Below, one piece after another: positions 1 through 41,582 of a DNA stretch of 41,582 nt. The notes below the pieces were generated by a model. It did no database searches and had not been told where the DNA came from. It saw nothing but the letters and a program-made list of their open reading frames with translations. Origin of the DNA: Candidatus Aminicenantes bacterium. GTDB taxonomy: Bacteria; Acidobacteriota; Aminicenantia; UBA2199. Location of the stretch: contig JAFGNX010000008.1 of the NCBI GenBank assembly GCA_016926835.1, positions 1 through 41,582 on the forward strand. The letters are read 5' to 3'. How positions within the stretch are numbered: the stretch's first letter is position 1; each line of letters opens with the position of its first letter. The position numbers and the translations under genes are program-made.

Positions 1-1
1 A

Positions 2-61
2 CTGATCACCGTTTTGTTGATCACCTACCTTCCCTTTCTCTCGACTGCGTTGTTGAAATAA
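2..61 (+). CDS. 3' end of a membrane protein, probably TRAP transporter large permease (DctM-like); truncated by window edge
   Basis: Frame from base 2 reads LITVLLITYLPFLSTALLK-stop (TAA 59-61); LLITYxP resembles DctM C-termini. Confidence 0.55.
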   Translation: MITVLLITYLPFLSTALLK

Positions 62-63
62 GA

Positions 64-158
64 GAGTTGAAGAGTTGAAAATGTAGGGGCGAAATATTTT
101 TCGCCCGTACACCTGTCACCTCATTTCTCCTGCCCCTACCCTCAACTATCTCAACCTG
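64..158. repeat. GTAG-type REP hairpin within a larger inverted (REPIN-like) structure
   Basis: GTAGGGGCGAAATATTTTTCGCCCGTAC (83-110); inverted GCCCCTAC at 132-139; flanked by GAGTTGAA x2 (64-79) and inverted CTCAAC copies (141-156). Confidence 0.7.
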
Positions 159-185
159 TTTTTTTCTTTTGGTTACAGGGCTTTT

Positions 186-220
186 GCTTTCGACTTTCGA
201 CTTTTCACTTTCGACTTCTA
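186..220. repeat. Heptamer tandem repeat (ACTTTYN)
   Basis: GCTTTCG ACTTTCG ACTTTTC ACTTTCG ACTTCTA. Confidence 0.85.
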
Positions 221-224
221 TCCA

Positions 225-433
225 GTGATGAGAACTCTACGGGCTAGTGATGAGAACTCAGGAGAACTTGTGATGAGAACTTCCCGGGACTTGTGATGAA
301 AATCCATTACATAGCCCACAGGCAGGTATCATCACAGTGTTCATGAGAGCATTATCACAGTTCGGACAGGCATTCTGAACTGAGCCGCCTGGCCGGATTC
401 CTCATCACCGACTCTCCTTAGTGCCGTCACAAG
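225..433. repeat. Array of GTGATGAGAACT-type repeats with 22-23-bp period, four forward and about four degenerate inverted copies
   Basis: Forward copies start at 225, 247, 270, 293; inverted copies (..TCAC) end at 335, 358, 408, 430. Confidence 0.8.
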
Positions 434-439
434 GCTTTT

Positions 440-519
440 ACTTTTCACTTTCAACTTTTCACTTTCAACTTTTCACTTTTCACTGAGTGTCTTCCTGCCA
501 CCTGTCACCTGTCACCTGA
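440..519. repeat. Heptamer tandem repeats (ACTTTTC/ACTTTCA x6; CACCTGT x3)
   Basis: 440-481 six ACTTTYM units; 499-519 CACCTGT CACCTGT CACCTGA. Confidence 0.85.
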
Positions 520-523
520 TTTT

Positions 524-871
524 GGGTTCTCATCCCCGTAGTGAGGGTATTTTACGATAAATCGGGAATACAAGAGGAATTGGAAATGAATTCAAAATGA
601 TGAGTGGCAGCGCTACGGGAACGCCTCGACATGCTGAGGTACTCCGAAGCATCCGGGCGAGGCTTCCCACGCTCGTTTCACTCGCTACGGGGATTGATGA
701 GCGGCTGCTGCCGCTCACCCTGCGGGCGGCTCGTTTACACTCGCCGTGCTGATCCGGATATGCCGGATCAGTCGAACCCGGTACTCCGGGGTTCTCATCC
801 CCGTAATTAGGTAATTTCACGAATAATATGGAAATAAAGACAGAAATTGTGAATTACTTGAAAATTGCGAA
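524..871 (-). mobile_element. tRNA-Glu-linked tandem element (putative miniature non-autonomous integrative element / tRNA-linked repeat)
   Basis: 15-bp duplicate of tRNA 3' end at 605-619; further tRNA fragments at 683-695 and 772-781; GGGTTCTCATCCCCGTA at 524-540 and 789-805; two homologous 64/66-bp AT-rich spacers; period 267 bp. Confidence 0.55.
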
Positions 872-946
872 TGGCAGCGCTACGGGGATTCGAACCCCGG
901 TTTGATGACTGAGAATCACCCGTCCTAACCCCTAGACGATAGCGCC
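872..946 (-). tRNA. tRNA-Glu (anticodon CTC)
   Basis: Reverse complement GGCGCTATCGTCTAGGGGTTAGGACGGGTGATTCTCAGTCATCAAACCGGGGTTCGAATCCCCGTAGCGCTGCCA folds as a cloverleaf; CCA encoded. Confidence 0.97.
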
Positions 947-1022
947 GCCCGGAAAATACGGTTATTCGATCACGGACACTACTTCAATCCATCCCGGGAT
1001 CCGCGTGTCCGATTCGATGCGA

Positions 1023-1096
1023 TGGCTGGGAAGCAGGGATTCGAACCCCAATTCTATGATCCAGAGTCATATGTCCTACCGTTAGACGACTTCCCA
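1023..1096 (-). tRNA. tRNA-Gln (anticodon CTG)
   Basis: Reverse complement TGGGAAGTCGTCTAACGGTAGGACATATGACTCTGGATCATAGAATTGGGGTTCGAATCCCTGCTTCCCAGCCA; cloverleaf; CCA encoded. Confidence 0.97.
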
Positions 1097-1110
1097 GCTC
1101 TGGAAACTAT

Positions 1111-1138
1111 ATTATACCAATTTCTGCCCTTTTTTCAA
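1111..1138 (-). promoter_or_regulatory. Sigma70-type promoter of the tRNA-Gln/tRNA-Glu operon
   Basis: TTGAAA-16 bp-TATAAT with extended -10 TG on minus strand. Confidence 0.7.
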
Positions 1139-1176
1139 CCCGGGAACCGTGATTTTTTCCACCTGCTTTTGCCTAC

Positions 1177-1210
1177 AAAAAAAAGGGCCCTTCCTTTTCA
1201 GGAAGGGCCC
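1177..1210 (-). terminator. Intrinsic terminator of groEL
   Basis: 11-bp stem GGGCCCTTCCT/AGGAAGGGCCC, GAAA loop and U8 tail on minus strand. Confidence 0.9.
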
Positions 1211-1236
1211 CTGGATCTGTCCTGTATGAGCCGGGA

Positions 1237-2886
<1,650 letters not shown>

Positions 2887-2907
2887 TCAGGTTTTCTTTA
2901 GGGTGGT

Positions 2908-2937
2908 ATTATAATATAAAGATAGCGTTGATGTCAA
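2908..2937 (-). promoter_or_regulatory. Sigma70-type promoter of groEL
   Basis: TTGACA-18 bp-TATAAT on minus strand. Confidence 0.7.
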
Positions 2938-2981
2938 ACGCAATTAACTATAGTTATACGCGGGAAAAGTATAATTCAAAT

Positions 2982-3275
2982 TTATTTTCTTTTTATTTCT
3001 TGCGTTTTCTCTGATTTTTTACGTTTTTCTTTGATATTCAACTTTTGTAACTTTTTTTTAATGGTATTTCTATGCAGTTTCACCACAGAAGAAACGCGGC
3101 ATACGTTGTAATCGTTCTTTTCAAGAATTGCGATTAGCAATGTCTTTTCAAACTCCTGCATGATTTCTTGAAAATACAAACGGGAATTGGCTGATTTCAC
3201 CGCCAGGATTTTCATCTGGCGCTTGATGGTTAAGTTGCTGAATTGATCAGCCAATTCCAGGGTTTTCTTGTCCAT
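2982..3275 (-). CDS. Small Fis-family helix-turn-helix DNA-binding protein
   Basis: From ATG 3275 (MDKKTLEL..): FEKTLLIAILEKNDYNVCRVSSVVKLHRNTIKKKL resembles the Fis/NtrC HTH; overlaps cvpA 3' end. Confidence 0.75.
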   Translation of the reverse strand: MDKKTLELADQFSNLTIKRQMKILAVKSANSRLYFQEIMQEFEKTLLIAILEKNDYNVCRVSSVVKLHRNTIKKKLQKLNIKEKRKKSEKTQEIKRK

Positions 3276-3786
3276 TTGTTTTCCTGAAAAAATCCTGAAC
3301 CTGCTGGCGATACTTACCGGGTACGGCCTGAAGTGCCAGGTTGACGGTCCGCAACAGTATGGGTGACAGTCTTGACTCGCGTGTGATGCGTTCATTCACG
3401 GGAAAAACAACCAGCAGGAATACAATGATCCCGGAAATCAAGATCCCCCGGACCGTTCCGAATGCGCCCCCCAGAATACGGTCGATGGAGCGCAGGGGGT
3501 CAACGGAAAAGACCTTTCGTGCCACCCATGTAACCAGGGCGCCCAACAGGAGTATGCTGACAAAAATCGTGCCGAAGGCCACAAGATTGGCGATTTCACT
3601 GTTGCGGATGGTTGCGGAAAGGTGAAGCCCGAGATCCCGGAAGAACAGGAATGACAAAACCACGGCCAGCACAAAAAAGAACAATGACAGCAACTCCCTC
3701 ACCAATCCTTTCACAATTCCCATTACCGTGGATATTAGGATCAGGATGATGAAAACGATGTCGAGCCAGTTCAAACCGCTACCCAT
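3247..3786 (-). CDS. cvpA: CvpA family (colicin V production) membrane protein
   Basis: NWLDIV..GLVRELLSL and DRILGGAFGTVRG motifs; start overlaps purC stop (TAATG). Confidence 0.9.
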   Translation of the reverse strand: MGSGLNWLDIVFIILILISTVMGIVKGLVRELLSLFFFVLAVVLSFLFFRDLGLHLSATIRNSEIANLVAFGTIFVSILLLGALVTWVARKVFSVDPLRSIDRILGGAFGTVRGILISGIIVFLLVVFPVNERITRESRLSPILLRTVNLALQAVPGKYRQQVQDFFRKTNGQENPGIG

Positions 3787-4697
3787 TATTGTTCTTTTCC
3801 GGTCAGTATTCTCAATATTTCCAGATACTTGCTCCGGGTTTGCAGGACGACTTCCCCGGGCAGCTGCGGCGGCTGGCTGTTGCGGTCCCAACCTGTTTTC
3901 AACAGATAATTCCGGACAAACTGCTTGTCAAATGCCGGGGGCTCATTGCCGGCGGCATGGCAGGATCGGTACTCTTCCGTTTTCCAGAAACGGGAAGAGT
4001 CGGGAGTGAAAATCTCATCCACCAGTACAATCGTTCCATCCGCATCCCATCCGAATTCAAACTTGGTGTCCGCGATAATAATGCCTTTCTCCTGCGCGAA
4101 ACGATTGCCGAAACGATACAGCTCCAGGGCAAGGGAACGGATCCTGGCTGCGTTCTCCATACCCACCCGAGACGACAACTCCTTGAAAGTGATGTTTTCA
4201 TCATGCCCGGACTCGGCTTTGGTGGAGGGAGTAAATATCGGCTCGGGAAGCGGATCGTTGAATTTCAGCCCTTTGGGCAAGGTGATGCCGCATATTTCTC
4301 CGGAAGCAGTGTACGACTTCCATCCGGAACCGGCAAGATAACCACGCACAATGGCTTCAACTGGAAAAACATCCAGTTTCCGTGCCAGAACAGCGCGATC
4401 CATCAGTTGTTCTTTATACGGTTTGAATAACTCCAGTTCATGCGGCGCGTCCGTTACCAGGTGGTTGGGGATCAAATTCCGCGTCTGGTGAAACCAGAAA
4501 GAAGACAGGCGGTTCAGCACCTTGCCCTTGTCGGGGATCAATGTGGGAAGCACGTAATCAAACGCGGACAAACGATCCGTAGACACAATCAGCAATTGGT
4601 CCCCGACCACGAACACTTCACGTACTTTTCCCGATTTGAATTTTGGGAAAGGCAATTCCACCGTAGAAATTTCAGTACTGTTTGACTTGGTATCCAT
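3786..4697 (-). CDS. purC: SAICAR synthetase
   Basis: SGKVRE, TDRLSAFD, FTPSTKA, ADTKFEFG, DEIFTPDSSRFW, DKQFVR motifs. Confidence 0.98.
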   Translation of the reverse strand: MDTKSNSTEISTVELPFPKFKSGKVREVFVVGDQLLIVSTDRLSAFDYVLPTLIPDKGKVLNRLSSFWFHQTRNLIPNHLVTDAPHELELFKPYKEQLMDRAVLARKLDVFPVEAIVRGYLAGSGWKSYTASGEICGITLPKGLKFNDPLPEPIFTPSTKAESGHDENITFKELSSRVGMENAARIRSLALELYRFGNRFAQEKGIIIADTKFEFGWDADGTIVLVDEIFTPDSSRFWKTEEYRSCHAAGNEPPAFDKQFVRNYLLKTGWDRNSQPPQLPGEVVLQTRSKYLEILRILTGKEQ

Positions 4698-4755
4698 CTT
4701 ACCCCTTCTGCCCGCTGCAGCACCCTTTGGCGAAAAACGCGGCTATGCTGCCTAT

Positions 4756-4784
4756 AGATTAAAACAAGGAATTCAGCTTTTCAA
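4756..4784 (-). promoter_or_regulatory. Putative sigma70 promoter of purC-cvpA-fis
   Basis: TTGAAA-17 bp-TAATCT on minus strand. Confidence 0.45.
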
Positions 4785-4810
4785 CCATTCACCGGTTTTT
4801 TCGGACAAGG

Positions 4811-7000
4811 TTACAAAATGGAATAACCGACAATCAGCCCGGCAACCACGATCGACACCATGCTCATCAGTTTGATCAGGATATTCAGCGAAGGACCGGA
4901 AGTGTCTTTCAGTGGGTCACCGACCGTATCTCCGACCACACCGGCTTTGTGCGCAGGAGATCCTTTACCGCCCAGATTGCCTTCTTCAATGTACTTCTTG
5001 GCATTGTCCCAGGATCCGCCGGCATTGGCCATGAAGATGGCCAGAACAAAACCGGCTCCCAGCGCGCCGACCAGCAATCCCATCACCCCGGGGACGCCGA
5101 AAATGATTCCGGTCAGGATGGGAATCATTATGGCCAGCGATGACGGCAGGATCATTTCGCGCTGCGCTCCCTTGGTAGAGATCATCACGCAAGCGGCGTA
5201 GTCCGGTTTTTCCGTTCCCTGCAGGATTCCCGAGATCTCTCTGAACTGTCGGCGCACCTCGTCCACCATGGCGGAAGCGGCCCGGCCCACAGCTTTCATG
5301 GTTAATCCCGAAAAAACGAATGCCATCATGGATCCCAGAAAGATCCCTACGATTACCTTGGGATTCATGAGGTTGACTTCAAAAAGGGACATGAATCCGC
5401 TGATGTTGATGCGTGCCACCTCTTCAATACTGGTAAAGACTTTTCCGGCGCCAACCGCGATTTCTCCGCTTCGTTGAATGATGTGGATCATGCCGGCCTT
5501 GATCTCCTCTATATAGGAGGCCAACAGGGCCAAAGCGGTCAGGGCGGCGGAACCGATCGCAAACCCCTTTCCGGTTGCCGCGGTGGTGTTACCCAGCGTA
5601 TCCAGGGCGTCCGTGCGCTGGCGCACTTCTTTGGGGAGTCCGGCCATTTCCGCGTTACCCCCCGCATTATCGGCGATGGGACCATAGGCATCGGTTGCCA
5701 GGGTAATGCCCAGAGTGGAGAGCATGCCGACCGCAGCGACACCGATCCCGTACAAGCCGTGCATGGGATCCGCAAATCCGCCGGCAAAAGCGAAAGCTCC
5801 GATGATTCCCGCGGCAATGGCTGTTACGGGAACAGCGGTTGATATCATGCCGGAGGAAAGCCCGGCAATAATAATCGTGGCTTCTCCGGTTTTGGATTGT
5901 TCAGCCACTTCCACGGTCGGACGAAAACTGGATGAAGTATAGTATTCCACGCTTCTTCCCACGATAATGCCCACGAATAACCCGACGATAATGGAACCGA
6001 ATACACCCATATTTCCGGGCAACAGCAGAAATACCGCGCCCAGTGAACCGATCACGATCAGAAAAGAGCTGAAGTTAATGCCACGACCCAGGGCCTGCAG
6101 CAGTTGTTTCTGGGTGGCTCCCTCACGGGTCCGGACCAGAAAGACACCGAAAATAGAGGCAATGATACCGATTCCGGCGATCACCATGGGTAGAATGACC
6201 GCGTTAAAGGCCAACTCTTTCATGGCTGCGAAAGCGGAAGCGCCCAGGGCGGCGGCGGAAAGAATGGATCCGGCGTAGGATTCATAGAGGTCCGCCCCCA
6301 TGCCGGCCACATCACCCACGTTGTCACCCACATTATCGGCAATGGTGGCGGGATTGCGCGGGTCGTCTTCAGGAATACCCGCTTCGACTTTTCCCACCAG
6401 GTCCGCGCCCACATCAGCGGCCTTTGTAAAGATTCCGCCGCCCACGCGGGCAAAAAGAGCCTGCAGCGAAGCCCCCATGCCGAAAGAGAGCATGGTTACG
6501 GTGGTCACACCCAGGCTGTATTTCAGCCAGATGTGCAGGATGATGAACCAGAGCGAAACATCCAGCAGTCCCAGACCAACCACGACCAGGCCCAGCACCG
6601 AACCGCTCCGGAAGGCGACTTTCAAGGCTTTGTCCAGGGATTCCCTGGCCTGGTTGGTGGTTCGCGCGGACGCCAGGGTGGCGGTGGTCATACCGATAAA
6701 ACCGGCTAGCGCCGAGAAAAACCCGCCGGTAAGAAACGCGAACGGCGTCCAGGGGGACTGCACCTTGAGGCCATACGATAGGAAAGCCAGAAACACGGCG
6801 GCAACCGCAAAAAATATTGCCACGATCTTGTATTGCTGCCTGATATACGCCTTGGCACCTCGACGAACCGCTTCCGCGATTTCGATCATCTTGGCATTGC
6901 CTTCGGGCAACTTCATGATCTGGCGGTAAAACAACCAGGCGGCCAGAAGAGCTATGGCGGCTGAAACTGGAGCAATTCCGAACAGCAGGATCTTTTGCAT
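4811..7000 (-). CDS. hppA: Membrane-integral pyrophosphatase, K+-dependent, Na+ or Na+/H+ translocating type
   Basis: DVGADLVGKVE, EDDPRNP, DNVGDNVGD, GNTTAA, GDTVGDPLKDTSGP motifs. Confidence 0.98.
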   Translation of the reverse strand: MQKILLFGIAPVSAAIALLAAWLFYRQIMKLPEGNAKMIEIAEAVRRGAKAYIRQQYKIVAIFFAVAAVFLAFLSYGLKVQSPWTPFAFLTGGFFSALAGFIGMTTATLASARTTNQARESLDKALKVAFRSGSVLGLVVVGLGLLDVSLWFIILHIWLKYSLGVTTVTMLSFGMGASLQALFARVGGGIFTKAADVGADLVGKVEAGIPEDDPRNPATIADNVGDNVGDVAGMGADLYESYAGSILSAAALGASAFAAMKELAFNAVILPMVIAGIGIIASIFGVFLVRTREGATQKQLLQALGRGINFSSFLIVIGSLGAVFLLLPGNMGVFGSIIVGLFVGIIVGRSVEYYTSSSFRPTVEVAEQSKTGEATIIIAGLSSGMISTAVPVTAIAAGIIGAFAFAGGFADPMHGLYGIGVAAVGMLSTLGITLATDAYGPIADNAGGNAEMAGLPKEVRQRTDALDTLGNTTAATGKGFAIGSAALTALALLASYIEEIKAGMIHIIQRSGEIAVGAGKVFTSIEEVARINISGFMSLFEVNLMNPKVIVGIFLGSMMAFVFSGLTMKAVGRAASAMVDEVRRQFREISGILQGTEKPDYAACVMISTKGAQREMILPSSLAIMIPILTGIIFGVPGVMGLLVGALGAGFVLAIFMANAGGSWDNAKKYIEEGNLGGKGSPAHKAGVVGDTVGDPLKDTSGPSLNILIKLMSMVSIVVAGLIVGYSIL

Positions 7001-7043
7001 CTGATTTCTCCTTCCCGGCGATGGGGGTTAGAGTGTAAGCGCC

Positions 7044-7072
7044 ATTTTAATGAAAAAGCGCCCTCATGTCAA
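7044..7072 (-). promoter_or_regulatory. Sigma70-type promoter of hppA
   Basis: TTGACA-17 bp-TAAAAT on minus strand. Confidence 0.7.
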
Positions 7073-7683
7073 GGTGACGGACTTCCGGAAAGGCGAAATC
7101 GCAGTATGGCCAGGTATTCACGCGCGAGCAAACGCAGGTTGCGCAACCATTGTCGTACTCCCGAGTTGAGACGAATCTCGGACGTATGCATGCGTGCGAT
7201 ACGGAAATCATTGTACCCCAGATGCCGCATGATCATTTTCACCCGGGCCTGGTGATAGGGTGACGTACACGCAATCACCTGCCTGAAACCCAAGCTGTTC
7301 ACCAGTTCCAACCCGTGGGTGAGGTTTTCCATGGTGTTCTGGCTGCGACCTTCCAGAATAATGTGTTCGGGGGCGATTCCCTGATGCGTCAACCAGTTTT
7401 TCATTACGGGTACAGCCGGGCTTCCACGGTAAAGAGAACCGTCCGAAACGATCACGCTACGCGGAGTTTGCCGGTACAATGCAACCGCCAGCTTCAGGCG
7501 TTCGGCCGTGCTGTAGCCGAAATTCAGTTTGGGCCTGAGTCCGCCGCCCAGAACCAGGATGACGTCTCCGTAATCGGCGGGAACAGACTCCCCCGCTTCC
7601 AGGCTTTCCAGCCAGGGCTGGGTGCATGCCGCCATGCCCAGGGCGATCACAATACCGACAATTGCGTAAAAGACACGTTTCAT
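7069..7683 (-). CDS. YdcF/ElyC/SanA (DUF218) family protein, possible lipoprotein
   Basis: VILVLGGG, ERL..AV.LY, EGRSQNTMEN, TSPYHQAR motifs; start MKRVFYAIVGIVIALGMAAC with lipobox-like Cys. Confidence 0.88.
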   Translation of the reverse strand: MKRVFYAIVGIVIALGMAACTQPWLESLEAGESVPADYGDVILVLGGGLRPKLNFGYSTAERLKLAVALYRQTPRSVIVSDGSLYRGSPAVPVMKNWLTHQGIAPEHIILEGRSQNTMENLTHGLELVNSLGFRQVIACTSPYHQARVKMIMRHLGYNDFRIARMHTSEIRLNSGVRQWLRNLRLLAREYLAILRFRLSGSPSP

Positions 7684-7747
7684 GCGAATAAATTCAGCAA
7701 CGAGCGCCCAAGACCTAGGGCATTTGCCACTCCCGACCCCGATGGAT

Positions 7748-8641
7748 TTATGCAGCCGCATGCCTGCGCAAACGTCTCATCAGATAGGCGGTGCCGGTTC
7801 CGATTTCAACCAGATTGAGCAACAACAATACAATGGTGCCGGCCACCGGAACGAAAGACAACAAGCCGAATACAACTGTCGCGGTCAAAAGCGCCAGCGG
7901 TACACTGGAACCTGTGTATCCTGCATGTTGCATCATGCGGCGGCCGATTGCAAAAAACACCACGGTTCTTCCCAGCACCAACACGGCGAACCAGGCCAGA
8001 ATCAAGAGAAACAGCAGGGGGATCCCGATCAGAATGAAACTGAGAAACAGGCACAGTAAAGTCGCCGTAATGAAGACCACCAGCGCGCCCAGGCCGGTTA
8101 TCCCCATGCGCCAAGTTCGAGCGGCGAGGATGCCTTCCGCGTGCATGACAACGCGTGGAAACAGAACGAATGTCAACAGGGTAATGATAAACCAGACAAT
8201 GATCTTGGCGGCGCGGAAAAAACCCAGGGACCGGGATTCGGAAAAAATGGGGTGCAGCGAACTGCGCAAGCGTTTCAGGTCATAGCGAAAGTGGAGGTGG
8301 CCGCCTTCGACGCGGACCCCTTCCCCGCGGTTTAATTTTCCCCCGATCAACAGGAGTTCTCCCAGGATAACGCTTCCCGGTTCCAACTCAATATCTGCGG
8401 AAAATCCGATCACGTCTTTCTTTACAATACCGGAAATTCGCGCGCTGCCTCCGATTAGAAACAGCGACTCTTCCAGGGTTCCCTGAATGACCACATTGCC
8501 TTTCCAGGCCAACACATTCTTTGACACGGTTTCTCTTTCAGCGATTGATACGTCACGGTGAAGCCTGAATCCCTGGGCCGGTAGCCATGCGGTAACCAGT
8601 ATCAGCCCCAGGCAAATCATGACAGATCGTCGCATGATCAT
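7748..8641 (-). CDS. Membrane protein with N-terminal bactofilin-like beta-helix repeats (ECF operon accessory protein)
   Basis: Signal peptide, GNVVIQG/GGSARISG/GGKL repeats, then about 5-6 TM helices; ATGA overlap with anti-sigma. Confidence 0.7.
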   Translation of the reverse strand: MIMRRSVMICLGLILVTAWLPAQGFRLHRDVSIAERETVSKNVLAWKGNVVIQGTLEESLFLIGGSARISGIVKKDVIGFSADIELEPGSVILGELLLIGGKLNRGEGVRVEGGHLHFRYDLKRLRSSLHPIFSESRSLGFFRAAKIIVWFIITLLTFVLFPRVVMHAEGILAARTWRMGITGLGALVVFITATLLCLFLSFILIGIPLLFLLILAWFAVLVLGRTVVFFAIGRRMMQHAGYTGSSVPLALLTATVVFGLLSFVPVAGTIVLLLLNLVEIGTGTAYLMRRLRRHAAA

Positions 8642-9210
8642 ATCGCCCGTGTCTGCCGTTGCTTCCGCCGGCGCGGAAGTACCATGTGATAAACAATCAT
8701 GGCCGATCCGACAGATGCGATCAGCAGCAGCAAAAACAAGAGTTCCGCTTGAATCTGGACATTCAACACGGCGGAAATCAACTTGGAAAACGCTTTGAAA
8801 GTGGCATAAACCGCGGAAAACACCGTGGATATCCCCTGAAGAATCCCCCCTGCAAAGCGAAAAAGCCGATTGGAAGTGAACTGCATGGCTTGAACCAGGC
8901 TGTTGTTGGCAAAATCAAAGTAAACGTAAATCCAGGTAACCAGAAGCAGAAAACCTGCGGCGACAAAGGTCAGTACGGACCCATATGTCGGCAACACGGG
9001 AAACAGGCGGCGCATGACCGATTTTTCGATGCCCGTCGGAGGCGTGCGCATGGGCGGATGAGCGAGTCCCTCTTCCACTTTCAGAAACTGGCTCAACCGG
9101 GAACGGCAACCCGCACAGCCAACCAGATGATCACGGATCATGGCCGTTTGAATCGGGTCGAGACTGTTCTCTGCGTAGCGGACGAGTACCTTATTGTGTG
9201 GGCATTCCAT
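8638..9210 (-). CDS. Zinc-binding (ZAS, zf-HC2) transmembrane anti-sigma factor
   Basis: MECPH..HLVGCAGC (HxxxCxxC), followed by TM segments; directly downstream of ECF sigma. Confidence 0.88.
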   Translation of the reverse strand: MECPHNKVLVRYAENSLDPIQTAMIRDHLVGCAGCRSRLSQFLKVEEGLAHPPMRTPPTGIEKSVMRRLFPVLPTYGSVLTFVAAGFLLLVTWIYVYFDFANNSLVQAMQFTSNRLFRFAGGILQGISTVFSAVYATFKAFSKLISAVLNVQIQAELLFLLLLIASVGSAMIVYHMVLPRRRKQRQTRAI

Positions 9211-9763
9211 CTTCAGCAATCTCCCTGCGAATCAGTTCCTTGGCCTTGAATATCCTGTTTTTTACCGTACCCACCGGCAAATCGGTTACACCTGCGATTT
9301 CTTCGTATTTCAACCCCTGTTGATAACGCAGCAGGATCAGGTGGCGGTATTTTTCCGGTATCCGGTCCACGATTCCCCAGATGTAATCCCGCGTCTCTTC
9401 TTTTTCCAGATTGGAAAAGCCGTCTTCGCGAACCACCTGGTCCGTGCGCGCCAATTGTTTGCGCGACAGCGAATTCTGATCCAGAGAATCCACGTATACG
9501 GGATGTTTGCGCACATGATCAATGACCAGGTTGTAGCAGATCCGGTATGCCCAGGTGGAAAACTTGTATTGGAAATTGTATTTGTGAATAACGGAATAAA
9601 TTTTGATAAAAAAGTCCTGGGTCAACTCCACGGCGACTTCTTCGTCGCGCACCATGCGGTAGACAAAGTTGAACATGCGTTTGTTGTACTGTTGCATCAG
9701 TTGCTCAAAGGATGACCTGTCTCCTTTCAGGATCCGCCGAATCAACGTCTGATCATCATCCAT
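9191..9763 (-). CDS. ECF RNA polymerase sigma factor (SigW/RpoE-like)
   Basis: ELTQDFFIK, KFSTWAYRI, YEEIAGVTDLPVGTVKNRIFKAK; start 9763 or 9769. Confidence 0.95.
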   Translation of the reverse strand: MDDDQTLIRRILKGDRSSFEQLMQQYNKRMFNFVYRMVRDEEVAVELTQDFFIKIYSVIHKYNFQYKFSTWAYRICYNLVIDHVRKHPVYVDSLDQNSLSRKQLARTDQVVREDGFSNLEKEETRDYIWGIVDRIPEKYRHLILLRYQQGLKYEEIAGVTDLPVGTVKNRIFKAKELIRREIAEDGMPTQ

Positions 9764-9770
9764 TATCATT

Positions 9771-9796
9771 TACGGACAACCTGAAAAAAAGTTTCT
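9771..9796 (-). promoter_or_regulatory. SigW-type ECF promoter (autoregulatory)
   Basis: AGAAAC-16 bp-CGTA on minus strand, 7 nt upstream of ATG 9763. Confidence 0.75.
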
Positions 9797-9806
9797 GATC
9801 CATTGA

Positions 9807-10490
9807 TCAAGGTGATTCCGCATCCATGTTCACCACTTCCGTGTCTTTCGGGATTTCCAGTTGAAAGTCATTTTCCGTAACCGTAACCCGGGCCAGATAT
9901 TCGCGCAACATGTAAATGTGACGAGCCCCCCCGGAATCCGTGTGTTCAACCCGGACCACCCGGTGCTGACTATCCAGGCGAAGCCTGAAGCGTGTGCCGT
10001 GTTCAGGATCCCTGAGCACCAGTTCCTTTCCCGAAGGTGGACAGGATTCAACCACATCCGCATCGGTTGAAGCCAGAAGTCGCCAGATCCAGCCTCCTTG
10101 TCCGCCCGCCATGGTACCCAGGGTCAACTGGCCGGCCTCCGGTTCATAAAAACGATAACGGCCCGCCTCCAACAGAAAGATCTTCAGTTCAGGATCACGG
10201 TAGGTCCAGCGTATCCGGTTTGGATCGACAAACAACAGGTCGCCGCTCTCTTCAATCGCCAGTTCTTCATCATAGTATACCTGCTGCGTGAATGTGGCAC
10301 GGAAGGGTTTCATGGATTGCATGGCGGCGCGCGCGGCAGCCAGAGCGGGACACGGCAAGGGGGCATCCTGCGGCAACAGGGGACGAACAACCAGGAACAG
10401 AATTAAACCGGTCAGGATTGTGAGCGGAACGATTACGGCAAATCGCCTGAACAGCAAGGGATTACCCGCTTCAGGCTCTTCCAGAGCCAC
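9807..10490 (-). CDS. lolA: LolA-like outer-membrane lipoprotein carrier protein
   Basis: FRATFTQ, SGDL..P.RIRWTY..P, YEPEAGQ, F....P pattern; N-terminal hydrophobic segment; start uncertain. Confidence 0.7.
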   Translation of the reverse strand: MALEEPEAGNPLLFRRFAVIVPLTILTGLILFLVVRPLLPQDAPLPCPALAAARAAMQSMKPFRATFTQQVYYDEELAIEESGDLLFVDPNRIRWTYRDPELKIFLLEAGRYRFYEPEAGQLTLGTMAGGQGGWIWRLLASTDADVVESCPPSGKELVLRDPEHGTRFRLRLDSQHRVVRVEHTDSGGARHIYMLREYLARVTVTENDFQLEIPKDTEVVNMDAESP

Positions 10491-11388
10491 AGACTATACC
10501 CAGGGCCACGGAGTTGATCTTGTCGGTTTCGGTTTCATTGCGTGAAGGGATGAGAATGGGCAACCGCGCCCCCATGATCACGTGGGCGACCGGGATCTGC
10601 AGGTAATAGGTAAACGCTTTGCCCAACAGATTTCCGGCTTCCACGCTTGGGACCACCATGACGTCCACGTTGCCGGCAACGGGATCGGTAACTCCCTTGT
10701 GTTCAGCGGCTTCGCGGGAAACCGCTATATCAAGAGCCAGCGGGCCATACACTTTGCATCCCTTTATCTCCCCCCTGCGGTTCATTTCCGTCAGTTCCCG
10801 GGCATGCTGGGTGGCGGGCATGGCGTCTTTGACTTTCTCGGAAGCCGCCATGACGCCGATCCGGGGTTCTGTTACGCCCAGGCAATGAAAAACGGCCGCC
10901 GCGTTTTCCACGATCTGTTTTTTTTCTTCCAGTCCGGGCAGGATGTTCAACCCGCCGTCGGTCATGCCCAGCAAGCCGGGATTTTCCGGCGGCCTGGGAT
11001 TCTCAACCACCAGGATGTCGCTGAGCAAGCGCCCGGTGCGCAGCCCAGTCTCCCGGTGCAACACCGGCGCCATCAATTCGGCGGTGGACAGGAATCCCTT
11101 TAAAATCACATCGACTTTCCGCTCCCGGGCCAGAGCCACCACCGCGGCAGCGGCTTCCGTCGTTGAAGCCGCAGGAATAATGGAAAAATCTTCCGGGTTA
11201 CCGCCGTTTTGGTTAATGAGACTCACGATCACATCTTTTCGGCCGCTGAGAACGAATTTTCCAATGCCCTCCTGATGACACAAGAGAATTGTGCGAATGG
11301 AATTGTCGTCCTCCGGTGACGGTACACCCACCACCACCTCCGGCCGGGATGCCGCAGCTGCCCTCAAGTCACTGAAATTCCGTATCAT
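10471..11388 (-). CDS. ptb: Phosphate butyryltransferase / phosphate acyltransferase
   Basis: ILKG, TDGGLNI, GPLALDIAVS..AAEHKG, PSVEAGNLLGK, GARLPILIPSR motifs. Confidence 0.92.
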   Translation of the reverse strand: MIRNFSDLRAAAASRPEVVVGVPSPEDDNSIRTILLCHQEGIGKFVLSGRKDVIVSLINQNGGNPEDFSIIPAASTTEAAAAVVALARERKVDVILKGFLSTAELMAPVLHRETGLRTGRLLSDILVVENPRPPENPGLLGMTDGGLNILPGLEEKKQIVENAAAVFHCLGVTEPRIGVMAASEKVKDAMPATQHARELTEMNRRGEIKGCKVYGPLALDIAVSREAAEHKGVTDPVAGNVDVMVVPSVEAGNLLGKAFTYYLQIPVAHVIMGARLPILIPSRNETETDKINSVALGIVCGSGRA

Positions 11389-11428
11389 GCCTCGCTCCTG
11401 TTCCCGAAATTCCAGGGGGTGCGATGGA

Positions 11429-12694
11429 TCACATGCCCTGGGACATCATTTTTATGAAATCCTGATTGGTTTTGGTTTTGGACAGTTTCTCAATCAAAAG
11501 CTCCATGGCTTCGACTTCAGACATCTGGGAAAGCACTTTGCGCAACACCCAGATCTTGTTGAGGTCGGAAGGATCGATGAGCAATTCTTCTTTGCGGGTC
11601 CCCGACCTGAAAATGTCGATGGCCGGGAAAATCCGCTTTTCAACCAGGCGGCGGTCCAGGTTGATTTCCATGTTGCCGGTACCTTTGAATTCCTCAAAAA
11701 TCACATCGTCCATGCGACTGCCCGTTTCAACTAGGGCCGTGGCCAGGATGGTCAGGCTGCCGCCTTCTTCGATATTGCGGGCCGCACCGAAGAACTTTTT
11801 GGGTTTGTTCAATGCATTGGCATCAATGCCACCGGAAAGAACTTTCCCGGATGACGGCGTAATGGCATTATGGGCCCGCGCCAGACGCGTAATGGAATCC
11901 AGCAGAATAACCACATCTTTGCCCATCTCAACCAGGCGTTTGGCTTTCTCCAGCACGATATCCGCCACCTTGGTATGGCGCATGGGAATCTCGTCAAACG
12001 TGGAGGAAATGACTTCCCCGTTCACGTTGCGTGCCATATCGGTGACTTCTTCGGGGCGCTCATCGATCAGCAGCACAATCAAGACCACTTCCGGATGGTT
12101 GACTTCAATGGATTTGGCGATGCTTTGCAGGATCATGGTTTTGCCTGTGCGCGGGGCGGCCACGATCAGTCCGCGCTGACCCTTGCCGATCGGGGTGAGC
12201 AAATCCATGACACGGCCGGTGATCAGATGGGGTTCCGTCTCCTGCAGAATGCGTTCATCCGGATACAATGGGGTCAGTTTTTCGAAGCGCTTGTGGCGGC
12301 GCATCTTGAGCACGTATTCAGGTTCTTCCGAATTAATGGCTTCAACGGTCAGAAGCGCGAAGTACTTTTCTCCGCCCTTCGGGGGGCGAACCGAACCCGA
12401 AACCGTATCCCCGGTGCGCAAATCAAACTTGTTGACCTGGGAAGGAGAAACGTAGATATCTTCGGGACTGGACAGATAAGCGGCATCCTGAAAGCGCAGG
12501 AATCCATAGCCTTCATTGTGAATTTCAATAACCCCCTCCGCAAACAATTTGCCGGTTGCGTTGGCCTGGGCATTGAGAATATTGAAATAGAGCGCGTTGC
12601 GATCCTTGCTATCCGCTTCATTGAGTTTGTATTGCAGTGCAATATCCTTTAATTGCTGCACAGACATGTTTTTCAGCTCTTTTAAAGAGTTCAT
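11429..12694 (-). CDS. rho: Transcription termination factor Rho
   Basis: [49 protein letters not shown]; ATGA overlap with engB. Confidence 0.99.
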
Positions 12695-13272
12695 TCTCTC
12701 TCCTTTAACGATTCGTCTATGATGGTTTCGAGTTGCATTCGGCATGCATCGGATTTTACGGAAAATGGAATCGATCTCACTCCAAAACGATCATTCAGTG
12801 TTTGGATCTGGCGTTTGAGGACGGAAGAATTTACTTTATCACTTTTGGTCATGACTGTCAATATGGGAAAATCGAGGTGAACGATTTTTTGCATGAATTC
12901 CAGGTCGCTCTGCATGAATCCCCGGCGGGAATCAATCAAATGGATTAGGAGTTTCAATCTCGGTCCATGAGAAAAGAAAGCATCCATCAGTTTATGAACG
13001 CGCCGGATTTCTGTTTTGGGTGCGCGCGCATAGCCATAGCCGGGTAGATCGATGAGAAAGAACTCTTTGTTGACCAGATAATAGTTGATGCTGAGGGTTT
13101 TTCCCGGAGTCGAACTGGTGCGAGCCAGATTGCGTCGATTCAACAGGCGGTTGATCAGCGAAGATTTGCCCACGTTGGAACGCCCGATAAATGCAATGGC
13201 GGATAACTCCTCTTCAGGGATTTCCCGTGGAACAAAGGCTGTACGAAAGAGTTCAACATGACGAATTTTCAT
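12691..13272 (-). CDS. engB: Ribosome biogenesis GTPase YihA/YsxC (EngB)
   Basis: [25 protein letters not shown]; typical position after lon. Confidence 0.96.
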
Positions 13273-13300
13273 GCCGGCGGTAATCTCAGCAGATGATCCG

Positions 13301-15617
<2,317 letters not shown>

Positions 15618-15628
<11 letters not shown>

Positions 15629-16838
15629 CTCGGGTCAACCCCTGCATATGCTTTTCATCCATGATGATCTTGCGGCGGCCCCGTTTGCGGGAAGGCAAAT
15701 CAAACATCAGGTCGAGCATGACTTCTTCAAAAATTGCGCGCAGCCCACGGGCGCCGACCTCCCGGGAAACGGCCTCCCGGGTGATTTCTTCTAAAAAGCC
15801 CTGGGTGAATTCGAGTTCCACCCCGTCCAATTCGAACAAGACCTGAAACTGCCTGGTGATGGCATCTTTGGGTTGGGTCAATATGGCCATCAAATGTTCT
15901 TCCGTCAAGTCTTCCAGCACGGCGGTAATGGGGAAGCGACCGACCAGCTCGGGAATCAATCCGAACTTGATCAGATCTTCCGGCTGGACGTGTTTGATCA
16001 CATTCGCACGATTCGTAGTACTGCGGACTTCCGCCTCGTTAAATCCGATCACGTTATGTTTTAATCGCCTCTGGATCAGTTTTTCCATGCCCACAAAGGC
16101 CCCGCCGGCGATAAACAGGATATTGCGGGTGTCTATACGGATGAACTCCTGATGGGGATGTTTGCGCCCACCGGTTGGTGGTACGTTTGCAACCGTACCT
16201 TCAATGATTTTCAGCAAAGCCTGCTGCACACCTTCTCCCGAAACATCCCGGGTAATGGATGGGTTCTCGCTTTTTCTGGATATTTTGTCGATCTCGTCGA
16301 TGTAGATAATGCCGTGTTCCGTACGCTGACGGTCTTCTCCCGCCGCCTGGTACAACTTGAGCAGAATGTTTTCCACATCTTCCCCGACATACCCGGCTTC
16401 CGTGAGCGTGGTTGCATCGGCGATGGCAAAAGGCACATCCAGAATCCGCGCCAGGGTTTCCGCCAGCAGGGTTTTTCCCGTACCCGTCGGTCCCAGCAGC
16501 ATTACATTGCTCTTCTTGATCTCGACGGATCCGAGTTCCGCCTGATGACGAATGCGTTTGTAATGATTGTACACCGCCACCGCCAGTTTGCGCTTGGCGA
16601 TTTCCTGGGCGATCACGTACTGATCCAGCTTCTCCTTGATCTCTTTGGGGGTGGGAATGGGGGTTTTGTCATGCGCCTGGGTAGTTTCCGCTTCACTTGA
16701 ATTGAAAATCAGGTTATACGCGGTCTTTGTGCAACGGTCACAGATAAACACATCCGGGCCCGCGATGAGCTTGCCCACGCGTGACTGCGAAACTCCGCAG
16801 AAACTGCAACGTGCATCACGAGTTTTTTTCTCGGTCAT
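15618..16838 (-). CDS. clpX: ClpX ATPase subunit
   Basis: CSFC..CDRC zinc finger, [22 protein letters not shown] loop. Confidence 0.99.
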
Positions 16839-17440
16839 GACGCATCCGTTTTCATTTTCTGGCTTTCCGTAATCACATTGTCCACAAGTCCGTAATCCAG
16901 GGCCTCTTTTGCACCCAGGATGAAGTCCCGTTCGATATCCGTGGCCACGCGACGTTTGGGTTTGCCGGTATGTTCAACCAGGATCTCTATGGTTCGCTCC
17001 TTGATGCGCCTGATTTCATCCGCATGGATCAGGATATCCGTGGCCTGCCCCTGGTAACCGCCAAGCGGTTGATGCAGGAGGATCCGGGAATTGGGCAAAG
17101 CAAAACGCTTGCCCGGTGTTCCCGCCGCCAGTAGAATGGCGGCCATGGAAGCGGCTTGTCCGATGCATATGGTTACGATGTCGTTCTTGACGAAACGCAT
17201 GGTATCGTAAACCGCCATTCCGGCGGTGATCACACCGCCCGGGGAATTGATGTACAGTGAAATGTCTTTTTCCGGGTCCTCGGCTGCCAGAAAAAGCATC
17301 TGGGCGATCACCACGTTGGCTACATTGTCATCTATGGCAGAACCAAGAAAGATAATTCCGTCTTTCAACAGCCGCGAGTAAATATCATAGGCCCGCTCCA
17401 CATTGCCGCTCTGTTCCACAACGATCGGGATTAACGCCAT
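16835..17440 (-). CDS. clpP: ClpP proteolytic subunit
   Basis: [27 protein letters not shown] motifs. Confidence 0.99.
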
Positions 17441-17451
17441 CTTCTACCTCT

Positions 17452-18828
17452 CTAAACCTCTTTGATTGTAACTTTTTCCCTCAGGATTTCCAATGCCTTG
17501 TCTCTTTGGAGTGAATCCACCAGTTGTTGGCGACGCTCAGCAGGGGCATAATACTTGCGCACCTCTTTCAGCGGAACACCGGATGATTCCGACATCTCCC
17601 GCATGCGTTTCTCCAGTTCCTCCGCATCCGCTTTCACACCGAAGTCCTGTTTGACGGCTTCAATCAGCAAGGAAAAGCGGATGTTGCGCGCGGCCAGGGT
17701 TTTCAATTCGTGAATTCGCGCGTCCTGCTCTTTTTCGTCGCTCACTTGCAACAAGCCGGGATTCTGGCGGATTGCCTGCATCATCTCCTGCTGCAGCAGG
17801 GTTTCGGGAACCGGAAATGCGTTCGCGTCCGCCAACTGTTCAGCGATCGCGGCCATGATCCGTTCATCTCTGGCCTGGCGCGACTGCTTCTCGTATTCCT
17901 GTTTCAACCTCTCCAGAAAGGCTGCGCTTGATTCAAAACCAATGGATTTCAGGAATTCATCATCCAGCTCGGGTTTCACCATGGAGTAAATCGCTTCAAC
18001 GGTAACATGGTGTTCCATTTCCTTGCCCGCCCAGGCTTTGCGTGCAAAATCTTCAGGGTAGCGGCGGCGAAAAACGACTGTTTCCCCGATCGAGCGCCCG
18101 GTCAACTCTTTATCCATTTCGGGAATTTCGTTGTCCGCTTCGGCCTCGATCTGCACTTGCAGGGGTTTGCGGGGAGACATGCGCCGATCATCCAGGTTCA
18201 TGGCCTGATGCTTCAGAACGACCAGGTCTCCGGAAGCAACCGGACGATCTGTAACCGCCTCGCGTTTGCGGTTGTGTTCCAGGAAATGTGCCACTTGCTC
18301 AGCTTCGTTGAACTCCTTGACAGCCAGTTGGTCAGCGGGAATGGAAACAGTAAATGTCTCCAGCTCGGGGAGCTTGACCTCGGGTAAAACCTCTACCCGT
18401 ACCAGGGCATGCAAATCCCCTCCTTCCTCGTATTTCACATCCTTTACTTCCGGGCGCGACACCACCTGGAGGTTGTCATTGCGGATTCTTTCTGACACAA
18501 AGGATTCAATCACATCGTTCAGGGCCTCGTCAATCAGGAGTTGGCGATAACGCCTGCGGATCACTTCAGCCGGCACCTTGCCCTTACGGAATCCAGGAAT
18601 GGCGGCCTTGGCCGCATATCGTTCCGCGTGCGCGTCTATGCGCCTGGTCACTTCATCACTGGGTGCGTGAATATCCAACTCAACCCAGAGGTCGGGGGTT
18701 TGCTCTTTCCGGGCTTCACTATCGGCCTGAACCGGATTCGAGGCTCCGGTTATCGTGTTTTGATCTCCGGCGGAATCCTCTGTTTGCGATTGCGGGAGTT
18801 CATTGCCGGTTTGGGGTTTTTCTTTCAT
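17452..18828 (-). CDS. tig: Trigger factor
   Basis: IPGFRKGKVP ribosome-binding signature, PELDDEF; tig-clpP-clpX-lon synteny. Confidence 0.95.
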   Translation of the reverse strand: MKEKPQTGNELPQSQTEDSAGDQNTITGASNPVQADSEARKEQTPDLWVELDIHAPSDEVTRRIDAHAERYAAKAAIPGFRKGKVPAEVIRRRYRQLLIDEALNDVIESFVSERIRNDNLQVVSRPEVKDVKYEEGGDLHALVRVEVLPEVKLPELETFTVSIPADQLAVKEFNEAEQVAHFLEHNRKREAVTDRPVASGDLVVLKHQAMNLDDRRMSPRKPLQVQIEAEADNEIPEMDKELTGRSIGETVVFRRRYPEDFARKAWAGKEMEHHVTVEAIYSMVKPELDDEFLKSIGFESSAAFLERLKQEYEKQSRQARDERIMAAIAEQLADANAFPVPETLLQQEMMQAIRQNPGLLQVSDEKEQDARIHELKTLAARNIRFSLLIEAVKQDFGVKADAEELEKRMREMSESSGVPLKEVRKYYAPAERRQQLVDSLQRDKALEILREKVTIKEV

Positions 18829-18906
18829 CGGTTATCTCCTGGGCAAATAGGCCGGATAGGAACCATCGACCTGGGCGATTGAAAACACAACGCTTTTGGC
18901 AGGGAA

Positions 18907-18935
18907 AATATAGCAGAATATTCAGTTTTTGTCAA
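18907..18935 (-). promoter_or_regulatory. Sigma70-type promoter of tig-clpP-clpX-lon
   Basis: TTGACA-17 bp-TATATT with TG extension on minus strand, overlapping ribF 3' end. Confidence 0.65.
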
Positions 18936-19800
18936 CGAATGCTTTGCGCACATCGTGGCGGATCTGCGCGACCAGTTCAGCGGCAGTGTCGAAACGGAAT
19001 TCGTTGCGAAGCTTGTAGAGGAAATGCAGCCGCACCTGGTTCTGATAGATCTGCTGGTCAAAATCGATAATATGGGTTTCCACTTTGCGTACACTGCGGG
19101 AAAAAGTCGGTGACGAACCGATATTGGTGACTGCGGGAAATAACTTGTTTTTCCATTCCACTCGAGTGGCGAAAACCCCGTTGGGCAGTACCTGGTTTTC
19201 GGTGCGCAGGTTGATGGTGGGGAATCCGAGTTTTCTCCCCCTTCCTTCACCGCTGACCACGACTCCATCGATAAAGTAATGCCGTCCCAGCAAATGAGCC
19301 GCTTCCTCCACGTCGCCTCGCAACAACAATTCACGAATGCGCGAAGAAGAAACCCTGCCGTTGTTGCAGGTGAGAGATGGCACCACTTCCAGGTGGAAAC
19401 CTTCACTGAAAGCCATGTCTTTGAGAAAATCAGTATCGCCGGTGCGGCCGGCTCCAAAACGAAAATTTTCTCCCACCACCAGGGCGCGCATGCCCAACCT
19501 TGAAATCAGAAAGCGGCATACGAACTCTTTCGCGCTCAGGTGGGCTATGCGGCCGAAGGGCTGAAAAATCACCTCGTCCACTTTCTGGCTCCTCAGGATG
19601 CGGGCTTTTTGCTGATCCGTAAAAATCAGGGGAATGGATCGGCCGAAATAGACTTTCGGATTGGGGCGGAACGTCAGCACCCGGGCCGACAGTTCCATGT
19701 TTTCAGCCAGGGCGCGTAACCTCTTGATGAGTTGCTGGTGACCCAGGTGGTAGCCATCGAAGTTGCCGACCGCCACTGCACTGGGTAAGGGTTCAATCAT
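18922..19800 (-). CDS. ribF: Bifunctional riboflavin kinase / FAD synthetase
   Basis: GNFDGYHLGH, VGENFRFG, VSSSRIR, GRKLGFPTINL, ETHIIDF motifs. Confidence 0.97.
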   Translation of the reverse strand: MIEPLPSAVAVGNFDGYHLGHQQLIKRLRALAENMELSARVLTFRPNPKVYFGRSIPLIFTDQQKARILRSQKVDEVIFQPFGRIAHLSAKEFVCRFLISRLGMRALVVGENFRFGAGRTGDTDFLKDMAFSEGFHLEVVPSLTCNNGRVSSSRIRELLLRGDVEEAAHLLGRHYFIDGVVVSGEGRGRKLGFPTINLRTENQVLPNGVFATRVEWKNKLFPAVTNIGSSPTFSRSVRKVETHIIDFDQQIYQNQVRLHFLYKLRNEFRFDTAAELVAQIRHDVRKAFVDKN

Positions 19801-19809
19801 GGGCGGCGC

Positions 19810-20781
19810 TTATGGGACTTGAGAAAGCAGTTGGTGCTGAACAGTCGGATCAGGTTCCAGCAGTGAACCGTTTGATCGGAAAGGAGTCCACAGGCCGGTG
19901 ATAAAACAGGTGATCACGATAAATGCCAGTGCGCCGAGGATGACGTGCATTATCCGCCGCGTTTGAATGCGCCGCTCTTCCAGCAGGCTTTCGTCGATTT
20001 CGTCGGGCTCGACCGGCAACTCGCGATGGCGGATAATCGACTTTTTTATCAGCCGGTAGACACTCTTGTACACCTTGTATTCGGTGAATCCTCCCAGGTC
20101 CACCAGATCCTGAACCGTGTTGCGGCCGTTGATGTACTTGAGCAGGTTGGCCTCGGTGTCACTCAGGAAAATCTTGTCACCCTCGGGAGGTTCATCTTCA
20201 TTCTCTTTGACAATCATGATCTCATGATGTTGCATGTCCAGGGGTGCGGGCTCAAAAACCATGCGGTTGTTGGGAATTTCTTTGCGGATCAGGGGCCATT
20301 CATCCATCATCTGCACCCCTTCCATAATCAAGCCGTCCGTGGGCATGGGATTGATGCTGTAAAGGCTGGGATCCAGATTTTCCATCACCTTGAAATTGTA
20401 TTCCCCTTTTTTCCACTTAAACAACGACAAAACAATCTGTTCGGCCTGGTTTCGCAGCGCTTCGCGAATCTGAGAATCGCCGATCAACCCCATTCCCGAA
20501 AGGATCTCACCGATACGCTGGTTGGTTCTCTTCTGAATAGACAAGGCCCGCTGCAGCATCTCTTCGCTGATCAGGTCCTGTTTCACCAACACATTTCCCA
20601 CGCGCATACTCAGTTTTTTTGGAAATGCGTCCACGCCCACGATCATGCCGGCTTCCAGAATCAGGGTAATGAATCCATCCGCACTGGTAAACGTCAATAT
20701 CCCGGTTTTTTTCTGCAGGGAAAACATCTGCAGGATATCGGGAACGTTGAATTCCTTGAGCGTACCCTTAAAGGCCATCAT
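19810..20781 (-). CDS. DUF4388 domain protein with MshEN-like motif pair and C-terminal TM helix
   Basis: FKGTLKEFNVPDILQ..KKTGIL, W..GEYNF, EG..MMDEW pattern; tandem R(V/I)G..L motifs at aa 60-112. Confidence 0.85.
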   Translation of the reverse strand: MMAFKGTLKEFNVPDILQMFSLQKKTGILTFTSADGFITLILEAGMIVGVDAFPKKLSMRVGNVLVKQDLISEEMLQRALSIQKRTNQRIGEILSGMGLIGDSQIREALRNQAEQIVLSLFKWKKGEYNFKVMENLDPSLYSINPMPTDGLIMEGVQMMDEWPLIRKEIPNNRMVFEPAPLDMQHHEIMIVKENEDEPPEGDKIFLSDTEANLLKYINGRNTVQDLVDLGGFTEYKVYKSVYRLIKKSIIRHRELPVEPDEIDESLLEERRIQTRRIMHVILGALAFIVITCFITGLWTPFRSNGSLLEPDPTVQHQLLSQVP

Positions 20782-22531
20782 CCTCTCCCTTTACGGCAAC
20801 AAGGTTGATCAGAATATACGCCAGGATCGACGCGACTCCCACCAGTTGCAGAAACAACGGAACCGCGGCAAATGTTTCCTTGAATGCATGCCTGGACGTC
20901 CAGAAAAATGCCAGCAGGAAATACACCGGTGTGGCCAGCAGAATATATGCAGTGAGCCGGGAGCGGGCAATCAGGTTCAAACCGGGCACAATCAGGGACA
21001 GGCCCAGTGTAAGGACTCTTTCAGAGCGCCGGCGACGCACCAACTCCTTTTCCTTGATCACCTTGGCCTCCAGGAACATGACGTCCTTGATCATGAATAA
21101 CTGGTAACACTCATTGCACAACTTATAGGAGCGATGAACCGCCGTGCGGTCAATGTGCTTTCCACACTTGGAACAGCGAATGCTTTTGCCGATTCCTGAA
21201 AACACTTTGGGGATCAAAAAGAGATACAAAAAAAACAGCAAAAGTGACCATGCTGCGGGAAATTCAACCACCGCGTTTCCCCAGTTTCTCAGAAATGCGG
21301 CAATGGATACCTGCGGGTGACCCTGACTGAACAGTCTGCGCCACAGAAAGAGGGGATCCGGCATGGGTTGTTTCAATTGGAGATATTGCGCTTTGAGTTC
21401 CTTTATCTGCGGATAACGCTGAATATAGGAGTCCAATAATTTGCGGTTGCCGTTTTCCAGCAACGCCAGCGTGAAATTGTTTAAGGAAACAGGATCCTTG
21501 TCATCCAGCTGCAATGCGAGCCTCAGGTTTGCAATGCACTCCTTGATATTGCCGAAACGGTATTGAATACCCGCCAATAACTGATATTTGAGTTTTCCAC
21601 GAAATTCTTCGCCGCTTGACTCCAGTAATTCCAACGCCTTTTCCAGGTTTCCCGCTTCGTACTCGTTAAAAGCCCGCATCACCACCAGTTGGGGATCCAA
21701 TCCGGTAATCTCTTTCGCTTCAAGGGGCTGGCCGGAAAAGACTTTCAGGGTCGTAGCGAACTCCCTGGACTGCACGGAACGATCCAGAACAAGTTGAAAC
21801 GCGGCCAACAGGATCACCGCGGTAAAAACCAGCAAGCCGGTCAGGATACTTTTTCTTTCCGGGCGTTCCAGGTATACCCACAGGAAACCCAGGATCAGGA
21901 AAGCCAGGGCTCCCCAGCCCGGGCCCACGACCAGCGGCCATACCAGAAGCACTATCACGGCAACAGACTGAATCCAGTTGACACGCCACTCGCCGTCCCT
22001 GAACAGGTCTGTCTGGGCCAATGGGAAGTATCTGAACAGCAGCATCACGGCCAGAACCATGAATACCCAGCAAACCGCTATGAACAGTGAATTCAGTATA
22101 CGGTTCAACAGAAGATAGGCGGGATGGAAATTCTGCAGCAGCTGCGGAACCTGCCGGAAGGCGGAGGGCAAGTGCAGGGGGGTCTGGTGTTTGCCGACAT
22201 GCAACTCGTTGAGTTTGTTAAACAGTTTCCATTCAGACGCGTTGACCCGCAGGGCCTGCCGGAAAAACCGCTCAGCCAGGTCGGGCTTTCCCTCACGGCG
22301 ATAGTGGTCCCCGTAGCCTTCCAGGATCCGGGCGATAAAACGTTTCCGGGCATGGGTGTCGGCGGAAGTATCCAGTTGTTCGAGTTGCCGGATCATCGCT
22401 TCCGTCTGTTCCTGCGAATGATAGAGGTTCACTTTGCGAATTACGCTGAGGGAATCTTCGACCGTTCCCGGAACTTGCATGGGCAGCAACGCGCCCAACA
22501 GCAAGCAACCCAACCACGCCCTGATCTTCAT
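20768..22531 (-). CDS. TPR-containing multi-pass membrane protein with CxxC..CxxC zinc ribbon
   Basis: Signal peptide, TPR-like helices, TM blocks, CSKCG..CNEC; overlaps both neighbours. Confidence 0.75.
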   Translation of the reverse strand: MKIRAWLGCLLLGALLPMQVPGTVEDSLSVIRKVNLYHSQEQTEAMIRQLEQLDTSADTHARKRFIARILEGYGDHYRREGKPDLAERFFRQALRVNASEWKLFNKLNELHVGKHQTPLHLPSAFRQVPQLLQNFHPAYLLLNRILNSLFIAVCWVFMVLAVMLLFRYFPLAQTDLFRDGEWRVNWIQSVAVIVLLVWPLVVGPGWGALAFLILGFLWVYLERPERKSILTGLLVFTAVILLAAFQLVLDRSVQSREFATTLKVFSGQPLEAKEITGLDPQLVVMRAFNEYEAGNLEKALELLESSGEEFRGKLKYQLLAGIQYRFGNIKECIANLRLALQLDDKDPVSLNNFTLALLENGNRKLLDSYIQRYPQIKELKAQYLQLKQPMPDPLFLWRRLFSQGHPQVSIAAFLRNWGNAVVEFPAAWSLLLFFLYLFLIPKVFSGIGKSIRCSKCGKHIDRTAVHRSYKLCNECYQLFMIKDVMFLEAKVIKEKELVRRRRSERVLTLGLSLIVPGLNLIARSRLTAYILLATPVYFLLAFFWTSRHAFKETFAAVPLFLQLVGVASILAYILINLVAVKGEDDGL

Positions 22532-22785
22532 TTGCCGCCCCCATTGGTGGCACCCTGCTCTAACACCAGGCGCAGGTTATGAACCGCTGATTTCAGGAAA
22601 TCCGCTTCATTCAGGGAAAGATTCCCTTGTGTTTTTTCCATCAAGACCTCCAGGAGATCAAGAAATACTCGAGCTTTCTCGGGTTGCTTGCGCGTCTCGT
22701 GAGTGATTGGATCTGGAATGGCCCCGATGTTGATCATCCCCTGGGTGGCCAGCAAAACGGTAATGGCATTGATGTCGCGTTTCAT
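22528..22785 (-). CDS. DUF1844 family protein
   Basis: From ATG 22785: G.IPDPIT..A..FLDLLEVL.EKTQGNLS..E..FL pattern. Confidence 0.85.
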   Translation of the reverse strand: MKRDINAITVLLATQGMINIGAIPDPITHETRKQPEKARVFLDLLEVLMEKTQGNLSLNEADFLKSAVHNLRLVLEQGATNGGGK

Positions 22786-22829
22786 GATTTCCCTTTGTAA
22801 AAATGCCCCCGGGATATTCTGTCGCTGGC

Positions 22830-22858
22830 TTGCACTGCAGCAGGTTTCATCATATGAT
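22830..22858 (+). promoter_or_regulatory. Putative sigma70 promoter of mazG
   Basis: TTGCAC-17 bp-TATGAT. Confidence 0.5.
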
Positions 22859-22900
22859 TGTGATGGTAATATACCATAACCGGCGTACGAAAAAAAAGCC

Positions 22901-23749
22901 ATGAGAGAATTCGACCTTTTGATCCGACTGATGAAACGCCTGCGCAGCCCAGTGAACGGCTGCCCCTGGGACCGGAGCCAGACCCCCGGGAGCCTGGCGA
23001 AACACATTATCGAAGAAGCCAATGAGCTGGCTGCAGCCATTCAATCCGGATGCGTGGATTCACAAATAGACGAACTGGGAGACGTATTGCTGCAGGTGGT
23101 TTTTTTATCGCGAATCCATCAGGAAAAAGGGCACTTTTCAATCCGCGATGTCATTCACCGGCTTCGCTGCAAGTTAATCCGTCGCCACCCCCATATTTTC
23201 GGCTCGCTTCGCGCGGAAACAGCGGCTGAAGTCAAACAGTTGTGGGAACAGGTCAAAAGCCGGGAGAAAGGACGTGACAGCGTCATTTCCGATTATCCCA
23301 ACAGCATGCCCGCCCTGTCGGTTGCCGCCAGAATCGGCGAACAGGCCGCCGCCGTCGGTTTTGACTGGTGCGGATTGCCGGATTCGCAGAACGAGCCCGG
23401 TGCCCGGCGTCACGCTGCGGAACTGGCCCTGGAAAAAATTTCGGAAGAAACCCGGGAACTGAAATACGCCATCAAACACAAAGATTCGGCACAGGTCGCT
23501 GAAGAGTTGGGGGATCTGATCTTTTCCACGGTGAATGTGGCAAGGCTGCTGGGCATAAACGCCGAATCAGCCCTGCAGGCAGCCAATTTCAAATTCACCC
23601 GACGCTTTCGGTCCATGGAATCCCGTCTGCGCGAAAAAGGTGGGTTTCCCGCCCGCCTGAGCCTGGAAGAATGGGAAACCCTTTGGCGGGATTGCAAAGA
23701 AGAAGAGTTGAAGAGTTGGAAAGTTGAGAGGAAAGAAATTGAAAAGTAG
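22901..23749 (+). CDS. mazG: Nucleoside triphosphate pyrophosphohydrolase MazG (tandem domain)
   Basis: GCPWDRSQT, EE..E, ELGDVLLQV, KLIRRHPHIF, GFDW, EELGDLIF, KFTRRF. Confidence 0.97.
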   Translation: MREFDLLIRLMKRLRSPVNGCPWDRSQTPGSLAKHIIEEANELAAAIQSGCVDSQIDELGDVLLQVVFLSRIHQEKGHFSIRDVIHRLRCKLIRRHPHIFGSLRAETAAEVKQLWEQVKSREKGRDSVISDYPNSMPALSVAARIGEQAAAVGFDWCGLPDSQNEPGARRHAAELALEKISEETRELKYAIKHKDSAQVAEELGDLIFSTVNVARLLGINAESALQAANFKFTRRFRSMESRLREKGGFPARLSLEEWETLWRDCKEEELKSWKVERKEIEK

Positions 23750-23773
23750 GGGCGGTTCGCGAACCGCGTGTAC
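23705..23773. repeat. Octamer repeats plus GTAG-type REP overlapping mazG 3' end
   Basis: GAGTTGAA GAGTTGGA AAGTTGAG (23705-23728); GTAGGGGCGGTTCGCGAACCGCGTGTAC (23746-23773) containing a perfect 16-bp palindrome. Confidence 0.75.
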
Positions 23774-23846
23774 ACTGTGACCTAATACCTGCTTTACTTC
23801 ACTTGACACTCACCAGTTTTATACTCGATTCAGCTACCGGGATGGA

Positions 23847-24341
23847 TTACTGTTCGACCTGACCAAAATCATCCGGACACAGAGAGTTGAACCACTCTTC
23901 CAGTTTCTCGTCACTGTGGATGAAATTGCAGAAAAAATCCGATAAGATCGAAGTGCTGTATACGTATTGCGAGATAAAAATCGGCGCATGGCTTTTCAAG
24001 GCAATGGCCACCGCATCTGAGGGGCGGCAATCCACTACGGACAGATCGTTGTCGCGGCGAATATGGAGTTCCGCATAGTACGTGTTTTCCACGATATCCG
24101 TTACCACCACTTTTTCCAATTTCGCACTGAATTGAAACAGCATGTTTTTAAAAAGATCGTGCGTCATGGGACGGGGCGCTGCGATATCCTCCAGCTCCAT
24201 GGTGATGGCATTGGCTTCGTATCCGCCTATCCAGATTGGAATGATTTTTTTGTCCTGAAGGGGCTTCAGGATCATTACCGGGGATTTTGAGATGGGGTCC
24301 ATAATCAGGCCCATCAATTTCACTTCTATCAGTTTTTCCAT
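23847..24341 (-). CDS. Bifunctional nuclease family protein (DUF151)
   Basis: IPIWIG..EA.AI, RPMTHDL, DCRPSDAVAIAL motifs. Confidence 0.95.
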   Translation of the reverse strand: MEKLIEVKLMGLIMDPISKSPVMILKPLQDKKIIPIWIGGYEANAITMELEDIAAPRPMTHDLFKNMLFQFSAKLEKVVVTDIVENTYYAELHIRRDNDLSVVDCRPSDAVAIALKSHAPIFISQYVYSTSILSDFFCNFIHSDEKLEEWFNSLCPDDFGQVEQ

Positions 24342-24378
24342 TATCCGTATTCAGCGGCGGAGCAGGTTCCGGTCAATC

Positions 24379-24407
24379 TATATAGTATGATTCGACGGAT
24401 TTGTCAA
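24379..24407 (-). promoter_or_regulatory. Putative sigma70 promoter of the DUF151 gene
   Basis: TTGACA-17 bp-TATATA on minus strand. Confidence 0.5.
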
Positions 24408-24496
24408 TTATATTTTATGCGTATGCAGTTGCCGATGCATCGGATATACTTTGAAATTTTACTTGATTCCAAGTCACAGAGCTCATCAACATTACC

Positions 24497-24526
24497 TTGA
24501 CACCCGATTCTTCTATGTGCTACATT
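24497..24526 (+). promoter_or_regulatory. Putative sigma70 promoter of nifJ
   Basis: TTGACA-18 bp-TACATT with TG extension. Confidence 0.55.
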
Positions 24527-24616
24527 TCTTTGTGAAAGAAAACATGCCTGCAATTTACTTTCGAACCATCCGCAGAGATGATTCAGTCTCTGTCGGGCCT
24601 ATTCAGAGGAGACGAG

Positions 24617-27600
24617 ATGAAACACAATCAAGCAACCATTGACGGCAACACCGCCGCCGCCCACGTCGCCTACGCGTTCAGCGAAGTGGCGGCCATTTAC
24701 CCCATTACACCTTCTTCCGCCATGGGGGAACTGGCCGATGCGTGGGCCGCGCGAGACCGTTTGAATATTTTCGGCCAGAAACTGGATGTGATCGAGATGC
24801 AGTCTGAAGCCGGCGCGGCCGGCGCCGTTCACGGCTGCCTTTCCGCCGGATCGATGACCACTACTTTTACGGCATCCCAGGGCCTGCTCCTGATGATCCC
24901 CAACATGCACAAAATCGCCGGCGAAATGCTGCCCGCCGTATTCCACGTTTCCGCCCGTTCCCTGGCCGCGCAATCCCTTTCGATCTTTGGTGATCATTCC
25001 GACGTCATGTCCGTGCGCAATACCGGCTGGGGATTGATGGCCGCCGCCTCTGTCCAGGAAGTCATGGACCTGGCCGTTGTATCCCACCTGGCAACCCTGG
25101 AAGCACGCATACCCTTTGTTAACTTCTTTGACGGTTTCCGCACTTCCAATGAAATCCAGAAAGTCGAGGTAATCGATTACGATACCCTGGCAGCCATGCT
25201 GGATATGCGGTATGTGGAAGCTTTCCGGCATCTGGCATTGAATCCGGACAAGCCGTTCGCCAAAGTGGGCGCCCAGAATCCGGATGTGTATTTTCAGGGA
25301 CGTGAAACAGTCAACAACCACTATCTGCGTGTTCCGGAACTGGTCCAGAAATACATGGATCAACTGGCTGCCAGAGTGGGCCGCCAATACCATCTTTTTG
25401 ATTACATCGGCGCGCCGGATGCGGACAAAGTCATTATATCCATGGGTTCCAGTTGCGACACCATTGAGGAAACCATCAACTACCTCTGCGCCCGCGGAGA
25501 AAAAGTCGGCGCGGTCAAGGTCCGTCTTTACCGCCCGTTCAGTGTCGAAGCTTTCCTTTCCACCCTGCCGCAAAGCGTGCGGAGCATCGCCGTGCTGGAC
25601 CGTACCAAAGAACCCGGCTCCATTGGTGAGCCCCTTTACCTGGACATCAAAACCGCTCTGTCCGGCCGTGACATCCAGATTATCGGCGGCCGCTACGGCC
25701 TCAGTTCAAAAGAGTTCACTCCCACCATGGTCAAGGCCGTTTACGACCACCTGGAGGGCAAAGCGTTCCACGGGTTCACCGTGGGCATCAACGACGACGT
25801 CTCAAACCTCTCAATTCCAATGGGACCGGAGATCTCCACCGAGCCCAAGGACGTCAAACGCTGCATTTTCTGGGGCCTGGGTTCTGATGGAACCGTAGGC
25901 GCCAACAAGAACTCCATCAAAATCATCGGCGATCACACAGACATGTACGCCCAGGGATATTTCTCCTACGATTCCAAAAAATCAGGCGGGATCACCATCT
26001 CGCACCTGCGATTCGGCAAAAGTCCCATCCAGTCTCCCTACCTGATCCGCCAGGCCGAATTCATAGCCCTGCATAACCCCGCCTTTATCGGACGCTACGA
26101 TATTCTGCAAGGTATTACCGAAGGCGGCACCTTCCTGCTCAACTCCGATTGGTCAAATAAAGAAGCATTTTCTCACCTGACACGCGATATGCAGGAAACC
26201 ATCATTCAAAAAAAGATCCGCTTCTACAATATCGATGCTTTGAGCATTGCCCGTGAAGTGGGATTGGGCAACCGCATCAACACCGTGATGCAGGCTGCCT
26301 TTTTCAAAGTGTCCGGTGTGCTTGAGGAAGAGGAAGCCATCCGCCTGATCAAGGACAGCATAGAGAAGTCCTACCAGAAAAAGGGCGAACACATCGTTAA
26401 AATGAACTGGGAAGCGGTTGACCGCACCAGCGCGGCGCTTGAGCGCGTTCCCGTCCCGGATAGCCTGGACGCGATCACAGACAGCCACGAACCCGCGCGC
26501 CTGATCGCTGGGGACGCCACGGATTTCGCCCGCCATGTAATCCGTCCCATCATGCACCTGAAGGGAGATGAAATCCCCGTATCAAAAATGCCTCTGGATG
26601 GCAGCGTACCCACCGGAACCACGCGATTGGAAAAGCGTGGAATCGCCCCGGAAGTGCCCCGCTGGATTGCCGATAACTGCATTCAATGCAACATGTGTTC
26701 GCTGGTCTGTCCCCATGCGGCCATCCGCGCCAAGCAGATTCCGCCCGCGGAGTTGGAGTCCGCCCCGGAATCCTTCACTACGCTGAAATCCAACACCAAG
26801 AACGATCATGATCTCGCATTCAAGGTCCAGGTATACATCGAAGACTGCACCGGCTGCGGCAATTGCATCAACATCTGCCCGGCCAAGGAAAAAGCCCTGA
26901 TTTTCAGCCCGATCGAAACCGAGCGCAAAGCCGGAGAGAATGTGAACGAGGCTTTTTTTGAATCGTTGCCGGACAACATTACCGAAGGTGTGCCGGAATC
27001 GGGATTCAAGGCCTCCCAGTTCCGCACTCCCCTGTTTGAATTCTCCGGCGCATGTGCCGGCTGCGGCGAAACCCCTTATGTGAAGCTGTTAACCCAGCTG
27101 TTTGGTGAACGCCTGTTGATCGCCAACGCCACGGGATGCTCTTCAATCTACGGCGGCACCTTCCCCACCATTCCTTATACCCAGTCGAAACGCGGAAAAG
27201 GACCGGCCTGGGCCAACTCGTTGTTTGAAGACAACGCTGAATACGGTTTCGGCATGCGCCTGGCTGTGGACGCCAACCGGCGTCAACTGCGCGCCAACCT
27301 GGAAAAACTCCTGGCATCGGTCACGGATAAAAACCTGTCGGTTGCCGTCCGTGATTTGCTGGATAACTGGAACGACACCGGTGAGCCCGCTCAGAACCGT
27401 GCCCGCATCGCAAAAGAACTCCTGGCTTCGGCGCTGGAAGCCGCCGCTGCGGATCAACTTCCTCTGCTGCGGAAAATCATCGAATTGAAGGATTACATGG
27501 TCAACCGTTCCGTCTGGTGCCTCGGTGGTGACGGCTGGGCCTATGACATCGGTTACGGCGGCCTGGATCACGTGCTGGCATCCAACCGCAACATCAACAT

Positions 27601-28147
27601 CCTGGTATTGGACACCGAGGTTTACTCGAATACCGGCGGACAGGCATCCAAGGCCACCCCCCTGGCATCAACCGCCAAGTTCGCGGCCGCGGGAAAACGT
27701 ACGGCCAAAAAAGACCTCGGCCTGATCAGCATGAGCTACGGTTACATCTACGTGGCATCCATCTCGCTGGGCGCCAACCCCAACCAGGCCGTCAAGGCCT
27801 TCCAGGAAGCCGAAGCCTATAACGGCCCCTCCCTGATTATCGCCTACGCGCCGTGCATTGCCCACGGCATTGACATGAGCCGCACCTATGAAGAAGAAAA
27901 AAACGCCGTGATCTCGGGATACTGGCCGCTTTATCGCTACAACCCGTCCCTGGCGGAAGAAAACAAGAACCCCTTCATCTACGAATCCAGAGATCCCAAG
28001 ATGGACATGATGGACTTCCTGATGAATGAAACCCGTTACAATACGCTGCGCCGGCAATTCCCCGAAATCGCCGATGATTTGTACCGCCGTGCTGTTGAAT
28101 CCAAACAGGATAAGCACGAGTACTACAAGAAACTCAGTCAGTTGTAA
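24617..28147 (+). CDS. nifJ: Pyruvate:ferredoxin (flavodoxin) oxidoreductase, single-chain type
   Basis: AIYPITPSS, GLGSDGTVGANKN, two CxxCxxCxxxCP ferredoxin motifs, GACAGCGE, GGDGWAYDIG; GAGGAG RBS before ATG 24617. Confidence 0.99.
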   Translation: MKHNQATIDGNTAAAHVAYAFSEVAAIYPITPSSAMGELADAWAARDRLNIFGQKLDVIEMQSEAGAAGAVHGCLSAGSMTTTFTASQGLLLMIPNMHKIAGEMLPAVFHVSARSLAAQSLSIFGDHSDVMSVRNTGWGLMAAASVQEVMDLAVVSHLATLEARIPFVNFFDGFRTSNEIQKVEVIDYDTLAAMLDMRYVEAFRHLALNPDKPFAKVGAQNPDVYFQGRETVNNHYLRVPELVQKYMDQLAARVGRQYHLFDYIGAPDADKVIISMGSSCDTIEETINYLCARGEKVGAVKVRLYRPFSVEAFLSTLPQSVRSIAVLDRTKEPGSIGEPLYLDIKTALSGRDIQIIGGRYGLSSKEFTPTMVKAVYDHLEGKAFHGFTVGINDDVSNLSIPMGPEISTEPKDVKRCIFWGLGSDGTVGANKNSIKIIGDHTDMYAQGYFSYDSKKSGGITISHLRFGKSPIQSPYLIRQAEFIALHNPAFIGRYDILQGITEGGTFLLNSDWSNKEAFSHLTRDMQETIIQKKIRFYNIDALSIAREVGLGNRINTVMQAAFFKVSGVLEEEEAIRLIKDSIEKSYQKKGEHIVKMNWEAVDRTSAALERVPVPDSLDAITDSHEPARLIAGDATDFARHVIRPIMHLKGDEIPVSKMPLDGSVPTGTTRLEKRGIAPEVPRWIADNCIQCNMCSLVCPHAAIRAKQIPPAELESAPESFTTLKSNTKNDHDLAFKVQVYIEDCTGCGNCINICPAKEKALIFSPIETERKAGENVNEAFFESLPDNITEGVPESGFKASQFRTPLFEFSGACAGCGETPYVKLLTQLFGERLLIANATGCSSIYGGTFPTIPYTQSKRGKGPAWANSLFEDNAEYGFGMRLAVDANRRQLRANLEKLLASVTDKNLSVAVRDLLDNWNDTGEPAQNRARIAKELLASALEAAAADQLPLLRKIIELKDYMVNRSVWCLGGDGWAYDIGYGGLDHVLASNRNINILVLDTEVYSNTGGQASKATPLASTAKFAAAGKRTAKKDLGLISMSYGYIYVASISLGANPNQAVKAFQEAEAYNGPSLIIAYAPCIAHGIDMSRTYEEEKNAVISGYWPLYRYNPSLAEENKNPFIYESRDPKMDMMDFLMNETRYNTLRRQFPEIADDLYRRAVESKQDKHEYYKKLSQL

Positions 28148-28204
28148 CCCGCCGCGGGGATGGGGGCAGCCGTCTCCATCCCCGCCGCTTATGGAGATCC
28201 GTTC

Positions 28205-29008
28205 ATGAAAAGAGCGCCCAAAGCCTATAAAAACATTGAATTCCTGCAATCCCACCACGCCCGTCCTCTACGCATCCTGGCGGAATATCTTGAACCGGAA
28301 TCCCGTTTTCACAAATTGGGCATTCTTCATTCAGTGGTTTTTTTCGGTTCCGCGCGGGTCAAATCCTCGCGTGAAGGCGGTGGCCCGACCGCGCGCTACT
28401 ACGATGCCGCGGAGGAATTGGCTTACCTGATCGCCAATTGGGCCAAAATGCAGGGAAGCATCGGCCGCAGCCTGGCTATCTGCTCCGGCGGCGGTCCGGG
28501 GATCATGGAAGCGGCCAATCGGGGAGCATCCAGAGCGGATTTCCATTCCATCGGTTTGAATGTATCCTTGCCCCACGAACAATTTCCCAACCCGTATATA
28601 TCCCCCGAACTCAACTTCGAATTTCACTACTTCTTTATGCGCAAATTGTGGTTCCTCTTACATGCCAAGGCGCTGATCTGTTTTCCCGGAGGCTTCGGCA
28701 CCATGGACGAGCTGTTTGAAACCCTCACCCTGGTGCAAACACATAAAGTGCACAAACACAACCTGTCGATCATGCTGTATGATCGGGAATACTGGCGCGA
28801 TCTGATCAACTTCGACAAGTTGGTGAATCATGGATTCATTGCCAGAGAGGACCTGGATCTGTTTCATTTCTTTGACACGCCGGCAGCGGGCATGACCTAC
28901 CTCGAACCCCGCCTGCTGCGGTGTATTGAAGCGTTCAACCAGCAGGGAAACGGCACTCGCAGTCAGACCTTGCAGAGCTCACCCATTCTGCCGCCGGAAG
29001 AGGAATAA
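28205..29008 (+). CDS. LOG family nucleotide phosphoribohydrolase (Rossmann fold)
   Basis: FFGSAR, SGGGPGIMEAANRGA, YFFMRK, PGGFGTMDE. Confidence 0.93.
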   Translation: MKRAPKAYKNIEFLQSHHARPLRILAEYLEPESRFHKLGILHSVVFFGSARVKSSREGGGPTARYYDAAEELAYLIANWAKMQGSIGRSLAICSGGGPGIMEAANRGASRADFHSIGLNVSLPHEQFPNPYISPELNFEFHYFFMRKLWFLLHAKALICFPGGFGTMDELFETLTLVQTHKVHKHNLSIMLYDREYWRDLINFDKLVNHGFIAREDLDLFHFFDTPAAGMTYLEPRLLRCIEAFNQQGNGTRSQTLQSSPILPPEEE

Positions 29009-29024
29009 GGTGCGGCCGCGGGGC

Positions 29025-29053
29025 TTGACGAAGAAGAGATGATCTGATAATAT
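29025..29053 (+). promoter_or_regulatory. Promoter of tRNA-Lys
   Basis: TTGACG-17 bp-TAATAT. Confidence 0.55.
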
Positions 29054-29068
29054 CCCCTTTTCCCGCAT

Positions 29069-29141
29069 GGCCCCTTAGCTCAATTGGCAGAGCATCTGAC
29101 TCTTAATCAGAGGGTTGAAGGTTCGATTCCTTCAGGGGTCA
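29069..29141 (+). tRNA. tRNA-Lys (anticodon CTT), CCA not encoded
   Basis: GGCCCCTTAGCTCAATTGGCAGAGCATCTGACTCTTAATCAGAGGGTTGAAGGTTCGATTCCTTCAGGGGTCA cloverleaf. Confidence 0.96.
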
Positions 29142-29201
29142 TGTCCATCCCCTTTCAAAACATGTGACGGACGATTCGTGAGCCGACCGCGATCCGTCTT
29201 G

Positions 29202-29864
29202 TCATTTGCCACCCGATTCCAGGCCGGTTTGCTCAACATCACCGTCCATTGTTTTCAACAGAACGCTGGAACCTCCGCCACAGCTGATAATGGTACGCAT
29301 GGCAGTTTCCACGGATATGTTCAGACGGTGAACATCCTCTTCGAGCAAATGGCATAGAAGACCCGTAGTGGGATTCAGCGCTGATGGGAAAAACACCGTC
29401 ACCCTTCCAGCAGGGGCATACTCATCTGTTATGAATCCCGTCATCAATGTATTTCCACCGAAAACCCGCCCCAGAACCACGCCCGAAAAGGGCCGTTTCC
29501 CGCTGCCCAAAAGCTGCTTGAGTGTTTCCTTAAACAAAGAGTACCCAGGCGCGATTCGCGAGAGGTAGTTCTCCATGCTTTCCAGCAGCCAGTTCCCCAG
29601 ACGTGTCCTTACAATCAATCCGGTCAGGAAGCAAACAGCCACAACCAGCACCACGGCAACTGTCTGCGCAGCCAGTTCCTGGAGAGCTGCCGTTTCTATC
29701 AGGGTACGGGTGATGGGTTGGATGAGGGCCACTCCCGTCCGATACAGCCAGCGCAGCAACAGGAATGAAAGCAGTATGGGAAGCAATACGGCCACGCCAC
29801 CCAGAACAGTGATCCTGACAAAACGAGCCAGCCTTGACCACAAAGCAAAAGGTTGCTTTTTCAT
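29202..29864 (-). CDS. DUF502 family membrane protein
   Basis: GG..VLLP, P.Y...K..L, GFITD, VFFPSALNPTTG, SVETAMR.IISCG. Confidence 0.9.
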   Translation of the reverse strand: MKKQPFALWSRLARFVRITVLGGVAVLLPILLSFLLLRWLYRTGVALIQPITRTLIETAALQELAAQTVAVVLVVAVCFLTGLIVRTRLGNWLLESMENYLSRIAPGYSLFKETLKQLLGSGKRPFSGVVLGRVFGGNTLMTGFITDEYAPAGRVTVFFPSALNPTTGLLCHLLEEDVHRLNISVETAMRTIISCGGGSSVLLKTMDGDVEQTGLESGGK

Positions 29865-29870
29865 AACCCG

Positions 29871-29899
29871 ATTCTGGTCATACTCCGAAAGATTGTCAA
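29871..29899 (-). promoter_or_regulatory. Putative promoter of DUF502 gene (leaderless arrangement)
   Basis: TTGACA-17 bp-CAGAAT-6 nt-ATG on minus strand. Confidence 0.55.
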
Positions 29900-29909
29900 G
29901 CAGACGGGA

Positions 29910-30857
29910 TCAGTCGGAAGCCGTACCGGGAAACGCACGCATTCGACCTTCAGTGCGCGCGATTTCTACCGCGTGGATCAGGTGGCAGATCCAGCGGTTG
30001 AGGGGTGCATCCAAACCCAGCGATTCGGCCGCCGCCACGATTCCCCCGTTTATGAAGTCGACTTCAGTCATGCGCCGCTTGGCAATATCCTGGTACATCG
30101 ACGTGTAGTTGTCATTCTCGATAAAGCGGTTAAAAAAAGCAACATCCATGCCCAGATCATATCCCGCTGCTGCAGCCACGGCCTGTCCCTCATTGAGCAG
30201 GGACTGCTTGAGTTCATCCAGTCGTGGTTCCGCGATCAGCCGGTTGGACGTTTGCAGTAACACGGACAGGGGATTGACGATGCTGTTAACCACCAGTTTG
30301 CGCCACATGTCCCGCTGAATGCAAGTTGAAATCTTTCCCGCCACCGGGGTGTCATCGAACACATCCCTGAATTCGGTGTCGGCAAAAACGGGCTCCAGGC
30401 GGACGTTCCCGCCCCAGAACTGAATATGACCCGGGCCCTGAAAGGTAACTCCCATGCCCACGATGCCCACGACGATGTGATGCATGGGTACAACGCCGGA
30501 AAGCGTTTTTTCAGCCAGTTCGCGAATTCCGAACCCGTTTTGAATCAGTAATATCACCGATGAAGCGTCCAGAGCGGGACGCAGGCTTTCCAGGGTGGTT
30601 TCTAAATCATATGCCTTGACCGCCACGATCACCAACGCACGCGACAAAGATTTCGGAAAGCCTTCTTGCGCTGAGAAGAAAACGGTTTCGTCACGAATGC
30701 CAGTGACCTGCAATCCTGCCTCGCGGATACGCTCAACATGAGATTTCCGCCCGATTGCGATCACATCGAGATCGGCACGATGGCTGAACGCCATGGCCAG
30801 CGCGCTTCCCACCGCGCCTGCACCCACAATCACAATCGATCTTTTATTTTGTTTCAT
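29910..30857 (-). CDS. panE: 2-dehydropantoate 2-reductase (ketopantoate reductase)
   Basis: GAGAVG, VKAYD, IQNG, WRKLVVN..NPLS, SMYQD..R.TEVDFING; start 30857 or 30869. Confidence 0.93.
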   Translation of the reverse strand: MKQNKRSIVIVGAGAVGSALAMAFSHRADLDVIAIGRKSHVERIREAGLQVTGIRDETVFFSAQEGFPKSLSRALVIVAVKAYDLETTLESLRPALDASSVILLIQNGFGIRELAEKTLSGVVPMHHIVVGIVGMGVTFQGPGHIQFWGGNVRLEPVFADTEFRDVFDDTPVAGKISTCIQRDMWRKLVVNSIVNPLSVLLQTSNRLIAEPRLDELKQSLLNEGQAVAAAAGYDLGMDVAFFNRFIENDNYTSMYQDIAKRRMTEVDFINGGIVAAAESLGLDAPLNRWICHLIHAVEIARTEGRMRAFPGTASD

Positions 30858-30964
30858 GTCGGCCAACACCTCAGGCGCTCAGGAAAACCTTTGAATCCCT
30901 GCAGATCAATCCGGCCGCCGGTTCCAACGCATCCGGAACCAGCGGCCGGGTGGGTCTGGCTGAA

Positions 30965-31270
30965 TCAGGTAAATTTTTCCGAGTACCGCTCCAGTGAAGC
31001 GGACATCTCATCCATGCTGTACGCTTTCAACGTAGTGGTGGAAAAATACCCGGTTTTTCCGAGGGCCATGATGGCTGTCAATGCGTGGTTGCCATCCGGG
31101 GCTTCGAATACACACACATAATCGATCTCGCCCATGGTTTTCCAGAAACCGTGAAATTTTCCACTGTTTTTTTCCAGATTCCGGGCAAAACCTTTGACAA
31201 ATCCGGGGATCAGATGAATCTCGTCCATCCCCTTCGCGGTCATTGTCATTACCGCAATATACGTTTCCAT
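30965..31270 (-). CDS. GYD domain protein
   Basis: T.KG, TMGEIDYVCVFEAPD, TTTLKAY pattern; GGAGG RBS. Confidence 0.88.
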   Translation of the reverse strand: METYIAVMTMTAKGMDEIHLIPGFVKGFARNLEKNSGKFHGFWKTMGEIDYVCVFEAPDGNHALTAIMALGKTGYFSTTTLKAYSMDEMSASLERYSEKFT

Positions 31271-31310
31271 GATAACCTCCTAGAACGTGCTCCCGGAGGT
31301 ACCGGTTTTT

Positions 31311-31339
31311 AGTATACCTTACCAGGCCATTTTGGTCAA
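31311..31339 (-). promoter_or_regulatory. Putative promoter of GYD gene
   Basis: TTGACC-17 bp-TATACT on minus strand. Confidence 0.55.
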
Positions 31340-31406
31340 TATCAGAGCATTGCTTTTGTTTTCCGTGAATGGCATATTCAAGGTATACCCGTTTCAGGAG
31401 GAAAAC

Positions 31407-31811
31407 ATGACAGGCATCAAAAAGATCGAAGGTATCGGCGACAAGTTCACATCCAAATTGAACGCCATCGGTATCCGTACCATGAACCAGTTACTGGATG
31501 AAGGCGCGACACCCGCCGGGCGCCACAAATTAGAGGAACGTACAGGCATCAGCCCCAAAATGATCCTGCGCTGGGTCAACATGGCTGACCTGTTCCGCAT
31601 CAAGGGCATCGGTGAAGAGTATTCCGACCTGCTGGAAGCCGCCGGAGTCGATACCGTACCCGAACTGGCGCAACGCAAAGCGGAAAACCTCTATGCCAAA
31701 ATGAGCGAAGTCAATAAAAGCAAAAAACTGGTACGCCAGCTTCCCGGAGCCAACCAGGTCGCGAAATGGATTGAACAAGCCAAGAGCCTGAACCGCAAAG
31801 TCAATTACTGA
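31407..31811 (+). CDS. DUF4332 family protein (helix-hairpin-helix)
   Basis: IEGIG, WVNMADLFRIKGIGEEYSDLLEAAGVDTVPELAQR; AGGAGG RBS before ATG 31407. Confidence 0.93.
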   Translation: MTGIKKIEGIGDKFTSKLNAIGIRTMNQLLDEGATPAGRHKLEERTGISPKMILRWVNMADLFRIKGIGEEYSDLLEAAGVDTVPELAQRKAENLYAKMSEVNKSKKLVRQLPGANQVAKWIEQAKSLNRKVNY

Positions 31812-31881
31812 CCCGGATACGGCCCACAAGCAACGACCGGTAGGGCCTGCGCAGCACCTTGCCGGTCCGTTCTCCCCACCC

Positions 31882-33744
31882 ATGCCATCTTACCAGCCCT
31901 GCTTTATCCCATCGGGAGAATGGCGGATGCAATGGCATACGCCGCACCCACCTTCGAGGGAATCGATGCTGGATCTGTGGATGTGTCTGGGAAAGTGGCG
32001 TGAGCAGAACTTTCCCCGGATCGGTAAAGTAAGGGTCGGAATCAGTTCTCATCACACGTTTTCCGTCTATGAACATTGCCGCCATGAGTTGCGCATCTGC
32101 TTGAACGAGGCCCGTCCCTTCCCCCTGCGTGCATCCAGTGCGGCGCTGGACATTCCGGCACCGGCAATATCATCTCCCGCGGGCCGGCGCATCGTCATGG
32201 TCGTTCCGGTTGTCACGGGTGACAAGCGCTGGGACGGTATCGGCGTAACCGCATCGGACCTGATACTGGGTTCGGCTCTGACCCGCCAGGGATACCGGGT
32301 TTCCGTTACCCACCCGCAATTTCCCTCCGGACCCCCGCTGCAGATAGTTGAAAAATCGGATATTCTGGGGATTTCGCTATACGAGGATCTGTTTCCGGCG
32401 GTTCGTTCCTGGAGCAGAACCGTTGGCGACAAACTGCCTGACTGGGTGGCCGCGGGCGGCCCCATGGTCACGCTCAACCCCCTGCCGGCCGTGGCCCATT
32501 TCCCCCGGGGGAATCTCTGGATCCGCGGAGAAGCAGAGGGCGTGTTCCCCAAAGTACTGAAGGCCCTGGAATCAGCGCAATTGCTTCAGTTGAAAAACTG
32601 TGAAGGGGTTTTACTGATAAAGCAGAATCTGCTCATGGCCTGGGAATTTTCAAAAATCAACCGGCCTTCATTGCCGCTGGATCCGGATTTTGATTTCTCG
32701 TTTATTGAACCGCAAGCCTGGAAAAAAGGCATTGAGATCAACCTTACGCGGGGTTGTGAACGGACCTGTATTTTCTGCTCCCGGGCGCAGGGAAACAAGT
32801 TGCGCCGCATGCCGGAGCCATCGACCCTGTTAATGCTGGAAAAAATCCGTGAAGCCATGCCGCCGGATTCGGGTAAACCCCTGGCGGCCGTTCTCAACAT
32901 CAACGACGATGACATCCTCCAGGATGCGGATTACGCCGCCCGGGTGTTCCAGGGCATTCACCGGGCCGGGTTCCGTCTGTGGGGGGTTCAGACTTCGCTT
33001 TCATCTGTTTTGAATCAGGGCAAGCCCCACGAAAAAGTGATCGACCTGCTTTCACGAGGGGAATACTTCGCGAACGGGCCATTGGTCTGGTTCGGCACAG
33101 ATGCTTTTTTGCCCCGGCGCGGCAAGCGCTTATGCAAGCCGGTCCCTTCCGCGACACAGATGGAGCGACTTTTCTCTCTGTTTCAGGCCCGCAACATCCG
33201 CCATCACCATTACTGGATCTCAAGCGATCACATCTCCGGATGGCCGGAAATGACGGATGAACTGTGCCTGATCACGCGCTGGTGGAAAAAATTCCCCAAC
33301 TTTCACATCCTGCCCCATTCGCCCTTCCTGATCCCATATCCGTGCACACCGCTGTTTGCCTGGGTTTCTCAATCGCCGTTCAAACAACAGCTCCGCTTCC
33401 GTGAATGGATGCGATCATCCGTTCCCTGTTTGGATTATCCACTGGTCGAACGGGTTGAATCCGCTTTTGAAATGCTCAACAACATGTTACGCGGGCAATC
33501 GGACGGGCACCATCCCGCGTTTTTGCAAAGCCTGCAACATCGCGACCCCGGAGCCGCCCTTGAAACGGCCCATTATTTTCTCCGCCAGGAACGGCTGCGA
33601 CTGGAAGGCACATCCCGGCTGGATAAGAAGGTTCTATTGAGCCTGGATCTCGCCGGGGAAAAATTGCAGGCGGCCATCCTGGAAAACCGGATGCAGAGCC
33701 AATTGAAAAAGACAACAACCCGGAAAGAGGCGGCCCGATCATGA
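31882..33744 (+). CDS. Radical SAM protein with cobalamin-binding-like N-terminal domain
   Basis: TRGCERTCIFC (CxxxCxxC), INDDD, and upstream GISLY..AGGP.VT..P..RGEAE typical of B12-dependent radical SAMs; alternative start ATG 31927 with GGAG RBS. Confidence 0.85.
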   Translation: MPSYQPCFIPSGEWRMQWHTPHPPSRESMLDLWMCLGKWREQNFPRIGKVRVGISSHHTFSVYEHCRHELRICLNEARPFPLRASSAALDIPAPAISSPAGRRIVMVVPVVTGDKRWDGIGVTASDLILGSALTRQGYRVSVTHPQFPSGPPLQIVEKSDILGISLYEDLFPAVRSWSRTVGDKLPDWVAAGGPMVTLNPLPAVAHFPRGNLWIRGEAEGVFPKVLKALESAQLLQLKNCEGVLLIKQNLLMAWEFSKINRPSLPLDPDFDFSFIEPQAWKKGIEINLTRGCERTCIFCSRAQGNKLRRMPEPSTLLMLEKIREAMPPDSGKPLAAVLNINDDDILQDADYAARVFQGIHRAGFRLWGVQTSLSSVLNQGKPHEKVIDLLSRGEYFANGPLVWFGTDAFLPRRGKRLCKPVPSATQMERLFSLFQARNIRHHHYWISSDHISGWPEMTDELCLITRWWKKFPNFHILPHSPFLIPYPCTPLFAWVSQSPFKQQLRFREWMRSSVPCLDYPLVERVESAFEMLNNMLRGQSDGHHPAFLQSLQHRDPGAALETAHYFLRQERLRLEGTSRLDKKVLLSLDLAGEKLQAAILENRMQSQLKKTTTRKEAARS

Positions 33745-34337
33745 AAGGCAAACTGATCGTATTTGAAGGCATTGACGGATCGGGAAAAACCACGATCTCA
33801 CAGCGTCTCGCCACCGACCTTGAACAACACATCCCCGTTGTCTGGCTTCGGGAACCGGGCGATTCCCGCTGGGGCAGAGAAATCCGGCGCCTGGCCCAAC
33901 AGAAAAAAGCGGTACCCGCCCGCAAGCAACTGCGACTGTTTATGCGCGATCGCCACGAGAATGTGTTTCAACGGATACTTCCCGCCCTCAGATCGGGCCG
34001 CAGCGTGATTCTGGATCGATACTTCTATTCTACCGCCTGTTACCAAGGGGCCCGGGGCCTGGACATGGAAGAGATCCTGAAAGAAAACCGCCTCTTCGCT
34101 CCGGAAGCGGACCTGATGATCCTGGTTGACGTGAACGTTGAAACGGCACTGGAGCGGATCCGGGCCGGACGCGACTCAACCGCTCCATTGTTTGAAACCC
34201 GCCATTTTCTGGAACAGGTACGAGCCAACTACCTGAAACTGACGGGCAGCCACATCCAGGTTGTGGATGGCACCGGAGACCGGGAAACCGTGTATAAGGC
34301 CGTGTATGACCTGGTGATGCGAACCATCCCGGTTTGA
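33741..34337 (+). CDS. tmk: Thymidylate kinase
   Basis: FEGIDGSGKTT, REPG, DRYFYST..YQG; ATGA overlap with radical SAM gene. Confidence 0.95.
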   Translation: MKGKLIVFEGIDGSGKTTISQRLATDLEQHIPVVWLREPGDSRWGREIRRLAQQKKAVPARKQLRLFMRDRHENVFQRILPALRSGRSVILDRYFYSTACYQGARGLDMEEILKENRLFAPEADLMILVDVNVETALERIRAGRDSTAPLFETRHFLEQVRANYLKLTGSHIQVVDGTGDRETVYKAVYDLVMRTIPV

Positions 34338-34389
34338 GTCGGGAACCCGCGGGGTCCCCCTTTAACGACCGGTAATCACCGAGCCTGCG

Positions 34390-35532
34390 TTACAGGCTGA
34401 ACTCACAACCGGCCAGGACGGCAAACGGCTTCGCTCCCTGGCTCCACGGTTCTTTCTCACGCTCGTTTTCCACCAGGCCGGTAAAATAGAACCGGGCCTC
34501 AGGCGCAAAACGGTATGACACGCGAGCCACGAGCCGCCGGTTTACACGGTCATGAAGAGTGTTGCCGATTTGCTGGGGATGATACTGTCCGTAATTCAGG
34601 TCGATCAGCCATTTTTTTGCCTGAAAATTGATGCCGCCGTACCAGCCTTTGCCTTTCAGCGGGGTTTTGTATGCGAAAAAGATATCCCGGTAATACAGGC
34701 TTCTTGGCCAGAAAATCTCATCTGCGTCGATGGGTCGATGAAAGCCATACCGGTCCCATACCCATTCACCGAACAGGCGCAATCTGCCAAACCGGAACAT
34801 GAAATCCAGGCCGGTATGATCGTTGTACTGCTTCTGCCATTCCGACCCCATGCCATCATGAATTTTGTGAGATGCGCCGAAGCGCCAGTTGTCGCCATGA
34901 AAACCGATGCGGAAAATCCCCGCTTTTCCAGAATTGGTGTCACGGTTTTCTCCACCGTTTGTGGCCGCGATGTCCAACTCCATGAAGTGGTTTTCCCAAT
35001 GCAGGAAGATCCCTGTTTCCCGCCACAGGATGGCTTCAGCGCGGATGAACGGCGCGGCGAAATTCAAATCGTTTGTAAGGGACTGGAAGTAGACACGGCC
35101 AAACGGGGTCATGGCTTTGCCGATGACTACCCGGAATTGTCCGATATCAAAACGCAGGTTCATCTTCGACATCACCACGGCGTCAACCGCGAAATTGGCC
35201 AGGTAATCGTCCCTGAATTCATCTTTCAGGATGTTTTTGCCAAACGGCTGGTTCAAGAAGAGTTCCGCTTCAACGCTCAGCAGACCCCACTGGTTTTTTT
35301 TGCGCAACTGGAGTCCCAGGGCCGCTTCCGCGCCGAAAGAAAACTCCACGCCGCTCCAGTACAAACGCTGGTCGTTCAAAGTATACGCCCTGAAATCCAA
35401 TTCCAGATCCAGGGTGGTTTGTGAAGACAGGGCGATGGTTTCCTTACCGTGCAGGCATCCGCCGTACAGAATCACGTACAACAGGACGAATCGCACAAGC
35501 AAAGGTTTCCGGGCCACACATTGTGTACGCAT
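34390..35532 (-). CDS. Putative outer-membrane beta-barrel (porin-like) protein
   Basis: Signal-like hydrophobic segment, alternating aromatic beta strands, GKAMTPFG, ends GCEFSL; start uncertain (35532/35577). Confidence 0.65.
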   Translation of the reverse strand: MRTQCVARKPLLVRFVLLYVILYGGCLHGKETIALSSQTTLDLELDFRAYTLNDQRLYWSGVEFSFGAEAALGLQLRKKNQWGLLSVEAELFLNQPFGKNILKDEFRDDYLANFAVDAVVMSKMNLRFDIGQFRVVIGKAMTPFGRVYFQSLTNDLNFAAPFIRAEAILWRETGIFLHWENHFMELDIAATNGGENRDTNSGKAGIFRIGFHGDNWRFGASHKIHDGMGSEWQKQYNDHTGLDFMFRFGRLRLFGEWVWDRYGFHRPIDADEIFWPRSLYYRDIFFAYKTPLKGKGWYGGINFQAKKWLIDLNYGQYHPQQIGNTLHDRVNRRLVARVSYRFAPEARFYFTGLVENEREKEPWSQGAKPFAVLAGCEFSL

Positions 35533-35552
35533 GATTCGCTCCAGTTTGCGAC

Positions 35553-36416
35553 TTAGAATATCAGGGATATCCCCCACATCAAATGGTGGGTGACAAACTC
35601 CATGGCCAGATTTCCGGCCCCTCCATAAAAATGCATGTCGTGCAGGTGTGAATAAGAAAACTTGTATTCCAGATAGGCTCCCAGGTGCGGACTGAATTTG
35701 CAGCGCGTGCCGATACCAAACGAAAAATTGAAATTCCGGGGACCGGACCGGTACGCGTATTCACTCCATTCAGGAGCATCCTCCGCCAGTTTCAATTCCA
35801 AATGAGGAAAAGCCGGACCGAACCCGGCGGCGACGTATGGTTGCCAGCGCCCATCCGGTATGGCAATGGTTGGTGACAGCAGCCAACGGTAAGTCACAAT
35901 CAGATTCAGGTGGTTGACTCCATGAGACACGCTCAGGTAATCAATGAACGCGTTTACCGAAAGAGATTGATCCATTGGTTTGCCCTCATAAGTACCGGAA
36001 ACCCGGACCGGCTGGTTCGGGTCGTTTAAAAAGAGTTTATGGTGGGTAAATTCGATTCCCAGTCCGATACGGGGATTGCTGCGAAAAAAGTGGATCAGGC
36101 GATAACCGTAATAGGGTTCCGTAAATGCCTTCAAGGCATCGCTGAAGCGCAGTTGAATCAACGGACGCAGAAACGCATTGGGAATAATGAAATTGTCGGG
36201 GAAAAATGAATCATCTGTGAAATGCACGTCTTGAAGATGCAAGGAGTGGGCATTCCAATCGAGTTGAAGGTCTGAGCGCGTGGGAAAAGACTTGCCCCGA
36301 TTGTATTCAAGGTAATTGAGCGTGGGCCTGGGAGCGGCAATACGGCTGGCGCAACCGCTTACTGCCAGGCCCGCCAGGATGAGTGAGACGGCACGGAATG
36401 GTGAAATCAGGCGCAT
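35553..36416 (-). CDS. Outer-membrane beta-barrel protein with lipobox, LpxQ/opacity-like
   Basis: LAVSGC lipobox; PYYGYR, GLGIEFTHHK, HGVN, PYVAAGFG..PH.E, YLEYKFSY; terminal Phe. Confidence 0.65.
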   Translation of the reverse strand: MRLISPFRAVSLILAGLAVSGCASRIAAPRPTLNYLEYNRGKSFPTRSDLQLDWNAHSLHLQDVHFTDDSFFPDNFIIPNAFLRPLIQLRFSDALKAFTEPYYGYRLIHFFRSNPRIGLGIEFTHHKLFLNDPNQPVRVSGTYEGKPMDQSLSVNAFIDYLSVSHGVNHLNLIVTYRWLLSPTIAIPDGRWQPYVAAGFGPAFPHLELKLAEDAPEWSEYAYRSGPRNFNFSFGIGTRCKFSPHLGAYLEYKFSYSHLHDMHFYGGAGNLAMEFVTHHLMWGISLIF

Positions 36417-36482
36417 CCGACATTCTACGGAGAATCCCATGGCATTGCAACCGCGATGACGCCGGGCCGGTAAAATTTTTCT

Positions 36483-38357
36483 TTACGAATGCATGAATTC
36501 GCGGGCGGCACGTTCCACCCCGGCGGCGTCGAGTTGATACTGGGCCAGCAATTCTGAGCGGCTGGCCGTTACCACGATTTCTTCCGGCACTCCCAGGCAC
36601 AGGAGGCGGCAGCCGCTGCCGTTTCCCTCCAGAATGAGTTCACGGATCAGAGTGGAAAACCCGCCTTTGCGAACACCGTCTTCCAATGTGATGACATGCT
36701 TGATTTGCTGGAGGTGATTCAGGATCAAATCCCTGTCCAGGGGTTTGATAAAGCGCACATCAACCACGGTGGCTTCAATGCCGTTGTTGCGGGACAGGTT
36801 CTGTGCCGCTTTCAGGGCCTGATAAACCAGAGGGCCCACTGCCAGGATCAATAGATCCTTGCCTTGCCGTAGAACTTCACTCTTTCCCAGGGGAATGTCC
36901 CGGAACTGTGCTTCCATGTCCACGCCCTGGCCGGGCTCTTTGGGATAACGGATAAACACGGGGCTTGAGTATGAAAACGCTGAGTGAATCGCGTGTTGCA
37001 GTTCGTTTTCATCCCGGGGCGCGATCAGGACCACGTGGGGCAGCGGTTGCAGAAGGGCGATATCGTAAATCCCCTGGTGGGTGGGGCCGTCGCCGCTCAC
37101 CAGGCCGGCCCGATCGATTCCCACGACTACGGGTATCTTCATCAAAGACAAATCGTGGGTGACCTGGTCCACCGCCCGCTGCAGAAAGGTCGAATACACG
37201 CTGATTACGGGTTTCAGTCCACCGAGCGACAGTCCTCCGGCCATATCGAACATGTACTGCTCCGCGATCCCCACATCGTACACCCTGTCCGGAAATTCCT
37301 TTTGAGAAATATCCAGCCCCGTACCTTCGGGCATGGCGGCGGTAATGGCCACGACATCGTCATCCCGCTGCATGATCTTTTGCACGGTGCGGCCGAATAC
37401 CGTTGAATAAGACGGAGGTGTATGGGCCTTGAGGAATTTGCCGTTGGCGACTTCAAACGGCAGTGAAGAGTGAAAAGAGCTGGGATTTTCTTCCGCAGGC
37501 CGATATCCATGTCCTTTCTCGGTCACAACATGAAGAAGCACGGGATAGTCGTATTTCCGGGCTTCGCGGAGCTCTTTTTCCAGTTCAGCCTGGTTGTGAC
37601 CGTTGACCGGACCGATGTACTTGACACCCAGTTCGTCAAACAGGGAACCGGGGACCATCATGGAACGGATCAGCACCTCGATCTTGCGGGCCAGATCCGC
37701 CATCGATTTACCGATACCGGGAATGCTTTTGAGGATCGCCTGAACCAACTCCTTCAAGCGGATATAGGGGCGGCCGGACACCAGGTAATTGAGATGCTTG
37801 GATATTCCCCCCACATTGGGAGAGATCGACATTTTATTGTCGTTCAAAATGATTATCAGGCGGGGTTTTACCTGGCCGATATGATTCAACGCTTCCAGGG
37901 CCACTCCTCCGGTCAATGCGCCGTCTCCCAGCACGGCCACGATATGATGGTTCTGATTCTGCCGGTCACGGGCCAGCGCCATACCGCCGGCAAAAGCCAG
38001 CGAAGTGGAAGCGTGTCCGGTATTGAGGGAATCGTATTCACTTTCAAATATATCCGGATAACCGCAGAGCCCTCCCTTCTTGCGAATGGAATGGATGCGG
38101 TCACGGCGGCCGGTTACGATTTTATGGGTATAGCACTGGTGGCCGACGTCCCAGATAATCCGGTCTTTCGGCACATCAAAGACGCGGTGCAGGGCCAGGG
38201 TTAATTCCACCACGCCCAGATTGGAGGCCAGGTGACCACCGCTTTTGGACACCACGTCGATCAAAAGATCACGAATCTCAGCGGCCAATTCCTCCAACTC
38301 CTGAAATTCCAGTGTTTTCAGATCATCAGGTCCGTTTATGCGTTCAAGTAAAGGCAT
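36483..38357 (-). CDS. dxs: 1-deoxy-D-xylulose-5-phosphate synthase
   Basis: GGHLASNLG, WDVGHQ, GDGALTGG..EALN, DVGIAEQ, DRAGLV..DGPTHQG. Confidence 0.99.
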   Translation of the reverse strand: MPLLERINGPDDLKTLEFQELEELAAEIRDLLIDVVSKSGGHLASNLGVVELTLALHRVFDVPKDRIIWDVGHQCYTHKIVTGRRDRIHSIRKKGGLCGYPDIFESEYDSLNTGHASTSLAFAGGMALARDRQNQNHHIVAVLGDGALTGGVALEALNHIGQVKPRLIIILNDNKMSISPNVGGISKHLNYLVSGRPYIRLKELVQAILKSIPGIGKSMADLARKIEVLIRSMMVPGSLFDELGVKYIGPVNGHNQAELEKELREARKYDYPVLLHVVTEKGHGYRPAEENPSSFHSSLPFEVANGKFLKAHTPPSYSTVFGRTVQKIMQRDDDVVAITAAMPEGTGLDISQKEFPDRVYDVGIAEQYMFDMAGGLSLGGLKPVISVYSTFLQRAVDQVTHDLSLMKIPVVVGIDRAGLVSGDGPTHQGIYDIALLQPLPHVVLIAPRDENELQHAIHSAFSYSSPVFIRYPKEPGQGVDMEAQFRDIPLGKSEVLRQGKDLLILAVGPLVYQALKAAQNLSRNNGIEATVVDVRFIKPLDRDLILNHLQQIKHVITLEDGVRKGGFSTLIRELILEGNGSGCRLLCLGVPEEIVVTASRSELLAQYQLDAAGVERAAREFMHS

Positions 38358-39253
38358 CAGTATTCCCTGTAGACCATCATGCGCATCAAGGTCAGGAACG
38401 GCGGAAAAGTGATTCCGGCCCGTTCCAACTCATCCATGGTGATGCGATAGGAACGGTCGATTTCTTTTCGCACGGTATCAATCCCAAAAAACAATGCCGC
38501 ATTGGGGCTGTGATTGTTGTCGTCCTTGTGAAGTTTTTTGCCGACCAGGCTTTCATCTCCCTGAAGATCCAGCAAGTCATCGGCCAGTTGAAAAGCCGTG
38601 CCGATCTCGCTGCCGGCACGATCCAGGGCCCGGATCCGGCTTGCATCCTGGTTCATGAACTCTCCTGTACCGACCATGATGCCGCGAATCAATTCACCCG
38701 TTTTCATGCGGTGGATTTCAGGAATCACCTGCGGGTTTCCGCGAAATTCCAGGTCCAATGCCTGGCCCCCGGCCATGCCGCGAATACCGATGCATGCGGT
38801 AATCAGCCGGATGAAACGGATGAGGACTTGAGCGGGCAATCCGGGTTGAGCCGCGATCTTCTCAAACGCCATGGTCAACAGTGTATCTCCGGCCAGCAGG
38901 GCGATGGCATCGTTGAAACGGCGGTGAACTGTGGGTTTGCCGCGCCGGAAATCATCGTTGTCCATGGCGGGATGATCATCGTGAATCAACGAATAGGTGT
39001 GGATATACTCCATCGCCGTGGCCAGGTCGATATACCGCTCCGGGTCACCGCCCAAAGCATCCACCAGACTCAGCATGATCAGGGGGCGCAACCGTTTTCC
39101 ACGCACATCAAGGGCGTAGTGAACCGCCGCTTCAAGGGTGCCTCTACGGGGATCCAGGTCCCGGGTCAACGCGGTCTGGATCCGGCTTTCCAAGTCAGCA
39201 AAATAATTGCGGTCGAACTCACTCTCATGCCGGTCCATCGGGTTGAGCGTCAT
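38357..39253 (-). CDS. ispA: Farnesyl/geranylgeranyl diphosphate synthase
   Basis: GKRLRP, SLIHDDHPAMDNDDFRRG, GGQALD, KTG, FQLADDLLD; ispA-dxs synteny. Confidence 0.95.
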   Translation of the reverse strand: MTLNPMDRHESEFDRNYFADLESRIQTALTRDLDPRRGTLEAAVHYALDVRGKRLRPLIMLSLVDALGGDPERYIDLATAMEYIHTYSLIHDDHPAMDNDDFRRGKPTVHRRFNDAIALLAGDTLLTMAFEKIAAQPGLPAQVLIRFIRLITACIGIRGMAGGQALDLEFRGNPQVIPEIHRMKTGELIRGIMVGTGEFMNQDASRIRALDRAGSEIGTAFQLADDLLDLQGDESLVGKKLHKDDNNHSPNAALFFGIDTVRKEIDRSYRITMDELERAGITFPPFLTLMRMMVYREY

Positions 39254-39285
39254 GCCGGCGCCTTCTGCTTTGCGATTGTCTTCAT

Positions 39286-40221
39286 TTATCCCAATTGGCG
39301 CAGGGTTCCTGAACGCAAAACATCCGGTTCAATGAAAATCCGCCGGATCTGGGGATAGGCTCCACGGATATCCCGCTCAAAACCGTTGATCAGGTTGGAT
39401 ATTTCACGCGCGTTCAAACGATCATTGAATTCAAGTTTGGCCGCCAGCAGAATGTCTTCGGGACCAAGATGCAGGGTTCGCAGGGCGATCACGTGGTTCA
39501 CACTGTCATCATCTCCCAGAATGGCTTTTACCCCTTGAATGATTTGCGGGTCCGCCGCCTCCCCCACCAGTAGGGATTTGGTTTCAAGGGCCAGGAATAA
39601 GGCCACCGCAGCCAACAGCAACCCGATCAGGATCGATGCCAGGGCGTCGAATACCAGCCAGCCGGTCAATTGCTCCAGGATCAGGCATACAGCCGCAATG
39701 CCGAGACCGGTCAGGGCTGCCAGATCCTCCATGAACACAACGATCAGTTCGGACTTTTTGGTGCAGCGCAGATAGCGGTACACACTCATGCCGCGGCGTT
39801 CTTTCTGAACCATGCGCCTGGCCTTCATGAAAGCCGCGCCTTCGGCGATAATCGCCACGCCCAGGATGGCGAAGGCGTAATGAATCTGCTGCACCGGCTG
39901 GGGATTCATCCACTTGTGGATCCCCTGCCAGATCGAGTAGATCGATCCGGCGGTAAAAAGCATCATGGCCACGATAAAAGACCAGAAATACAGTTCACCG
40001 GAAAAACCGAAAGGATGAAGTTGATCCGGTTCGCGGCGTCCATTGCGGATTCCCACCAGCAGAAGCACCTGATTCATGGTGTCGGCCATGGAATGGACGG
40101 TCTCGGCCAGTATGGCTGATGAACGCGTCAACAGAAAAACCGCGAATTTCACCACGGCGATTATAAAGTTGGCCCCGAAAGCAAACAGGACCACGGGGAT
40201 GGATGAATCGCGGAATTTCAT
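39286..40221 (-). CDS. Cation diffusion facilitator family transporter
   Basis: SSAILAETVHSMAD, PDQLHPFG, FMEDLAAL, cytoplasmic C-terminal domain ending IFIEP. Confidence 0.93.
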   Translation of the reverse strand: MKFRDSSIPVVLFAFGANFIIAVVKFAVFLLTRSSAILAETVHSMADTMNQVLLLVGIRNGRREPDQLHPFGFSGELYFWSFIVAMMLFTAGSIYSIWQGIHKWMNPQPVQQIHYAFAILGVAIIAEGAAFMKARRMVQKERRGMSVYRYLRCTKKSELIVVFMEDLAALTGLGIAAVCLILEQLTGWLVFDALASILIGLLLAAVALFLALETKSLLVGEAADPQIIQGVKAILGDDDSVNHVIALRTLHLGPEDILLAAKLEFNDRLNAREISNLINGFERDIRGAYPQIRRIFIEPDVLRSGTLRQLG

Positions 40222-40227
40222 TTGTTT

Positions 40228-40256
40228 ATTCTATAGCCTCCCGCTCGGGGTGTCAA
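40228..40256 (-). promoter_or_regulatory. Sigma70 promoter of CDF-ispA-dxs (leaderless arrangement)
   Basis: TTGACA-17 bp-TAGAAT-6 nt-ATG on minus strand. Confidence 0.7.
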
Positions 40257-40268
40257 CCACGAAGTCCT

Positions 40269-40298
40269 TTGACGGCTTCCCCGCCCGGATGGTATAAT
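40269..40298 (+). promoter_or_regulatory. Sigma70 promoter of the PHP-like gene (divergent)
   Basis: TTGACG-18 bp-TATAAT with TG extension. Confidence 0.6.
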
Positions 40299-40321
40299 CG
40301 AACCGCAATCCTGGAAAATCC

Positions 40322-41350
40322 ATGCAAAAAAAACTGCGTCTCTCGGCTCTGGTTGTTCTGGTTCTGTTTGCGCTGCTGGTGGTCCCCATCATGCGTTATC
40401 GCAAGGAAGCCAACCTGACATCCCTGCCGTCCAGATTTATCAAGGGGGTGGTGGCTTCCGCGGTCGATCCAACGAAAATGTCTGCGGACAGGGAAACGAT
40501 TTGCCGCGCCGCAAACGAATTGGCGTTGCAGTTTGTCATCTTGTCTCCAGACGGCAACATCGGCGAATCCTTCTCTGACGCTGCATCCTGGTGCAAAAAT
40601 ACCCTGATAATCGAGTCTCCGGCAAAAATCGCCGACATCGACCTGGTCAACCTGTATGACAGCTTGCGGAAAGTGTCCCGGTTTTCCAGAGTGATTCACG
40701 TATCCCGTTACCTCTTCAACTCCAGTTACGCCTTGCTCAGTGCCATCGACCACCCTCGAGATTCCCTGTCACAATGGGATCTGAACTGTCGAACAGGGCG
40801 CAAAACAGGGGTTTTCAGCCTGGGCACTGAGGGCGGTTTGTCATTGCCCGGCGTTACAAAATCCACGCTGCCATCGTTCCGTTCCATGTTTGAGATTCTT
40901 ACCGTGTACGTGCGAATCGACCGGGAACTGGTAAAAGAACCCGGAAAATCGATGGAGATGGTGATGAATGCGGTGAAGGCGGGACATTTCTTTAATGCGA
41001 TTGAAGCCATTGCCGCAGCCAACGGTTTTGACGCCCGTTTTTATCCGGTGGAATCAGCTGACGTGATACAAATGGGAGATATGGATCCTCGTTTCCAGGG
41101 AAAACTGCAGGTTGACACCCCCTTTACCTTCCCCACCCGGGTAATGCTGATTCGCAACGGAGAAAAGGTGGCAACTGCGCCTTCCAGCTCGCGTGGGCGG
41201 TCTGTCTGGGATATTGCAAATCCGGGAATTTATCGCGTGGAAGTCTACGTGCCCGGCAATCATTTCGCAAACTTGCCCTGGATTGTCACCAATCCATTTT
41301 ACCTGGGAACCGCAAACCACTTAGCCAATCGCCCGTCAGGTTCTGAATAA
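40322..41350 (+). CDS. Membrane-anchored/exported PHP-like (CehA/McbA-like) protein lacking metal ligands
   Basis: N-terminal TM; ETICRAANELALQFVILS resembles the PHP N-terminus; C-terminal LIRNGE..GIYRVEV..WIVTNPFY. Confidence 0.6.
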   Translation: MQKKLRLSALVVLVLFALLVVPIMRYRKEANLTSLPSRFIKGVVASAVDPTKMSADRETICRAANELALQFVILSPDGNIGESFSDAASWCKNTLIIESPAKIADIDLVNLYDSLRKVSRFSRVIHVSRYLFNSSYALLSAIDHPRDSLSQWDLNCRTGRKTGVFSLGTEGGLSLPGVTKSTLPSFRSMFEILTVYVRIDRELVKEPGKSMEMVMNAVKAGHFFNAIEAIAAANGFDARFYPVESADVIQMGDMDPRFQGKLQVDTPFTFPTRVMLIRNGEKVATAPSSSRGRSVWDIANPGIYRVEVYVPGNHFANLPWIVTNPFYLGTANHLANRPSGSE

Positions 41351-41493
41351 AGAATAAGGAAGAAGGAATAAAAAGGCACTCCATGGGCCGTTGTGGTGCT
41401 TGTAGAAGATAGAACGTAGAAGGTAGAAAAAAGCATTGAGTTTTGCCTTTTTACTTTAAACTTTAGACTTTCAACTTTTCACTTTCCACTTTA
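41345..41493. repeat. Three heptamer tandem-repeat tracts between convergent genes
   Basis: A(A/G)GAA(T/G)A units 41345-41371; TAGAAGA TAGAACG TAGAAGG TAGAAAA 41403-41430; ACTTTNN x6 41453-41493. Confidence 0.85.
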
Positions 41494-41582
41494 TGTTCTT
41501 CCTGGCATTGCGTATACAATTGGTCAAGCTGTTGCAGCATCTTCTCCAGAGAGTATTCACGCATGACGTGTTCTCGCAGAGC
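41463..41582 (-). CDS. 3' end of a probable GT-B (family 4) glycosyltransferase; truncated by window edge
   Basis: Minus frame reads ALREHVMREYSLEKMLQQLDQLYTQCQEEHKVESEKLKV-stop; YS.EKM....LY is typical of GT4 C-termini. Confidence 0.6.
   Translation of the reverse strand, partial: ALREHVMREYSLEKMLQQLDQLYTQCQEEHKVESEKLKV

Follow-up and report, generated by a model that had tools for sequence, protein, structure and literature searches.

Identification of a probable divergent homologue of the E. coli RtT repeat behind tRNA-Glu(CUC) in a Candidatus Aminicenantes genome

What is the repeated sequence that lies next to a tRNA-Glu gene in a contig of a Candidatus Aminicenantes bacterium (JAFGNX010000008.1; the window hereafter means the whole 41,582-nucleotide stretch analysed)? 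An earlier note, made from the letters alone, described a duplicated module that carries an inverted copy of the tRNA T-arm and proposed a non-coding mobile element, integrating at the tRNA 3′ end through a folded single-stranded DNA att site. Our analysis only partly supports the mobile-element reading. Instead, with a probability of roughly 80%, the repeat behind tRNA-Glu(CUC) is an RtT-type tRNA-linked repeat (TLR), a divergent homologue of E. coli RtT, present in a short tandem array for which we propose transcription, excision, and recombination dynamics. The RtT/TLR class was first seen as 178-bp repeats behind E. coli tyrT. Those tyrT repeats, already named in the earlier note, proved to be the right analogue.

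The genes for tRNA-Glu(CUC) (872-946) and tRNA-Gln(CUG) (1023-1096) both lie on the minus strand; therefore, the repeat is downstream of tRNA-Glu(CUC). The parts of the locus, in the direction of the tRNA strand, are as follows.

1111-1138, minus strand: promoter-like site (TTGAAA, 16 nt, TATAAT, with a TG extension; 11 of 12 matches, consensus scan only), upstream of tRNA-Gln and after a groEL terminator-like hairpin at 1183-1212
1023-1096, minus strand: tRNA-Gln(CUG)
872-946, minus strand: tRNA-Glu(CUC), CCA encoded; the units carry copies of its 3′ part, AAUCCCCGUAGCGCUGCCA
806-871, minus strand: AT-rich spacer B, 66 nt, from the tRNA 3′ end to unit 1; counterpart of the AT-rich leader in E. 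coli RttR
683-806, minus strand: RtT-like unit 1
806-797 with 694-685, minus strand: helix P0 of unit 1
799-791, minus strand: motif GAUGAGAAC of unit 1
794-786 with 781-774, minus strand: helix P1 of unit 1
771-763 with 757-749, minus strand: helix P2 of unit 1
746-743 with 730-727, minus strand: helix P3 of unit 1
about 727-720, minus strand: conserved GCCCGCAGG of unit 1
719-710 with 705-696, minus strand: helix P4 of unit 1
695-683, minus strand: first tail copy of unit 1, AAUCCCCGUAGCG, 13 nt
620-682, minus strand: 63-nt hairpin-forming insert that interrupts the tRNA-tail copy
605-619, minus strand: second part of the tail copy, CCCGUAGCGCUGCCA, identical to the last 15 nt of tRNA-Glu with CCA
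542-604, minus strand: AT-rich spacer A, a homologue of spacer B (the repeat is 77-78% identical)
524-541, minus strand: solo 5′ motif UACGGGGAUGAGAACCC, with which an incomplete second unit begins and the array ends
87-106, minus strand: terminator-like hairpin with a weak T tail, the first one downstream of the array on the tRNA strand (consensus scan only)

The array thus holds one full and one partial unit, about 1.4 units. On one side, it is flanked by groEL and the genes of a Fis-type HTH protein, SAICAR synthetase, and H+-pyrophosphatase; TRAP transporter genes (contig C68) lie on the other. A genome of the same genus, G001, carries a shorter version of the 63-nt insert at the identical place in its last full unit.

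The duplication noticed first is real. Direct repeats relate 524-575 to 789-840 (77% identity, spacing 265 nt) and 575-619 to 842-886 (78%, spacing 267 nt), and the duplicate of spacer plus motif reaches an E-value of 5.2e-06 when searched against the whole 2.05-Mb genome. The inverted T-arm copy is likewise confirmed, as 786-805 and 881-900 are 90% complementary over 20 nt at a distance of 75 nt. At up to three mismatches, the T-arm 18-mer occurs four times in the window (523-540 and 788-805 on the plus strand, 881-898 and 1032-1049 on the minus strand), against 0.05 expected, and 0 of 100 shuffles reached four. An assembly artefact is excluded, since a 308-nt contig of run X1 covers 511-818 with one difference and the independently assembled G001 has the identical layout plus one unit. 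There is no long ORF inside the element; the coding reading of a 96-aa ORF (530-820) was rejected, as it has no Pfam match and overlaps covarying helices. The absence of an integrase was likewise borne out when the genes flanking the array on either side were scanned with Pfam.

Read on the tRNA strand, the unit consists of an AT-rich spacer, a T-arm-antisense segment, a sense copy with hairpins, and a tRNA tail copy; the hairpins form a GC-rich core. The antisense segment, UACGGGGAU-GA-GAACCCC, contains the motif UACGGGGAUGAGAACCCC that had been called an inverted T-arm mimic. Next come a sense copy of the 5′ half of the T-arm, GGGUUCGA, three covarying hairpins, and the tail copy, which reproduces the tRNA from AAUCC in the T-loop through to its 3′ end. 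The antisense segment can pair with the real tRNA (two inverted matches) or with the unit's own copies. Within the unit, it pairs with the unit's own sense copies as P0 and P1, closing a five-helix junction from which the tRNA tail projects as a 3′ overhang. The supposed mimic (788-805) is thus the 5′ strand of P0 and P1; it is the conserved RtT 5′ motif GGAUGAGAAC, common to E. coli, and its conserved pairing partners lie further downstream in the unit itself. GAUGAGAAC and GCCCGAAGGG are invariant motifs.

The predicted fold of the window unit has a free energy of -70.9 kcal/mol (z -6.59), and 0 of 200 shuffles were as stable. Across 50 units (alignment A2), 95.3% of the cells are paired and 27 of 31 pairs show two-sided changes, although A2 was fitted to the model, so that its pair counts lean towards the structure. 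These values were reached by 0 of 500 shuffles, and pairing falls to 23 to 46% when the partner strands are slid. Four helices covary strongly. On the tRNA-sense strand, G:U pairs outnumber A:C pairs by 82 to 11, a count that leans the same way. This excess assigns the fold to the tRNA-sense strand, in line with a transcript, and favours a fold that acts at the RNA level. The T-arm-antisense strand changes along with the T-stem of its locus. For the 5′ arm of P0 against the tail, the median cognate run is 7 bp and the non-cognate run 5 bp (15 of the 50 units, those with the AUGA motif); this tRNA-specific covariation is too weak to be of use, as every tail contains AUCCC.

The expectation that similar modules would occur at other tRNAs was borne out. 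Of the 72 family genomes, 48 carry the element, which follows tRNA-Glu(CUC) or one of four types of tRNA-Ser; 23 of the 71 other family genomes, many of them incomplete, gave no match. Of 30 related loci, 28 have a same-strand tRNA adjoining the unit: 12 with Glu-CUC, 11 with Ser-UGA, 3 with Ser-CGA, and one each with Ser-GCU and Ser-GGA. In the window's own genome (78.8% complete), copies were found at the tRNA-Glu and tRNA-Ser(UGA) loci only, and a MITE or other dispersed miniature transposon was rejected on this ground. The tail copy tracks its cognate tRNA: the longest exact match has a median of 15.5 nt with the own tRNA (n = 30), 11 nt with tRNAs of the same anticodon elsewhere (n = 190), and 6 nt with those of a different anticodon (n = 532). 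Where a tRNA gene is without CCA, its tail copy is without CCA too. In relatives, the tail copies are unbroken and 19 to 22 nt long; in the window, the copy is split into 13 nt and 15 nt. The loci are syntenic across genera. In a tree of the cores, these cluster by tRNA type (3 changes versus about 14 in shuffles; 0 of 500 shuffles as low), which fits mostly vertical descent, and the tree requires at least three Glu/Ser switches. A loose two-motif pattern was also run across the phylum and set aside: it matched 60 of 401 genomes, but the reversed control pattern matched about 22 as well, so that most of these matches are chance. Only a few of them lie directly behind tRNAs, such as tRNA-Met in G295.

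The assignment to RtT rests on models run in both directions. Full-length alignments (1-130) of the Rfam RtT model (RF00391), all in register and on the tRNA strand, score 19.3 bits for the window unit and 29.2, 20.9, 21.3, and 21.1 bits for four units of three relatives; the best of the alignments in relatives has an E-value of 0.001 in a 453-nt search. None of these five units (19 to 29 bits) reaches the Rfam gathering score of 45 bits. Conversely, our model R1, built from 10 units that are all of this lineage, matches 4 of 4 E. coli K-12 RtT copies full-length, with E-values of 1.3e-5 to 1.9e-4 (next best 0.25) that are rough, as the calibration was shortened. A three-motif scan of 185,579 species genomes gave at least 122 loci, which were chosen by motif, so that model scores there are not independent. 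Intermediates are among the loci listed, namely Prosthecochloris (RtT model 42.1 bits, R1 62.1 bits) and Neptuniibacter (RtT model 44.6 to 46 bits). Cultured carriers in this set include Prosthecochloris ethylica, with the element at tRNA-Ser-CGA, Alcanivorax, at tRNA-Glu-UUC, and Neptuniibacter, with three units at tRNA-Lys. Other Rfam families appeared at E-values up to 1-10, at chance level only (mascRNA, matching the tRNA itself; snoU83; microRNA models), and sX4 (RF02223) covers tRNA-Ser and the start of its trailer, not the core. In the CoCoNuT preprint, RtT is no longer mentioned in the current version.

The two lineages agree in sequence and in layout. E. coli RtT and the window-type units share GGAUGAGAAC, GGUUCGA, GCCCG(A/C)AGGG(C/U)GA, and AAUCC with the tRNA tail, in the same order. 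In both, the expected T-loop complement AUUCGAA is changed to AUGAGAA, within GAUGAGAAC, and the last hairpin has a GCA loop after GCCCG(A/C)AGGG(C/U)GA. Furthermore, the E. coli repeats lie on the same strand directly behind a tRNA gene as tandem units with an AT-rich leader; the sequence runs from the tRNA through an AT-rich spacer and the core to a 19-nt tail copy, the unit ends with the last 19 nt or so of the tRNA including CCA, and the unit's 5′ strand pairs with the tail copy. There are also differences. E. coli RtT lies behind tRNA-Tyr, whereas the present units, from a different phylum, lie behind tRNA-Glu(CUC) and tRNA-Ser. The middle hairpins differ in sequence and length, and the tail copy in the window is split by the 63-nt insert, unlike that of E. 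coli. The annotated E. coli RttR RNA begins 7 nt behind tyrV and ends with the first tail copy's CCA. The E. coli unit accumulates as a discrete RNA; for the present units, such an RNA is a prediction.

Could the element be a purely cis-acting trailer, which acts on the tRNA-Gln/tRNA-Glu precursor only by shaping its maturation, 3′ protection, or termination (e.g., as an RNase entry platform or exonuclease barrier), with no released-RNA function and with tandem copies as neutral by-products? The earlier note had offered a cis RNA switch in the tRNA trailer as its alternative, and that part comes closer to the evidence than its mobile element did. The element always lies directly behind a tRNA on the same strand, and an antisense segment that can pair with either the real tRNA or its own copies has the layout of a switch. 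In G015, the one unit present has a run of eight T behind it. The family genomes that gave no match suggest, moreover, that the element is dispensable. Against this stand the conservation of unpaired motifs between the Acidobacteriota-type units and E. coli, a strongly covarying five-helix core that exceeds the needs of a barrier hairpin, the annotation of E. coli rttR as a discrete RNA, and, according to PMC8144298, the binding of Hfq and CsrA by RrA, RrB, and RrF. A trailer with a purely cis role is therefore, in our view, unlikely. Those E. coli TLRs behind 5S rRNA resemble the present unit, according to that paper, as trailer elements that finish with an 18-nt repeat of the stable-RNA gene upstream; unlike it, they lie behind rRNA operons between two terminators and carry GGA motifs. 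3′ETS-leuZ, cited in PMC8144298, is also a functional RNA released from the external spacer of a tRNA precursor in E. coli, but it is not repeated, has no copy of the tRNA tail, and shows no known structural similarity.

The resemblance to RtT might also be convergent, if independent lineages had copied pieces of the tRNA T-arm and arrived at the same design in an unrelated family. GGUUCGA and AAUCC are indeed plain T-loop sequence, and the Rfam scores lie below threshold. However, the motifs GAUGAGAAC and GCCCG(A/C)AGGG(C/U)GA do not derive from the tRNA and are nevertheless common to both lineages in the same order, and both the reciprocal match of R1 to all four E. coli copies and the listed intermediates speak against independent origins, which makes convergence quite improbable.

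The mobile reading takes the unit as a miniature non-autonomous element that integrates at the tRNA 3′ end or T-loop via a folded att site, with a recombinase acting in trans and the tail copies as att duplications. Direct repeats of the tRNA 3′ part do bound each unit, and the identity always begins in the T-loop at AAUCC, as in the attL/attR duplications made by integrase-carrying islands and prophages. Five different tRNAs carry the family with matched arms, the tree contains the Glu/Ser switches, cores sit inside the T-loop of tRNA-Ser pseudogene copies at two loci (L021 and L012), and at four more (L060, L061, L064, and L072) the matches, which begin near model position 30, lie upstream of the tRNA. 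In addition, three further GATGAGAAC boxes occur on the opposite strand at 227-280, and counting both strands there are 6 matches versus 0.35 expected, a hint that it might be read at the DNA level as well. In contrast to att duplications, there is neither integrase nor cargo, and the would-be insert is a conserved folded unit of 120 to 200 nt, itself tandem. The Pfam scan of flanking genes revealed no tyrosine, serine, or HUH recombinase beside the element, that is, within about 6 kb on one side and 4 kb on the other; own-genome copies are confined to two tRNA loci; and synteny and clustering by tRNA type fit mostly vertical descent. The tail copies continue into the tRNA trailer, as unequal crossing-over predicts. 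Compared with folded single-stranded DNA sites such as integron attC and CTXphi attP, the G:U excess on the tRNA-sense strand fits RNA, and the partners of the supposed mimic lie within the unit. A mobile element with a folded single-stranded DNA att site is thus very improbable.

The unit number varies between relatives and in metagenome contigs, as had been anticipated: about 1.4 in the window, 2.4 in G001, and at least 2 in G014 and G354. Contigs of run X2 show a form with one unit fewer (joint 523>789, a 265-nt unit removed), which retains the spacer and the 5′ motif and is thus no clean empty site. Other X2 contigs have the unit repeated (joint 802>541; 283 nt with 0 to 2 differences); a 262-bp circle, as the mobile reading might have it, would look alike. 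Under the RtT-type reading, the array would grow and shrink as tail copies and spacers undergo unequal homologous recombination. The first repeat would be the tRNA's real 3′ end, which would keep the copies matched to the tRNA, and rare moves to other tRNA genes may be anchored on the universal GGUUCGA/AAUCC T-loop sequence. Arrays of this kind interrupt metagenome assemblies at tRNA genes; the window, too, begins inside one.

The array would be transcribed from the tRNA-Gln/tRNA-Glu promoter within the tRNA precursor. Among the assembled contigs (not reads) of the metatranscriptome runs X7 and X23, none lies over 518-846, a result that speaks neither for nor against transcription. Each tail copy would supply the same 3′-processing site as the tRNA, so that the units would be released as separate small RNAs in the manner of E. 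coli RttR and RrB. According to Stenum et al. 2021 (PMC8144298), E. coli has 22 TLRs at ten loci with tail copies of 18 to 19 bp, the tail copy is proposed to direct RNase E cleavage, and TLRs, known in E. coli since 1978, "have no known function".

The individual locus is otherwise ordinary. What it brings to the RtT class is a probable homologue in a distant uncultured lineage, behind other tRNAs and with a five-helix fold that covaries strongly. Together with the unpaired motifs conserved with E. coli, this argues that the family is old and under selection and not an accident of tyrT. Moreover, comparing the two lineages yields a concrete structure and a list of invariant nucleotides that could be mutated in E. 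coli. More tentatively, RtT/TLR may be one ancient family across many phyla, with a shared five-helix core (GGAUGAGAAC, GGUUCGA, GCCCG(A/C)AGGG, AAUCC) and a T-loop-anchored spread between tRNA genes, sometimes into a T-loop, whose released RNA might act in trans as a mimic of the acceptor/T-arm 3′ strand towards some tRNA-end-binding factor. If true, an E. coli curiosity unexplained since 1978 would become a widespread RNA class with a testable role.

The repeat behind the tRNA-Glu(CUC) gene at 524-946 is, judged by its sequence, probably (about 0.8) a divergent RtT-type tRNA-linked repeat, related to the E. coli tyrT repeat RNA (RtT; Rfam RF00391), and the observation made in the earlier note stands in this form. 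Both tRNA genes of the locus have groEL upstream. Since both lie on the minus strand, 524-946 comprises tRNA-Glu plus the trailer 3′ of it; in minus-strand order, the parts are as follows.

1096..1023, minus: tRNA-Gln(CUG) gene (ARAGORN and Rfam)
946..872, minus: tRNA-Glu(CUC) gene, ending ...GGGGUUCGAAUCCCCGUAGCGCUGCCA (ARAGORN and Rfam)
871..806, minus: AT-rich spacer, 66 nt
805..788, minus: UACGGGGAUGAGAACCCC, called a T-arm "mimic" in the earlier note
to about 696, minus: GC-rich core, ending ...GCUCAUCA
695..683, minus: copy of the tRNA tail, AAUCCCCGUAGCG
682..620, minus: insert, 63 nt
619..605, minus: tail copy, CCCGUAGCGCUGCCA
604..542, minus: second AT-rich spacer
541..524, minus: solo UACGGGGAUGAGAACCC

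The source is a 2.05-Mb metagenome-assembled genome (216 contigs, 78.8% complete), and the window begins its contig C49. The duplicated module was confirmed, 524-575 matching 789-840 and 575-619 matching 842-886 with 77-78% identity at offsets of 265 and 267 nt. A 308-nt contig from run X1 covers 511-818 with one difference, and the layout in G001, a genome of the same genus assembled independently, matches that of the window. Therefore, the repeat is no assembly artefact, a point that had been marked for checking. G001 has the undisturbed pattern: the tRNA tail is followed by two full units of about 199 nt, each consisting of a spacer, the GAUGAGAAC motif, a core and a 19-nt tail AAUCCCCGUAGCGCUGCCA, and the array ends in a third spacer and motif, with an insert of the window's kind inside the last tail copy. 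The window contains about 1.4 units. Thus, the 267-bp tandem proposed earlier is a real repeat, but its period is that of one unit stretched by the insert.

Three exact GATGAGAAC boxes stand at 227, 249 and 272 on the plus strand, opposite the tRNA strand, spaced by 22-23 nt and followed by a fourth, degenerate box, GTGATGAAAAT. GTGATGA-type boxes in reverse orientation (about 330-410) form a large imperfect palindrome with those at 225-300. The GATGAGAAC 9-mer is identical to the RtT 5′ motif and has six occurrences in the window where 0.35 would be expected, five of the six inside 227-799; such boxes could be protein-binding sites or remnants of inverted units. Past the array end, short purine-rich repeats (tRNA strand: GUGAAAAGUUGAAAGUGAAAAG...) occupy 172-217 and 426-485, and in the last 70 nt of contig C42 of this genome, behind tRNA-Ser(CGA), a GUGGGAUGAGAG motif is followed by a GTTGAAGAGTTGAA run that resembles them. 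The summed contig depth of X1 at 424-517 is about 4,000-5,000 versus 12.8 in neighbouring bins; therefore, that community contains the purine-rich motif in great abundance.

The units share a predicted fold. RNAalifold on 10 units yielded four helices with compensatory changes in 19 of 31 pairs. Across 50 units from 33 loci, in an alignment fitted to the model and hence biased toward structure, 95.3% of cells were paired and 27 of 31 pairs showed both-side changes, values matched by none of 500 shuffles. Sliding the partners by 1-3 columns lowered pairing to 23-46%. Folded by itself, the window unit reaches -70.9 kcal/mol (z -6.59), and its minimum-energy fold has a fifth, closing helix (P0) between UUACGGGGAU (806..797) and the tail copy AUCCCCGUAG (694..685), the same as the closing helix in the Rfam drawing of RtT. 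G:U pairs exceed A:C pairs by 82 to 11 (41 to 10 once the single conserved G:U is removed); therefore, the tRNA-sense strand is the one that carries the fold, as expected of a transcript. The inverted T-arm match reported previously was verified (786-805 against T-arm 881-900, 90% complementarity), and the T-arm 18-mer with up to three mismatches occurs four times in the window against 0.05 expected. Although complementarity of the "mimic" to the real T-arm upstream holds, its conserved pairing is with the sense copies of the T-arm halves inside the unit itself, and in the modelled fold it supplies the 5′ strand of both P0 and P1.

Similar modules at other tRNAs, which the earlier note proposed to look for, were found in the same genome and in the family. 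Behind tRNA-Ser(UGA) of the source genome lies a tandem array with a 120-nt period, inside which contig C163 ends and C130 starts; its units finish in ...CUCAUCA plus AAUCCUACUCCCUCCGCCA, the tail of tRNA-Ser(UGA). It is the GC-rich segment that recurs at these contig ends. A covariance model from this lineage's units (R1) matched 48 of 72 family genomes, the source genome included (23 of 30 among those of good quality; 11 of 18 by genus). At 28 of the 30 loci returned, a same-strand tRNA adjoined the unit, the other two loci being cut by contig ends. These tRNAs were Glu-CUC (12) and four Ser types: UGA (11), CGA (3), GCU (1) and GGA (1).

The tail copies follow the local tRNA. They match the local tRNA-Glu in the related genomes G014 (GGGCUGCCA) and G354 (GCCCUGCCA), and in G015 a tRNA-Ser gene without CCA is accompanied by a tail copy likewise without CCA. 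For the 30 of 50 nhmmer hits downstream of a tRNA and reaching the model end, the longest exact match of the tail copy had a median of 15.5 nt with its own tRNA, 11 nt with tRNAs of that anticodon at other loci (n=190) and 6 nt with tRNAs whose anticodon differs (n=532). In P1, the 5′ strand reverse-complements 8-13 nt of the 5′ half of the local T-arm. tRNA-specific pairing in P0 is weak (7 bp versus 5 bp; 15 units).

Two kinds of tail, AUCCUACUCCCUCCG and AUCCCUUUCCCUCCG, occur in the arrays behind tRNA-Ser(UGA) (C163 end/C130 start; L060, L069), and each is a genuine tRNA-Ser(UGA) tail in some family genomes; distal units may keep an older or foreign tail. Furthermore, tRNA genes stand at or near contig ends of the source genome (C38, Ser(GCU); C42, Ser(CGA); C118, Gln(UUG); C163, Ser(UGA)), consistent with trailer repeats breaking the assembly.

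RtT aligns full-length, on the tRNA strand and in one register, to five units, namely that of the window (19.3 bits), two of G001 (29.2 and 20.9) and one each of G014 (21.3) and G015 (21.1), all under the gathering score of 45, with a best E of 0.001 in a 453-nt search. Reciprocally, R1, built from 10 units of this lineage only, recovered every one of the four E. coli copies over its full length (E from 1.3e-5 to 1.9e-4), the next match having E 0.25; these E-values are rough, as calibration was shortened. The lineage units and RtT have in common the motif order GGAUGAGAAC, GGUUCGA, GCCCG(A/C)AGGG(C/U)GA, AAUCC plus tail. The E. coli K-12 tyrT locus, with four RtT copies of 133-137 bits, has the plan of the window: tRNA, AT-rich leader, GGGGAAGGAUGAGAA..., core and a 19-nt tRNA-Tyr tail. 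The RttR RNA annotated there starts 7 nt after tyrV and ends with the first tail copy's CCA. Convergence upon a similar arrangement would be an improbable source of this resemblance. Among the shared motifs, two do not correspond to tRNA sequence, namely AUGAGAA, which replaces the T-loop complement AUUCGAA, and the GCCCG.AGGG box; we therefore read the likeness as homology. According to sections of PMC8144298, ten E. coli K-12 loci together carry 22 "tRNA-linked repeats" (credited there to Rudd 1999), their 3′ ends are identical over 18-19 bp to the 3′ end of the upstream tRNA or rRNA, and Stenum et al. 2021 propose that the tail copy directs RNase E cleavage. In full-text literature covering few subscription journals, we found no such repeats described beyond E. 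coli and close relatives, which is weak evidence for a lack of published cases.

Beyond the family, an exact three-motif pattern scan with one genome per species returned at least 122 loci. Among the matches listed, 115 were labelled Pseudomonadota (78 of these Enterobacterales), and seven bore other phylum labels (Chlorobiota, Kiritimatiellota, Myxococcota, Acidobacteriota, Fibrobacterota and, twice, Bacillota). Ten of 12 loci inspected had an adjacent tRNA (Ser-CGA, Ser-GCU, Glu-UUC, Lys-UUU, Gln or Tyr). RtT scores ranged from 129 bits down to below E 0.01 (Prosthecochloris 42.1 bits, Neptuniibacter 44.6-46, Sedimenticola 37), and R1 scored 11 of 11 loci, ten of them from the twelve, at 15.6-92.3 bits; these loci were chosen by motif, so neither set of scores is independent of that choice. 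Both Bacillota labels are doubtful: L141 (Paenibacillus camelliae, 426-nt contig) has an E. coli-like RtT of 129 bits, and the unit of L146 (an 'uncultured Clostridia' MAG), nearly the window family's, reaches 92.3 bits with R1 and has arms resembling L066. Both look like mis-binned or contaminant contigs rather than true Bacillota copies. At L124 (Luteimonas MAG), sX4 (RF02223, a Xanthomonas sRNA) matches 228-374 with 82.5 bits, above its gathering score, covering the tRNA-Ser and the initial ~50 nt of the trailer; an RtT-like core follows immediately downstream. Weak sX4 matches occur at L009, L012, L005 and L010; the sX4 family may describe the tRNA and leader of an RtT-like unit.

Unit number varies, as the earlier note had suggested checking, between relatives (about 1.4 in the window versus two full units plus a third spacer and motif in G001) and among contigs of X2, a hot-spring metagenome from a separate study. 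One X2 contig joins 523 to 789, one 265-nt unit fewer, and another, 283 nt long and with 0-2 differences, passes from 802 back to 541, repeating the unit. A 262-bp circle would yield the identical 802-to-541 joint. The earlier note's mobile element is very unlikely, its defining parts being missing and no recombinase gene being found near the locus, in line with the absence of an integrase noted before. In other contigs, spacers are exchanged for unrelated short sequences. The assembly contains a second haplotype of the locus, contig C68, in which the array ends differently. Over C68:1-260, compared with window 1-733, the first 75 nt equal window 733..659, about 658..478 and 406..82 are skipped, and the match resumes at 81..1 (98.8% identity) before continuing into convergent TRAP transporter genes. 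Therefore, the metagenome bin mixes strains at this locus.

A core-only tree of 47 of the 50 rows, with the arm columns left out, required 3 Glu/Ser changes versus about 14 in shuffles (0 of 500 as low), in a short, poorly resolved tree whose clustering near-copies inflate; descent therefore appears mostly locus-bound, with occasional switches. At L021 (G214:C16) and L012 (G016:C6), pseudogene copies of tRNA-Ser hold an RtT core within their T-loop, flanked by GGGUUCGA and AUCC, and the intact tRNA-Ser gene follows shortly downstream; the L021 copy includes a duplicated promoter region. Units at L060, L061, L064 and L072 look similar. Such cores arose either by recombination of a tRNA T-arm with the GGGUUCGA of the unit itself or by insertion into the T-loop.

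Taken as a divergent RtT-type repeat, the element is most likely a structured trailer RNA that would be transcribed together with its tRNA. Unequal recombination would resize the array, and the unit RNA would probably be cut out of the tRNA precursor via the tRNA-tail copy.
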